In this document: piece by piece, positions 1-27,591 of the stretch | How positions within the stretch are numbered: position 1 is the first letter of the stretch | Layout of the letters: each line of letters starts with the position of its first letter | Notes under the pieces: generated by a model | What the model was told of the DNA's origin: nothing | Database searches by the model: none | Seen by the model: only the letters and a program-made list of their open reading frames with translations | Position numbers and translations under genes: made by a program | From: a virus | Taxonomy: Duplodnaviria > Heunggongvirae > Uroviricota > Caudoviricetes | DNA length: 27,591 nt | Virus record (IMG/VR): IMGVR_UViG_2645727640_000023 | Direction: 5' to 3' (one strand)

Positions 1-570
1 CGCGCCGTTCTGGTTTTTCTGTAATGCGCCAGAAGCCTGATTTACCGTTTCCTGCAAACCGAGGTTTTGGATAAACAGCGGCTTATTGGGAATATCTGCT
101 CCGTTCCGGTCTTTTGCCAGACGGGCACTGGCATTATCCATCGCAATTTTCACCGCTTTTGCGGTGGCTGCCAGCGTTTCACTGGGGCTGTCAGTGGCAC
201 TGGTTAGCTGAACGAGTCCTTTTTTGTTCAGGCTGGCATCATAAATATCCAGATTTTCACGTGCTGTACGCTGTGCTGATGCCCCGGCAGTTTTAATTTC
301 GCTGAGGTTATTTTTTATCAGCAGTGCGTTATTGCTCATAATGGCTTTAATGGACAGTGCAAGCTGGTTTAATTTTGTTTTATCCGGTTGAATACCGGCT
401 TCTTCCAGCGTGTTTAATAACTCCGCCTGCACAATATTAAACCAGTCCATGCCGGGCCATGTGATAACATTATTCCCGTCACCTTCTGAAAACCAGCGAA
501 CGATAGCACTACGCTGGGCGGATACGGGCGGCATGACGGTTACGCCGCTGTCGTTATCAATATAAAACAT
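1..570 (-). CDS. S: Tail fiber protein, N-terminal 190 codons only (gene runs off the window start)
   Basis: ATG at 570-568 overlaps the TAA of the upstream gene (TAATG). My translation of the minus strand stays open to position 1: MFYIDNDSGVTVMPPVSAQRSAIVRWFSEG...KKGLVQLTSATDSPSETLAATAKAVKIAMDNA, containing the SAT..SETLAAT.KAVK motif seen in P2 gpH-type fibers. Absent from the ORF track because there is no stop inside the window. Confidence 0.8.
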   Translation of the reverse strand, partial: MFYIDNDSGVTVMPPVSAQRSAIVRWFSEGDGNNVITWPGMDWFNIVQAELLNTLEEAGIQPDKTKLNQLALSIKAIMSNNALLIKNNLSEIKTAGASAQRTARENLDIYDASLNKKGLVQLTSATDSPSETLAATAKAVKIAMDNASARLAKDRNGADIPNKPLFIQNLGLQETVNQASGALQKNQNGA

Positions 571-1112
571 TAGTTATCTCCGTCATGGTAAACAAATTTA
601 TAAATCTGATGCGCGGGTTTATATTTCTCCAGTAAACATTCCAGCGCACCCGATTCATAAACACGTAACGGCGTCAGAACATTATCCAGCACCGTTGCGT
701 TGCGATAATTTTTAATACCGTAAATATTGACCTGCGTAACCCACTGGCCTTCTGTGGAATCCGTCAGCCTGACGGTAAAACCGTACTGCGCAGCCAGCCA
801 TTCATAAAAGCGCCGACTCAGATTGCCGGTCATACGCATTTTATTCGCGGCAGCCCGCTGGCGTTCGGACAGGGTGCCGTTTTCGCTGGTACAGTCCGGC
901 AACCCCAGAAATGATTCCCACTCCCCCAGATACCAGCGGGATGTGGACGGGAAACGCTCCCGCAGCATTTGCCGCGCATCATCCGCCGCAGTGGCAATCA
1001 CGTCGCTGATGGCCTGCGCCAGCGCAGATAATTTGCTGTCGGGGCTTTTATTCCAGGCAAGCCCTGACGGCAGTAATTGCAGAAAGGCCGTCTGATAGGG
1101 TGTTACAGCCAT
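570..1112 (-). CDS. R: Baseplate/tail protein (Mu gp48-like, P2 gpI-like)
   Basis: ORF track 180 aa (MAVTPYQTAFLQLLPSGLAWNK...); sits between the baseplate J-like gene and the tail fiber gene; start overlaps the upstream stop. Confidence 0.8.
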   Translation of the reverse strand: MAVTPYQTAFLQLLPSGLAWNKSPDSKLSALAQAISDVIATAADDARQMLRERFPSTSRWYLGEWESFLGLPDCTSENGTLSERQRAAANKMRMTGNLSRRFYEWLAAQYGFTVRLTDSTEGQWVTQVNIYGIKNYRNATVLDNVLTPLRVYESGALECLLEKYKPAHQIYKFVYHDGDN

Positions 1113-2185
1113 TCAATTGTCCCCGGTGTTAACAGTTCCGTATTCTCCGAACGCTGGATCTCTGTCGGGAAACGCACTTCAAAATCATCCAGACCGGTAA
1201 CACCTGCCACCGCACGGATAATACGGGAGGGGGCAAGTGCGCCGCCCGGCGTCACCTCATTAAAAAACATGGTATTAATGGCGTGGGTAATAGCCTGTTT
1301 CAGTTCGGCTGTCTTCGGTGATATATAAATCCGTGGATTTACCGGCTTTGCCTTTGGCGCAAATACAGTGACATTTACACCGTCAGGCTGTCCGACAATC
1401 AGACCGGTGATCGGGTCAGTATGACCGGCGATATAATCCGCCACGCGTTCCACGTCTGCCGGTTGTGGAAAAATATTGCTCCGGTTATCCATAACAAACG
1501 TCACCCCGACTGTGCCACCGCCTTTCCATGTCGGAAAACACCAGGCACGGGTAACGCCGCTGACTTCACGCGCCCAGCGAACATAATCAAACTGATTACC
1601 GCCGAACGGAGGATACTGGACACGATATTCCAGCCGTGACAGCAGCTCCGCTGCACTCTCAATATCAGCCCCACCGGAAAACCCTTTTACAGTGATGGCA
1701 TCGGAAACAACACAGGCAACCGGGGTGATCAACGTTAAAAGGGTATTCTCACCGGTATTTCCTGCTTCACCGGCAGCCAGTGCGGTAACGGTAATTTCCG
1801 TCGTTCCTGCACGGTCAATCACAATGGCATCAGCCAGGCTGTAAACCACACCATCAGCACGCTGCCAGCGTGTACCGGCAGGAATGGTGGTCGCTGCCGA
1901 TGTGGTGACAGTCAGCGGGCCGCTGGCGGCTGTCGCCTGTTTGCGGCGCACGCCCCAGAACCGGCAGTGCTCCAGCAACTCATCTTCATCTGCTGTCGAC
2001 GGGATAATCTGCCGTCCAACCCATGAAATATGCTCGTGACAACCGGCAGCAAGGCCCGCCTGAGCATAAGCAATGGCACTCAGCGTTTTTTCACGGGCCT
2101 GAGGCCAGCTACCCGGCAGGCGCTGTTCATTATTCTGTTCTGTACGGGCAATCAGCGATGATAATGTCGGTGGTGAATAAGCCAT
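1103..2185 (-). CDS. W: Baseplate J-like protein (Mu gp47-like)
   Basis: ORF track 360 aa; size and position between the gp46-like and gp48-like genes match the Mu baseplate block. Confidence 0.8.
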   Translation of the reverse strand: MAYSPPTLSSLIARTEQNNEQRLPGSWPQAREKTLSAIAYAQAGLAAGCHEHISWVGRQIIPSTADEDELLEHCRFWGVRRKQATAASGPLTVTTSAATTIPAGTRWQRADGVVYSLADAIVIDRAGTTEITVTALAAGEAGNTGENTLLTLITPVACVVSDAITVKGFSGGADIESAAELLSRLEYRVQYPPFGGNQFDYVRWAREVSGVTRAWCFPTWKGGGTVGVTFVMDNRSNIFPQPADVERVADYIAGHTDPITGLIVGQPDGVNVTVFAPKAKPVNPRIYISPKTAELKQAITHAINTMFFNEVTPGGALAPSRIIRAVAGVTGLDDFEVRFPTEIQRSENTELLTPGTIEWL

Positions 2186-2623
2186 TTAAACCCCGTTAAA
2201 TGCTGCTTTAAACTCATAAGGAATAACGGAACCATCCGGTAATGTCAGTGCAATGTAGAGGTATAACCAGCCCTGATGTAACTGTTCCGCTCTGACGTTA
2301 ATCGCACTTACCCGGCCCGCTGTTTTCAGCCATTCCAGCGCCTCTTCGGCATACCCTCTGGCGCGTTCCAGCGTATCCGGTGTGGCTTTTTCACGTGATA
2401 ACAGCCACAACCGCGAACCGATGGGGCGGTCGCGGTAACTGTCACCCCACCATCCACGGCGATCATCTGAACCATCCGGCAGCGTGTCAGAATCCAGCGC
2501 GCGCCGGTCTGTAAACAGGGAGATTGTCACATCGGTTGTCAGGCTGTCGTCGGTCAGCATATCAATGCCATCCTGTGCAATATCGCCGCGTCCGTTCGTC
2601 CAGATAATGGCTAAATCGGTCAT
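2186..2623 (-). CDS. V: Baseplate protein (Mu gp46-like, lysozyme-fold gpW/gp25 family)
   Basis: ORF track 145 aa; tightly packed between the spike and J-like genes (stop/start adjacent at 2185/2186). Confidence 0.75.
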   Translation of the reverse strand: MTDLAIIWTNGRGDIAQDGIDMLTDDSLTTDVTISLFTDRRALDSDTLPDGSDDRRGWWGDSYRDRPIGSRLWLLSREKATPDTLERARGYAEEALEWLKTAGRVSAINVRAEQLHQGWLYLYIALTLPDGSVIPYEFKAAFNGV

Positions 2624-3213
2624 TGCATTGGCCCCGTGGTTCCGCCGCTGTCGCCACGGTGGATATGCTTATCCGTCGATTTGCCATTGATGATGGCATC
2701 CGGGGCAGTAATATTGCTGTCGAACTGGCTTTTACCTTTAACGCCCAGACCTTTCTGGATCTCAACGTCGCCGGTAAACGTGGTTCTGGGTGTGTCAACG
2801 GTCATTCTTTCATCAGCGTAAACCTCAACCGTTTTACAGGTAATGATGCAGCGTCCGTCCTTTGTCAGCCTGATACGATGCCCCTCGTGGTGGTAAATGC
2901 CTGCATCACCCGGTTCAAGATTTGTCGGGCGGTAGCGGCGGTCTTCCACCACAACGGCAATCCCCTGATCACGTTGTGCGCCTACACAGGCAATCAGCGC
3001 CTCTGCTCCCGGCAGGGGAACGCTGAAATGCCCGTAATTTTGCAGGCGCTCCACTTCATCAGATTCCTCATCATCCAGCAGGCCGACCTGCAGGTTCTGA
3101 ACCTTTCGCCCGTCGTTAATCACGTTAACAACAGCGCGCGCAAGCATCAGGCGCACACGACGCATCAGCGGCGTCAGCAGGCGGTTCAGGGCGGAATCAT
3201 TTACTCTTTCCAC
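2620..3213 (-). CDS. Q: Baseplate central spike protein (Mu gp45-like)
   Basis: ORF track 197 aa ([32 protein letters not shown]...); typical spike length; overlaps neighbours by 4 and 13 nt. Confidence 0.8.
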   Translation of the reverse strand: MERVNDSALNRLLTPLMRRVRLMLARAVVNVINDGRKVQNLQVGLLDDEESDEVERLQNYGHFSVPLPGAEALIACVGAQRDQGIAVVVEDRRYRPTNLEPGDAGIYHHEGHRIRLTKDGRCIITCKTVEVYADERMTVDTPRTTFTGDVEIQKGLGVKGKSQFDSNITAPDAIINGKSTDKHIHRGDSGGTTGPMQ

Positions 3214-4340
3214 GGCGGCGTTTTCTCCGGGTGTCTGCGATAATAATCTTCAACCAGCGCATCAATACCGCCGTTACTGTCGCCGCCTTTCCTGTTTTTA
3301 CGGTCGCTTTCAACCGGCACCAGAAAGCCTTCGCGTGGTGCAAGGCTGACGCGGGTTTTCAGCCCGTCCTGGTCATTCAGTATCAGGGTGACTTTGCTGA
3401 CCAGTAATTCCGTGGTTTTGATGGCATATTTCGAGGCATCAATAGTGACCAGCAGGTTCGGCATCCAGAGTTGCCCGTCCTTGCGAGTCCATCCGTCAAT
3501 TTCAGCCTCAAAGGTGATGGATTTTGCCAGTCTGCGGCGTTGCTCACGCAGGGCGCGGGCCTGTGCATCCTTCGCCGTAATTTTGCTGTCAGCAATGATG
3601 ATCATCGGTCTGTAACGGGTTACATCACTGTCAGTGGCGGTCCCTTTCCGGGAGACGATACTTTTCGCATCAATATCATCACCCTCAGCACCGTTTGCGC
3701 GGGCATACCCCTTGACGGTGTATTCGCTGAACCGGTCGCGGAAGTCTTCCTCAAAATCCAGTGTCAGCAGATTTTCTCCGAGAACCAGCTCATCAGTGGC
3801 TGTGCTGGCAGCCCGGCTGAATACCAGCTCTCCTGCGGCATTGCTGGTCATCAGTACACCGCGTGCGCGGGAGGCACGCACCAGCGCCTCATAAACGGTT
3901 TCTGAATGGTCCAGCGTGAAGCCGGGAAAAGCTGCCGAACTTTCCTTATCGGAAAGCTCCCAGCGAACGGTAACGCCATAAGGAGCGCACAGGTCACGCG
4001 CAATCTGCTCCAGTGTGCGGTTTTTCCACTGTCCGCCACTGTAAACGGCAGCACAGTCAATCAGGTCAGCCGTTTTGTCACGTCCGGCGATAGTGATTTT
4101 CATGCTGTCAGCGGTCATCTGGCGTCGCCGCGAATCGATATAACCGGTGCAGACAATCTGCCCGTCGATTTCCAGCGTGAACGCCTTCCCCGGTGCCAGC
4201 CCGGATAAATCTGTACCCGGTGGCACATTCACCCCCAGCTCAAAATATCCGGCTACGGATTCAATGGAGCGGGTGACAGAGACTGACGTCCAGCCGGTAA
4301 AAAGCCTGCCATCCGTTCGCAGCGTGACGGTATTACTCAT
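3201..4340 (-). CDS. P: Baseplate hub / late-control gpD-like tail protein (Mu gp44-like)
   Basis: ORF track 379 aa ([36 protein letters not shown]...); immediately downstream of N, as in Mu. Confidence 0.85.
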
Positions 4341-5820
4341 TAATCACCTCAATACTGACACCACCGGGAACAAACAACGGGTTGCTGATACCGTTCCTGC
4401 GGGCCAGCCGTTGCCAGTTCCGGCTGTTTCCTGTGTAACGGTACAGAGCCACCATTGCAGGCATCGTCTCCGGCAGGCGGTGCGTTTCACTGCCTGCCAG
4501 TTGCAGCCCGCGTTTTTCCAGGTCGGCAACAACCAGCAGACGCAGTTGCGTAAGCTGAACGCTGTCTGTCGAAAAGCCCTGCTCAGATGCCGTCAGAATG
4601 ACGGTATCCAGCGCTGCCCCCAGCATGGCGGCTGTTTTTCCGATATCGGACACACTTTCAAATACCGGGGGCGTGGCTGTACCACTGTCTGAAAAGGATA
4701 CCTGTGAAAAGCCGCCGTCCGGGGTTATGGCAGTTAACTGTAACTGTCCCTGTGTGACGGTAGCGGATGTGCTGCTGGCCCCGCTGGCTGTGCCGGTTGT
4801 GGTGGACGGGGCATCCAGTACAGGTGCACGGGCGGCATTATCCATCCGGCGACTGAAATCCAGTGCCGCAGTCAGTGCCTGGCTTGCTGCCTCCGCCCGG
4901 TATGTCTGTGCTGCTGCCAGCATGACGTAGTTCAGTGTGGCAATATTTTTTTCTGCAACCGGACTGTTGTACGAGGTTGTGATTGTCCCCTGTCTGCCTG
5001 CGGTGGCGGCATGGCGACGTTCGAATCGCTGCGCCAGACGGTTCCATGTGGAAAATGCTGTCCGGGTATCGCATAACGATGAAACGCCGGACAGCGCCCC
5101 CATCAGCGAGGAGGCCAGCATGGCAGGCTGGTTAATCAGGCTGGTCACAGAGCCTTTCATCGCAGAAAGCGATCCCATCAGACCGCTGACAGTCTGCGTA
5201 ACCCCCAGATTGTCCACCGCATCACTGATATCATCGATGACACCGGTTACAGCTTCCATCACGGCGGTTGCCGCCGCAGTGCCATCTTTTACGGTCTGCC
5301 AGACAGAGGACAGCGTATCTCCCAGAGAACCGGTTACAGCAACGGCCTGTGCCGGTACGGCTGCACTGGTGTCTGTCTCTGAGTCCGGGGCAGTATCCTG
5401 CAACGACGGATAAACGGTAACGGTGAACGCGTAATAATTCAGTTCATCCGCTTTAGTGCGGCATTCCCATGAATCCACCATGACGTCCACAGTGCCGAAA
5501 TCAGGATGTACCAGCTCACCGCTACCCGGAGCATCAAGAGCATCCATCAGCGCACCCGCTTCATCTCTGGCTGTTTCTGCGTTGCTGTTCAGAATGCAGG
5601 CGCTGAATGTACGGGAGCGAAGCTTTTTCCCCAGGTCATTGACGCCGCCGGTATCACGTAACGGGTACTCGCGTTTAACCAGGCGACGTCCGCCAGCCTG
5701 TTTTTGCTCCTCGATGACGAGAAACGGCACGTTACGAAACGTGCCTTTGCCGGTTGTTTTCTTACCACCGCTGATTTTATCCCGGACAGCATTAACGGCA
5801 TTTAAAGCATCTTCAAACAT
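4333..5820 (-). CDS. N: DNA circularization protein N-like tail protein (Mu gp43-like)
   Basis: ORF track 495 aa; Ala/Ser/Thr-rich; directly downstream of the tape measure gene. Confidence 0.8.
4700..4735 (-). promoter_or_regulatory. Candidate third late promoter motif (P_P) embedded in the 3' part of gene N
   Basis: Minus strand CCATAACCCCGGAC (plus 4721-4730 = ggggttatgg) matches the P_lys and P_I motif and lies about 380 nt upstream of the P gene start. A similar short match also occurs inside F near 15201, so chance is not excluded. Confidence 0.3.
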
Positions 5821-5824
5821 GGTT

Positions 5825-7897
5825 TTACCAGCCTGTAATGTAGTTATCGCCCGCGTAAATATTCAGCCCCATACCGTCCTCGGTGACGCGGGAACTGGTC
5901 AGACGTAACCCCTCGGCAAGTTCGACGCGCAGCGAGGCTTCCGCATTCACTTTTTGTTCCTGCGGTTCCTTATCCGGGGCCGTCCATTTCTGATACAGGT
6001 CGGTTACAAAACCGCCCAGATACTCCCCGGCGACACTGCCCAGCGTGGCACCGGCAACCGTACCCAGCGGTCCGGCAAGGCTGCCAACGGCACCGCCGAG
6101 CCATGCACCGGCTGTACTGCCAATTGCGCCTGCTTTTTCATGGGTTGACGCCTGCTCATCCATCAGGACGGGGGCAAGCTGGAGTGCCCCCATTACCGGG
6201 CCACCCAGACGTGACAACGCACGACCGGCACCTTTCCCCATCCAGCCCAGCGCCCCGGCACCTTTTGTCACAACCCGACCGATCGCACTGCCTGCAAGTT
6301 TGTTTCCGATACCGGAAAACCACCCGCCAACAGCACGCCCGGCATCAGCCAGCTTTCCGACCGTTCCCGTAACCAGTTGCCCGGCAGCACTGCCTGCAAG
6401 CCTGCTCAGAAGACCGGATTTACCGGGTAAAGGTAATGGTGCAGGCCGTGCTGTTACCGGTACGCCGGGTGGCGGTAATGCCAGTACAGGGCGTGGTGCA
6501 GGTAATGCCAGCGGCTGTGGCCCGGACAGCAATAACGGCTGGCGGGGTAACAGCGGGGCCATTCTTCCGCCGCTCCGTCCGCGACGACCGCCGCCACTCC
6601 CGTAGCCACCAAATCCACGGGGCCAGTTGATGACAAACACACGCTGAATGCCGATACCCTGCAACAGCGTCTCAGACGTCATGGCATCCGGGACCGGCAG
6701 ACCTGCCTGCCCACGTTTGCGGTTTCGCATCCAGCGCCACATACGACGCCCGGTTTTAAACGGATAACTGGCAACCTGCCATGAGGGTTTTGCCACGGCC
6801 CAGCCTGCTCTCAGGGCTTTATTGGCAAGCCAGACAGACACCAGAACAGCAGCCAGTTTTTTCAGGCTGACAATATTCTGGTCAACCCATGCCAGCGCAT
6901 CTTTACCCGGTTTCAGCCAGCGCCATAATTCCTGCGCCGCGATTTTTACCGTTCTGAACGTGGTCAGAAATTTCTGACCAATGTTTTCTGCCAGTGCGTC
7001 AAGTTCCCCGGATTTATCCGCCATGTCGTGCCAGTTAAGCACCCGGCGCATCTCGTTCTTGATTTCTTCAAAGGGGCCGCTGTTTGCCACCTTTATGCGA
7101 AATTCAAGCAGGTTAGCTTCCATCTGGGCGAACATCCCGTCCCAGGAGTTCATCGCACTGGCCTGTGCACCTTTTGACTGTTCTGACAGCGTTCTGAATA
7201 CCGTCAGAATGGATTTCAGACCCAGCTTGCCTTTTTCACCTTGTTTGCGGATATCCTTAACGTCTTTACCCAGTGCATCCGCCAGCGTCTGGTAAACGTT
7301 AATACCGTAACCGGTCAGCAGGTTGGCATCCGCCGCCGTGATTTGCTGGCGGGCAAACATCTGTTTCAGTTGCAGTGAGGCACCCTGTGCAGTGGGTAAA
7401 TCCCAGCCGTGCATGGCCCCCTGATCCTGCAACATGGTGATGAACTGTTTCGTCTGTTCATCCGTCATGCCGAAGCCTTTCGACGAACGGATCTCATCCA
7501 GAACACCACTCAGCCCCCACGTGGTGTCCTTCGCGTTCTGCTTTGCCCAGGCCATCATGGCCTGCGCTCTGACCTTATCGCCGTGATACAGCAAGTTCAT
7601 GGCGATAATTTGCTGCTCACGCTGGGCGGCTGCACCAATAAACAGTTTATTGGCGGTGTAACCCACACCAGCGATACCCAGCGCCCCGGCTGACAGCATT
7701 CGGAATGTACGGGTTGACAGTGAACCCATTCTGTCAATGGCACCAGAAACGCGCACAACCTCCATACGCAGGGCACGAAGGGAACTTTGTCCGCTACGGG
7801 ACAGGGCGTTTATCTGGTTCGAATACTGGCGGGAACGCCGGGAAAGATTGCCATTAAGATCAATAATGACAGACGCCTTTAAGCGTTTCCCGGTCAT
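5825..7897 (-). CDS. Y: Tail tape measure protein (Mu gp42-like)
   Basis: ORF track 690 aa; long helical N-terminal half, then a Pro-rich segment (residues ~447-492) and Gly-rich GxxxG-type repeats (~493-630); AGGAAA Shine-Dalgarno 8 nt upstream of ATG 7897. Confidence 0.85.
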
Positions 7898-7911
7898 AGA
7901 GATTTCCTGAT

Positions 7912-8079
7912 TTAACGGTGATATTGAGAGAGGGTTTTAGCCTGCTGGCAGTGCCGGAAAAAGCGGGACAGCGGGAGGGATAAGGCCCATTCCGGGCCAC
8001 TTTTCAGAATAACGCCAATCGCTGTCGCCGCTTTCTCAATATCATTCCGGCACCGCAGCCACTCGCCCCCGTTCTTGTG
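7912..8079 (-). other. Candidate +1 frameshift extension of the tail chaperone gene (55 open codons bridging its 3' end to the tape measure start)
   Basis: The +1 frame relative to the chaperone is open from 8079 to a TAA at 7914-7912, 14 nt before the tape measure ATG; possible shift site GGG-CGA within the run CGGGGGCGAG (8071-8062). Confidence 0.3.
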
Positions 8080-8476
8080 TCAGCGATGCCGCCACAGCCA
8101 TGTCGTACATTTCTGTAGCCAGCGACAGACGCTGGAAGTCATCAACAGACAGCTTGCGCATCAGCGCCAGCGATAACGGGCCTTTGATGCAACCCACGCT
8201 GGCAATCTGTCGGCGCAGCATTTCCAGTCCCATCCGGGACGGGGAACTGACCAGCACCGGGCCTTCCTTGCTCATTACCAGCTTTTCAGCAGCCGCCTGG
8301 GCATCAATCAGATCGCCTGCGGTCAGTTCACGCAGCGTCACGTCATACTGCATTTCAGTCTCGTCACCGGTGCCGAACGGCAGGCCGTCTTTCAGTTTCA
8401 GCACGCCGGACTGAATTTCTGCCACAATGCTGTCATGCAGTTCCTGTGCTTCAGGACCTAAATTCATTTCGTCCAT
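8042..8476 (-). CDS. Tail assembly chaperone candidate (Mu gp41-like)
   Basis: ORF track 144 aa, acidic (MDEMNLGPEAQELHDSIVAEIQ...); lies between tube and tape measure genes, the usual chaperone position. Confidence 0.7.
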   Translation of the reverse strand: MDEMNLGPEAQELHDSIVAEIQSGVLKLKDGLPFGTGDETEMQYDVTLRELTAGDLIDAQAAAEKLVMSKEGPVLVSSPSRMGLEMLRRQIASVGCIKGPLSLALMRKLSVDDFQRLSLATEMYDMAVAASLTQERGRVAAVPE

Positions 8477-8485
8477 TGTTTCCCC

Positions 8486-8842
8486 TTATGCAATGCGTTT
8501 GCTTTGTTTTGCCATCAGTACCAGCGAAATTTCGCCGCCGTCGTTTTTCGGTTCATCTGCCTGCCAGGCATTCGCCATCATCCAGGTTTCACCGGTGTCT
8601 GCCTGAAACTCTGCCGTGATGTTTTCCCAGCCGATGATTTCATCCAGACCGATATCACCACCGCCCGGAATTTTGCATTCCAGCTTTGCGGCACGTGGTT
8701 TACCTTTCCAGCCATAAACCCGCGAGCCGGTCACTTCTTCACGGGTGATACCGGAAGGCGTGAAGGAGGCACCTTCCATCGTTTCAAGCTCCATGCCATT
8801 GACACGGATGAACGCCACCCCCTGACGCTGATTTCCAGCCAT
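8486..8842 (-). CDS. M: Tail tube protein
   Basis: ORF track 118 aa; immediately downstream of the sheath gene. Confidence 0.85.
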   Translation of the reverse strand: MAGNQRQGVAFIRVNGMELETMEGASFTPSGITREEVTGSRVYGWKGKPRAAKLECKIPGGGDIGLDEIIGWENITAEFQADTGETWMMANAWQADEPKNDGGEISLVLMAKQSKRIA

Positions 8843-8851
8843 AAATGCTCC

Positions 8852-10339
8852 TTACAGAATGAACTGAACTTGTGCCGCGAAAATGCGGAACTGGTTAATC
8901 AGATTCGGGCCGCAAAGCACATCAAGACGGTCTTTGTCGTCCTTGTTACGTGCCACATACAGCTCCTCTTTGAACGTGTCGAAATCCTCGACCAGTCCGG
9001 CGTTTTCCCATTCTTCAAACAGTGCCAGCAGCTCCGTTTTGATCACGGATGGCGTCACCACGGCCTGACCGGTGGCAAAGCGGGTGCCATCACTTGCCAG
9101 CTTGTAGTTCGGGAATTTCTGCGTGATGCGGGTTCGCAGTGAATAACGCAGATAACTCAGCGTGGCGATGGTATTCACGTTCAGATAAGACGGATCACTG
9201 TCACCGTACTTGTTTGTGCGGTACATCGTGATCATGCGTTCAATCTGCATTTCACCACCATCATTCACGTTAAACGTGGAGATGCCGTCAAACAGCAGCG
9301 CATTACGTTCTGACCAGGTGAAACGATCCCCCACCGCAGGCGGCATTCTTCCGGGCAACGTCAGCGTCTGGAGAGGACGCGCCGGGTCGATGGAAAGCGC
9401 CTGGCTGGCAACGGCACACAGTGTGGCGGCGTACAGATATGACGGTTCCGGTGCACCGGCAATCCCCATACAGGAGATCAGATGATCATTACGACTGACA
9501 CCAAACGTGGAAATATCCCCACACGTGCCGGACAGCACTGTCACAGCAAAGCCATCAGCCTGATTGACCGGTCCCCAGCGTTCCTGCAATTCAGTGCGTA
9601 ACAGATTCAGGTTCGGTTCATCGGTATAGGGCATCACAATATATTTGTATTGCAGATCGCCCATTCCCGCGATACTTGCGCTGATATCCGGGTTGCCATT
9701 TTTACCGGAGGCGGCTTTGAATGCCGTGATAATCCCGTAAGGGGTGGTTTCACCCGCGTAATAGTTCCAGCGCACATCCACGGCAGATAATGCACCCGTA
9801 AATTTTGCACTCAGAACCACATCTGCATGGGTGTCATCATCTCCGCTGTCTGCGCGAACTTCTGCCGTCACCGGTAAATCCGGCTGGCCTTTGATTCGGG
9901 CAACCAGCAGGTCAGCCAGCGCAGCCCCTTTTGTACCTGCTGCGACGGATACCGCCAGTCGCTGACCGGCAATATAGGTCACAAGCGAGCCGTTTTCGCC
10001 TGCCGTTCCTGACAGTGAGATTTCACCGACAGCAGCATTACCGGTGCCGTTTCCCTGCGGGATACACCACAGCTCCGCCACGCGGTTAGCGTTCAGGAAT
10101 GCATCTGCCATCAGTGCCAGCATGGAACCCTGACCAAACGCCGCACTGGCCTGTGAGCCGGAACGGATACGGACAGGCACGTTCGGTGCGGCACTGGCTT
10201 TACTTCCGCTTTGCCCGAACATCAGCACGCGCTGGCGGGGAGCCGGTGTTCCGCTGACGGCATTGCTGTTATCAAATTCGATATACGTCAGAGGAACGCG
10301 AACATCTGACGGGATCGCGTTAAATGAAATATCGCTCAT
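8852..10339 (-). CDS. L: Contractile tail sheath protein
   Basis: ORF track 495 aa ([27 protein letters not shown]...); sheath-sized, followed by the tube gene. Confidence 0.9.
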
Positions 10340-10542
10340 TTCGATTTACTCCGTTTTTTCGGCGCAGCGTCGGTATCATCCGCCGTGTTTTCGGTGCTCC
10401 CGACTTCAACCACATCACCGGCTGCAAGGCGACGTATCCAGAAACTGTTACGGGGCTTTTCTTCTCCCTCCGGAGCCAGTAATTTCATCGTGAGCGGGTC
10501 ACGGATGGCTTTTCCCGCTGCGGGTTTAATTTTCAGCATCAT
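10336..10542 (-). CDS. Small protein upstream of sheath (Mu gp38-like), function unknown
   Basis: ORF track 68 aa with lysine-rich C-terminus; stop overlaps the sheath start (ATGA junction). Confidence 0.65.
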
Positions 10543-11074
10543 GATCCTTTTCCTGATTCACATTGATATGTGCGGCAAATTCCGGGGTTTCGTCCGGGAA
10601 TTTCCAGGTCTGCCAGTGACGCTCGTAATCATCCAGCGAATCCATGTCCACCACGGACGGCAGCGGGGTAGTGCCACTGAACAGAACGCCGTAAAGCACC
10701 ACACCGGCATTAATACGGTTGTCGTCACAAAGATTTCTGACCTGCGTCAGTCTCATCCCGGTGGTCGGGCCAAACGTCTGACCGTTAACACCGGCAATCA
10801 GTCGCTCCACAATCTGATAAATACCGGGCCGGTTTACCGGTTCCCCGTTCAGCAACTCCGCCACGACAAAAAATGCCCAGCGACTTTCAACTTCCCGACG
10901 CGTACGCCCCTCACCACAGCCCATCCATGCCAGAAATACCGATGGAGGGGCCAGAAAGAGACGGTGCACATCCTCGTTAGTCCATGTGCCGGTAAGGGGT
11001 TCCACCTGCCGCAGGGTTGCCCCAAACAACTCACGAACGCGCGCCAGCAGTGCGGCTTCGGTTTCTTCCAGCAT
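10526..11074 (-). CDS. K: Tail completion / virion protein (Mu gp37-like)
   Basis: ORF track 182 aa; conserved position between the J-like and sheath genes. Confidence 0.75.
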   Translation of the reverse strand: MLEETEAALLARVRELFGATLRQVEPLTGTWTNEDVHRLFLAPPSVFLAWMGCGEGRTRREVESRWAFFVVAELLNGEPVNRPGIYQIVERLIAGVNGQTFGPTTGMRLTQVRNLCDDNRINAGVVLYGVLFSGTTPLPSVVDMDSLDDYERHWQTWKFPDETPEFAAHINVNQEKDHDAEN

Positions 11075-11499
11075 CAGATAAACCCCTTCTGTTTTCGTGA
11101 GAAGACCGGCGCGTCAGACTGCACCTGCACAAGGTTTTCACCATCCGGCGAGGCTGCCGTCCTGCTTTCCACGCCGGGATCTGTTTTGCCATCGCGCACC
11201 TGTTCCAGCCAGCGCACTGTGTCCCTGTAGGCAGCGGTGATCTGCTCGGTGGGTTGTGATTCATTCAGATAAAACCAGGCCACCACGCAACACTGCCGTT
11301 TCAGCAGTGAGGGGACGACGGTAAGCGGCAGAACAAAGCGCGCGGCGAGATAGCCATCAATAAAGGCCGAAGCATCTGCCAGTGCCTGTTCTGCCACGGC
11401 ATCATCCGGCTGCCCGTCCGCTGTTTTAGGGCGGGTGAGAATATCCAGCCGCGTACGTGTATAGCGGGCGCACAGGTCATTTACCGTCGCGTAATTCAT
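11074..11499 (-). CDS. J: Head-tail connector/adaptor-like protein (Mu gp36-like)
   Basis: ORF track 141 aa (MNYATVNDLCARYTRTRLDILTRPKTADGQ...); synteny after the major capsid gene. Confidence 0.75.
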   Translation of the reverse strand: MNYATVNDLCARYTRTRLDILTRPKTADGQPDDAVAEQALADASAFIDGYLAARFVLPLTVVPSLLKRQCCVVAWFYLNESQPTEQITAAYRDTVRWLEQVRDGKTDPGVESRTAASPDGENLVQVQSDAPVFSRKQKGFI

Positions 11500-11906
11500 G
11501 CATCCGCCTCAGCCAGCGCCGCTTTGATTTGCGCGCTGCTTACCGGTTCCCCCAGCGCCGCACTGAGGGCTTTCACTTTGGGTTCTCCTCCTGCGGTAAA
11601 GTGTTCCGGGTTTGCCTTATCCAGACCGGCAACGGTCGCACGGATACGGGCGTTCAGATCGCCCACACCCAGAACGTCCAGCCCCCCAGCCTCAGCGAGC
11701 GTTTCTGCTGACGATGCAGATACCACAGACAGCACGCTGTCGGCACGAATGATCGCCAGTTGTTCTTCGGTGACTTCCACGGTGTTTTCGCCACGTGTAA
11801 AGGCGATTCCGGCGCGGCGGTAGACCGGACGAAGGCATTTAATAATCGCCGTGCAAGTGATGCGAGAAGTGTCCAGCCATTGTGAATTAAGCGAAGTGCC
11901 TGACAT
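11496..11906 (-). CDS. Hypothetical head-associated protein (Mu gp35-like)
   Basis: ORF track 136 aa; AAGGAGGAG Shine-Dalgarno upstream of ATG 11906; first gene after the hairpin that follows the capsid gene. Confidence 0.7.
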   Translation of the reverse strand: MSGTSLNSQWLDTSRITCTAIIKCLRPVYRRAGIAFTRGENTVEVTEEQLAIIRADSVLSVVSASSAETLAEAGGLDVLGVGDLNARIRATVAGLDKANPEHFTAGGEPKVKALSAALGEPVSSAQIKAALAEADA

Positions 11907-11940
11907 AACACATGCTCCTCCTTTTCCTTTAAATCAGGTT

Positions 11941-11964
11941 AAAAGGCGGTCTGAACCGCCTTTT
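11941..11964 (-). terminator. Perfect 10-bp hairpin between the major capsid gene and the next gene (partial terminator or RNA stabiliser)
   Basis: AAAAGGCGGT-CTGA-ACCGCCTTTT; symmetric A/T flanks, so it is U-tailed in either orientation; begins 9 nt after the T stop codon. Confidence 0.45.
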
Positions 11965-11972
11965 AATGACGG

Positions 11973-12890
11973 TTACAGGTAGTCAGCGACAACCAGTTGC
12001 AGCTTGCCCTTCATCTCGTTGGAGACGGTGGTATTGCCATCCGCGAACAGTTCACGGTTAAGCAGTTGCTCTGCGGCTTTTTCCAGCCCGACCGGTACAA
12101 CGATATGCGTCGGCTTCAGGCCCAGCTTCTTACCGCCATCACCTTCAAAAGATCGCATCAGTTGCCAGCCCTTCCAGAGGTTATCCAGCGTCAGATCGCC
12201 TTTTACCGCGACAGCCATCTGCCAGAAGCCGTAACCGGCAGCACGGCGGGCGCTGGCACCAAACAGGAACTCGTTATCCATAAAAACGTGGTCGTCATCG
12301 ATACGGGTACGTGCGACCAGTTCCGGTTTGCGGCGCTCCTGGAAAATCAGCGGTTTGACTGCGCGGGAGCAGTCCAGCAGATAGAATGGCAGACCGCTGA
12401 AGCTGTCCTGCTCAACGATGTTGGAGGTATTAACCGCGCTGCCCGTGCCGTCCACATTCGGATATACCGGATGCTCCTTGTCGAAGAAGTTCTGACCGTC
12501 ATAGCAGGGCTGGGTAAAGCCATCTTTCAGAAGTTTAAAAATCAGCTCATCCGGCTGAACTGCCGCAGAACGGCCCATCTCCTGAAAAATCGGCGCATAA
12601 ATACCCAGATTGTCATCCTCGAAGTCATCACGGGAAATACCCACGGTGCCTTCAAACGTTTTATTGGCGATGGAGTAGCCATGCGCTTCCATTTGCTGAA
12701 TGGTTCGCTTACCCACCCATTCTTTCAGGGTCGGGAATTTACCCAGCCAGCCATAGGTATTACTGCGGGTGGAAGAGTTCACCACCATTGCAATTTTGCT
12801 GTACTGCGACGGGGCGTCTTCAAGACCGCCCTGAAAATCCTTACGCCAGGAGGTCATCAGGGCTTTAATGGATGCCGGGGTGACAATCAT
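11973..12890 (-). CDS. T: Major capsid (head) protein
   Basis: ORF track 305 aa (MIVTPASIKALMTSWRKDFQGGLEDAPSQYSKIAMVVNSS...); directly downstream of protease/scaffold gene I. Confidence 0.9.
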   Translation of the reverse strand: MIVTPASIKALMTSWRKDFQGGLEDAPSQYSKIAMVVNSSTRSNTYGWLGKFPTLKEWVGKRTIQQMEAHGYSIANKTFEGTVGISRDDFEDDNLGIYAPIFQEMGRSAAVQPDELIFKLLKDGFTQPCYDGQNFFDKEHPVYPNVDGTGSAVNTSNIVEQDSFSGLPFYLLDCSRAVKPLIFQERRKPELVARTRIDDDHVFMDNEFLFGASARRAAGYGFWQMAVAVKGDLTLDNLWKGWQLMRSFEGDGGKKLGLKPTHIVVPVGLEKAAEQLLNRELFADGNTTVSNEMKGKLQLVVADYL

Positions 12891-13972
12891 TTTTCTTGTT
12901 CCTGTTTCATTTTCAGATACTCAGCCTCTGTAATGCCGAGCGCCTTCACTGCTGCCTGTTCATCAGCAGACAGCACCGCCACAGCCGTTTTTTCCTGCGA
13001 CGGGATTTTCGCTGTGGTGGTCTGCATGGCAGATAACGCAGCGATGGGCTGTTTTTTCTCAAGCTGTGCCGACAGTGCCGCCACGCCAATCTGACCGCCA
13101 AGCTGTTCCAGATAGGCACGTTCGCTTTTGAAAATGCGGCCTTCCTGTTCCGCCTTGTCCAGAACGGCGCTCAGGCTGGCTGTGGCGCTTTGTGCAGTCG
13201 CCTGTGCCAGTTCATCACGCAGGGCGTTGTAGCTTTCCACCGGGACGTATTTCGTCAGGTCAACGGCGGCTTTCTGTGCCTTTTCCAGTTCGGCGGATAA
13301 CGACGCCACTTTTCCGGCATCTGTTTCGAGCGCATCAAGCGCACTCAGGGCCGCGCTGGCCTGTTCATCGGTGATGTCTGCATTTTCGGGGACCGTCACC
13401 CCAAGACGCGCAAGCAGCTTGCGCAGCGTTTCATTCATGGGTTTGTTCTCCTGTTGAAGGATGTCGGGAAGGTCTGCCGCCAGTGCGGTCAGCTTTTTCA
13501 TGCCGGTGGCACCGGGGTCATTGGTCAGCGCAGCAAGGCGGATTTGCAGCACCGCACCGGTGGCGGTGTCATACGGAAAAACCGCAGAGAGATAACCAAA
13601 TTCACCGTCATCGATGCGCTGCTGTGCCGCCGCCGTCCAGCGTGGGTGGATAAATAATCCTTCACCTTCACGCCACTGCATTTCATCGGCGTTAAACCAG
13701 CCAGCCGCGACGAGTTGTTCCGGGGGTAATCCTTTGTCCTTACGTAGCTGGTTATGCTCGTAATCAATCAGCACGTCCTGGTTGAGCGCGCGAACGCCTT
13801 CAACCAGACGCCCGGCAATCTCACCGTCGATGAACCACCCCTGACCACCTGTCACATCAAACGGACGACCATCACGGGCACTGAAATGACCGGCAGGCAA
13901 TAGCTGGCACCAGCCGTCATCGTCAATGGACAGCGCACTCAATGCGGCAATGCCAATCGCGTGTTTTTTCAT
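12887..13972 (-). CDS. I: Prohead protease / scaffold protein (Mu I; the C-terminal part corresponds to scaffold Z)
   Basis: ORF track 361 aa with Ala/Glu/Leu-rich coiled-coil-like C-terminal half typical of scaffolds; preceded by a 196-nt intergenic region. Confidence 0.85.
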   Translation of the reverse strand: MKKHAIGIAALSALSIDDDGWCQLLPAGHFSARDGRPFDVTGGQGWFIDGEIAGRLVEGVRALNQDVLIDYEHNQLRKDKGLPPEQLVAAGWFNADEMQWREGEGLFIHPRWTAAAQQRIDDGEFGYLSAVFPYDTATGAVLQIRLAALTNDPGATGMKKLTALAADLPDILQQENKPMNETLRKLLARLGVTVPENADITDEQASAALSALDALETDAGKVASLSAELEKAQKAAVDLTKYVPVESYNALRDELAQATAQSATASLSAVLDKAEQEGRIFKSERAYLEQLGGQIGVAALSAQLEKKQPIAALSAMQTTTAKIPSQEKTAVAVLSADEQAAVKALGITEAEYLKMKQEQEK

Positions 13973-14168
13973 GTCCTGCTGCTCATCATGGTTTGTGAGC
14001 AGTCAGTTTGCGGGAGGTGCGGGAAAATCTGGGGTTATGCTATTTGAGTAATGGAGAAAGAAAGTGGAAGGAAGATAAAACGGGATTCATACACCGTTAA
14101 ATACCGGTTTAAAAATCCCGTGGCGCGTTTTAAAAAATCTGTGCGGCTGATTTTATGCCTGATTCTGT
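13973..14168 (-). promoter_or_regulatory. G-I intergenic region: candidate late promoter P_I, and the position where Mu carries its central strong gyrase site
   Basis: 196-nt noncoding gap in a tightly packed genome; minus strand GCATAACCCCAGATTTTCCCGCACCTCCCG (plus 14011-14040) matches the P_lys motif; purine-rich and AT-rich tracts at 14041-14160. Confidence 0.5.
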
Positions 14169-14639
14169 TTATTGCCTCAGAGCGACGCTGACGCGTTTTC
14201 TGATGGCATCAAAAATTTCCTGTTCCCCGGTCTTATCCAGCCCCATATAAGGACGCGCAGGAACGCCTGCCGGGCGGGGTGCCATATCGGGTGTACCGCC
14301 CCACTGATGAATGGCAGCATAAATTTTTGGCGAACCAATCAGGGCATAATCCTGTCCATAATCGGTGGTAATGCTGCGTGCCAGATCGCCATGCAGGGTA
14401 AGGATACTGCCCGGAACAAAACCATGATCCTGACGCCATGCCAGCCACGAATCGCTCCACGCTTCCCAGCCTTTCCCTGTATCCGGGTCTGCCTGCCGTT
14501 CAAATGCCTGTTCCGTGGATGACAGCAGCGCCGCAGCCATCACACGGGGAATGGCGCGGTCACGTGTAACGGTTCCCAGTTCATCCAGTGCAAGCTGAAT
14601 ACGTCGCACATCCACGGCAACGTTCATATCAAGACTCAC
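14169..14639 (-). CDS. G: Virion morphogenesis protein G-like
   Basis: ORF track 156 aa; follows F with an adjacent stop/start. Confidence 0.8.
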   Translation of the reverse strand: MSLDMNVAVDVRRIQLALDELGTVTRDRAIPRVMAAALLSSTEQAFERQADPDTGKGWEAWSDSWLAWRQDHGFVPGSILTLHGDLARSITTDYGQDYALIGSPKIYAAIHQWGGTPDMAPRPAGVPARPYMGLDKTGEQEIFDAIRKRVSVALRQ

Positions 14640-15955
14640 TTATTCACCTCCACATGCCCCTCCAGTACGTCAATCATCCCGTCAGCAATCGCGGCTTCAA
14701 GCGACTGTGCAGATACGCGGCTGATACTGACCAGCACATCCGCACGGTCATTCTGCCTGCCGACTGTCTGTGATGTTCTGACCACAATCCGGGCCATGCC
14801 GTCACGGGTTGCCACAACATACAGCAACTGGTGGTTCTCCCTGTCCCACAATACCGCCTGTGGTTTTGCCATCAGCGACGGCAGACGCTGTAAATCTTCC
14901 GGTTTCAGGGCGGCATCAGCAGTGGTCGCCAGACTTTTCCCGTTCATCACAAGCAGACGGGCTGGCATATTCCCGGTGCGCTGATGTACGGCTTCAGCTA
15001 CCGATTCCGTCATAAAACCCAGTGCCCGGATTTCATGACCGGTCTGACGTAATCCTGCCAGGCGTTTAAGCCAGAGGGAAAAAGCAAGCTGACGCTCCCG
15101 GCTGTTATTCAGCGTCTGAACAACCTGCTCACGCAACTGCGCGTCGCGAATTTCCACCAGTTTTCGAATCAGTGCCTGATCCGTACCAAATGCCGCCGAA
15201 CCGGGGTTATATGACCAGCCCACATCCGGCGTCATTTTTACCCGACCGTTGTCAAACGTGGTTGACGATGTGCGGAAAATCTCGCCGGTGCTTTCATCCG
15301 TACCGGCATCCACTTCGCGGGTATTCATGAATGACGCACCATAACTGACCTGTAACCCCAGTTCTTTCATGCGGGCCGCAGACAGCGCCCGGACGCGACA
15401 GCGGCAGTTCCAGCCATTGGGCGGGTAATGCGTCTGCCAGAAAATGTCGTCATACCGGAAAACCATATTGTGCAGCCGCGCATGTTCCGGGCGTGTTCTG
15501 CCATCCATAACGGCAATGTACTGCCAGTACGGGTACAAATCGGCGGTATTCATCATCTGCGCATAACGTCCTGCCCCATACGCCGTACGGGTATTGACGT
15601 TATAAATGGTTGCCAGACGACGCGGACTGCCCAGCTCGATTACCTTTGCGTTTCCGTCTGCATCCACGATGATTTGTTTTCCCCACCATCCGAGTTTTTG
15701 CAGCCGGGGGGCCAGTGTGCGGGTAAATTCCTCACGGGTGATGCCTTCACTGACAGCCCGCTCCACTTCCTCACGGATTGTGGTCAGTACATCCATCCGG
15801 GTGGCTTTGGCAACGGTAAAGGCGCGTGCGTGCGCGTCTGCCAGTTGTTCGTACCAGTTCCAGGTGATGTTGTAGCCTTTGGCGCGGAAATACGCGACAG
15901 CCTCCTTTGGCGGGAGGCGTGCGGCATACGCCAGATCAATGGTCTGCTGCGGCAT
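14636..15955 (-). CDS. F: Head morphogenesis protein F-like (minor capsid)
   Basis: ORF track 451 aa called from GTG 15991; I prefer the in-frame ATG at 15955, which has a GGGGG run 9 nt upstream. Either start overlaps the portal 3' end. Confidence 0.8.
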   Translation of the reverse strand: MPQQTIDLAYAARLPPKEAVAYFRAKGYNITWNWYEQLADAHARAFTVAKATRMDVLTTIREEVERAVSEGITREEFTRTLAPRLQKLGWWGKQIIVDADGNAKVIELGSPRRLATIYNVNTRTAYGAGRYAQMMNTADLYPYWQYIAVMDGRTRPEHARLHNMVFRYDDIFWQTHYPPNGWNCRCRVRALSAARMKELGLQVSYGASFMNTREVDAGTDESTGEIFRTSSTTFDNGRVKMTPDVGWSYNPGSAAFGTDQALIRKLVEIRDAQLREQVVQTLNNSRERQLAFSLWLKRLAGLRQTGHEIRALGFMTESVAEAVHQRTGNMPARLLVMNGKSLATTADAALKPEDLQRLPSLMAKPQAVLWDRENHQLLYVVATRDGMARIVVRTSQTVGRQNDRADVLVSISRVSAQSLEAAIADGMIDVLEGHVEVNK

Positions 15956-17474
15956 CCAGACGCCCCCATATATCGGCAACAAAAATGGCACGGGTCAGCA
16001 TGTCGATAAGTTCTGCATCATCCATCTGCGGATATAATGAAGCAGCTTTGTTCATGGCGGCTTCCGGGCCATCTTTCAGCACAGAAAAAATGACGGGTTT
16101 CAGCAGGGGATCAACCGAACGCTGCCAGTCTTCCGGTGAGACGCCCATCCGGTCGATATCATCCTCCTGCGGGATATCTTCAGCGGATAATGCGGCCTCT
16201 TTCTGCGGACCGTTATCCATGACGACCGGTTGAGCAGTAAACACGGCTTCATCACCGACCGGCTGTGGAATATGAAGTTTTTCCTGTATCCAGGAGACCG
16301 GAATACGCATTCCCGCCGCCAGTTTCGGAATGGCGTCAGACAGTGCCGTAATATCACCCGCTTCACTGGTATCAAATACAATGCCCGGCAGGCGGTTAAT
16401 ATCAATGGTGCTGTCACTGTTCAGTGCCAGCAGGGGATAAATCAGGTCACGGTTAATACTGCGGGCAAGCTGGCCCACATCCGCGTTACGGATTTCCCGG
16501 CGAACCTCATCATGCACTTCACCCAGCGACCGTGCACCTTTATCGCCAGCCTCTGTGGTCAGGGTGCCGCCCAGAATGGCTTTTGAAATCGCTTTTTCTG
16601 CCCAGCCAATCATCGCCATAAAGGGATCAGACTGACCATCTGCGGCGCTCTGAAAATCCAGCGTCATCCCCATCGGAATAATGCCACCGGCACGTCGCCC
16701 GATATCCATCACGGCCTGCATCAGCGTGGCTTTTTCGCGGTTTGTGGAGCCGGTCGGATATTTACCGACGCGCATGGGGAGTCCGTAAATTTCCAGGAAC
16801 TCCGCAAAATCACGCACGGAATAGTTTTTAAAAATAAAAGGCCAGATAAGCGTGCGCACAAGGCCATTGGTGCCAACGTACCCGGTGCGGGATTTGGCCC
16901 GGTGCATAAACCAGCCGAATGGTTGCAGCTCCAGCCCGTGATAAGACGTATCACGCAAACGTAATTCGTTCAGATTATCGGGGTTCGCGCAGAACAGCGC
17001 CGGATCGCGATGATGCAGCGCCACCGGCACGCGCATTTTTCCCAGCCAGCCCCATTCAATCTCCTGCATGGAATAACCCTTGAGAATGGCATCACCGGCA
17101 TCAAACAGGGCATCTTCAAACCACGCCGCATCATGCAGATATTCATTCAGCATGTCAGCGTCTTTTTTCTCCTGTGCGCTGGCATCACGTGCCGGAGCGA
17201 TGCGCCATTCCAGCGCCTGAATGGCAAGGCGGCGTTTGCTCAGTTCGGAAAAAAGGTGGGTGTCCTTTTCTTCCATATCAAAGGCCAGGTCAGCCTGTGC
17301 TGTCAGATCACCGCGTTCGGCATCACGCAGCATCTGCGCGGCCCGGTTTGGCGTCACACCACTGGAAGGATGCTCCTGCGTGCGCTTCATGACCATTGCC
17401 AGCTCATCGCTGCGGGTCTGCATTTCATCGTCAAAATCAAACGGCTGCCCGGAAATATCCAGAATACGGCCCAT
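15936..17474 (-). CDS. H: Portal protein (Mu gp29-like)
   Basis: ORF track 512 aa; directly downstream of the large terminase with an ATGA junction at 17474. Confidence 0.9.
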   Translation of the reverse strand: MGRILDISGQPFDFDDEMQTRSDELAMVMKRTQEHPSSGVTPNRAAQMLRDAERGDLTAQADLAFDMEEKDTHLFSELSKRRLAIQALEWRIAPARDASAQEKKDADMLNEYLHDAAWFEDALFDAGDAILKGYSMQEIEWGWLGKMRVPVALHHRDPALFCANPDNLNELRLRDTSYHGLELQPFGWFMHRAKSRTGYVGTNGLVRTLIWPFIFKNYSVRDFAEFLEIYGLPMRVGKYPTGSTNREKATLMQAVMDIGRRAGGIIPMGMTLDFQSAADGQSDPFMAMIGWAEKAISKAILGGTLTTEAGDKGARSLGEVHDEVRREIRNADVGQLARSINRDLIYPLLALNSDSTIDINRLPGIVFDTSEAGDITALSDAIPKLAAGMRIPVSWIQEKLHIPQPVGDEAVFTAQPVVMDNGPQKEAALSAEDIPQEDDIDRMGVSPEDWQRSVDPLLKPVIFSVLKDGPEAAMNKAASLYPQMDDAELIDMLTRAIFVADIWGRLDAAADH

Positions 17475-19129
17475 TACCAGCCCCCTCGTTCAAACTGGTG
17501 ATAATCATCAAAATCATCGTTATCAACATCATCACCACGGTGGCGTGGTGGCAGCGCCTGTATGCTGTCCTCGTCGATAACAAAACCATTCATATAAGAC
17601 GCCCTGACAGCCATACAGAGCGCCACGGCAAAGTCGCCATGTCGTCGGCCTTTACCGCCTTCATCTTTTGTGCGCCCCTTATCAATCTGCGGAATACCTT
17701 TGTCCACCTTGATGTGGAGCAGGTCATCAAGTGTGGTCTGGTGCCGGGCAATCGTGATGTTCTGCGCTTCAAACTCGCCTTTCAGTTTTGGCATCCACTC
17801 CTGATACCAGGATGCGGTCAGATTCACACAGTCGATCATCTCCGGGCCATAAATCAGACGGGCGGCTTCTGCCAGATAACCGCCGTTACCGGTGGCATCA
17901 AATGCAGCGCCGGTAAAACGGGGCAAACGGGACAGAATGAATAAAAGGATTTGTCGCTGCTGGTCATAGGTCACATTACGCAGCTCCACGCGGAAACATT
18001 CGCGTTTGCGTAAGTCAGGAGTGATGGCAAGCGGCACAAACACCGACAGGTCGCCACGGCGTGCAAAGTCTTCGCCCAGTACGTGTTTATTGAGCGGCGA
18101 CAGCGCATCGAGCAACGGGAGCAGCTCCTGTTCACACCAGTCCTGAACGATGCCGTGGCGCATTTGTGGTGTCAGCGATTCAAAATCGTCCGGGGCTTCA
18201 AAACGCAGAATCGGGATATCCCGCGCTGGCGTCATGGCGGCTTCAATCAGCACGCGTGACAGATAAGCGCCCCCGGATTTTTTAGGAATGCAGCCGTATT
18301 CCTCGTCGGCACTCTCTTTATTCGGCGCATTCCGGTACAGGCCATCACGCCAGGCTTTTTCCGCTTCCGGCGACCACGGCTGATTCGTGACGTAACAGAT
18401 ACGTCGGTACAACCCGTCAGCGATGGCATCATCCAGCGTGATGCGGTGAACGCTGTAATCCTTGCGCCCCTCGCGCGCATCCTGAATGTACTGGTTAAAC
18501 AGGTTATCGACGCCGTTATGTGTCGATATGATCCGCACGTTGGCACCCCACATGGTGAGAGCAAAAGCCGCTTTCAGGAGTTCGTCCAGGGCTTCATGAA
18601 ATGCCGCCTCATCAATCACCACGTCCCCCTGCAAACCACGCAGGTTAGACGGACGGCTTGACAGCGCCTGCACCTTAAATCCGCTGTTAGGGAAACGGAT
18701 CATATAAGTGAGGATTTCTTCTTTTTTGTCGCTGTCCCAGAAGGTCTGCTCCCAGACATCAGCCTTTGCCAGCTGGTTAAAGGCGCGGGCAAACAGGGCA
18801 CAGGCGGCGATATATTCCAGCGCCATTTCCTGACGGGAACCCACATAAAAGACGTTGCGACCGCCACGGCGGCGCGGCTTTGCTGCCGTCATGACATTGC
18901 GGCCCGCTTCGGCCCATGTCAGACCGGTACGACGGGATTTTTCAGCGATGCAAATCTGGCTTTCATCCTCAAACCAGCGGCGCTGATAACCCAGGAAAAC
19001 CGGTTCATTGCGGGGCTGTGCTTCACCGATATCGGTCACGATATTCACGCCGAGCAGTTCGGCTTCCTCACGCAGGTTGATTTTGCGGGGCGCATGAAGG
19101 GCTTTAAGGTTGTTTTCTCTGGTGTTCAT
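17474..19129 (-). CDS. Terminase large subunit (Mu gp28-like)
   Basis: ORF track 615 aa is over-extended. Internal ATG at 19129 (MNTRENNLKALHAPRK...) has GAGAGGG upstream and begins 8 nt after the upstream gene's stop, giving 551 aa. Confidence 0.85.
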   Translation of the reverse strand: MNTRENNLKALHAPRKINLREEAELLGVNIVTDIGEAQPRNEPVFLGYQRRWFEDESQICIAEKSRRTGLTWAEAGRNVMTAAKPRRRGGRNVFYVGSRQEMALEYIAACALFARAFNQLAKADVWEQTFWDSDKKEEILTYMIRFPNSGFKVQALSSRPSNLRGLQGDVVIDEAAFHEALDELLKAAFALTMWGANVRIISTHNGVDNLFNQYIQDAREGRKDYSVHRITLDDAIADGLYRRICYVTNQPWSPEAEKAWRDGLYRNAPNKESADEEYGCIPKKSGGAYLSRVLIEAAMTPARDIPILRFEAPDDFESLTPQMRHGIVQDWCEQELLPLLDALSPLNKHVLGEDFARRGDLSVFVPLAITPDLRKRECFRVELRNVTYDQQRQILLFILSRLPRFTGAAFDATGNGGYLAEAARLIYGPEMIDCVNLTASWYQEWMPKLKGEFEAQNITIARHQTTLDDLLHIKVDKGIPQIDKGRTKDEGGKGRRHGDFAVALCMAVRASYMNGFVIDEDSIQALPPRHRGDDVDNDDFDDYHQFERGGW

Positions 19130-19136
19130 AACCCTC

Positions 19137-19727
19137 TCATGCCTTACCCAGCAGCACATCACGGATACGCTGCTCCAGCTCTTCGCTGATGCCATCCTGC
19201 CCGCGCAGTTCTTCACTGACGGCGTTTGCCGCTTCTTCTGCGAATGCCTGGCGGATTTCTTTCTCGCGCCGGTGGCTGGACATTGCCGTGGATTCCAGAC
19301 GCTGTGCCGCCAGCATGGCATTTTTCAGCAGGTCAATATCCACGTCAGATTCCGGGTTTTCGATTTGCCGCATCATGGCCTTAAAAAGCTGGCTGCGGGC
19401 CATTTCCAGAATCAGCTTTGTGGTTTCTCCCATTGGCTTGTCGCCAAGTTCTGCGGTCAGTGCTGACGTCATTTCACGCATCTGTCGCAGGTTATGGCCT
19501 ACCTGCTCGACGTTCGTCGCGTAACGGTTCAGACCGGAACGGGAGAGTTTCATCTCATCCGGCAGGCCAGCGTCTTCAATCAGTGCGTTAATTTCTTCCA
19601 GAATGCGGGCCTGTGGGATCGCTTTATCACGCAGCATTTCATGCAGCGTTTTACGTACGTTTTCCGGCAATAAATCCACTTTTGAAGCCCGGCCCCGTGT
19701 TTTCCTGTCCATCACGCCTCCTGTCAT
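19137..19727 (-). CDS. Terminase small subunit-like DNA-binding protein (Mu gp27-like)
   Basis: ORF track 196 aa; immediately upstream of the large terminase gene. Confidence 0.7.
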   Translation of the reverse strand: MTGGVMDRKTRGRASKVDLLPENVRKTLHEMLRDKAIPQARILEEINALIEDAGLPDEMKLSRSGLNRYATNVEQVGHNLRQMREMTSALTAELGDKPMGETTKLILEMARSQLFKAMMRQIENPESDVDIDLLKNAMLAAQRLESTAMSSHRREKEIRQAFAEEAANAVSEELRGQDGISEELEQRIRDVLLGKA

Positions 19728-20014
19728 GCACGGGGACGAGGACGCTTGACACCGGCAACGCGGGCACGACCTTCTGCCACATCCTGACCTCGGGAGGTCA
19801 GCGTTACGACATAAAAGCCGCGCAGGTTTTCCACGGTGACCAGTTGCTGCTCTGCCAGCCAGTCAATCTGGCCGCGAACCACATCGCGGGAAACGTTGTG
19901 TCCGTATGCATCCAGACAGTCCTGAAGAATGGATTCGTTTGCTTCGTTATTGCAGTCCATCAGGGAACGCAGGATGACCAGACGACGGTCTTCGGTCAGA
20001 ATATCGTTAATCAT
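19724..20014 (-). CDS. Hypothetical protein (Mu gp26-like)
   Basis: ORF track 96 aa; ATGA junction with the upstream gene at 20011-20014. Confidence 0.65.
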   Translation of the reverse strand: MINDILTEDRRLVILRSLMDCNNEANESILQDCLDAYGHNVSRDVVRGQIDWLAEQQLVTVENLRGFYVVTLTSRGQDVAEGRARVAGVKRPRPRA

Positions 20015-20310
20015 GAATTACTCCGGTTTACTGCGTTTTCAAGCAGCAGCTCCAGTTGATGGGAAAATGACTGCACCCGCTGGGACAGCACCCGGATATC
20101 GCCGGACAGCTCTGCAATTCGCAGGCGCATTTCGTGTACATCTTCTGTGCCAGGGATGCTGGCGTAGCGGGTTTCCATTTCGGTCATCCGGTTTTCAAGA
20201 CGCTCCACACGCTCAGTGCTGGCAAAACTACGACGCATTGCCCAGACGGCCCCACCGGCCACAACAGGCAACAGGTAAGGCCATAACGCTAAAACTGAAA
20301 TCAAATCCAT
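20011..20310 (-). CDS. Small membrane protein in the lysis region (Mu gp25-like)
   Basis: ORF track 105 aa is called from GTG 20328; in-frame ATG at 20310 (MDLISVLALWPYLLPVVAGGAVWAM...) abuts the upstream TAA (TAATG), giving 99 aa with one N-terminal transmembrane segment and a coiled-coil tail. Confidence 0.7.
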   Translation of the reverse strand: MDLISVLALWPYLLPVVAGGAVWAMRRSFASTERVERLENRMTEMETRYASIPGTEDVHEMRLRIAELSGDIRVLSQRVQSFSHQLELLLENAVNRSNS

Positions 20311-20504
20311 TATTCTGCTCCACGGCACCAGTGGCAGTAGTTCGCCATCGGCTGCTGTCTCAGCACATCAGGCCGCAGCTCACGACCGCAACCGGCACAC
20401 AATACAGGCGGGTCATACGCCGCCGGGCGGGGAATATCACGGGTATCCCCCTGCCAGAGTTCAGCGAGCAGCAGCGCCACCGCCCGGTTCTGGTCTTCGT
20501 TCAT
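20310..20504 (-). CDS. Small zinc-ribbon protein (Mu gp24-like)
   Basis: ORF track 64 aa with C-x2-C ... C-x2-C (CAGCGRE...CHWC); AAGGAAAG Shine-Dalgarno upstream of ATG 20504. Confidence 0.7.
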   Translation of the reverse strand: MNEDQNRAVALLLAELWQGDTRDIPRPAAYDPPVLCAGCGRELRPDVLRQQPMANYCHWCRGAE

Positions 20505-20802
20505 AAATTTCTTTCCTTCGGGTCTCCTGTTCCCGGACTGATGCCTTGTCGCGGTTGCACTGCCCGAGCGCCATCAACAGGTCAGCATTCCAGAGAAGGG
20601 ATGCTCCCCACGTCAGGGGCTGTGGCATGGGCGGAACGGGCGTTGCTTCCGTCAGTTCTGCATCAGTTTCGGGCAGGATCACCACCGATGGCACGGGTGC
20701 GTTTTTCGAGTTCCCGCAACCTGTCAGCAGCAACGGCAGGCACAGGACGAGTGCTGCAATTGTCACCGGTAATGGCGGTTGTAATTTTTTGTTTTGCATC
20801 AT
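20461..20802 (-). CDS. Outer-membrane spanin (o-spanin lipoprotein) candidate, overlapping the i-spanin gene in another frame
   Basis: Internal ATG of ORF 20461-21009 at 20802 gives MMQNKKLQPPLPVTIAALVLCLPLLLTGCGNSKN...: signal peptide plus lipobox LLTGC, Pro-rich mature part, C-terminal Cys. The true 3' end is uncertain because the frame reads on into gp24. Confidence 0.6.
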   Translation of the reverse strand: MMQNKKLQPPLPVTIAALVLCLPLLLTGCGNSKNAPVPSVVILPETDAELTEATPVPPMPQPLTWGASLLWNADLLMALGQCNRDKASVREQETRRKEIYERRPEPGGGAAAR

Positions 20803-21049
20803 GATGTTCTGTCTCGTCTGCCAGCCGCGCGGCACGATTTGCGGCACGGATAGTGGAAAATACCTGCATCGTCTGTTCCTGACCGTGTAACAACCATTCA
20901 GCCGTGTTGCGGGCCTGTTGCTCCGTCTGTAATTCACGGCGCAGCGTCTGGTTATCGTGGCGGGTGCTGTCCAGCCTGTGCCACAACACCCCGGACAGAA
21001 CGGCGGCAAACACGGCTGCCAGCAGTAAACTTTTACTGGCGAAGGTCAT
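20663..21049 (-). CDS. Inner-membrane spanin (i-spanin, Rz-like) candidate
   Basis: ORF track 128 aa: N-terminal transmembrane segment (LLLAAVFAAVLSGVLW) followed by a charged coiled-coil region; immediately downstream of the endolysin gene. Confidence 0.7.
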   Translation of the reverse strand: MTFASKSLLLAAVFAAVLSGVLWHRLDSTRHDNQTLRRELQTEQQARNTAEWLLHGQEQTMQVFSTIRAANRAARLADETEHHDAKQKITTAITGDNCSTRPVPAVAADRLRELEKRTRAIGGDPARN

Positions 21050-21551
21050 CCGCCCCCCTGATATTCCAGATAGCCATTTCCACTTCGCGACGGTTCATCA
21101 GTCCTTTCCATTTATGGCCTGCGGCAAACACCCAGCGGGCCATCTGGTCACGCGCTCCGGCGTAATCACCGGCATTGAGTTTTTTCAGCAGCGTTGATTT
21201 ACTGAATGCGGTAACACCGGTGTTGAAAATAAACGTTGCCAGCGCCGTTTTCTGATATGGCGTCAGCGGCACCCTGACAAGACGATCGATTGCCGCATAA
21301 ACCGGTTTTAAATCACCGTCGAGAAGAGCCATACACTCCGCATGGCTGTAACGGCGCATTTCGATATCCGGCCCGGTATGTCCCACACAGACCGTAAGCA
21401 CACCGGCAATATCGCGGTAAGGCATATAAGCGATATTTTCCAGATGGATCAGAGACTGACGGGTCATTTCCTGATAACCACCCACACCGCCACCGGCAAT
21501 CGTTGCCGCCAGCAGTGCGGCTTTCAGTTTTTTGGGTATCCCCGCCATCAT
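21033..21551 (-). CDS. lys: Endolysin, lysozyme-like with N-terminal signal-anchor-release-type hydrophobic segment
   Basis: ORF track 172 aa (MMAGIPKKLKAALLAATIAGGGVGGYQEMTRQS...), the first gene after the C gene as in Mu. Confidence 0.85.
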   Translation of the reverse strand: MMAGIPKKLKAALLAATIAGGGVGGYQEMTRQSLIHLENIAYMPYRDIAGVLTVCVGHTGPDIEMRRYSHAECMALLDGDLKPVYAAIDRLVRVPLTPYQKTALATFIFNTGVTAFSKSTLLKKLNAGDYAGARDQMARWVFAAGHKWKGLMNRREVEMAIWNIRGADDLRQ

Positions 21552-21620
21552 GCTTCCCTGAAAAAATGCTCTGATGGCAGTCTAAAAAATCAGATGGCAG
21601 GTGCGGGATTATGGTGACAG
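21552..21620 (-). promoter_or_regulatory. Candidate C-dependent late promoter for lys (P_lys)
   Basis: Minus strand CCATAATCCCGCACC (plus 21593-21616), about 55 nt upstream of the lys ATG, shares CATAA(C/T)CCC and CCCGCACC with the region upstream of gene I. Confidence 0.5.
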
Positions 21621-21645
21621 GAAATAACCGGCAGGATGCCGGTTA
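21621..21645 (-). terminator. Hairpin terminator directly after the C gene
   Basis: Minus strand CCGGCA-TCC-TGCCGG followed by TTATTTCC; the plus strand also has a T-rich tail (TTATTTCT), so it could act in both directions. Confidence 0.5.
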
Positions 21646-22065
21646 TTTCTGGCTTTCAGGTGAGAACAGATCAGGCTGATGACGTCGTGTATGCAGCTTT
21701 CTCTGGCGGGCAATAATCTGGTAGATCTGCGGCTGGGACAGGCGATACTGGCGACGCAGTTCTTCCATGTTACGACCATTGAACTGGCAGTAAAGCAAAT
21801 CGTCGCGTAACGCGGTCAGGATCGTATCGCCGCAGGGGATGTAAAACTGCCGCCCGCCCAGAAAACAGGACAGGGCAACGGCCTGTTTACGGGCAAGCTC
21901 ACGGGGATTGCTGACGTTCTGGCGTTTCAGTTCGTTTTCCAGAACATCAATCAGATCAACCACCGAACGGGGCCAGCGTGATTCCAGTTCCGGGGCCGGG
22001 ATGTTATCAATATGTCCGATTAACTGGCGAATTGCCGGATCGTGTTCAAATAAATCATGCTGCAT
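21643..22065 (-). CDS. C: Late transcription activator C (Mor/C family)
   Basis: ORF track 140 aa with C-terminal helix-turn-helix; resembles the Mor ORF in this window (shared ...GG.QFYIP.G... / ...GGQVYIPRGQ... and ...FNGRN..EL...Y motifs); GGGGGAAAAT upstream of ATG; hairpin terminator right after the stop. Confidence 0.85.
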   Translation of the reverse strand: MQHDLFEHDPAIRQLIGHIDNIPAPELESRWPRSVVDLIDVLENELKRQNVSNPRELARKQAVALSCFLGGRQFYIPCGDTILTALRDDLLYCQFNGRNMEELRRQYRLSQPQIYQIIARQRKLHTRRHQPDLFSPESQK

Positions 22066-22077
22066 ATTTTCCCCCGG

Positions 22078-22197
22078 TTAACAGACAGAAAGATACACCA
22101 CGGCACTGATGGTTATCAGAACCACAAGGGCAATCACTTTTATCGCACTCATCAGCGTGGACGGCCCGAAACATTCATCACTGAATTTTCTGTACAT
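22078..22197 (-). CDS. 39-aa tail-anchored membrane peptide (holin-like accessory candidate)
   Basis: Not in the ORF track (under 60 aa). My translation: MYRKFSDECFGPSTLMSAIKVIALVVLITISAVVYLSVC; AAGGGG 6 nt upstream of ATG 22197; fills the gap between the membrane protein gene and C. Confidence 0.45.
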   Translation of the reverse strand: MYRKFSDECFGPSTLMSAIKVIALVVLITISAVVYLSVC

Positions 22198-22206
22198 GGT
22201 GCCCCT

Positions 22207-22569
22207 TTACCCGAACAGACGAGCGCGAAAACGAAAGGAGAGCCAGAACGTCAGCAATCCGGCCAGCGCCCAGATGACATGCTCAGGACCCGTTTTCAGT
22301 TGAGACGTTGCCATCACGGCTAATCCCAGCCCGGACAGACTCCCCAGCCAGGTCAGAGGCCAGACGAACCGGGCAAAATGTTCAGGCACCCGGCAGCTCA
22401 TTATCAGCGCATCCAGACAATCAGCGGCAACACATAAAGCAACACTGAAAACCGAGGCACAGCAAAACATCAGCGCGCGCCAGCCACAAAACAGACTTAT
22501 CCACAATAACAGCGCCAGTAATACCACCGATAAAAAATCAGGCCACTGACGAGCAGAACGCTCAGACAT
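22207..22569 (-). CDS. Multi-pass small membrane protein (holin/lysis-regulator candidate)
   Basis: ORF track 137 aa; preferred ATG at 22569 (MSERSARQWPDF...) has GGGAGA 7 nt upstream; at least three hydrophobic segments. Confidence 0.65.
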   Translation of the reverse strand: MSERSARQWPDFLSVVLLALLLWISLFCGWRALMFCCASVFSVALCVAADCLDALIMSCRVPEHFARFVWPLTWLGSLSGLGLAVMATSQLKTGPEHVIWALAGLLTFWLSFRFRARLFG

Positions 22570-22780
22570 AATGTTTCTCCCTGTAAAGCAGGCAATGATG
22601 AAGAATTTCCGGCATATCAACTGACTGCCAGCCTTTCATGTAATAACTGCCGTGGGTGCCATCATGACCGGTATAGTCGCGGGGCGCAGGCCGTGGCCCA
22701 CCGGCGACACGGTGCAAAACCTCCTGACGCAGCCGCTCACGTCTGCCAAGATGAAAGGATGCATTCCAGCCTTTACCCAT
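22562..22780 (-). CDS. Possible first ORF of the middle operon (72 aa), doubtful
   Basis: ORF track 72 aa in the mor-C interval; begins only about 50 nt after the terminator palindrome, so it may be promoter/leader sequence rather than a gene. Confidence 0.25.
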   Translation of the reverse strand: MGKGWNASFHLGRRERLRQEVLHRVAGGPRPAPRDYTGHDGTHGSYYMKGWQSVDMPEILHHCLLYREKHYV

Positions 22781-22857
22781 GATGATTTCCCCCGGTACGG
22801 TTATTCATCACAGGATATTGAGGACGTAAAAAAAGCCGGATTAACCGGCTTTACTGT
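22781..22857 (-). promoter_or_regulatory. Expected location of the Mor-dependent middle promoter Pm
   Basis: In Mu, Mor activates Pm upstream of C. This is the only sizeable noncoding stretch between mor and C, and the C-distal hairpin at 21628-21642 would end a transcript of about 1.2 kb. The -10 element is not clearly assignable. Confidence 0.4.
22825..22855 (-). terminator. Intrinsic terminator palindrome immediately downstream of mor (early-transcript terminator); may double as an activator-binding dyad for the middle promoter
   Basis: Minus strand reads AAAGCCGG-TTAAT-CCGGCTTT followed by TTTTTTT-ACG; an 8-bp perfect stem with a U-tract, beginning 3 nt after the mor stop. Confidence 0.6.
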
Positions 22858-23247
22858 TTACAGAAGTGAGGGCTGGTACTGGCGGTATTTCAGCCGTCGC
22901 ATCCGGCGAATGGCCTTGTAAACCGTATTGAAAGTGACACCATAACGGGTGGTCAGTTCGCTGACGTTGCGACCGTTAAAATCATTCCAGATACGCAAAT
23001 CCCGAATCAGCGAGTCCAGAACCTGACCGCGTGGAATGTAGACCTGACCGCCGCCCAGATGCTTACAGATAGCCACAACAATCTCCAGTGAATGGGCAGG
23101 ATCAACACCCAGCCGGGACAATTCCCCGCGCAGTAAATCGTTCAGCTCCGCCAGCAGTGCCGGAAAGCGTGACGTATCCTCTGCGGGATTGTCAAGATGT
23201 GCCAGGATGGTGTCATCCTGCAAATCACCAAATAAATCTTCCGTCAT
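22858..23247 (-). CDS. mor: Middle operon regulator Mor (Mor/C family transcription activator)
   Basis: ORF track 129 aa (MTEDLFGDLQDDTILAHLDNPAEDTSRF...GGGQVYIPRGQVLDSLIRDLRIWNDFNGRNVSELTTRYGV...); paralogous to the C ORF; ATGA junction with gemA; strong terminator palindrome directly downstream. Confidence 0.9.
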   Translation of the reverse strand: MTEDLFGDLQDDTILAHLDNPAEDTSRFPALLAELNDLLRGELSRLGVDPAHSLEIVVAICKHLGGGQVYIPRGQVLDSLIRDLRIWNDFNGRNVSELTTRYGVTFNTVYKAIRRMRRLKYRQYQPSLL

Positions 23248-23795
23248 TGTGCCATCCTCCGTGTCTTTCTGGCATGGGCATAAGCCGCCGTCATGGCATC
23301 ATAGCCGCGCAGTTCACGCCCGGACGGACTGACTGGCAACGGAAGCCCGTGACGGGAAAAGGCTTCACGAATACAGCGGATATGCCACTGCTTGAGAGTT
23401 TCGAGAACAATCAACAGGGTGTCGCCATGACACCACGCCAGCGTGGAAACACCCTGTCCGCCATTACGTTTCGCCGTCAGGCGCTGAACATATTTATCCA
23501 GCGCCACATCACCGCCATCGGTAATAAAACCGTCTTCTGCCATCTGCTGCCAGACTTTGTATACCTTCTCGCGGGGCGTGACATGCCCCTTAAAGCGGCG
23601 ACGTGGATGTTTATTCAGCTTCTTAAAGCCGCGTTCTTTCATGGCATCGAGCACCTGTTCCAGTTGCGTAACCGTCAGCTCGCGGCAACTGATTTTGCCC
23701 GTTTTCTGCATCAGAAAAGCTCGGTAAGTGTCGTCGTCGAGTTGTAGCTCCCGACGGGCGACATGGATTAATTTAATCAGGGATGTGCGATTCAT
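23244..23795 (-). CDS. gemA: GemA-like early protein (Mu gp16 family)
   Basis: ORF track 183 aa (MNRTSLIKLIHVARRELQLDDDTYRAFLMQKTGKISCRELT...); immediately upstream of mor as in Mu. Confidence 0.85.
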   Translation of the reverse strand: MNRTSLIKLIHVARRELQLDDDTYRAFLMQKTGKISCRELTVTQLEQVLDAMKERGFKKLNKHPRRRFKGHVTPREKVYKVWQQMAEDGFITDGGDVALDKYVQRLTAKRNGGQGVSTLAWCHGDTLLIVLETLKQWHIRCIREAFSRHGLPLPVSPSGRELRGYDAMTAAYAHARKTRRMAQ

Positions 23796-23813
23796 GATCG
23801 TACCTCCGGAAAG

Positions 23814-23835
23814 AGGCGGTGCTGCAACACCGCCT
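23814..23835 (-). other. Hairpin in the gap between the opposite-strand ORF and gemA
   Basis: AGGCGGTG-CTGCAA-CACCGCCT (8-bp stem), 18 nt upstream of the gemA start codon and 29 nt upstream of the plus-strand ORF start. Confidence 0.3.
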
Positions 23836-23864
23836 GAATTTACACATCAATCAGAGAGGATTTT

Positions 23865-24131
23865 ATGGAAAATAATGTACAACCTTATGATGTTGCAGGT
23901 TATGCGATTGCATCAGCACTGGTGCGCCTTCTGGTGAAGAAGGCGATCATCACCGCAGAAGAGGGCCAGGCCATTTTCAGCTCTTCAGCAGAGATTTTAA
24001 AAGATGCGCCTGCAATAAGAACAAGCCGCCGCGAAAACATGCAACTGTCAAAGATCATGGAAGACATTATCAGTTCGTTAGACCCAGATGCTGACGGATC
24101 TCAAAAGCCTCAAACACATGAGCGTCAGTAA
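23865..24131 (+). CDS. Opposite-strand hypothetical protein (88 aa)
   Basis: ORF track 88 aa; GAGAGGA 5 nt upstream of ATG 23865; G-initial codon bias typical of real genes; occupies an otherwise empty 274-nt minus-strand gap; 3' end overlaps the 3' end of the convergent 100-aa gene by 62 nt. Confidence 0.45.
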   Translation: MENNVQPYDVAGYAIASALVRLLVKKAIITAEEGQAIFSSSAEILKDAPAIRTSRRENMQLSKIMEDIISSLDPDADGSQKPQTHERQ

Positions 24132-24372
24132 CAATATCCTGGTCTGATAACCCCAGCCTGCGGCGGATGTACTCCTCGCGGGCTGTTTCATTTTGCAGTG
24201 CCACTACTGTTTCCAGACGATTCATTTCGCGGTTGATAATGTCACGGACTTCTCTGGCGGTGAGATTATGCTTAATACCATATTCAACGATAGCGCGAAC
24301 ACGTTCCAGCATCCCTTTTTCAGCCATGACGTTATCAATATTAAGGGGAGTAAATTTATCTTCATTGTTCAT
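24070..24372 (-). CDS. Hypothetical early protein (100 aa)
   Basis: ORF track; ATGA junction with the upstream gene at 24369-24372; predicted helical, no motif I recognise. Confidence 0.65.
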   Translation of the reverse strand: MNNEDKFTPLNIDNVMAEKGMLERVRAIVEYGIKHNLTAREVRDIINREMNRLETVVALQNETAREEYIRRRLGLSDQDIVTDAHVFEAFEIRQHLGLTN

Positions 24373-24692
24373 TTTGCGGCCCTCAGAATAAATTCAGGAT
24401 AAAATTTCAGACTCATTTGCCGTAACACATCCAGTGCAGCAACGGCTGCTGATTTATCGTTGCCATCAGCAATAGCGCGGAGATTTTCAATAATCCAGTG
24501 AGGACTCAGTGACTCAGCAATAATGCCAAACCGGTACGCCATGACCTCATCAATAGCTTTTTCATGAGACGTCTCATATACAAAATTCACAAAGTCATGC
24601 ACTTCTTTTTTCGGCAAACCACCGGCAATCAGCAGGGCGGCAAGCTCTTCTGATTTTGAAAATACACCATTATTCATATCACTCACCTTCAC
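24369..24692 (-). CDS. Hypothetical early protein (107 aa)
   Basis: ORF track; overlaps the upstream zinc-ribbon gene by 14 nt. Confidence 0.65.
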   Translation of the reverse strand: MKVSDMNNGVFSKSEELAALLIAGGLPKKEVHDFVNFVYETSHEKAIDEVMAYRFGIIAESLSPHWIIENLRAIADGNDKSAAVAALDVLRQMSLKFYPEFILRAAK

Positions 24693-24861
24693 AATTCATG
24701 CACGCCGTGTCATCGCCCATATCACAGTGGTTGCATTTCTGCCCGCCACAATGAGGGCACTCTTTCAGATATTCAGGGGATTCATTACCGCAGGTCGGGC
24801 ATTCCTGTTTCACCGTGGTAAATTTCCCCAGCCACGAATACGATGTTTCACTGTTTTCCAT
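24679..24861 (-). CDS. Eight-cysteine zinc-ribbon protein (60 aa)
   Basis: ORF track: four CxxC pairs (CPTCG...CPHCGGQKCNHC...CMNCEGE); overlaps both neighbours by 14 nt. Confidence 0.65.
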   Translation of the reverse strand: MENSETSYSWLGKFTTVKQECPTCGNESPEYLKECPHCGGQKCNHCDMGDDTACMNCEGE

Positions 24862-25378
24862 TAGTTACCTCCGCCTGTTTTTGCGCCCGGATAAATTCGT
24901 CAGAAAGGATTTCAGTCATGCGGCCTTGCGCGGGTGTCATCCCCGTCATGACGTAAATCACATCACCAACACGGAACCACTGGAGCGGCCCGAATATTGT
25001 TGCGCTGAAATCCAGTCCCAGTGCGGGTAAAAGAGCGTCTGTGCGGGCGTAAGTGACCGGAATATTCTCCTGCCATATTTTCGCCAGCTCTCTTGCCTGC
25101 CCCCTGAGATGAGCAGGTATCCGCGAAGTTCTGGGCCTGCAACTGTTACCTGATGCGGGCCGTTGTACGGTCCACAGCTCCCGCGAGAAGGGGCGCTCAT
25201 TCCCCGGAAAATTCACACCATGAAAATGACGCCCACCAATACCTGTACTGAATACTGACCGGCAACCACAGTCCAGAACCTTATCAAGATGGCGGGCTTC
25301 TTCGCGTAGTTTCAGGCAGTCCGCCATAAACTGGTCCCATGCCAGCAGTGCTGTGGGATTTGACGTTTTAAAAAACAT
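24848..25378 (-). CDS. Hypothetical early protein (about 176 aa)
   Basis: ORF track 189 aa from 25417; I prefer ATG 25378 (MFFKTSNPTALLAWDQF...), which forms an ATGA junction with the upstream gene's stop. Confidence 0.65.
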   Translation of the reverse strand: MFFKTSNPTALLAWDQFMADCLKLREEARHLDKVLDCGCRSVFSTGIGGRHFHGVNFPGNERPFSRELWTVQRPASGNSCRPRTSRIPAHLRGQARELAKIWQENIPVTYARTDALLPALGLDFSATIFGPLQWFRVGDVIYVMTGMTPAQGRMTEILSDEFIRAQKQAEVTNGKQ

Positions 25379-25908
25379 CACGCCACCTCCTGCACCGCTG
25401 CGGGAGCCGGAGAACAATCAAGAATGAGATAACGCAGTACATGGTCGGTGATATTCCAGGCGCTGGAACTGCAAATAAAACGCCCCAGCCGGATATCGAT
25501 ATAAGCCATCACAAAACGGGGCATTCCCTGTTCGCACATTCTGTTGTCCACTTCTGCAACGATGTGAACGGATTCACAGGTCAGCACGCCTGTTGCAAAT
25601 TCTTTTGCCAGTGCCGGAATGGCATTGCCTTCCAGCCAGGGCAATGGGCGGCGGAAGGAACACCACGCGGCATCATCAACAGCAGACTGCTCAGTTGCGT
25701 TTCGTCTTACAGGCTGCTCTGTACGGGGACGCGGTACGTCGTAAAAACCATTAAGTTCAGTCAGCATTCCGGCATCAACCGCATCACGCAGGAAGTACAC
25801 CATTGCGGAGGATGGCATCTGCATTTTTTCAGCCAGAACCCCGCAGGTCAGGCGTCCGTAAGCCCGTAATAATGTGCTGACACCATTCAGAATTTTTGCA
25901 TCAACCAT
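25378..25908 (-). CDS. Hypothetical early protein with N-terminal winged-helix-like segment (176 aa)
   Basis: ORF track; GAGGAA Shine-Dalgarno upstream of ATG 25908; first gene after gam. Confidence 0.65.
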   Translation of the reverse strand: MVDAKILNGVSTLLRAYGRLTCGVLAEKMQMPSSAMVYFLRDAVDAGMLTELNGFYDVPRPRTEQPVRRNATEQSAVDDAAWCSFRRPLPWLEGNAIPALAKEFATGVLTCESVHIVAEVDNRMCEQGMPRFVMAYIDIRLGRFICSSSAWNITDHVLRYLILDCSPAPAAVQEVA

Positions 25909-26006
25909 GTTTTATTCCTCAGTAATCTGTTTCAGGCGCGAGCAATCCCCTGACGCATCGCGCCATAATTAAAAGAATGTGAATTAATTAAATATTAATG
26001 GTGGTA

Positions 26007-26531
26007 TTAAATACCTGCTTCCTGTTCAAACGGAATAATGGAAAAATCTTCAATTCCCGATTTAACCGTAATTCCGGCAACACCTGCGACGGCTTTTGGT
26101 TCCAGTAAAATCGCCTCCTTGTTGATTTCCTGCTTCGTGCGAATAAAGCGTTGCAGGCCAAGACGCTCCAGCGTTTCCATTACGGCATCCACGCCGCGAA
26201 TACTCACTGATGGCGGGCGTTGACGCCATGACACATCGCCGGTGACAAGATTTGCCGTCTTCACTTTGCCGCCGTTCGTCAGTTCGTCGCGGTTCGCTTC
26301 ACACCATCCCTGAACGCCTTTTGAAAGGGTTTCAATATCGGTTTTAATCGGTGCAATCCGGGCCGCAAATTTCTCCGTAATTTCCGCGATGGCATCATTC
26401 ATTTCCGTTTCCAGACGTGATGCTTCGCGCTGTAAATCCCCGATGCGTTTAATATCGGTAATCACCGCATCGCGGTTTTGTGGCACATAAGCCGCTGCGG
26501 CACTTTTGATGCGTTTTGCTGGTTTAGCCAT
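26007..26531 (-). CDS. gam: Host-nuclease inhibitor Gam (DNA-end-binding, Ku-like)
   Basis: ORF track 174 aa (MAKPAKRIKSAAAAYVPQNRDAVITDIKRIGDLQREASRLETEMNDAIAEITEKF...), which I recognise as essentially the phage Mu Gam sequence. Confidence 0.92.
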   Translation of the reverse strand: MAKPAKRIKSAAAAYVPQNRDAVITDIKRIGDLQREASRLETEMNDAIAEITEKFAARIAPIKTDIETLSKGVQGWCEANRDELTNGGKVKTANLVTGDVSWRQRPPSVSIRGVDAVMETLERLGLQRFIRTKQEINKEAILLEPKAVAGVAGITVKSGIEDFSIIPFEQEAGI

Positions 26532-26550
26532 AAATTAAAGCTCCTGTTAA

Positions 26551-26850
26551 TTAATATCCGCTGTATACAATGCTGGATACAGCACGATTGCTTAATTCCA
26601 TCTTTCGGGCAATGACATGAATATCCAGCCCTTCTTTATAAAGTTCACGACACAAATATTTGTCGTGCTCACTGATTCGGTATATACACAATGATATTCC
26701 GTGCCTTCTGGCATGTGCCCGGAGGGCGGTTGTGGCGACTTTCAGTTTTTCCGCCATTTCTTCAACGGTCATTTTCCCGACGTTGGCTTCGATAAATTCC
26801 CGGTCTTCGCGTGACCAGCGCTTACGATTACACTTCATGTCAGCCACCAT
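26551..26850 (-). CDS. Early protein with two tandem helix-turn-helix-like repeats
   Basis: ORF track 99 aa; repeat 1 RWSREDREFIEANVGKMTVEEMAEKLKVATTALRAHARRHGISL, repeat 2 YRISEHDKYLCRELYKEGLDIHVIARKMELSNRAVSSIVYS. Alternative start at ATG 26838. Confidence 0.6.
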   Translation of the reverse strand: MVADMKCNRKRWSREDREFIEANVGKMTVEEMAEKLKVATTALRAHARRHGISLCIYRISEHDKYLCRELYKEGLDIHVIARKMELSNRAVSSIVYSGY

Positions 26851-27270
26851 TCAGTACAACAGAGGCTCGCGCAGTGATGCCGGAATATGCCGCAGCGATA
26901 ACTGAACTGCTTTCAGGGCAAGCGAGGAATAACAGCAGCGCGCCCAGCCTTTTGCCATTAACCGGTAATCGCGCCAGATACGCTGCCACATATCACGGGC
27001 TTTCGGGTCTGATACACAGATGTATTCACGGTCCATGACGTACTCCCATAAATCCACGTTAAACGCATCGCCAGACGCAATGGCGCGGGATATGCTTTCG
27101 CCACAATAACGCGCACAGATGCTGTAATGGTCGAAAGTAATTAGGTAAGTCTTTTCACCATAACCATCAACTTTCCGGGCGCAAATAAACTCGCGTAATT
27201 CACCACCGTTGTTATTGCGTTCCTGAATTCGGATTAATGCCTGAATTTCATTTCGGATTTTGACGTTCAT
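26851..27270 (-). CDS. Hypothetical early protein (about 139 aa)
   Basis: ORF track 147 aa from 27294; I prefer ATG 27270 (MNVKIRNEIQ...) with AAGGAA 9 nt upstream. Confidence 0.6.
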   Translation of the reverse strand: MNVKIRNEIQALIRIQERNNNGGELREFICARKVDGYGEKTYLITFDHYSICARYCGESISRAIASGDAFNVDLWEYVMDREYICVSDPKARDMWQRIWRDYRLMAKGWARCCYSSLALKAVQLSLRHIPASLREPLLY

Positions 27271-27284
27271 TGTCAGCGTTCCTT

Positions 27285-27491
27285 TCAGTGGCATGTTTTT
27301 TCAACAGCCATTTCAGTGACACGGCCACCGGTGATGACACCATCGTTTTTCAAAATCTCAATAGCTTCATGGGCTGACTCATTAATTACTTTCTGGCTTT
27401 TATTAAGCACCAGTAACGCCACCATGCCAGCAAGTGTACCCTCATCACCGTCCAGTTCCGCACTACCGTCCACCGCAATGCTGGTGCGCAA
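27285..27491 (-). CDS. Hypothetical small early protein (68 aa or shorter)
   Basis: ORF track begins at a TTG (27491) with GGACGG upstream; in-frame ATG further in (MVALLVLNKSQ...) is an alternative start. Confidence 0.5.
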   Translation of the reverse strand: MRTSIAVDGSAELDGDEGTLAGMVALLVLNKSQKVINESAHEAIEILKNDGVITGGRVTEMAVEKTCH

Positions 27492-27539
27492 ATTCCGTCC
27501 TTTAATTCCAGATACTGTATTTTTGGTAATGACTCCAAC

Positions 27540-27591
27540 TTATTGATAGTGTTTTATGTTCAGATAATGCCCGATGACTTTGTCATGCAGC
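27540..27591 (-). CDS. 3' end (last 16 codons) of an early gene that begins beyond the window end
   Basis: Minus-strand frame open from the window edge to TAA at 27540-27542 (...LHDKVIGHYLNIKHYQ*); too short to name. Confidence 0.3.
   Translation of the reverse strand, partial: LHDKVIGHYLNIKHYQ

Follow-up and report, generated by a model that had tools for sequence, protein, structure and literature searches.

The programmed −2 ribosomal frameshift of gp41/FS-gp41 in phage Mu was reportedly described by Xu, Hendrix and Duda in 2004, and the Mu site is the textbook bacterial case of −2 programmed frameshifting. Reviews treat it as the classic case in nature, with an efficiency of about 2%. 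The site is listed as a natural −2 programmed frameshift in a 2016 review (PMC5009743), and two papers of 2012 describe it as a tandem −2 slip on GG GGG CGA, in which tRNA-Arg with the anticodon ICG re-pairs better at −2 than at −1 (PMC3458567), and as "the only known natural case" at that time, with an efficiency of about 2.2% (PMC3498833). In a purified translation system the Mu 10-mer alone gives about 14% shifting, as read in a 2025 cell-free reporter in which −2 is indistinguishable from +1 (bioRxiv 10.1101/2025.10.02.679949). The GenBank record of Mu (AF083977) carries the product as a two-piece CDS, Mu_56 (UIW09302.1), with the note [quoted passage not shown]. For the purposes of this study, the −2 assignment for Mu rests on that note and on the secondary literature.

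Frameshifted chaperone genes lie at the same site, between the tube (major tail) gene and the tape measure gene, in phages lambda (gpG/gpGT) and P2 (E/E+E'). The Mu-type system shares their logic of an abundant short chaperone and a rare, C-terminally extended form, in a ratio set by the frameshift (PMC5009743). The recoding event itself differs: lambda shifts −1 at G GGA AAG and P2 also shifts −1, so that an X XXY YYZ heptamer stands against a −2 shift on GG GGG CGA. The known +1 cases (Listeria phage tsh and cps, SPP1, haloarchaeal HSTV-2, and E. coli prfB/RF2) have in common with the Mu-type site the relative frame and a slow A-site codon (PMC5009743, PMC3498833), but there slippage takes place in the P site, on sites of the CCC_UGA or CUU_UGA type and mostly at a stop codon, whereas the Mu-type site has a sense codon in the A site and a reported two-base backward shift. 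Other natural −2 programmed frameshifts are those of arterivirus nsp2TF (G_GUU_UUU) and Trichomonas vaginalis virus 1 (PMC5009743). Unlike the Mu-type shift, both occur on eukaryotic ribosomes, and that of nsp2TF is trans-activated by a protein, with a shift site and a gene function unrelated to the Mu-type case.

Here we consider the corresponding locus in IMG/VR virus record IMGVR_UViG_2645727640_000023, of which the whole stretch of DNA analysed, 27,591 nucleotides, is referred to as the window. The window is the genome of a Mu-type myovirus in reverse orientation, about 25 kb of it being 98–99% identical to Mu, D108 and related phages, and the minus strand is the coding strand for all genes in the region. 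These follow the order sheath, tube, gp41, tape measure, which is the same in Mu, in D108 and in a related assembly (L123), and the features of the locus are as follows.

10339..8852, minus strand: tail sheath gene, upstream of the tail tube gene.
8842..8486, minus strand: tail tube gene (gp40/M), directly upstream of gp41; in the ORF list, annotated in Mu and D108, and with a Pfam Tail_tube match on its L123 equivalent.
8476..8042, minus strand: gp41 tail assembly chaperone CDS, the zero-frame product of 144 aa, with its stop at 8044..8042; in the ORF list, with Pfam and PHROG matches, and equivalent to Mu_41 and to D108 gene 41.
8079..7915, minus strand: stop-to-stop open frame of 55 codons, opening directly after the TGA at 8082..8080.
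8071..8063, minus strand: slip site CGG GGG CGA, identical in Mu and D108, with the shift octamer GG GGG CGA at 8070..8063; the octamer is the −2 shift site given in PMC3458567.
GAG 8064..8062 to 7915, with a TAA stop at 7914..7912, minus strand: shifted-frame extension of 50 codons, from translation; it matches PHROG 12783, and has no canonical start, third-position bias, and a conserved length and motif.
8476..7912, joined as 8476..8063 plus 8064..7912, minus strand: FS-gp41 frameshift product of 188 aa, with the junction ...ERGR|EW... according to the tandem −2 model and GenBank UIW09302.1.
7897..5825, minus strand: tape measure protein gene (gp42), 690 aa, directly downstream; in the ORF list, annotated in Mu and D108, and with a Pfam TMP_3 match on its L123 equivalent.

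The 55-codon frame is the known programmed frameshift of the Mu-type tail assembly chaperone gene, already annotated in the databases: Mu_56 spans exactly the equivalent stretch. The original prediction, made from the letters of this DNA, had proposed that ribosomal frameshifting at the G-run upstream of the tape measure gene yields an extended tail assembly chaperone, and in this it was right. The frame that it described, 55 codons from 8079 to a stop 14 nt before the tape measure ATG, is present with the peptide exactly as quoted. Its offset from gp41 is +1, which is equal to −2, and it overlaps the run CGGGGGCGA (8071..8063); the TAA that closes it (7914..7912) lies 14 nt 5' of the tape measure ATG. 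The G-run CGGGGGCGAG occupies 8071..8062, and GGGGGCGA occurs once in the window, both strands counted. The zero-frame codons at the run are CGG (8071-8069), GGG (8068-8066) and CGA (8065-8063), so the GGG followed by a zero-frame CGA had also been read correctly, as had the rarity of the latter, which makes up 12 of the 167 Arg codons. Between gp41 and the tape measure gene there are 144 nt (8041..7898) without zero-frame coding, and the proposal that a frameshift extension explains this gap was well founded, since the extension fills it. The 144-nt stretch is coding, and should be annotated as part of a 188-aa FS-gp41 whose two pieces meet at the slip site, rather than as an intergenic spacer or a separate "gene 41.5".

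At the level of sequence, nothing of substance sets this locus apart from that of Mu. Gene order, the CGG GGG CGA site, the 50-residue extension and the distance to the tape measure start are those of Mu gp41/FS-gp41 (Mu_41, Mu_56, UIW09302.1, P0DJY4), and the best match of the window is D108, to which the 701 bases around the site are 100% identical, as against 98% for Mu. gp41 differs from Mu gp41 at three of 144 residues, while neither the slip site nor the 50-residue extension peptide differs between the window, Mu and D108; the extension has two nucleotide differences from Mu, both silent and both at the third position of the shifted frame. gp41 matches the Pfam family PF23746 Gp41_Mu ("tail assembly protein gp41") with E = 2e-34 (118 bits, where the cut-off is 27) and PHROG 508, "tail assembly chaperone", with E = 4.5e-47. 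The match to Phage_TAC_7, the Pfam family common to P2 and Mu chaperones, is weak and below the cut-off (E = 7e-5). The extension matches PHROG 12783 (E = 2e-30), a family that carries no functional annotation; a Pfam search with it alone and with 15 diverse extensions returned no family, the lone match being a meaningless one to zf-P11 (E = 0.17), and a search of solved structures for FS-gp41 returned nothing relevant.

At the sequence level the locus has the features that characterise the Mu-type system: a chaperone of the Gp41_Mu family, a position between tube and tape measure, GG GGG CGA with GGG and CGA in the zero frame, an ORF in the −2/+1 frame that lacks a start and ends beside the tape measure start, and a conserved coding extension. 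To lambda and P2 the extension has no detectable sequence similarity (no Pfam match). Nor does the locus have the X XXY YYZ heptamer and the −1 frame open to the tape measure gene that mark the lambda-type G/GT system, so that its function is analogous but its recoding class differs. The −1 frame runs into a stop at 8006..8004, which leaves 107 nt to the tape measure start; the original prediction had it close after 13 codons, which holds when the count is made from the gp41 stop (about 12–13 codons) but not when it is made from CGA, past which 19 codons are read. In relatives the −1 frame usually closes within 1–19 codons, and a −1 frameshift is rejected on the early closure both here and in most relatives.

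In our view the Mu-type tail assembly chaperone gene at this locus very probably undergoes programmed −2 ribosomal frameshifting. That the long product exists and that the shift is −2 has been shown for Mu, where the sequence is identical, the −2 assignment coming by way of the GenBank note and the reviews. What the window and its relatives show directly is that the site is identical, that it is conserved throughout the family and that the extension bears a coding signature. All 13 unique close relatives, with at least 92% protein identity, keep both the site and the 55-codon frame. In an alignment of 22 diverse homologues, G137 and R138 are invariant and R136 is nearly so. This alignment was used to fetch DNA from species-representative genomes and viral contigs, giving 71 unique sites at 38–92% protein identity, which are not phylogenetically independent and represent roughly a dozen distinct extension lineages. 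The hosts named among them include Kluyvera, Erwinia, Edwardsiella, Serratia, Brenneria, Pluralibacter, Phytobacter, Vibrio, Aliivibrio, Aeromonas, Endozoicomonas, Kistimonas and Bilophila.

The exact sequence CGG GGG CGA is present at 65 of the 71 sites, so that a nonamer of rare codons is nearly invariant across prophages of Enterobacterales, Vibrionaceae, Aeromonas, Endozoicomonas, Kistimonas and Bilophila. Since CGG accounts for 11% of Arg, GGG for 16% of Gly and CGA for 7% of Arg (12/167) in this phage's genes, nucleotide conservation goes well beyond what the residues Arg-Gly-Arg would need. The six exceptions fall into three kinds. One site (L025, an Enterobacteriaceae MAG) has seven G's in CAG GGG GGG CGA with the zero frame preserved; here Gly replaces the preceding Arg codon, giving an even longer slippery run. 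Two sites have four G's and an intact gp41 frame, namely TCG GGG CGA in an Edwardsiella anguillarum prophage (L027) and CAG GGG CGA in a viral contig (L075); this lineage, at about 52% identity, retains a 49–50 codon extension. In the remaining three a single G is deleted, leaving four, and gp41 is fused directly to the extension: L123 (Logan ERR1010218 contig, gene 1501-2064), L026 (Erwinia tracheiphila ICMP 5845) and L024 (Kluyvera genomosp. 3 CP022114), with proteins P0003, P0008 and P0025. In these assemblies gp41 and the extension form one continuous ORF of 187 aa (...ERGEW...), and L024 has an additional frame break within the extension. The fusions are either homopolymer sequencing errors or real mutants that would make only the long form.

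Openness of the +1 frame in related Mu-like phages had been put forward as a check, and the frame is not interrupted: it is open for 44–50 codons at 69 of the 71 unique sites. Where the tape measure start could be clearly located (24 loci examined), the end of the extension falls within a span from 23 nt upstream to 33 nt downstream of it. The peptides diverge to 10–18% identity, with length, one invariant Pro and an LP[LIV]x[RHQ]L motif being kept. Over the 108 nt outside the gp41 overlap, comparison with 12 relatives gives substitutions of 84:41:152 for the first, second and third codon positions of the shifted frame, which is also the frame of highest amino-acid identity in each of the 12 comparisons. 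Together, these comparisons support the view that the site is a real recoding signal.

The same comparisons bear on the direction of the shift, a point on which the original prediction appears to have been mistaken. It had proposed a +1 frameshift on GGG followed by the rare CGA; in a true +1 shift the peptidyl-tRNA-Gly would slip from GGG to GGC while the A site waits on the slow CGA, giving a product of 187 aa with the junction ...ERG|EW..., one residue shorter than the 188 aa of the −2 shift. A +1 shift enters the same frame as a −2 shift, and CGA, which is read through I:A wobble, is rare here. A slowly decoded CGA in the A site is compatible with the published −2 model, in which the same tRNA-Arg (ICG) re-pairs with GGC. 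What separates the two is the sequence ahead of the GGG codon: re-pairing of tRNA-Gly at −2 needs GG before GGG, and a +1 move onto GGC does not. These two G's are kept at 66 of the 71 unique sites, at 65 of them by way of the rare CGG codon. Such conservation fits the published −2 shift and indirectly argues against +1 as the main route, although it falls short of proof. On GGC, moreover, the tRNA-Gly for GGG would have a mispaired wobble base. The identical sequence in Mu is annotated as "verified -2", and PMC3458567, PMC5009743 and PMC3498833 all describe a −2 shift. We therefore regard +1 as an improbable account of the locus, even with the reporter assay of 2025 unable to split +1 from −2 (bioRxiv 10.1101/2025.10.02.679949) and with −2 re-pairing being weaker in the two four-G variants with an intact frame.

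The protein records point the same way. We built the three possible Mu products and looked up their exact sequences in a collection of 15 billion proteins. The −2 product that keeps Arg (...ERGREW...) is exactly GenBank UIW09302.1, and the −2 product with Gly (...ERGGEW...) is UniProt P0DJY4, "Probable tail assembly protein FS-gp41", while the +1 product of Mu (187 aa, ...ERGEW...) was absent from the collection by exact-sequence lookup. The 187-aa sequences that the collection does hold come from contigs with one G missing in the DNA, and not from annotation of a +1 shift. Both recorded forms of the Mu product have 188 aa, with Arg corresponding to a tandem −2 slip and Gly to re-reading by the P-site tRNA only, and the disagreement between GenBank and UniProt means that the exact event is not uniformly recorded. 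We infer the residue at the slip-site junction, of which the window equivalent is 8068..8062, to be one of these two, Arg or Gly.

With only four G's, a fully re-paired −2 slip is impossible in L027 and L075. It is conceivable, if unlikely, that the direction of the shift differs across the chaperone family, with the four-G lineages using +1 or a mismatched −2, and perhaps even that the Mu/D108 site makes a minor +1 isoform of 187 aa beside the form of 188 aa.

Transcriptional slippage could produce a similar set of proteins, if RNA polymerase were to add or drop G's in the G5 run: one G dropped would give ERGEW and two added would give ERGGEW. The homopolymer run does lie exactly at the junction, the ERGGEW of UniProt is the expected result of a two-G insertion, and one-G deletions that fuse the frames exist at the DNA level in the assemblies L024, L026 and L123. 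Five G's are, however, well below the usual productive run length, productive transcriptional slippage in bacteria typically requiring 8–9 or more A or T residues. The conservation of the full CGG GGG CGA at 65 of 71 sites, CGA included, is what would be expected of tRNA re-pairing rather than of run length alone. The literature treats the event as ribosomal (PMC5009743, PMC3458567, PMC3498833), and the 10-mer shifts in a purified translation system, although T7 transcription was used there and slippage is not strictly excluded by that result. On balance we consider this explanation very improbable.

In the D108 record (GQ357916) the extension is annotated separately, as CDS 41.5, a 48-aa "putative phage protein" with a CTG start, of which the window equivalent is 8058..7912. 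The sequence has been deposited as ACV50301.1 / YP_003335790.1 in GenBank and RefSeq, and PHROG 12783 appears to be composed of separately called extension ORFs such as this one. These records amount to the proposal of an independent small gene translated from its own start codon. Yet there is no ATG, GTG or TTG anywhere in the 55-codon frame, which means that it is not an ordinary independent gene, and on this ground independent initiation is rejected. The annotated CTG at 8058 has no convincing Shine-Dalgarno sequence except the G-run itself, in distant relatives nothing at the head of the frame is constant except the slip site, and the curated Mu record has the frameshift product in its place. 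An independent gene is accordingly most improbable, and "gene 41.5" of D108 is almost certainly the mis-annotated C-terminus of FS-gp41.

The probability of a frame this long being open by chance had been put at roughly 7%, and the figure is sound, (61/64)^55 being 0.071; empirically, 10.8% of the +1-frame codon positions in the real genes of the window have at least 50 open codons ahead. With a prior of 7–11%, openness alone is weak evidence, and it is the comparative evidence that carries the case far beyond chance. A chance open frame in a non-coding spacer has a vanishingly small probability given a frame of similar length in 69 of 71 unique relatives, the third-position substitution bias (84:41:152), the conserved motif with its invariant Pro and the experimental verification of the product in Mu noted in GenBank AF083977, and it is rejected as already refuted by conservation.

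Under the −2 reading, most ribosomes would read gp41 to its stop at 8044..8042 and release the 144-aa chaperone. A few percent would slip back by two bases with tRNA-Gly on GGG in the P site (8068-8066) and tRNA-Arg (anticodon ICG) on CGA in the A site (8065-8063), where CGA would be slowly decoded. After the slip, tRNA-Gly would pair perfectly with GGG at 8070-8068 and tRNA-Arg would pair with GGC at 8067-8065 at two of three positions, including I:C. Reading would then restart at GAG (8064-8062) and continue for 50 codons to the TAA at 7914..7912, giving the 188-aa FS-gp41.

For the molecular role of the extension in Mu-type phages, we infer a model from lambda gpG/gpGT (PMC5009743). By this analogy, the short form, like the N-terminal part of the long one, would bind and coat the tape measure protein, while the rare C-terminal extension would recruit the tube subunit for polymerisation of a tail of the right length, and neither form of the chaperone would be kept in the virion.

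No downstream stimulatory RNA structure appears to assist the shift. We folded the 60 nt 3' of the site in 17 diverse relatives and found no conserved structure: in the window this segment folds no better than shuffled sequence (z = −0.09), and in most relatives z lies between −1.2 and +0.9, the outliers L030 (−3.3), L035 (−2.4) and L029 (−1.8) having no structure in common. With z scores scattered around zero and three unrelated outliers, a conserved downstream stimulator is rejected. This agrees with the reported activity of the 10-mer alone (bioRxiv 10.1101/2025.10.02.679949), and a nearly invariant nonamer without conserved 3' structure supports the short site being sufficient by itself.

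Two further observations are minor. In the viral contig L117 (IMGVR_UViG_2718217984_000001) the extension has only 32 codons, without the LP[LIV]x[RHQ]L motif, whereas its close relatives L120–L122 have 49 codons; degradation or mis-assembly of the L117 copy is the probable reason. In the window, the part of the tape measure ORF (7897..5825) at 6300..6650 on the minus strand encodes a Gly/Arg-rich stretch and, after it, a Pro/Leu-rich stretch of low complexity.

Follow-up and report, generated by a model that had tools for sequence, protein, structure and literature searches.

The stretch of viral DNA analyzed here (27,591 nucleotides, IMG/VR record IMGVR_UViG_2645727640_000023; called the window below) belongs to a transposable phage of the Mu/D108 type and carries its lysis genes, which very probably work as published for Mu. 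The genes between positions 19724 and 22569 are Mu 19, 20, C, 22, 23, 23.1, 24, 25 and 26. The region is real but already known; the near-identical lysis genes of Mu were dissected experimentally in 2022 (Chamblee et al. 2022, mBio 13:e00813-22, PMC9239132). That work established the roles of gp22, gp23, gp23.1 and gp25 and the dependence on K6/K7; gp19, gp20 and gp25 each tested negative as holins. Because the present variant is near-identical, we take it to behave like Mu and infer that the same lysis roles extend to it.

Identity and organization of the region

Nucleotide identity between positions 19500 and 23300 (3.8 kb compared) was 98.8% with Mu and 98.9% with D108, and the window aligns collinearly with Mu 4.8-32 kb over its full length. 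The gp18, gp19, gp24, gp25 and gp26 proteins are 100% identical to those of Mu, and the remaining proteins are 96-99% identical, with two substitutions each in gp22, gp20 and C and five each in gp23 and gp23.1. All lysis-region ORFs lie on the minus strand, at or very near the positions given by a sequence-only reading of this DNA. The curated GenBank record of Mu (AF083977) has a SAR endolysin, i-spanin, o-spanin and releasin annotated at the homologous positions. Outside the lysis region the window is a mosaic of Mu, D108 and SfMu. The family matches of C, gp22, gp23.1 and gp25 (E-values below) greatly exceed chance expectation. No contradiction to a Mu-type explanation was seen in the window.

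Segment 19724-22569 was present at 99.9% identity in one E. coli chromosome; among 5426 complete E. coli genomes, 44 contained a match to it. One IMG/VR contig (L007) encodes the run of 12 proteins between Mor and gp27, both included, in a form identical to that of the window. The IPKKLK sequence, gene 20 and genes 22-26 were kept in all 17 close IMG/VR relatives, while gene 19 was missing from 11 of the 17 and from the isolated phage SfMu. Six more distant prophages lacked genes 18-20, gene 20 being found in none of the six, and retained the entire 22-26 block.

Rather than a single cassette, the region comprises a middle operon and a late lys operon, which are transcribed as separate units. 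The sequence-only reading had described one compact cassette; the ORFs it named all exist on the minus strand, but it had joined parts of two separate units. The Mor-activated middle promoter Pm, together with the terminator hairpin that follows mor, was placed at 22795..22865 on the minus strand by projection from Mu 9163-9233. This promoter drives genes 18, 19, 20 and C; the surrounding region (22773-22873) differs from Mu by one substitution, and a terminator-like hairpin is found near Pm at 22852-22832. Gene 18 (22562..22780, minus strand) encodes a 72-aa middle-operon protein that matches phrog_2121, a family without functional annotation. Gene C (21643..22065, minus strand) encodes the late transcription activator of Plys according to the Mu annotation; the 140-aa protein matches the Mor family (E=9.3e-34) and both of its substitutions are C-terminal. 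A terminator hairpin at 21622..21645 (minus strand; AACCGGCATCCTGCCGGTT with a T-rich tail, projected from Mu 10383-10406) closes the middle operon, and its sequence is identical in Mu and D108. The C-dependent late promoter Plys, at which the lys operon starts, was projected from Mu 10403-10469 to 21559..21625 (minus strand) and carries two internal substitutions relative to Mu. No sigma-70 consensus promoter was found at Plys, as expected for an activator-dependent promoter.

Genes of the late lys operon

Gene 22 (lys; 21033..21548, minus strand) encodes a 171-aa SAR endolysin (Phage_lysozyme, E=2.3e-37, with the endolysin family also matched in PHROG); the mechanical ORF begins one ATG earlier, at 21551. 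A short, basic, cytoplasmic N-terminus (K6, K7, K9) precedes a weakly hydrophobic, Gly/Ala-rich SAR domain, of which residues 8-24 are LKAALLAATIAGGGVGG (mean Kyte-Doolittle hydropathy, KD, 1.32), and the periplasmic lysozyme domain retains E37-X8-D46-X5-T52. The membrane-tethered endolysin proposed earlier is Mu gp22 with two substitutions and with K6 and K7 in place. Those substitutions are V15A and S78G. The first, shared with D108, slightly lowers the hydropathy of the SAR segment (KD 1.32 vs 1.46); the second is absent from both Mu and D108 and is the only difference from D108. Release kinetics could differ as a result of V15A or S78G. In Mu, the SAR behaviour of gp22 was demonstrated, 22::cam blocked lysis, and the phage 21 pinholin could release the protein (PMC9239132).

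The i-spanin gene 23 (20663..21049, minus strand; 128 aa; phrog_214 Rz-like spanin, E=6.4e-35) encodes an N-terminal TMD at residues 5-23 (mean KD 1.79), a periplasmic helical domain and a single cysteine, Cys98. The o-spanin gene 23.1 (20461..20802, minus strand; 113 aa; Pfam LysC, Rz1-like, E=7.7e-15; phrog_3001/456) encodes a lipoprotein signal with lipobox LLTG before C29, Gly at +2, Cys82 and a mature part of 85 aa with 10 Pro. The two genes share 140 nt, read in different frames, and gene 23.1 extends 202 nt beyond the end of gene 23. The sequence-only reading correctly recognized this overlapping spanin pair and its LLTGC lipobox. The corresponding proteins are the spanin pair of Mu, in which gene 23 has an amber phenotype (PMC9239132).

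Gene 25 (20011..20310, minus strand; 99 aa) matches DUF2730 (E=2.5e-13, a score that passes the gathering threshold) and encodes an N-out/C-in protein with a single TMD at about residues 5-23 and an RR motif kept at the membrane boundary; about 4 residues lie in the periplasm, and the cytoplasmic domain is helical and 73 aa long. An AF2 model was all-helical, but its confidence (pLDDT 62.5) is too poor for it to bear on mechanism. The sequence-only reading had named this "gp25-like" protein a candidate regulator of endolysin release, and the gene product is in fact Mu gp25 without any change; experiments define Mu gp25 as the "releasin" (DUF2730), which gp22 requires in order to leave the inner membrane (PMC9239132).

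On either side of gene 25 are genes 24 and 26, which still adjoin the releasin gene in relatives whose gp25 is only 65-69% identical. Gene 24 (20310..20504, minus strand) encodes a soluble 64-aa protein with four cysteines in a CxxC-x17-CxxC motif; C36, C39, C57 and C60 are invariant in same-position homologues of 27-59% identity, and no significant match was found in Pfam, NCBIfam or PDB. Since gp22 and gp25 alone lyse cells when expressed from plasmids, gp24 is unnecessary for gp22 release in that reconstitution. Gene 26 (19724..20014, minus strand), directly upstream of gene 27 (terminase small subunit), encodes a 96-aa winged-helix-like protein that matches the NCBIfam VpaChn25_0724 family (E=4.9e-38); its wHTH matches in Pfam are weak, and the Mu annotation reads "winged HTH domain-containing".

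Candidates for the release of gp22

Two membrane proteins are encoded in the middle operon. Gene 19 (22207..22569, minus strand) specifies a 120-aa inner-membrane protein in which a 17-residue Kyte-Doolittle scan picks out hydrophobic stretches within about residues 8-60 and near residues 98-114; the Mu GenBank annotation gives it four TMDs. Gene 20 (22078..22197, minus strand; phrog_19823, without functional annotation) specifies a 39-aa protein that differs from Mu by I16M and N17S and has a single C-terminal TMD (residues 19-39, mean KD 2.53). In Pfam, PHROGs and NCBIfam, neither protein matched any holin family. Among the coding-strand ORFs of the window, no credible transmembrane segment was found beyond those of gp19, gp20, gp23, gp23.1 and gp25, and the remaining ORFs of high hydropathy overlapped known Mu genes, either antisense or out of frame. 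The earlier observation that there is no canonical holin gene holds; none is present, and Mu is published as a phage without a holin.

The suggestion that gp19 or gp20 supplies a holin-like function did not survive. A holin-antiholin proposal for the pair was made by Samanta et al. 2021, as cited in PMC9239132: gp19, with four TMDs, and gp20, with one, would trigger SAR endolysin release. In its favour, the two membrane proteins are small, their genes lie less than 1.5 kb from the endolysin gene, and some holin classes have topologies like those predicted for them (PMC9239132). However, they are middle genes, with C, a terminator and Plys intervening before gene 22. In Mu, depolarization with DNP caused no lethality in cells expressing gp19 and gp20 singly, jointly, or with all Mu candidates in one construct; DNP delayed lysis rather than triggering it; and both genes were dispensable in earlier genetics as reported by that source (PMC9239132). 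A holin role is contradicted by the Mu experiments and by natural variation, gene 19 being absent from most close relatives and from SfMu, and genes 18-20 from the six distant prophages; this reading, already largely refuted, is extremely improbable. We conclude that gp19 is dispensable and not a holin, and that gp20 is not a holin.

SAR endolysins are usually partnered by pinholins, and gp25 is a small, late-expressed, single-TMD protein of the lysis operon that is required for SAR release, so that a cryptic pinholin-like protein freeing gp22 by inner-membrane depolarization might be imagined. This is very unlikely. Expression of gp25 left growth and viability unimpaired even under DNP challenge, Mu lysis was not advanced by DNP, and either K6A or K7A freed gp22 from its dependence on gp25 (PMC9239132); this bypass points to the charged N-terminus as the obstacle and not to any requirement that the proton motive force collapse. 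The protein also has one TMD and almost nothing in the periplasm. That no dedicated trigger exists, accumulating gp22 escaping spontaneously while gp24, gp25 and gp26 are co-transcribed, unrelated morphogenesis or packaging proteins, is again extremely unlikely, although SAR endolysins generally show low-rate spontaneous release and 25::cam lysogens of Mu did finally lyse at about 3 h (PMC9239132). Gene 26 adjoins the terminase genes, DUF2730 proteins are also found beside non-SAR endolysins, and distant relatives keep DUF2730 though their endolysins lack the KK pair. Against this, lysis at the usual time of about 40 min was lost in 25::cam and rescued by chloroform, and plasmid-borne gp22 was non-lytic alone but, with gp25, sufficient for lysis at about 50 min (PMC9239132). 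For gp25 of Mu these results refute the absence of a trigger. The earlier remark that no lysis trigger is evident was fair from sequence alone, but a published answer exists: gp25 is needed to release gp22, and timing is set at the level of the endolysin.

Proposed pathway and comparison with known systems

By analogy with Mu, Mor would activate Pm and thereby expression of genes 18, 19, 20 and C, and C would in turn activate Plys for transcription of 22, 23/23.1, 24, 25, 26 and, downstream of these, the genes for packaging and the head. Exported by Sec, gp22 would accumulate as an inactive SAR endolysin tethered to the inner membrane, its weak SAR helix locked in the bilayer by the dibasic K6-K7 N-terminus. 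Exit of the SAR domain would need gp25, a type I membrane protein; gp22 would then refold and degrade murein, after which the gp23/gp23.1 spanin complex would disrupt the outer membrane. No holin would take part, and timing would depend on late transcription and endolysin release, not on membrane depolarization; gp19 and gp20 would be non-essential middle-operon membrane proteins without a demonstrated role in lysis. It is possible, though we hold it only tentatively, that the action of the releasin is non-covalent and not sequence-specific, and that it eases passage of the charged N-terminus through the bilayer. We prefer this to a specific protease because gp25 also aids the release of unrelated SAR endolysins; the later literature searched contained no paper that settles the mechanism.

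The lysis region shares gene order, overlaps, promoters and terminator with Mu (AF083977; PMC9239132), differs from it only by point changes, and keeps the functionally mapped residues (K6, K7, E37, D46 and T52 of gp22; Cys29 of gp23.1). D108 (GQ357916) is similarly close across the region, whereas SfMu of Shigella and several Yersinia vB_YpM phages, unlike the present region, have no gene 19. With canonical pinholin/SAR-endolysin/spanin cassettes (phage 21 S21-R21-Rz-Rz1, P1 Lyz), the Mu-type region has in common a SAR endolysin held to the membrane by an N-terminal helix of weak hydrophobicity, together with a two-component spanin. In contrast to those cassettes, it has no pinholin or holin gene, release needs a non-holin membrane protein (DUF2730) and hinges also on a dibasic N-terminus, and depolarization delays lysis.

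Gene layout and relation to Mu and D108

The genes of the region are all on the minus strand and fall into two groups. The upstream group consists of gene 18 (22562-22780), a 72-aa ORF; gene 19 (22207-22569), which encodes a 120-aa membrane protein; gene 20 (22078-22197), which encodes a 39-aa peptide with a hydrophobic helix at its C-terminus; and gene C (21643-22065), which encodes a 140-aa protein of the Mor family (9e-34). The downstream group begins with gene 22 (21033-21548), encoding a 171-aa lysozyme (PF00959 Phage_lysozyme, E=2.3e-37), followed by gene 23 (20663-21049), which encodes a 128-aa protein with an N-terminal transmembrane domain (TMD) that matched the Rz-like spanin family phrog_214 (E=6.4e-35). 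Gene 23.1 (20461-20802) starts within gene 23 in another frame and encodes a 113-aa lipoprotein (Pfam LysC, Rz1-like, E=7.7e-15). The last three genes are gene 24 (20310-20504; a 64-aa four-cysteine protein), gene 25 (20011-20310; a 99-aa protein with a single TMD; DUF2730, 2.5e-13) and gene 26 (19724-20014; a 96-aa soluble protein); the genes for the small and large terminase subunits are next downstream. PHROG endolysin and Rz-like spanin families were also matched in the region by profile search. The anatomy drawn by the sequence-only reading was thus borne out, with every ORF in place and unambiguous profile matches.

In a megablast search of phage records, D108 (98.9% identical) and Mu (98.8%) each covered 100% of 19500-23300, and the entire window aligns collinearly with the Mu interval of about 4.8-32 kb. 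When the curated Mu record AF083977 was projected onto the window and translated, gp18, gp19, gp24, gp25 and gp26 were identical to those of Mu, while gp23 and gp23.1 carried five substitutions each and gp20 and C two each. The Mu record now labels the relevant products as "SAR endolysin", "i-spanin", "o-spanin" and "releasin". The substitutions in C (21643-22065), T138S and P139Q, sit a few residues past L133. L5 and L133, which belong to the beta-clamp-binding motifs of MuC mutated in a 2026 PNAS paper (PMC12867686), are both kept.

Comparison of the non-coding DNA showed that the terminator hairpin 3' of C is identical to that of Mu and that the C-dependent late promoter Plys and the Mor-activated middle promoter Pm differ by two substitutions and one, respectively. 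In a simple sigma-70 scan neither Plys nor Pm showed a consensus promoter, which was not counted against either site because activator-dependent promoters are expected to lack one. The single lysis cassette of the sequence-only reading needs correction: the Mor-dependent middle operon includes genes 19, 20 and C, and the terminator and Plys lie between C and gene 22.

The window is a mosaic of Mu, D108 and SfMu, in which 34-23834 is 99.1% identical to D108 and 36-24375 is 98.0% identical to Mu. Within the semi-essential early region, a segment of some 290 nt (24376-24667) is absent from Mu and D108 and is 99.6% identical in SfMu and in Yersinia phages vB_YpM_5/6; the minus-strand ORF of 107 aa that spans it (24369-24692) matched phrog_1988. 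At the other end (2-74), the window's first 35 bases correspond to the S' side of the invertible G segment (Mu 34965-34998) and not to the S side. These roughly 34 bases beyond the inverted repeat suggest that, compared with the Mu reference, the G segment is in G(-) orientation. The 19724-22569 segment was found in 44 of 5426 complete E. coli genomes, always on the chromosome and in up to three places per genome, the best match (99.9%) being at 3120786-3123631 of the E. coli O126:H45 chromosome NZ_CP069677.1. One IMG/VR contig (IMGVR_UViG_2690316161_000025) was identical to the window in 12 of 12 proteins from Mor to gp27.

Endolysin, releasin and spanins

The lysozyme domain of gp22 contains the E-X8-D-X5-T triad as E37, D46 and T52. 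Residues 8-24 (LKAALLAATIAGGGVGG; mean Kyte-Doolittle (KD) hydropathy 1.32) form the weakly hydrophobic, Gly/Ala/Thr-rich N-terminal TMD of a SAR endolysin, and the basic residues K6, K7 and K9 precede or flank this segment. The protein differs from Mu gp22 by V15A and S78G (169/171 identical); A15 is the D108 allele and the commonest one among the 17 IMG/VR relatives. All functional residues that have been mapped are retained, namely K6, K7, K9, E37, D46 and T52 of gp22, the lipobox of gp23.1 and the RR motif of gp25. Mu gp22 has been shown to be a SAR endolysin that is freed by the phage 21 pinholin (S21-68) and by chloroform (PMC9239132). Expressed from a plasmid it is non-lytic alone and lytic together with gp25; K6A or K7A removes the need for gp25, and changes of K to R leave that need in place (PMC9239132).

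Gene 25 is the fourth gene after gene 22, and the window also holds Mor, GemA, C and the Mu morphogenesis genes. gp25 matched PF10805 (DUF2730) over its full length, including the N-terminal TMD, at E=2.5e-13 and 50.4 bits (cut-off 24.9 bits). The TMD (about residues 5-23, KD 1.55) is followed by AMRRSF, an N-out/C-in topology is predicted, and the twin Arg at the cytoplasmic boundary, R26 and R27, does not vary among 15 homologues. The 73-aa tail contains 12 acidic residues, 9 Ser and 2 His. A low-confidence AF2 model built from the 15-sequence alignment is all-helical (10-49 and 55-98; mean pLDDT 62.5, pTM 0.24), with which the coiled coil proposed earlier would be plausible. The suggestion of a gp25-like regulator of endolysin release proved right, in that the protein is identical to Mu gp25, a type I DUF2730 protein that is by experiment a releasin (PMC9239132). 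In a Mu 25::cam lysogen the lysis normally seen at about 40 min fails to occur and comes only after about 3 h, a defect that chloroform rescues (PMC9239132).

How gp25 acts was left by the authors, who coined the name releasin, among a protease, a host partner, and a transient channel or charge-shielding chaperone (PMC9239132). Release of unrelated SAR endolysins is also helped by gp25 (PMC9239132), which argues against a protease of narrow specificity, and a permanent pore is disfavored because growth is unaffected. A non-covalent and non-specific aid to the passage of the dibasic N-terminus through the membrane is our tentative preference for gp25, held at somewhat less than even odds. DUF2730 proteins also occur beside non-SAR endolysins (PMC9239132). 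Our word-indexed protein search with gp25 reached 23 close relatives only, the type II/III DUF2730 proteins of PMC9239132 being beyond its range, and our literature search found no later mechanistic papers on releasins.

The remaining step is assigned to the spanins. gp23 has an N-terminal TMD (residues 5-23, KD 1.79) and, by predicted topology, the periplasmic helical domain of an i-spanin. gp23.1 has the lipobox LLTG|C29 followed by Gly, and not Asp, at +2, and its mature part of 85 residues contains 10 Pro. The two genes overlap out of frame by 140 nt, with 23.1 extending 202 nt past 23. Loss of a two-component spanin is expected to leave spherical cells and to block lysis when Mg2+ stabilizes the outer membrane. 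Amber mutants of Mu 23 and 23.1 give spherical cells, the spanin phenotype, and are complemented by lambda RzRz1 (PMC9239132).

Candidates for a holin

The sequence-only reading saw no canonical holin and proposed that gp19 or gp20 might supply the function. The first statement stands. A Kyte-Doolittle scan of all ORFs of at least 30 aa on both strands, run over the entire window, left gp19, gp20, gp23, gp23.1 and gp25 as the only credible membrane proteins of the coding strand, in agreement with the published list of Mu genes that encode TMD proteins, which has 19, 20, 23 and 25 only (PMC9239132). Other hydrophobic ORFs were rejected as further holin genes since they are antisense to known genes or overlap them out of frame; ORF 17437-17589 is the alternative frame of the acidic repeat with which the terminase gene ends, and ORF 24078-24191 lies within the gp14 homologue.

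The second statement is contradicted by experiments in Mu, and family searches and natural gene loss also argue against it. gp19 and gp20 have hydrophobic segments, and a holin-antiholin role had been proposed (Samanta et al. 2021, as cited in PMC9239132). When holin function was assayed with DNP in Mu, gp19, gp20 and gp25 singly, the 19 and 20 pair and a construct with all candidates caused no lethality, and DNP delayed lysis in induced lysogens (PMC9239132). Genes 19 and 20 were found to be dispensable by Mathee & Howe 1993, according to the citation in PMC9239132, and Chamblee et al. 2022 (mBio, PMC9239132) concluded that Mu has no holin. Genes 19 and 20 are also absent from the late transcript, on which a holin gene would be sought, being middle-operon genes that precede C, the terminator and Plys; gene 25 is on the late transcript. 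Searches of Pfam, PHROGs and NCBIfam returned no holin family match for gp19, gp20 or gp25, a negative that carries little weight given the great diversity of holins.

Among close relatives, gene 20 and genes 22-26 were present in 17 of 17 IMG/VR loci, while gene 19 was missing in 11 of them and in SfMu, where gene 18 directly adjoins gene 20. Together with the loss of genes 18-20 in more distant prophages (see below), this shows that gp19 and gp20 are not conserved throughout with the endolysin. Presence of gene 19, which encodes a 4-TMD protein, is polymorphic even among very close relatives of Mu (it is missing in the IMG/VR loci L006, L008-L010, L012 and L014-L019 and in L021, SfMu). Absence of gene 19 accounts for the partial coverage of the SfMu megablast match, and probably also for that of the Yersinia vB_YpM phages and PhiR68_1.

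Distant prophages and comparison with Mu lysis

Six prophages from Erwinia, Kluyvera, Apirhabdus and an Enterobacteriaceae genome encode gp25 homologues that are 65-69% identical. Homologues of 18-20 are absent from all six, and the order C, SAR lysozyme, i-spanin, o-spanin, 4-Cys protein, DUF2730 protein, gp26, gp27 is kept. Their endolysins (L022:2626-3270 in Erwinia tracheiphila; about 2750-3270 in L023-L027) have the N-termini IPKSLK, IPRSLK or LPKTLS, without the K6-K7 dibasic pair, and DUF2730 is nevertheless retained in six of six, which echoes the remark on the company of non-SAR endolysins (PMC9239132).

Several irregularities were seen in these prophages. In the Erwinia tracheiphila endolysin, a run of (KSP) repeats lies upstream of the SAR domain when the frame is read from the upstream stop codon. 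The Kluyvera genomosp. 3 endolysin gene (L023:2745-3272) is split by frameshifts into three ORFs, and the gp27 terminase small subunit gene is split in Erwinia tracheiphila, Kluyvera genomosp. 3 and Apirhabdus (L027), which may reflect prophage decay or errors in assembly. In three of the four distant prophages for which ORFs were listed, the gap between gemA and C, the place of genes 18-20 in Mu, holds an ORF of 130-153 aa with a signal-peptide-like N-terminus (L022:1581-1988, L026:1685-2146, L027:1752-2144).

Genes 24 and 26 flank gene 25 here and in these relatives alike. The cysteines C36, C39, C57 and C60 of gp24 (CxxC-x17-CxxC) are invariant in an alignment of homologues with 27-59% identity from the same genomic position, which supports a metal-binding fold; these four residues are the one line of evidence for the putative zinc ribbon assigned earlier. 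The spacing is that of the DksA/TraR-type zinc finger. Assignment to that type was dropped, because Pfam at E<=10 gave only sub-threshold matches to NinF and DUF7575, and NCBIfam and PDB sequences gave none. gp24 is not needed for release of gp22 because gp22 and gp25 suffice (PMC9239132). gp26 belongs to the NCBIfam family VpaChn25_0724 and has only weak winged-helix matches in Pfam and no match among PDB sequences; among the distant prophages its conservation (85-88%) exceeds that of gp25 (65-69%).

Because the dibasic pair is missing in the distant endolysins, while a single K7A frees Mu gp22 from its need for the releasin, DUF2730, perhaps with gp24 and gp26, might do more than neutralize the K6-K7 lock of gp22. 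This reading, in which a conserved gp24-gp25-gp26 module could time lysis or couple it to another late process such as packaging, seems to us improbable; if true, it would add a further level to the control of lysis without a holin.

The feature is real, was correctly described and is already known. It has been shown for Mu that gp22 builds up as an inactive protein tethered to the inner membrane, that its release needs gp25 and that the spanins complete lysis, with timing independent of depolarization (PMC9239132). Judging by its near-identity, the variant in the window would follow the same route, from tethered gp22 through release by gp25 to the spanins. The outcome of the check is negative and corrective: the proper label is Mu genes 19-26, and gp19 and gp20 are not holin candidates. 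What is added to the literature is small, namely the cysteine invariance of gp24, the family and conservation of gp26 and the N-termini of the distant endolysins. All roles that the sequence-only reading could assign have already been tested at the bench in Mu and are annotated in its curated GenBank record. The region is of little consequence for the window itself; it nearly duplicates the holin-less lysis system that has been studied best.

Follow-up and report, generated by a model that had tools for sequence, protein, structure and literature searches.

A predicted early terminator lies within the Mor-activated middle promoter of a Mu/D108-type phage, on a symmetry offset from the Mor dyad

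The short stretch that follows the phage gene mor raises the question of whether a single palindrome can serve there both as the terminator of the early transcript and as the DNA dyad bound by the activator Mor at the middle promoter. Such a dual-use element had been proposed in a preliminary description of the virus record IMGVR_UViG_2645727640_000023, in which a strong terminator-like palindrome was seen where the middle promoter and its activator site were expected. We analyzed this DNA as a whole (27,591 nucleotides, hereafter the window; unsigned positions are those of the window, and signed positions count from the transcription start, +1, of the middle promoter Pm). With high confidence, we read the locus as the Mu/D108 mor-gp18 junction, at which an early terminator is embedded in Pm while Mor acts on an offset dyad.

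In sequence comparisons, the 901 bp around the hairpin showed 99.6% identity with phage D108 and 99.2% with phage Mu. Judged from such comparisons, the window is a phage Mu/D108-type genome and appears slightly nearer to D108 than to Mu overall. The minus strand of the window corresponds to the rightward strand of Mu, and a window coordinate and its Mu coordinate add up to 32028. Over positions 22760-22880, every base equals that of Mu except for one G/A difference at Pm +12, where the window has G in agreement with D108 and Mu has A; the identity with Mu is unbroken from at least -76 to +11. The genes that frame the junction are as follows.

22858..23247, minus strand: mor, 129 aa (open reading frame list; Pfam PF08765 Mor, E = 4e-33; 99-100% identical to Mu and D108 Mor)
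22860-22858, minus strand: mor stop codon TAA, Pm -56 to -54
22562..22780, minus strand: gp18/E18, 72 aa, first gene of the middle operon, ATG at Pm +25 (open reading frame list; Mu and D108 records)
21643..22065, minus strand: C, 140 aa, late-gene activator and last middle-operon gene under Pm (Pfam PF08765, Mor family, E = 9e-34; Mu and D108 annotation)

The open reading frame upstream of mor is GemA, and mor is the last gene of the Mu early operon (Mu record AF083977 and literature). Past mor, the gene order is gp18, gp19, gp20 and then C. The interval had been described earlier as lying between mor and C, with a 72-aa open reading frame at 22780. That reading frame is present, but it is gp18/E18 of Mu, and C lies ~740 bp beyond the mor-gp18 interval, from which it is separated by gp18, gp19 and gp20. 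On the plus strand, an antisense open reading frame of 89 aa (22652-22921) spans the Pm/terminator region; the 1991 record M64097 lists it as the 'putative E-97' CDS, a feature no longer present in later Mu annotations.

On the minus strand, the sequence at the end of mor reads ...CTG TAA ACAGT AAAGCCGG TTAAT CCGGCTTT TTTT ACG, in which AAAGCCGG-TTAAT-CCGGCTTT forms a perfect 8-bp stem (22852-22832) with the following parts.

22845..22852, minus strand: hairpin 5' arm AAAGCCGG, Pm -48 to -41
22840..22844, minus strand: hairpin loop TTAAT, Pm -40 to -36, which is also the right half-site of Mor
22832..22839, minus strand: hairpin 3' arm CCGGCTTT, Pm -35 to -28, sitting where a -35 hexamer is missing
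22828..22834, minus strand: run of seven T, the predicted terminator U-tract, Pm -30 to -24, with the first three T in the stem and four T beyond it

A repeat finder returned the two 8-nt arms as 100% complementary across a 5-nt gap, with G-C at 5 of the 8 pairs, and this was the only strong palindrome that it found in the mor-gp18 interval. Among terminator-like sites in 20000-27591, the hairpin ranked first in a consensus scan. The 31-mer containing it folds as RNA at -12.2 kcal/mol (z = -4.1; 1 of 200 shuffles as good), and the 61-mer at -14 kcal/mol (z = -3.8; 0 of 200). We also scanned the whole window (27.6 kb, both strands) for perfect stems of at least 8 bp with at least three G/C pairs and at least five T in the next 8 nt, and obtained only two distinct sites, the post-mor hairpin and a second one at 6960-6979 on the plus strand. 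Dinucleotide shuffles of the window gave a mean of 0.18 sites, and 11% of them contained any such site. The post-mor hairpin is non-random by these statistics. The other site, TGGTCAGA-AATT-TCTGACCA followed by ATGTTTTC, lies on the strand that opposes Mu rightward transcription.

The hairpin has the features of an intrinsic terminator, namely a G/C-rich stem-loop with a U-tract directly 3' of it, on the coding strand of mor and at the end of the early unit. In the Mu record AF083977, a terminator predicted by TransTermHP is placed at 9179-9200, equivalent to window 22849-22828, and the D108 record GQ357916 has a rho-independent terminator at the corresponding position. The earlier proposal of a terminator palindrome with a seven-U tract after mor is thus borne out by the perfect 8-bp stem, the T7 run, folding z-scores of about -4 and the Mu/D108 annotation; the distance from the mor stop codon to the stem, which had been given as 3 nt, is 5 nt (ACAGT). 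A search of Rfam returned just a sub-threshold match to sroD (20 bits versus a gathering score of 50, E = 0.12), which most probably reflects the resemblance of the hairpin to a terminator.

The same DNA carries the middle promoter. AF083977 annotates a 'middle promoter, activated by Mor, PMID 8602357' at 9163-9233, which overlaps the terminator at 9179-9200. To place Pm at single-base resolution in the window, we used the wild-type bases at -57 to -52 (G T A A A C) from Table 3 of Ma & Howe 2015 (PMC4390567) and, from Table 1 of the same paper, the bottom-strand primer MLK7, which covers +10 to -9 and has the Pm-specific part GTACGGTTATTCATCACAG, together with primers JM1/JM6, which cover Pm -87 to -48. 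MLK7, JM1/JM6 and GTAAAC all match the window, and since the MLK7 primer and the wild-type bases at -57 to -52 match only with one start, +1 is at 22804. This assignment was checked independently against the KMnO4-reactive bottom-strand T residues reported at -12, -4, -1, +1, +3 and +4 by Mo & Howe 2014 (PMC4287176); all six positions are top-strand A in the window. The promoter elements then fall as follows.

22804, minus strand: Pm start +1, an A, equal to Mu 9224 (published primers and wild-type base table)
22812..22817, minus strand: -10 hexamer TATCCT, Pm -13 to -8 (placed from +1 = 22804)
22840..22855, minus strand: published Mor-dimer element AGTAA-AGCCGG-TTAAT, Pm -51 to -36 (literature description placed with +1 = 22804)
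22856..22861, minus strand: proximal UP-element subsite GTAAAC, contacted by the RNAP alpha-CTD, Pm -57 to -52 (Table 3 of PMC4390567), with the mor stop codon inside it

According to the literature, Pm has a -10 hexamer but neither an extended -10 nor a -35 hexamer, and it requires Mor. In the window, the -35 region reads CCGGCT and the -10 hexamer has no TGn in front of it; a sigma-70 consensus scan detected no promoter at Pm. Over the mapped Pm fragment, -62 to +10, the window is identical to Mu, and it is on this identical Mu sequence that Mor binding and Mor-dependent initiation have been demonstrated in the literature. While the sequence identity to Mu Pm and the coordinate mapping are direct observations, the Mor footprint, the dyad, the +1 position and alpha-CTD binding are taken from the literature. 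The hairpin occupies -48 to -28 and the T-run -30 to -24, both wholly upstream of +1. The expectation that the middle promoter would be found in the interval after mor therefore holds, in that the hairpin lies within the Mor-activated Pm, upstream of its start. At Pm -57 (window 22861, minus strand), the base is G in the window, Mu and D108 and T in an SE11-type lineage; a G>T change at -57 doubled Pm activity in one published study.

Whether the hairpin is also the Mor operator depends on where Mor binds. The published Mor site is a 16-bp element from -51 to -36, centred at -43.5, that consists of 5-bp inverted repeats and a G/C-rich 6-bp spacer (PMC4390567, PMC4287176), and the Mor DNase I footprint in the literature extends from -56 to -36 or -33. 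The pattern AGTAA, AGCCGG, TTAAT has its sole exact match in the window at 22855-22840. Its arms are complementary at 4 of 5 positions, and a dyad of this kind (5-bp arms, 4/5 complementary) is by itself not statistically separable from chance; the assignment of the Mor site rests on published footprinting and mutagenesis, not on our computation. A further site on the minus strand at 20017-20032, AGTAAACCGGAGTAAT, has one mismatch to the 16-bp pattern and a similar G/C spacer; the frequency of one-mismatch matches is at chance level, in that 16% of shuffles give at least two.

The two symmetries do not coincide. The hairpin axis lies at -38, the central A of TTAAT, and the Mor axis lies at -43.5, 5.5 bp away. 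Of the 16 bp of the Mor site, 13 fall within the 5' arm and loop of the hairpin, and the G/C-rich spacer of Mor is supplied by GCCGG, the core of the 5' arm; the 3' arm (-35 to -28) lies outside the Mor dyad (-51 to -36), in the -35/spacer region. Jiang & Howe 2008 (PMC2582627) reported that activation also depends critically on the 'immediately adjacent downstream bases', and the hairpin 3' arm lies among these bases.

An alternative reading is that the palindrome AAAGCCGG/CCGGCTTT is itself the dyad bound by the Mor dimer, so that one element would act as both RNA stem and operator. It draws on the hairpin being the sole strong palindrome in the interval, on its roughly suitable placement upstream of the -10 hexamer, and on the DNase I footprint (-56 to -33/-36), which covers most of it. 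However, we rejected the hairpin as a Mor operator since its axis, arm length and spacer are unlike those of the Mor site: the hairpin is centred at -38, with arms of 8 bp and an A/T loop of 5 nt, and the Mor site is centred at -43.5, with arms of 5 bp and a G/C spacer of 6 bp. The 3' arm also falls beyond the published element, so that this reading is contradicted by the published mapping, and we consider it very improbable. From the different axes and the different arm and spacer geometry, we conclude that the hairpin and the Mor dyad are two different symmetries. The idea of a dual-use element is correct insofar as terminator and Mor site overlap physically, over 13 bp, and fails insofar as they were taken to be the same palindrome.

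The overlap of the terminator with the Mor-dependent promoter is already known, and AF083977 annotates the two as overlapping features; our main result is thus a clarification, that this is a textbook Mu Pm region in which two different symmetries share one DNA. The distinction matters for mutants designed to keep the RNA pairing and change the DNA dyad, because the G/C arms of the hairpin are the Mor spacer and the -35/spacer region rather than half-sites, while one half-site of Mor coincides with the hairpin loop. The case also illustrates that a reading from sequence alone tends to choose the strongest palindrome as the operator, where the true operator is a weak dyad beside it.

We then considered conservation among Mu-type relatives collected from IMG/VR, from GenBank phages and from 44 of 5426 complete E. 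coli genomes. None of the Mu-type relatives found differs at any position of Pm -56 to -21. In a lineage typified by E. coli SE11 and loci L018-L025, identity across mor DNA is 81-90%, with 18-23 differences in the final 60 nt of the gene. Pm -56 to -6 carries just two differences there, -20 T>C and -10 C>T, and the second of these turns the -10 hexamer into TATTCT. Past about -5, the SE11 lineage continues with unrelated sequence into a GH108 glycoside hydrolase gene in place of gp18. The -56 to -6 promoter/terminator block would accordingly represent a conserved island as well as a mosaic joint, a pattern that fits strong constraint.

Several relatives show further variation at this joint. 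In loci L018-L025 and L063-L065 (equivalent to window 22810-22860, minus strand), the GH108 module replaces gp18-gp20, with C still ~1 kb downstream. Locus L003 joins a window-type mor to the other, GH108-type downstream module, a combination that places a recombination breakpoint inside the conserved block. In L023 (1888-1975; the same as L055, IMGVR_UViG_2531839192_000008), the hairpin/T-tract block is partially duplicated in tandem after mor (...GCCGGTTAATCCGGGAATCCGGCTTTTTTTACGCCCTCAATGCCGGTTAATCCGGCTTTTTTTACG...); the terminator/Mor-site region is either genuinely duplicated there or misassembled. A scan of species-representative genomes with the Pm -27 to -7 motif gave four matches with unrelated flanks, which we regard as chance matches.

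The hairpin is identical in all Mu-type relatives, with zero stem substitutions. As there is no stem substitution, there is no covariation, and RNA and DNA constraint are inseparable by conservation. This bears on a second alternative, that the palindrome serves a DNA-level promoter function alone and is not a working terminator, early transcription being stopped elsewhere or by Rho. The literature puts all of -56 to -21 under promoter-related constraint (UP subsite, Mor site and adjacent downstream bases), and conservation across this segment therefore does not require an RNA role; moreover, the terminators in the Mu and D108 records are predictions (TransTermHP in AF083977 and an annotation line in D108). 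Against this, a perfect 8-bp G/C-cored stem followed by U7, 5 nt past the last early stop codon and on the transcribed strand, is the canonical form of an intrinsic terminator, and just two such sites occur in 27.6 kb. Furthermore, without a stop at this point C would be an early product, against the known Mor dependence of C expression. A terminator of the early transcript has reportedly also been placed at about 9.2 kb by the Howe laboratory. On balance, we regard a palindrome with a promoter function alone as highly unlikely, and favor the reading in which an early terminator is embedded in Pm.

In the mechanism that we propose on this reading, the early transcript from Pe would pass through mor and end at the intrinsic terminator, formed by the 8-bp G/C-cored hairpin and U7. 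The predicted stop lies in the U-tract at about -27 to -24, which puts the expected early 3' end ~25 nt upstream of the Pm start. Pm would act as a sigma-70 promoter that fires only with a Mor dimer on the imperfect dyad AGTAA-N6-TTAAT at -51 to -36, with the RNAP alpha-CTD binding directly upstream of Mor, at -61 to -52, a stretch that includes the mor stop codon. Middle transcription from 22804 would then read gp18, gp19, gp20 and C. Since the terminator is upstream of +1, early transcripts would be blocked from C and the hairpin would be absent from the middle transcript; starting past the hairpin, the middle transcript should not be stopped by it.

The same ~25 bp would in this way be used twice, once in RNA through the pairing of GCCGG with CCGGC around the axis at -38, and once in DNA through the Mor dyad AGTAA/TTAAT around the axis at -43.5. 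Each part of the hairpin would have a second role, the 5' arm as the Mor spacer, the loop as the right half-site of Mor, and the 3' arm with the T-tract as the -35/spacer region. That termination and activation are mechanically coupled, beyond mere compaction, seems unlikely to us. If there were such coupling, Mor at -51 to -36 might act on the elongating early complex as the hairpin forms and alter the termination efficiency; by another route, repeated passage and release of early RNAP at -27 to -24 might strip Mor and RNAP from Pm or rearrange them there, and so contribute to the timing of middle transcription.

The embedding was not seen among distant Mor homologues. No hairpin was found directly after mor in Klebsiella phage Kp4866-3 (63% identity), Vibrio phage martha, Shewanella phage MuM16-2 or Pseudoalteromonas phage HS6, and the Mor dyad pattern had no match in Kp4866-3. 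Two Vibrio Mu-like loci (L029:1858-1960 and L027:1858-1950) have a hairpin with a 14-bp stem of about -20 kcal/mol that lies ~40 nt past the mor homologue and is preceded by an A-run. The absence of the arrangement in distant homologues suggests that the embedding is specific to the Mu lineage rather than a family trait. In other Mu-like phages, the next gene starts within a few bases of the mor stop codon, without a hairpin.

Compared with known systems, the closest match is Pm of phage Mu with its overlapping early terminator, which has the same mor upstream and gp18 downstream, the same Mor element, UP subsite and -10 hexamer, and the same start. The element itself does not differ from that of Mu, and the one different base is at +12 (G for A). 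The C-activated late promoters of Mu, Plys, PI, PP and Pmom, resemble Pm in that they have a -10 hexamer but no -35 hexamer, and in that a dimer of the Mor/C family binds an imperfect 16-bp dyad centred at -43.5 (PMC2582627). In contrast to this shared architecture, the literature reports no cross-activation between C and Mor.

The C-Plys junction offers a second comparison. A 12-bp hairpin, AAATAACCGGCA-TCC-TGCCGGTTATTT, lies there on the minus strand at 21622-21648, starting in the last codons of C and including its stop codon. It folds at -20 kcal/mol (z = -5.8), and its U-tract is interrupted (UUAUUU). The two features that AF083977 annotates at this junction overlap by 4 bp. With the Plys start placed approximately, the 3' end of the Plys hairpin abuts the upstream edge of the C-dependent promoter/activator site, whereas the Pm hairpin is embedded instead. 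Compact junctions in phages and operons can likewise place an intrinsic terminator over the promoter that follows, with one short intergenic stretch ending one unit and starting the next. Compared with such junctions in general, the overlap at Pm extends into the activator-binding site itself.

Follow-up and report, generated by a model that had tools for sequence, protein, structure and literature searches.

Homologues of Mu gp11 to gp14 and an SfMu-type gene lie in a hot spot of exchangeable early genes between gam and gemA

INTRODUCTION

Although Mu is a model phage, no function has so far been assigned to most of its semi-essential early genes. Classical genetics mapped an 'arm' (replication-enhancing) and a 'lig' (ligase-like) phenotype to the semi-essential region, with no ORFs assigned to either. 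The region comprises 14 ORFs, mostly without assignment, and it can be deleted, and its expression harms the host (PMC3325207; PMC3820752), whose viability is lowered (PMC3325207). In Mu lysogens, low-level transcription from the early promoter is reported to run across the semi-essential genes, and a host benefit was suggested by the authors of that work (PMC3820752).

The Mu region had also been picked as an accessory region by Silas et al., and the upstream gene Mup07 (gnarl2), which alters LPS and phage sensitivity, is the only one reported with a phenotype (bioRxiv 10.1101/2023.04.06.535777; PMC12373910). In the gnarl study, the benefit of gnarl2 is suggested to be superinfection exclusion. 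The screen covered 200 genes in 20 E. coli hosts against eight phages, namely T2-T7, P1, and lambda, a set that did not include Mu itself. Mup13, Mup14, and Mup15 were screened but do not feature as named or followed-up hits, and gp11 and gp12 are called 'big' in the notes of Silas et al. and are missing from their gene table. Here, we describe a locus that carries gp11 to gp14 together with an extra cassette; since this cassette is absent from Mu, it was not among the Mu genes screened.

RESULTS

Identity of the phage and setting of the locus

The window, i.e., the whole stretch of 27,591 nt that was analyzed (IMG/VR record IMGVR_UViG_2645727640_000023), is a Muvirus genome that reads on the minus strand and is 98-99% identical to Mu and D108. 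An earlier note, made from the sequence alone, had described five small ORFs downstream of gam in a Mu-type semi-essential early interval. All five were found as described on the minus strand, and their position between gam and gemA, together with orthologues in Mu, D108, and SfMu, bears out that placement. The interval that holds the five genes most likely represents the distal portion of the semi-essential early region in a transposable phage of Mu type. The gene order, all on the minus strand, runs from gam (26531..26007) through the five genes to gemA (23795..23244), and the features are as follows:

26007..26531, minus strand: gam, host-nuclease inhibitor, annotated in Mu and 99% identical to Mu Gam
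25909..26006, minus strand: gam-gp11 spacer, 98 nt, with a GC-rich hairpin (GGCGCGA...UCGCGCC) read from the sequence
25908..25378, minus strand: Mu gp11 homologue, 176 aa, Gp11_C family
25378..24848, minus strand: Mu gp12 homologue, 176 aa from ATG, basic (pI 9.3)
24861..24679, minus strand: Mu gp13 homologue, 60 aa, acidic (pI 4.5)
24369..24677, minus strand: extra cassette (fourth ORF), 102 aa from its most likely start, ATG 24677 (107 aa if from GTG 24692)
24372..24070, minus strand: Mu gp14 homologue, 100 aa, older name E15, phrog_6075
23865..24131, plus strand: convergent 88-aa ORF, RefSeq Mup15 (NP_050619), phrog_8747
23244..23795, minus strand: gemA, 97-100% identical to GemA of Mu and SfMu

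Alignment with Mu and D108 identified four of the genes as Mu gp11, gp12, gp13, and gp14. The extra, SfMu-type gene lies between gp13 and gp14; Mu and D108 lack this cassette, whereas SfMu has it. Protein identity of the five genes to the Mu, D108, and SfMu orthologues is 90-100%, the order between gam and gemA is conserved, and the Pfam families Gp11_C and Phage_Mu_Gp12 are common to both sides; the older names of the matching early genes are E10-E15. In other words, these genes are already catalogued in Mu as gp11-gp14 and are still uncharacterized, and the fifth is of the known SfMu gp14 type. The window is mosaic, with a D108-type gp11 (100%), a Mu/SfMu-type gp14, and the SfMu-type cassette. 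At least 80% of the exact five-gene set was found in 27 complete E. coli genomes.

The spacer hairpin has a predicted folding energy of -20.9 kcal/mol, which is not significant (z = -1.5). An Rfam scan returned no matches, a repeat search revealed nothing remarkable, and no sigma-70-like site was found when the interval was scanned for promoters. Terminator-like matches in the interval numbered 7, compared with 2.9 +/- 1.8 in shuffled sequences, an excess that is not decisive. A literature search by name (gp11-gp14, Mup11-14) yielded nothing relevant.

A hot spot of accessory genes between gam and gemA

Comparison of 64 related loci uncovered 24 arrangements of the gam-gemA interval, which draws on at least 20 gene families and varies in length from 1.2 to 5.3 kb. 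It is flanked upstream by the conserved gam and downstream by the conserved gemA (Pfam GemA is present in identical loci), and this constellation of conserved flanks with variable content between them is an accessory region in the sense of Silas et al. The interval is a hot spot of exchangeable accessory genes and is the kind of place where counter-defence or host-modulation genes occur. The suggestion of the earlier note that an anti-defence or host-modulation locus may lie here is partly favored to that extent, and the independent work of Silas et al., with its host-envelope phenotype for the neighbor gnarl2, came to a similar view of this Mu region.

The earlier note had also treated the five genes as one translationally coupled module, and in this respect the data disagree. 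The genes are present or absent independently of one another: gp12 occurs in 40 of the 64 loci, the extra ORF in 37, gp14 in 31, and gp13 in 29. The exact five-gene set is confined to 9 of them, yet it is the single most common arrangement. The gene for gp11 can also stand without any of the other four, be joined by just the extra cassette or just gp14, or share the interval with gp12 and unrelated genes, and PhiR68_1 carries two other genes in place of gp13 and gp14. Among the five genes, an association was seen only for gp13 with gp14 (25 loci have both and 31 have neither, against 2 with gp13 but not gp14 and 6 with gp14 but not gp13).

Most adjacent pairs in the interval are separated by -14 to +4 nt, whatever families they belong to. 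Such tight junctions are generic to the interval, and the coupling reflects operon packing rather than shared function. Of the overlaps listed earlier, that of 14 nt between gp12 and gp13 and the ATGA shared by the fourth ORF and gp14 are present; the gp11/gp12 junction is instead TGATG (a 1-nt overlap), and the fourth ORF probably has a later start than the GTG. Wherever a related locus has both gp11 and gp12, the two genes share a 1-nt overlap.

Coding status and database searches

Each of the five genes is preceded by its own Shine-Dalgarno sequence, and their dN/dS ratios against diverged homologues range from 0.12 to 0.36, which indicates real coding sequences under purifying selection. 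The third codon positions had been described as more AT-rich than those of the structural genes. This applies to the pooled values (GC3 of 0.485 for the five genes versus 0.585 for the structural genes), but the gap is driven mainly by the fourth ORF (0.37) and gp14 (0.455), and gp11, gp12, and gp13 (0.51-0.54) fall within the low end of the structural range.

Searches of Pfam, NCBIfam, PHROGs, and PADLOC with all five proteins and two overlapping candidate ORFs returned only families of unknown function or sub-threshold matches. Sequence and profile searches against the PDB gave nothing significant, and none of the proteins matched a PADLOC defence-system model at E <= 0.01. These searches agree with the earlier reading that no function can be assigned, as no family of known function was recovered.

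gp11

The gp11 protein consists of a winged-helix-like N-terminal domain (about residues 1-58), a variable linker (residues 62-85), and a Gp11_C domain (residues 90-167) that scores 134.9 bits against Pfam Gp11_C (PF25754; cut-off 27). It is 100% identical to its D108 counterpart and 90% identical to that of Mu. The winged-helix-like N-terminus noted earlier is modeled as such, in a structure of only moderate confidence (pLDDT 62); family HMMs of MarR/ArsR regulators do not match the N-terminus, and the dimerization helices that flank the winged helix in MarR are missing from the model. The rest of the protein also departs from MarR/ArsR, being a Mu-specific domain without a structural match among the matches listed. 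In Pfam and NCBIfam, no winged-helix family matched, and besides Gp11_C there was only a sub-threshold PCI match (E 0.17). With a pI of 6.0, the winged-helix-like domain is close to neutral, an uncommon property among DNA binders, and we infer that gp11 probably acts as an adaptor through this domain and not as a classical repressor.

gp12

The structure model of gp12 is confident (pLDDT 90.7) and shows one alpha/beta domain, for which no match was found in the PDB, i.e., the predicted fold has no solved relative. A mechanical ORF list extended it to 189 aa from an upstream TTG; every homologue starts with MFFKT, as does the 176-aa form. Identity to the Mu, D108, and SfMu orthologues is 97-98%, and homologues of gp12, as well as identical loci, carry the Pfam annotation Phage_Mu_Gp12 (PF26885). 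The family is a stand-alone one of about 200 sequence clusters from temperate phages of Gammaproteobacteria. A distant relative occupies the same position in a Klebsiella Mu-like prophage, between DUF3164 and GemA/Mor, and another member was found in a Pseudomonas prophage that is not Mu-like in appearance. SfMu gp12 appears to be frameshifted, and vB_YpM_3 lacks the gene.

gp13

The 60-aa protein carries eight cysteines in four CxxC pairs (CPTC, CPHC, CNHC, and CMNC), as the earlier note had read directly in the sequence, and it probably has two zinc sites, judging from these pairs. The conserved core spans about 46 aa, and short variants of 46-47 aa exist. The protein matches phrog_5584, is 95-98% identical to the Mu, D108, and SfMu orthologues, and has a dN/dS of 0.16.

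Pfam matches to zinc-ribbon, Lar, and DnaJ families were all below cut-off. We rejected assignment to Lar restriction alleviation proteins (PF14354, 11.8 versus 28.6 bits; TIGR03655, 14.9 versus 39.6 bits) and to the DnaJ central CXXCXGXG zinc domain (PF00684, 19.2 versus 32.7 bits); a G follows just two of its four CxxC pairs, and their spacing is not that of DnaJ. Lar proteins and DnaJ zinc centers are, like gp13, small and cysteine-rich, and zinc binding is a further, probable common feature, but the likeness comes from the cysteines alone, and the four CxxC pairs of gp13 are spaced differently.

Four IMG/VR loci have a 252-aa ORF with the gp13 domain (95% identical) at its C-terminal end, fused to another cassette family of 129 aa; a homologue search for fusions among 14 close relatives found 0. 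Klebsiella phage Kpn BU9 carries a gp13 homologue (49% identity) whose immediate downstream neighbors are an exonuclease and a gp2.5-like SSB. The gp13 protein is probably a small zinc-stabilized binding module that may also be able to serve as a C-terminal domain when joined to another cassette protein. It is conceivable, but less likely, that it is a portable zinc-ribbon targeting module working with gp14 or with the fusion-partner cassette protein.

The extra cassette

Three observations make ATG 24677 the most likely start of the fourth ORF: the alignment to the PHROG profile begins at residue 6, the 102-aa form is the one that gene callers report, and related loci have a +1 gap at the junction. 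From this start, the junction reads TGAtATG and is served by the Shine-Dalgarno sequence AAGGTGA. The protein matches phrog_1988 and is 98-99% identical to SfMu gp14 and its vB_YpM_5 counterpart; tblastn detected it only in SfMu, YpM phages, and one Mu-like insert. It appears helical by eye, its GC3 is the lowest of the five, and its dN/dS is 0.36. No match was found in Pfam, NCBIfam, PADLOC (at E <= 0.01), or the PDB; one weaker PADLOC hit was to candidate PDC-M42B (E 0.022).

gp14 and the convergent Mup15-like ORF

The gp14 protein is 99% identical to that of Mu and 100% identical to that of SfMu, and the D108 variant shares only 36% identity. Its dN/dS is 0.32, it belongs to no family of known function, and the index of the assembly collection lists the exact protein in 1810 blocks. 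A match to pesticin residues 120-185 in the PDB searches (E 0.03, domain E 0.076) was too weak and covered no functional domain, so it was discarded; the matched pesticin region also appears in phrog_38583.

The Mup15-like ORF and the 3' end of gp14 have 62 nt in common. The GenBank record of Mu instead annotates the minus-strand Mu_54 there (window 24067..23900). The Mup15-like ORF is preceded by a Shine-Dalgarno sequence (GAGAGGA) and, unlike Mu_54, shows the GC1>GC2 pattern expected of coding sequence, and it was picked by gene callers in six genomes. With just 7 variable sites to draw on, the selection and codon-position test at 23865-24131 favored neither strand.

DISCUSSION

We lean toward the reading that the five are early accessory genes that act independently in host takeover or counter-defence, which we consider reasonably probable. 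Between gam and gemA, the genes follow one another closely, head to tail, on the long early transcript, and they are exchanged independently. Each protein, made early after infection or induction, may act alone by binding a factor that belongs to the host or to a competing phage. By analogy with the neighbor Mup07 (gnarl2), the outcome would be host takeover or counter-defence. Several observations sit less easily with this reading: the screen named no hit among Mup13, Mup14, and Mup15, the gp11 model is only moderately confident, dN/dS values of 0.12-0.36 reflect ordinary constraint and not the fast diversification typical of many anti-defence genes, and the strong co-occurrence of gp13 and gp14 means that not every gene need act alone.

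That the five genes instead form one translationally coupled, multi-protein anti-defence or host-modulation machine is very improbable and is already largely refuted by the presence/absence data. A single operon with overlapping or abutting start and stop codons, the rank of the exact set as the most common arrangement and its recurrence (at least 80%) in complete E. coli genomes, the pairing of gp13 with gp14, and the invariable gp11/gp12 overlap would all suit such a machine. However, every gene occurs without the others, gp11 even with none of them; Mu and D108 are fully functional without the extra cassette; unrelated cassettes are joined by the same tight junctions; and SfMu gp12 is apparently frameshifted. 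It is unlikely, though to a lesser degree, that the proteins are auxiliary factors for phage DNA transactions that would boost replicative transposition or, with Gam and GemA, shield and process the ends of Mu DNA, and that would not act on host immunity. Their location on the same transcript between gam, whose product binds DNA ends, and gemA is in keeping with such a role, as are the 'arm' and 'lig' phenotypes, the distant gp12 relative between DUF3164 and GemA/Mor, and the Kpn BU9 gp13 homologue next to the exonuclease and SSB. Yet the genes can be dispensed with and are scattered unevenly over close relatives, all of which transpose; the gp12 family extends to a Pseudomonas prophage that does not look Mu-like; and the pI of the gp11 winged helix speaks against DNA binding.

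The low-level early transcription in Mu lysogens (PMC3820752) and the superinfection exclusion proposed for gnarl2 raise the question of whether the genes serve the lysogen, through prophage-expressed exclusion of superinfecting phages or another host benefit. The Mup15-like ORF, which runs opposite to the early transcript and would need its own promoter, might also fit this scenario. We regard it as improbable, as the genes are within the lytic early transcript, expression of the region cuts host viability, the interval lacks a sigma-70-like promoter, and no protein matched a PADLOC defence model.

Returning to five independent accessory genes, it is conceivable, though on balance doubtful, that at least one of gp11, gp12, and the extra cassette counteracts a defence of the host or takes over one of its processes through a novel mechanism. 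The first two are outside the gene table of the published screen, and the third is not a Mu gene. Among the three, gp12 stands out, with its confident fold without a solved relative and its roughly 200 clusters in the early regions of temperate phages. Our analysis narrows down where experimenters should look and does not reveal a new kind of system. The neighbor gnarl2 (Mu E6/Mup07) shares with the five genes the early operon and the flagged accessory region, and it likewise encodes a small protein without enzyme-like features, but there is no sequence similarity between them, and the demonstrated LPS and phage-sensitivity phenotype belongs to gnarl2 alone. In the window, the gnarl2 homologue is interrupted by IS1.

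Identity and coding status of the five genes

The window, a Muvirus genome read on the minus strand, is 98-99% identical over its first 25 kb to Mu, D108, and the Yersinia Mu-like phages. Over the 2.8 kb around the five genes, vB_YpM_5 and vB_YpM_6 are 95.7% identical over the full length, SfMu is 94.3% identical, and Mu is 95.3% identical over only 90% of the query. In the annotated Mu record, the corresponding site falls between gam (Mu_10) and gemA (Mu_16), an interval occupied by Mu_11, Mu_12, Mu_13, and Mu_14 (formerly E10-E15). The fourth ORF, termed here the extra ORF, has no Mu counterpart; it is annotated as gp14 in SfMu and is also carried by vB_YpM_5. The region is present in 89 of 5426 complete E. 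coli genomes, with at least 80% of it in 27 of these, where its genes are annotated as hypothetical proteins or "Mu-Gp12 family protein".

All five ORFs that the earlier note had reported at 24070-25908 (minus strand) were found at those positions; the gp11/gp12 junction, described as ATGA-type, is actually TGATG, a one-base overlap. The second ORF (gp12, 176 aa) starts at ATG 25378, as in all homologues. For the fourth ORF, the most likely start is ATG 24677 (102 aa), one base past the gp13 stop codon, since the PHROG profile, gene callers, and related loci concur on it. Each of the five genes is preceded by its own Shine-Dalgarno sequence and is under purifying selection (dN/dS 0.12-0.36). 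In addition, the four CxxC pairs ascribed to the 60-aa protein, gp13, are all present, and third positions are indeed more AT-rich than in the structural genes (pooled GC3 0.485 versus 0.585 in 18 structural genes), a gap driven by the fourth ORF (0.37) and gp14 (0.455).

Compared with Mu and D108, 24070-25908 is mosaic at the scale of single genes: gp11 is identical to that of D108 and 90% identical to that of Mu, gp14 is 99% identical to Mu and only 36% to D108, and both phages lack the extra cassette.

At the 3' end of gp14, public Mu annotations conflict:
23865-24131, plus strand: 88-aa ORF, Mup15 (NP_050619), the RefSeq call
24067-23900, minus strand: 55-aa ORF, Mu_54, the GenBank AF083977 call
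The plus-strand ORF is favoured by its Shine-Dalgarno sequence, its GC content by codon position, a match to a PHROG, and the choice of the gene callers. It converges on the early operon and shares 62 nt with the 3' end of gp14; the variable sites were too few for a selection test to discriminate between the two strands.

Gene content between gam and gemA

Our survey covered 80 IMG/VR loci with a gp11 relative, the window, and six phages taken as references. The counts rest on the 64 loci in which positions could be assigned to gam and gemA alike; gp11, as the search key, was set apart. The interval proved to span 1.2 to 5.3 kb, with 24 arrangements built from at least 20 gene families. Among these loci, 40 have gp12, 37 the extra ORF, 31 gp14, 30 a DUF5420-like gene, and 29 gp13. 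No other arrangement is as common as that of the window, yet it occurred in only 9 of the 64 loci, a pattern that does not fit the single coupled module proposed in the earlier note. Moreover, vB_YpM_3 lacks gp12, PhiR68_1 carries two unrelated genes in place of gp13 and gp14, and gp12 of SfMu has an apparent frameshift. Most neighbouring gene pairs in the interval, irrespective of family, are joined at -14 to +4 nt, and the overlaps are therefore an operon property rather than evidence of joint function. One clear link emerged, between gp13 and gp14 (both in 25 loci, gp13 alone in 2, gp14 alone in 6, neither in 31), which is only a lead because the loci are phylogenetically non-independent.

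The SfMu record (NC_027382) has an annotation gap at the expected gp12 site (2562-3077), where tblastn matches gp12 as two fragments (residues 1-19 and 21-176), a split that points to a frameshift, a pseudogene, or a sequencing error.

Protein families and outlying homologues

None of the five proteins matched a family of known function, in line with the initial reading, which could assign nothing beyond the CxxC pairs of the 60-aa protein and a winged-helix-like N-terminus in the first protein, and no Pfam family was found for gp13, the extra ORF, gp14, or the overlapping 88-aa ORF. An exhaustive profile search revealed 199 clusters (50% identity) in the gp12 family; the 150 clusters listed are short stand-alone proteins, about 155-216 aa when full-length. 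Members are known from Klebsiella, Pantoea, Citrobacter, and Pseudomonas. In a Klebsiella Mu-like prophage, the gp12 relative is flanked by DUF3164 and GemA/Mor, without gp11. A distant member lies at 7001-7573 of a Pseudomonas luteola NBRC 103146 prophage that is not Mu-like in appearance, with neighbours that include a ParB-type HTH-domain protein and a large ORF with an intein-type Hint domain, so that the family extends beyond transposable phages.

Matches of gp13 to Lar, DnaJ, and zinc-ribbon models were all under cut-off. Its zinc ribbon recurs, at 95% identity, as the C-terminal domain of a longer ORF in four surveyed loci:
about 4967-5725 in L016, and also in L017, L020, and L078: 252-aa gp13-fusion ORF
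In its middle part, this ORF shares 69% identity with a 129-aa cassette family that stands alone in other loci. The fusion looks recent and natural. Its probable counterpart is phrog_6418, a profile of 231 positions in which gp13 matches the C-terminal stretch 175-231.

A 50-aa gp13 homologue (49% identity) with all four CxxC pairs is encoded at 4031-4183 of the 60-kb non-Mu Klebsiella phage Kpn BU9 (OR145793), within the replication module, where it is immediately followed by genes for a predicted exonuclease and a gp2.5-like single-strand DNA-binding protein.

Possible roles of the five genes

The semi-essential region comprises 14 ORFs, few with an assigned function, and its deletion from replication-defective Mu returned host viability and lysogen recovery to 100% (Harshey laboratory, PMC3325207). 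Low-level transcription crosses the region in Mu lysogens (PMC3820752). In their supplementary notes, Silas et al. (bioRxiv 10.1101/2023.04.06.535777; PMC12373910) count the early genes of Mu as one accessory region ([quoted passage not shown]), and their 200-gene library includes Mup06, Mup07, Mup08, Mup13 (labelled "Double Zn finger"), Mup14, and Mup15; that screen covers neither gp11 nor gp12, nor the extra cassette. A phenotype is given only for Mup07 (gnarl2), which alters O-antigen and sensitises hosts to T5, and Mup13, Mup14, and Mup15 are absent from the hits named in either version. Our literature search found no paper assigning a function to gp11-gp14. Both the genes and the accessory-region idea already stand in the public record.

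We consider it reasonably probable that in this Mu-type phage the five are early accessory genes independent of one another, serving host takeover or counter-defence. This judgement covers the whole statement, and its bulk rests on what was observed directly, i.e., identity, coding status, domain content, and mosaic distribution. Early in infection, each protein would bind a target of the host or of a competitor, to the benefit of takeover or counter-defence, a role favoured by the hot-spot behaviour of the interval, by the region's toxicity, and by the precedent of gnarl2. The main rival, in which the proteins would assist Mu's own DNA transactions, draws on the placement between gam and gemA, the basic character of gp12, and the gp13 homologue beside an exonuclease and SSB in Kpn BU9, and we regard it as possible but distinctly less probable. 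A benefit to the lysogen is unlikely, more so than the DNA-transaction role. The original interpretation is supported in part: the semi-essential early setting fits, whereas the one-module part gives way to the arrangement data and the generic junctions, which leaves a single five-protein system very improbable.

Flanking sequence

The gam-gp11 spacer (98 nt, 25909-26006) holds a GC-rich hairpin, GGCGCGA...UCGCGCC, with a fold energy not significantly under that of shuffled sequences (z = -1.5). Some related loci instead have a spacer of 87-93 nt between the DUF5420-like gene and gp11.

At its right end (27525-27591), the window consists of terminal sequence of IS1 (98.6% identity with insAB regions of that element), which interrupts the Mu E6/Mup07 (gnarl2) homologue after about codon 8:
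27524-27285, minus strand: leftover 3' part of the gnarl2 homologue
Because it lies upstream of gam and the five genes within the same early operon, this IS1 may be polar on them.

Follow-up and report, generated by a model that had tools for sequence, protein, structure and literature searches.

Gene 15 of Mu/SfMu-type prophages as a candidate moron-like unit oriented against the early operon, with a predicted terminator inside the convergent gene 14

Prophage morons are autonomous promoter-gene-terminator insertions described for the lambdoid phages HK97 and HK022, and the gene analyzed here, gp15 of phage Mu and its relatives, resembles them in being one additional gene that has a terminator of its own, a deviant GC content and an orientation independent of the operon. 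Likewise, it is present in some and absent from others of otherwise near-identical phages, and it is not needed for lytic growth. It differs from the described morons in that no promoter was found in our scans, in that the module of low GC content also takes in the convergent gene 14, and in that the terminator is located within this neighboring coding sequence instead of an intergenic gap. A second point of comparison is the Pseudomonas transposable phage Fc02, where olg1/olg2 and gene 10 give rise to transcripts in the lysogen and bring about superinfection exclusion (PMC9936078). Like gp15, these are small opposite-strand genes of a Mu-like phage that overlap an early gene in antisense, but they adjoin the repressor and ner genes and not gemA, and their sequences are dissimilar to that of gp15 (PMC9936078). 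Furthermore, both function and transcription have been demonstrated in Fc02 (PMC9936078), whereas those of gp15 are proposed here from sequence.

The window, by which we mean the whole stretch of 27,591 nucleotides that was analyzed, is a Mu/SfMu-type transposable prophage read in reverse, with 99.9% identity to SfMu and 97.9% to Mu. The plus-strand ORF at 23865-24131 is Mu gp15 (Mup15, NP_050619.1, in NC_000929), which corresponds to SfMu_16 (AIY32315.1) and to PHROG 8747, the profile of which matches the protein over its full length (residues 1-88 of 88, E = 1.3e-60). According to tblastn, the protein is 95.5% identical in amino acid sequence to its counterpart in Mu and 100% identical to that of SfMu, and no substantive difference separates the window ORF from Mu gp15/SfMu_16, which have the same slot, orientation and 62-nt overlap. 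Its location is that of the family: it lies in the interval from gene 14 to gemA, against the strand of the early operon, and its 3' end overlaps gene 14. The gene is also called by PGAP in E. coli prophages. An earlier, sequence-only reading of the window missed the identity of the ORF with this long-annotated Mu gene. Judged from these matches, gp15 is a real gene with a previous annotation, and the observation of a lone gene on the opposite strand, made in that reading, is true but not new; in fact, gp15 is the sole CDS of this orientation in the Mu RefSeq annotation over 4.3-33 kb, the part covered by the window. The revised GenBank record of Mu, AF083977, drops gp15 and lists Mu_54 on the opposite strand instead. 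Mu is a reference phage and gp15 its only early-region gene oriented against the operon, and restoring gp15 over Mu_54 in the current GenBank record is a concrete correction to the annotation. The best overall explanation of the locus, to which we assign a probability of about 0.6, is that gp15 represents a monocistronic opposite-strand unit of Mu/SfMu-type prophages, composed of a Shine-Dalgarno sequence, 88 codons and a terminator of its own, and moron-like and accessory in character.

Reading of the sequence bore out the ATG-initiated ORF of 88 codons, which with its stop codon extends over 23865-24131 on the plus strand, between two minus-strand genes. Upstream and divergent from it lies gemA (Mu gp16; 23244-23795, minus strand; Pfam GemA, E = 2.5e-30), separated by a 69-nt spacer, and downstream lies the convergent early gene 14 (Mu gp14, formerly E15; 24070-24372, minus strand; 100 aa; PHROG 6075), which hosts the predicted gp15 terminator. 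The 3' ends of the two convergent genes overlap tail-to-tail over 62 nt (24070-24131), where the C-terminal tail of gp15 faces the last 20 codons and the stop codon of gene 14; this overlap had been described correctly, and the gp15 transcript would, as had also been claimed, be antisense to the early transcript. The Shine-Dalgarno sequence GAGAGGA previously pointed out is present at 23854-23860 (plus strand), but at 4 nt from the ATG and not at 5 nt, and a purine-rich Shine-Dalgarno sequence (AGAGGA, GAAGG or AAAGGA) precedes the conserved ATG at similar spacing in five of five lineages. Similarly, the stretch of 274 nt from the gemA start (23795) to the stop codon of gene 14 (24070) had been delimited properly, but the minus strand is not devoid of ORFs there, as had been stated, since it holds an ATG-initiated ORF of 55 aa at 23900-24067.

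Several lines of evidence indicate that the plus-strand ORF is protein-coding. It is unbroken in 22/22 first-round loci (Mu, SfMu, E. coli prophages and IMG/VR contigs) as well as in the Salmonella loci, the Salmonella prophages carrying it in the same slot and orientation, and five diverged lineages have an unbroken gp15-type ORF in this slot, flanked by gene 14 and gemA, and in this orientation. Three gp15 sequence lineages, with 45-51% amino acid identity, display no indels within codons 1-67 (23865-24065, plus strand), the conserved N-terminal portion with three predicted helices on which selection at the protein level acts. In these codons the differences at the first, second and third positions number 24/17/38, 27/20/35 and 18/20/42, with third positions dominating, and the dN/dS of gp15, at 0.18-0.36, may be set against 0.14-0.22 for gemA and 0.33-0.37 for gene 14. 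The substitutions are conservative in the gp15 frame, giving a BLOSUM62 sum of 123 versus 86 +/- 11 under a permutation null (2/5000), and the YDVAGY motif is unchanged despite five synonymous changes. At the level of these alignments the pattern shows that gp15 is under purifying selection, and we regard it with high confidence as a real protein-coding gene. Accordingly, the claim that the plus-strand ORF is a real gene finds support both in its being unbroken in all loci examined and in the coding-type substitution pattern, and the comparison with related Mu-like prophages that had been proposed as a check found the ORF retained, with predominantly third-position changes and the dN/dS values given above. 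It could be argued that neither ORF is a gene and that the 274-nt stretch is a non-coding regulatory spacer with the semi-early (gem) promoter, in which ORFs are open by chance, since a promoter feature is annotated there in AF083977, the stretch is deletable, and the searches returned an orphan family without functional homologues. We consider this extremely improbable, given the three-periodic substitutions at about 60% nucleotide identity among the three lineages with 0 indels in 67 codons, a dN/dS resembling that of the neighboring genes, and the conservation of ATG, Shine-Dalgarno sequence and terminator.

The minus-strand ORF at 23900-24067, named Mu_54 in AF083977, is the direct competitor of gp15 and was judged to be a non-coding shadow of it. 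The opposite view, that Mu_54 is the true gene, translated off the early transcript right after gene 14, and that the 88-aa ORF is the antisense shadow, has in its favor the preference of the AF083977 curators for the minus strand, a location on the operon strand with an ATG 2 nt past the gene 14 stop, as in a coupled layout, a frame without interruption in the Mu/SfMu and STEC388 lineages, and a score somewhat above the permutation null (80/5000 and 420/5000). It is nevertheless very unlikely. In all five Salmonella loci (L022-L026) the Mu_54 frame contains an in-frame stop while gp15 is unbroken, so that the minus-strand ORF is not conserved in diverged relatives, and the position of its stop shifts, giving 55 aa in Mu and 61 aa in STEC388. 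Over the same DNA, the identity of Mu_54 is 36% against 50% for gp15, and the BLOSUM sums are 64-76 against 123. As follows from the coordinates, the third codon positions of Mu_54 coincide with those of gp15, and when gp15 is resampled synonymously, 67% of the resamplings leave the frame open over 55 codons or more, as expected of a shadow ORF. In addition, a single protein cluster is known for Mu_54, its annotated ribosome-binding site consists of 3 nt, and reading the locus this way leaves unexplained a plus-strand terminator and Shine-Dalgarno sequence that are conserved in five lineages. Due to the coincidence of the wobble positions, pairwise dN/dS separates the two antisense frames poorly (0.25 versus 0.35, difference p ~0.05-0.2), and Salmonella was needed as a third lineage to decide between them. 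A further suggestion, that gp15 and Mu_54 form a genuine antisense pair in the Mu/SfMu lineage, could draw on the fact that two lineages have neither ORF interrupted and both frames lie above the permutation null, and on the wobble-aligned antisense frame being the cheapest arrangement for dual coding. However, the Salmonella lineage has lost Mu_54, the excess of its frame over the null is weak and expected from clustered substitutions, and openness is the default outcome (67%), which makes dual coding just as hard to credit as Mu_54 alone. From these comparisons, the original call of gp15 on the opposite strand is correct over Mu_54.

The gp15 frame extends into gene 14, and its predicted transcript even further. 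In the last 20 gp15 codons (24069-24128), nearly all of which lie in the overlap, the differences at the three gp15 codon positions number 3/7/2; the coordinates place the gene 14 wobble position at the second gp15 position here, and therefore the overlap evolves under gene 14 constraint. The C-terminal tail of gp15 thus seems merely to ride on gene 14 sequence. Beyond the gp15 stop, a stem-loop at 24154-24185 (32 nt) followed by TTTCATTTT at 24186-24194 has the appearance of a Rho-independent terminator of the gp15 transcript (24154-24194, plus strand), placed antisense within the gene 14 CDS. Folding revealed a strong stem-loop at the same place 3' of the gp15-type ORF in five of five lineages, and the terminator scan called it on the plus strand in Salmonella and D108. 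In a six-sequence alignment of four lineages, the 10 outer pairs of the stem are kept in 60/60 cells through 2 compensatory and 4 one-sided changes, a covariation that is drawn from four to five lineages. Only the plus strand has the T-run and the G.U pairs, and the hairpin is in each lineage more stable than 96.6-99.7% of synonymous gene 14 recodings. Based on this evidence, a conserved plus-strand terminator, as predicted from sequence, is written into gene 14 synonymous sites at 24154-24194, an addition of the present analysis. It sits 125 nt within gene 14 and directly downstream of gp15, as the terminator of a moron would. Together with the Shine-Dalgarno sequence and the reading frame it makes gp15 likely to be an autonomous, terminated unit. 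On the other side of gp15, between it and the gemA start, lies the inverted repeat GGCGGTG-N6-CACCGCC (23815-23834), which occurs once in the window, has a stem invariant in all lineages, is retained in the gp15 deletion variant described below, and falls within the feature annotated as semi-early promoter in AF083977. In the Salmonella and L032 lineages (L032 being a Mu-like element inside the Stx1 phage LC727895) this hairpin scores as an early-strand terminator, and it is probably a neighboring element serving the early strand and gemA. The Rfam search returned no match at the locus.

The accessory character of gp15 is apparent from its distribution. A clean 223-bp deletion removes it in vB_YpM_3 and vB_YpM_23, both of which form plaques, and in the E. 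coli prophage JCKP02; it is missing from PhiR68_1, and about 1% of complete E. coli genomes carry it. The deletion in plaque-forming phages, which retain the normal gemA-mor arrangement, shows that gp15 is dispensable for plaque formation; such a natural deletion, with gp15 unneeded for lytic growth, would fit an accessory role and equally a gene of little consequence. The GC content of the AT-richer gp15 module is 46.6%, compared with 54% for the window, and thus both presence/absence polymorphism among close relatives and a deviant base composition, as expected of a moron, are found for gp15. The proposal of a moron-type unit stands as far as the Shine-Dalgarno sequence, the plus-strand terminator, the accessory and deletable nature of the gene and the distant homologues in its slot are concerned, but no sigma-70 promoter was found.

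These putative homologues had escaped annotation and are brought to light here. In D108 an unannotated ORF of 119 aa (PHROG 38610) occupies the gp15 slot, and in L032 an unannotated ORF of 79 aa does so. Both are similar to gp15 in slot, orientation and the presence of a Shine-Dalgarno sequence, both run at their 3' ends into gene 14 (by 53 and 20 nt, respectively), both are followed by a strong stem-loop and T-run inside gene 14, scored as a terminator in D108 only, and both share the N-terminal motif [YF].[VI][AT][GA][YF]...L...L...G.I. They are unlike gp15 in that identity amounts to merely 13-19% and in that the D108 protein has a 30-aa acidic N-terminal extension. Homology of the D108 ORF to gp15 is suggested by transitive PHROG matches (E = 5e-7 and 5e-8) and by hhalign (E = 0.004), and that of the L032 ORF by the shared motif in the alignment, no direct significant match having been obtained for either. 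PHROG 32893 provides the link among these same-slot ORFs. In these two Mu-like elements gp15 thus appears to be replaced by distant homologues.

Independent transcription of gp15 is inferred because of its Shine-Dalgarno sequence, its terminator and its orientation. The promoter elements put forward earlier, TTGTAG (23742-23747) and ATTAAT (23767-23772), are not upheld: they match the consensus at 3/6 and 4/6 positions with a 19-nt spacer, fail the sigma-70 scan, and the -10 element is not conserved (ATTAGC in the Salmonella lineage). The scan returned 0 sites where 1.2 would be expected by chance, and neither in the window nor in L022, L028 or L032 did a sigma-70-like site come up to the scan threshold, which leaves room for non-canonical or activator-dependent promoters; a laxer scan of the 220 nt upstream of gp15 in seven sequences likewise disclosed no conserved site. 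Our literature search returned no paper on gp15 function, a lysogen phenotype, or plus-strand transcription at the locus. The adjoining gem operon is reported to be constitutively expressed in lysogens, and transcription from Pe in prophages to occur at a low level (PMC3820752). We hypothesize that Pe would be unable to express gp15, because the gene points against the Pe early transcript, and that heavy early transcription would collide with gp15 transcription and be antisense to gp15; with the gene so oriented and exposed to such collision, expression would therefore be most likely under repression of Pe, meaning in the lysogen or during the initial minutes of an infection. The product may then be a moron-like factor acting at the protein level, probably via protein-protein interaction or oligomerization. 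An accessory role expressed from the prophage is plausible on these grounds, although we would put it at somewhat less than an even chance.

Alternatively, the plus-strand transcript could function as RNA, the peptide being secondary, as a cis-antisense or transcription-interference element controlling gene 14 and Pe read-through into gemA-mor, and thereby the early-to-middle switch. The locus lies immediately upstream of gemA-mor, mor encoding the activator of the middle promoter; the antisense overlap with the early transcript is complete, with the terminator 125 nt within gene 14; the conserved hairpin on the other flank obtains a terminator score on the early strand in two lineages; and in D108 the slot is retained even with the protein sequence almost unrecognizable. 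We find this unlikely, in view of the purifying selection on amino acids and the conserved Shine-Dalgarno sequence and start codon, needless for an element acting only as RNA, of the plaque formation and normal gemA-mor arrangement of phages lacking the unit, and of the negative promoter scans upstream of gp15. More speculative still, and rather improbable, is the idea that gp15 and the two flanking, oppositely oriented hairpins (the terminator in gene 14 and GGCGGTG-N6-CACCGCC) constitute a lysogeny-specific switch upstream of gemA-mor, in which the gp15 transcript and protein would guard the prophage against leaky Pe read-through into mor, or control immunity ('cim', an unmapped classical function of the semi-essential early region), and head-on early transcription would shut gp15 off after induction. 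If true, gp15 would be a second, previously unrecognized lysogeny-expressed regulator of Mu besides the repressor c. As a protein-coding moron-like unit, gp15 offers a cleanly deletable candidate, located beside the gemA-mor regulators, for a function expressed from the prophage, and is otherwise an ordinary orphan accessory gene.

The protein itself is predicted to be small, soluble and helical. In the AF2 model, of moderate quality (overall pLDDT 65; 80-90 for residues 11-40), helices span residues 10-25, 31-46 and 61-72, and the conserved N-terminal 50-67 residues or so would form a helical hairpin that bears a SHOCT-like motif, LLV.KG.IT.EEG..I, of sub-threshold score. For the tail that overlaps gene 14 the prediction is disorder (pLDDT < 50, residues 77-88), and its length and sequence vary between lineages. 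Searches with gp15 against Pfam, PADLOC, PDB sequences and folds yielded nothing significant, three family members matched no PADLOC-DB family at E <= 1, and the PHROGs matched by gp15 and its homologues are function-less families only. The homology and structure search proposed in the sequence-only reading thus left gp15 an orphan, and the exclusion, immunity or host-modulation role advanced there receives no support from PADLOC, Pfam or fold matches. Large protein searches retrieved relatives only from E. coli/Shigella/Yersinia-phage sources and Salmonella, and scans of one genome per species found nothing. A 1438-aa match (P0006) was rejected as a relative, being a repeat-summed artefact, and the best PDB profile match, the N-terminal domain of T4 MotA, was not significant (E = 0.14). 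Conserved through synonymous changes, and recognizable in the D108 and L032 homologues, is the motif YDVAGY...LLV.KG.IT..EG..I. Within the family it bears a likeness to the SHOCT and SHOCT-like domains (PF20612, PF22746), in the form of L..L..KG.IT.EE...I on a hairpin shaped like a helix-turn-helix, and gp15 homologues gave weak SHOCT-like matches (P0007, E = 1.4e-3; P0009 and P0011, about 0.15), the best PF22746 score reaching 18.6 bits (P0007) against a gathering cut-off of 27 and the window protein having no match. The SHOCT domain is typically C-terminal, whereas the motif of gp15 is N-terminal.

Alignment places the whole window at approximately 4.8-32 kb of phage Mu, in reverse orientation, and around gp15 its sequence shares 99.9% identity with that of Shigella phage SfMu and 97.9% with that of Mu. 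The minus strand carries mor (22858-23247; Pfam Mor, E = 4e-33), gemA (23244-23795; Pfam GemA, E = 2.5e-30) and the 100-aa gene 14, formerly E15 (24070-24372). The 88-codon ORF of gp15, pointed out in the sequence-only reading, is present on the plus strand at 23865-24131, its 3' overlap with gene 14 is indeed 62 nt, and the Shine-Dalgarno GAGAGGA (23854-23860, plus strand) precedes the ATG by 4 nt and not by the 5 nt reported. In line with what had been stated, the Mu RefSeq record has no other opposite-strand CDS between 4.3 and 33 kb. The same reading took the minus strand to lack an ORF in the 274-nt gap, which is wrong: Mu_54, a 55-aa ORF with an ATG start, lies at 23900-24067 (minus strand), beginning 2 nt past the gene 14 stop codon. 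This ORF matters because public records conflict on the strand of the gene at this locus. The plus-strand ORF is named gp15/Mup15 in the Mu RefSeq record (2002) and SfMu_16 in the SfMu record, is annotated by PGAP in E. coli prophages and appears in a longer form, 'F-134', in the 1991 left-end record, whereas AF083977, the revised Mu record in GenBank, omits it, annotates Mu_54, and adds a 'semi-early promoter' before gemA and a TransTermHP terminator within gene 14 (7839-7873). The gp15 gene is real but already annotated, as Mu gene 15; what the analysis adds is a decision of this conflict in its favor, a putative terminator of gp15 that lies within gene 14, a pair of unannotated distant homologues occupying its slot, and the probable placement of a hairpin before gemA on the early-strand side. 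We estimate at roughly 90%, from sequence comparison, the probability that gp15 and not Mu_54 is the gene, and AF083977 appears to mis-annotate the locus by putting a shadow ORF in its place.

Third codon positions of gp15 and Mu_54 coincide, as their coordinates indicate, so that synonymous changes in one frame are largely synonymous in the other and a simple dN/dS hardly tells them apart (0.25-0.33 in the plus frame versus 0.35-0.43 in that of Mu_54). For this reason diverged relatives were gathered: the locus was found in 59 of 5426 E. coli assemblies, 27 of them at only ~68% nucleotide identity, IMG/VR supplied further loci of both types, and an exhaustive HMMER search yielded a third lineage, in Salmonella. 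The gp15 ORF was intact in all 22 first-round loci, with 88 codons every time; its length in Salmonella is 86 codons, rising to 90 where the tail was replaced by an IS256-family element, and codons 1-67 are free of indels, the Salmonella lineage included. Conservation among related Mu-like prophages, proposed earlier as a check, is borne out in the diverged lineages, where third-position changes prevail (24/17/38, 27/20/35 and 18/20/42 by gp15 codon position, at ~60% nucleotide identity). Between the same genomes, dN/dS of gp15 (0.18-0.36) falls in the same range as that of gemA (0.14-0.22) and gene 14 (0.33-0.37), and its amino-acid replacements score as more conservative than expected from position-matched shuffles (BLOSUM sum 123 versus 86 +/- 11, reached in 2/5000), the same test being marginal for the Mu_54 frame (76 versus 50 +/- 12, 80/5000). 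Decisive against Mu_54 is an in-frame stop in five of five Salmonella loci; moreover, its end is not conserved (55 aa in Mu, 61 aa in STEC388), and its identity is 36%, versus 50% for gp15. Since 67% of synonymous-codon resamplings of gp15 leave the Mu_54 frame open over 55 codons or more, Mu_54 is the expected shadow of gp15. The last 20 codons of gp15, almost all within the overlap, changed 3/7/2 by gp15 position, and because the frame relation makes gp15 second positions the wobble positions of gene 14, this tail passively follows the gene 14 sequence. A role at the RNA level, with convergent transcription gating read-through into gemA-mor, is a live alternative of low probability, and would leave the protein-level selection on gp15 unexplained.

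Downstream of gp15, folding of the plus strand revealed a 32-nt stem-loop (24154-24185) followed by TTTCATTTT, the whole element extending to 24194, wholly within the gene 14 CDS and starting 23 nt past the gp15 stop codon. Folded sequences from the same site show a strong stem-loop with a 12-bp stem and TTTTTGG in STEC388 and Salmonella, a 13-bp stem and TTTTTTG in D108, and a strong stem-loop and T-run in the Mu-like element of Stx1 phage LC727895; a terminator scan called the site on the plus strand in Salmonella and D108. Six sequences from four lineages (window/Mu, STEC388-type, Salmonella and D108) were aligned, and pairing held in 60/60 cells of the 10 outer stem pairs, with two compensatory double changes and four one-sided changes, despite differing gene 14 residues (AREEYIRRRL, ARNAFIRRRL, AHNNIVCREL). 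Gene 14 shows synonymous-site constraint here, with 96.6-99.7% of its synonymous recodings in each lineage giving a less stable hairpin. The T-run and the G.U pairs exist on the plus strand only, the latter becoming A.C mismatches on the opposite strand, which orients the element for gp15 and not for the early transcript; the early strand given to the AF083977 terminator appears to be wrong. The Shine-Dalgarno and ATG of gp15 are also conserved, and together with the ORF and the predicted terminator they are a compact unit.

A clean 223-bp deletion (window 23850-24072) with endpoints at the short repeats ACATCA and TTATCA was found in vB_YpM_3, vB_YpM_23 and the E. coli prophage JCKP02. It takes out the Shine-Dalgarno and codons 1-68, spares the upstream hairpin and restores the gene 14 stop; as vB_YpM_3 and vB_YpM_23 are plaque-forming phages, lytic growth does not require gp15. 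The Qinghai-Tibet region is the source of all three carriers, suggesting that the deletion represents a single lineage. PhiR68_1 likewise lacks gp15, and P0004, a protein returned by the gp15 searches, is one frameshifted E. coli copy. In a Salmonella Aberdeen prophage (L026) an IS256-family transposase (4236-5444; Pfam Transposase_mut) sits at the gp15 3' end, parting it from gene 14 and replacing the tail past about residue 67. Two unannotated ORFs occupy the gp15 slot and orientation in more distant elements: one of 119 aa in D108 (L028, NC_013594, 1666-2025, plus in locus), also present in Mu_3F6, overlapping gene 14 by 53 nt, and one of 79 aa, ALDVAAFTMAGNLMVTLFDKGVISREEA (L032, 1769-2008, minus in locus), hosted by a Mu-like element inside the Stx1a phage LC727895. 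The former matches PHROG 32893, a profile also matched by gp15 homologues, and aligns to gp15 over the motif FFGITGFMLVGNLMIKLIENGVI / PYDVAGYAIASALVRLLVKKAII; both share the gp15 N-terminal motif, and past each of them gene 14 holds a strong stem-loop trailed by a T-run, called as a terminator by the scan in D108. Mu/D108 homology ends directly past the upstream hairpin, so that the gene 14-gp15 pair behaves as a mosaic module; GC content is 46.6% in gp15, 45.5% in gene 14 and 54% in the window. These comparisons establish gp15 as a coding gene in a terminated opposite-strand unit of accessory distribution.

The promoter hexamers proposed earlier did not hold up, matching at only 3/6 and 4/6 positions with a 19-nt spacer, the -10 being ATTAGC in Salmonella. 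A standard scan of the plus strand gave no sigma-70-type promoter above threshold in any lineage, and a laxer one over 220 nt upstream in seven sequences no conserved promoter; since none was found, independent transcription of gp15 is something we infer. The early promoter Pe would be unable to express gp15, and in lytic growth a strong early transcript would run head-on through it, fully antisense. For this reason gp15 is most plausibly made under Pe repression, either during lysogeny or at the very start of infection. The gem operon is reported to be constitutive in lysogens and Pe to be transcribed at a low level in prophages (PMC3820752), hence the stretch around gp15 is not transcriptionally silent. 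This small protein would work through interaction or oligomerization. AlphaFold predicts helices at residues 10-25, 31-46 and 61-72 and a disordered tail, with pLDDT of 80-90 limited to residues 11-40. Fold searches returned just gp15 itself or generic helical bundles, Pfam and PADLOC gave no match, and the PHROGs matched (8747 and, more weakly, 32893) have no known function; the exclusion or immunity function suggested earlier drew no match in its support from homology and structure searches. A weak sub-threshold SHOCT-like similarity in the family and one to the T4 MotA N-terminal domain (E = 0.14) may serve as leads only, and the match to P0006, a 1438-aa repeat protein (E = 1e-23), is an artefact of adding up 12 weak matches to an acidic repeat. 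Members of the family were found solely among E. coli, Shigella and Salmonella phages and prophages of Mu type and among Mu-like phages plating on Yersinia, with nothing in one-genome-per-species scans. The nearest demonstrated analogue is the opposite-strand exclusion genes of the Pseudomonas transposable phage Fc02 (PMC9936078), although these occupy another genomic position and share no sequence relationship with gp15. The layout-based reading of gp15 as a moron, an autonomous accessory prophage gene, seems reasonable and is partly supported but unproven: the unit is accessory and deletable with an apparently autonomous terminator, and the scans found no promoter.

Upstream of gemA, 20 nt from its start, the hairpin GGCGGTG-N6-CACCGCC (23815-23834) combines an invariant stem with a variable loop in all five lineages; it is kept in the gp15-deletion variant, and AF083977 includes it in its 'semi-early promoter' feature. 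Read on the early strand, it gives way to a T-rich tract running into the gemA Shine-Dalgarno. This tract is weak in Mu/SfMu (TCTTTCC), but the element scores as a terminator in two lineages, Salmonella and LC727895. The hairpin probably belongs to the early-strand side, where it may act as an operator or, before gemA-mor, as an attenuator. In some Salmonella Mu-like prophages (L022, L023) a second opposite-strand gene, of 111 aa (3052-3387, plus in locus) and with no Pfam match, sits with an adjoining 63-aa gene between gemA and mor; in Mu, gemA and mor lie side by side. SfMu_14, an ORF of 102-107 aa with no Pfam match (window 24369-24692, minus strand), lies between genes 13 and 14, which abut in Mu where its counterpart is missing, and adds one more to the small mosaic differences of the semi-essential early region.
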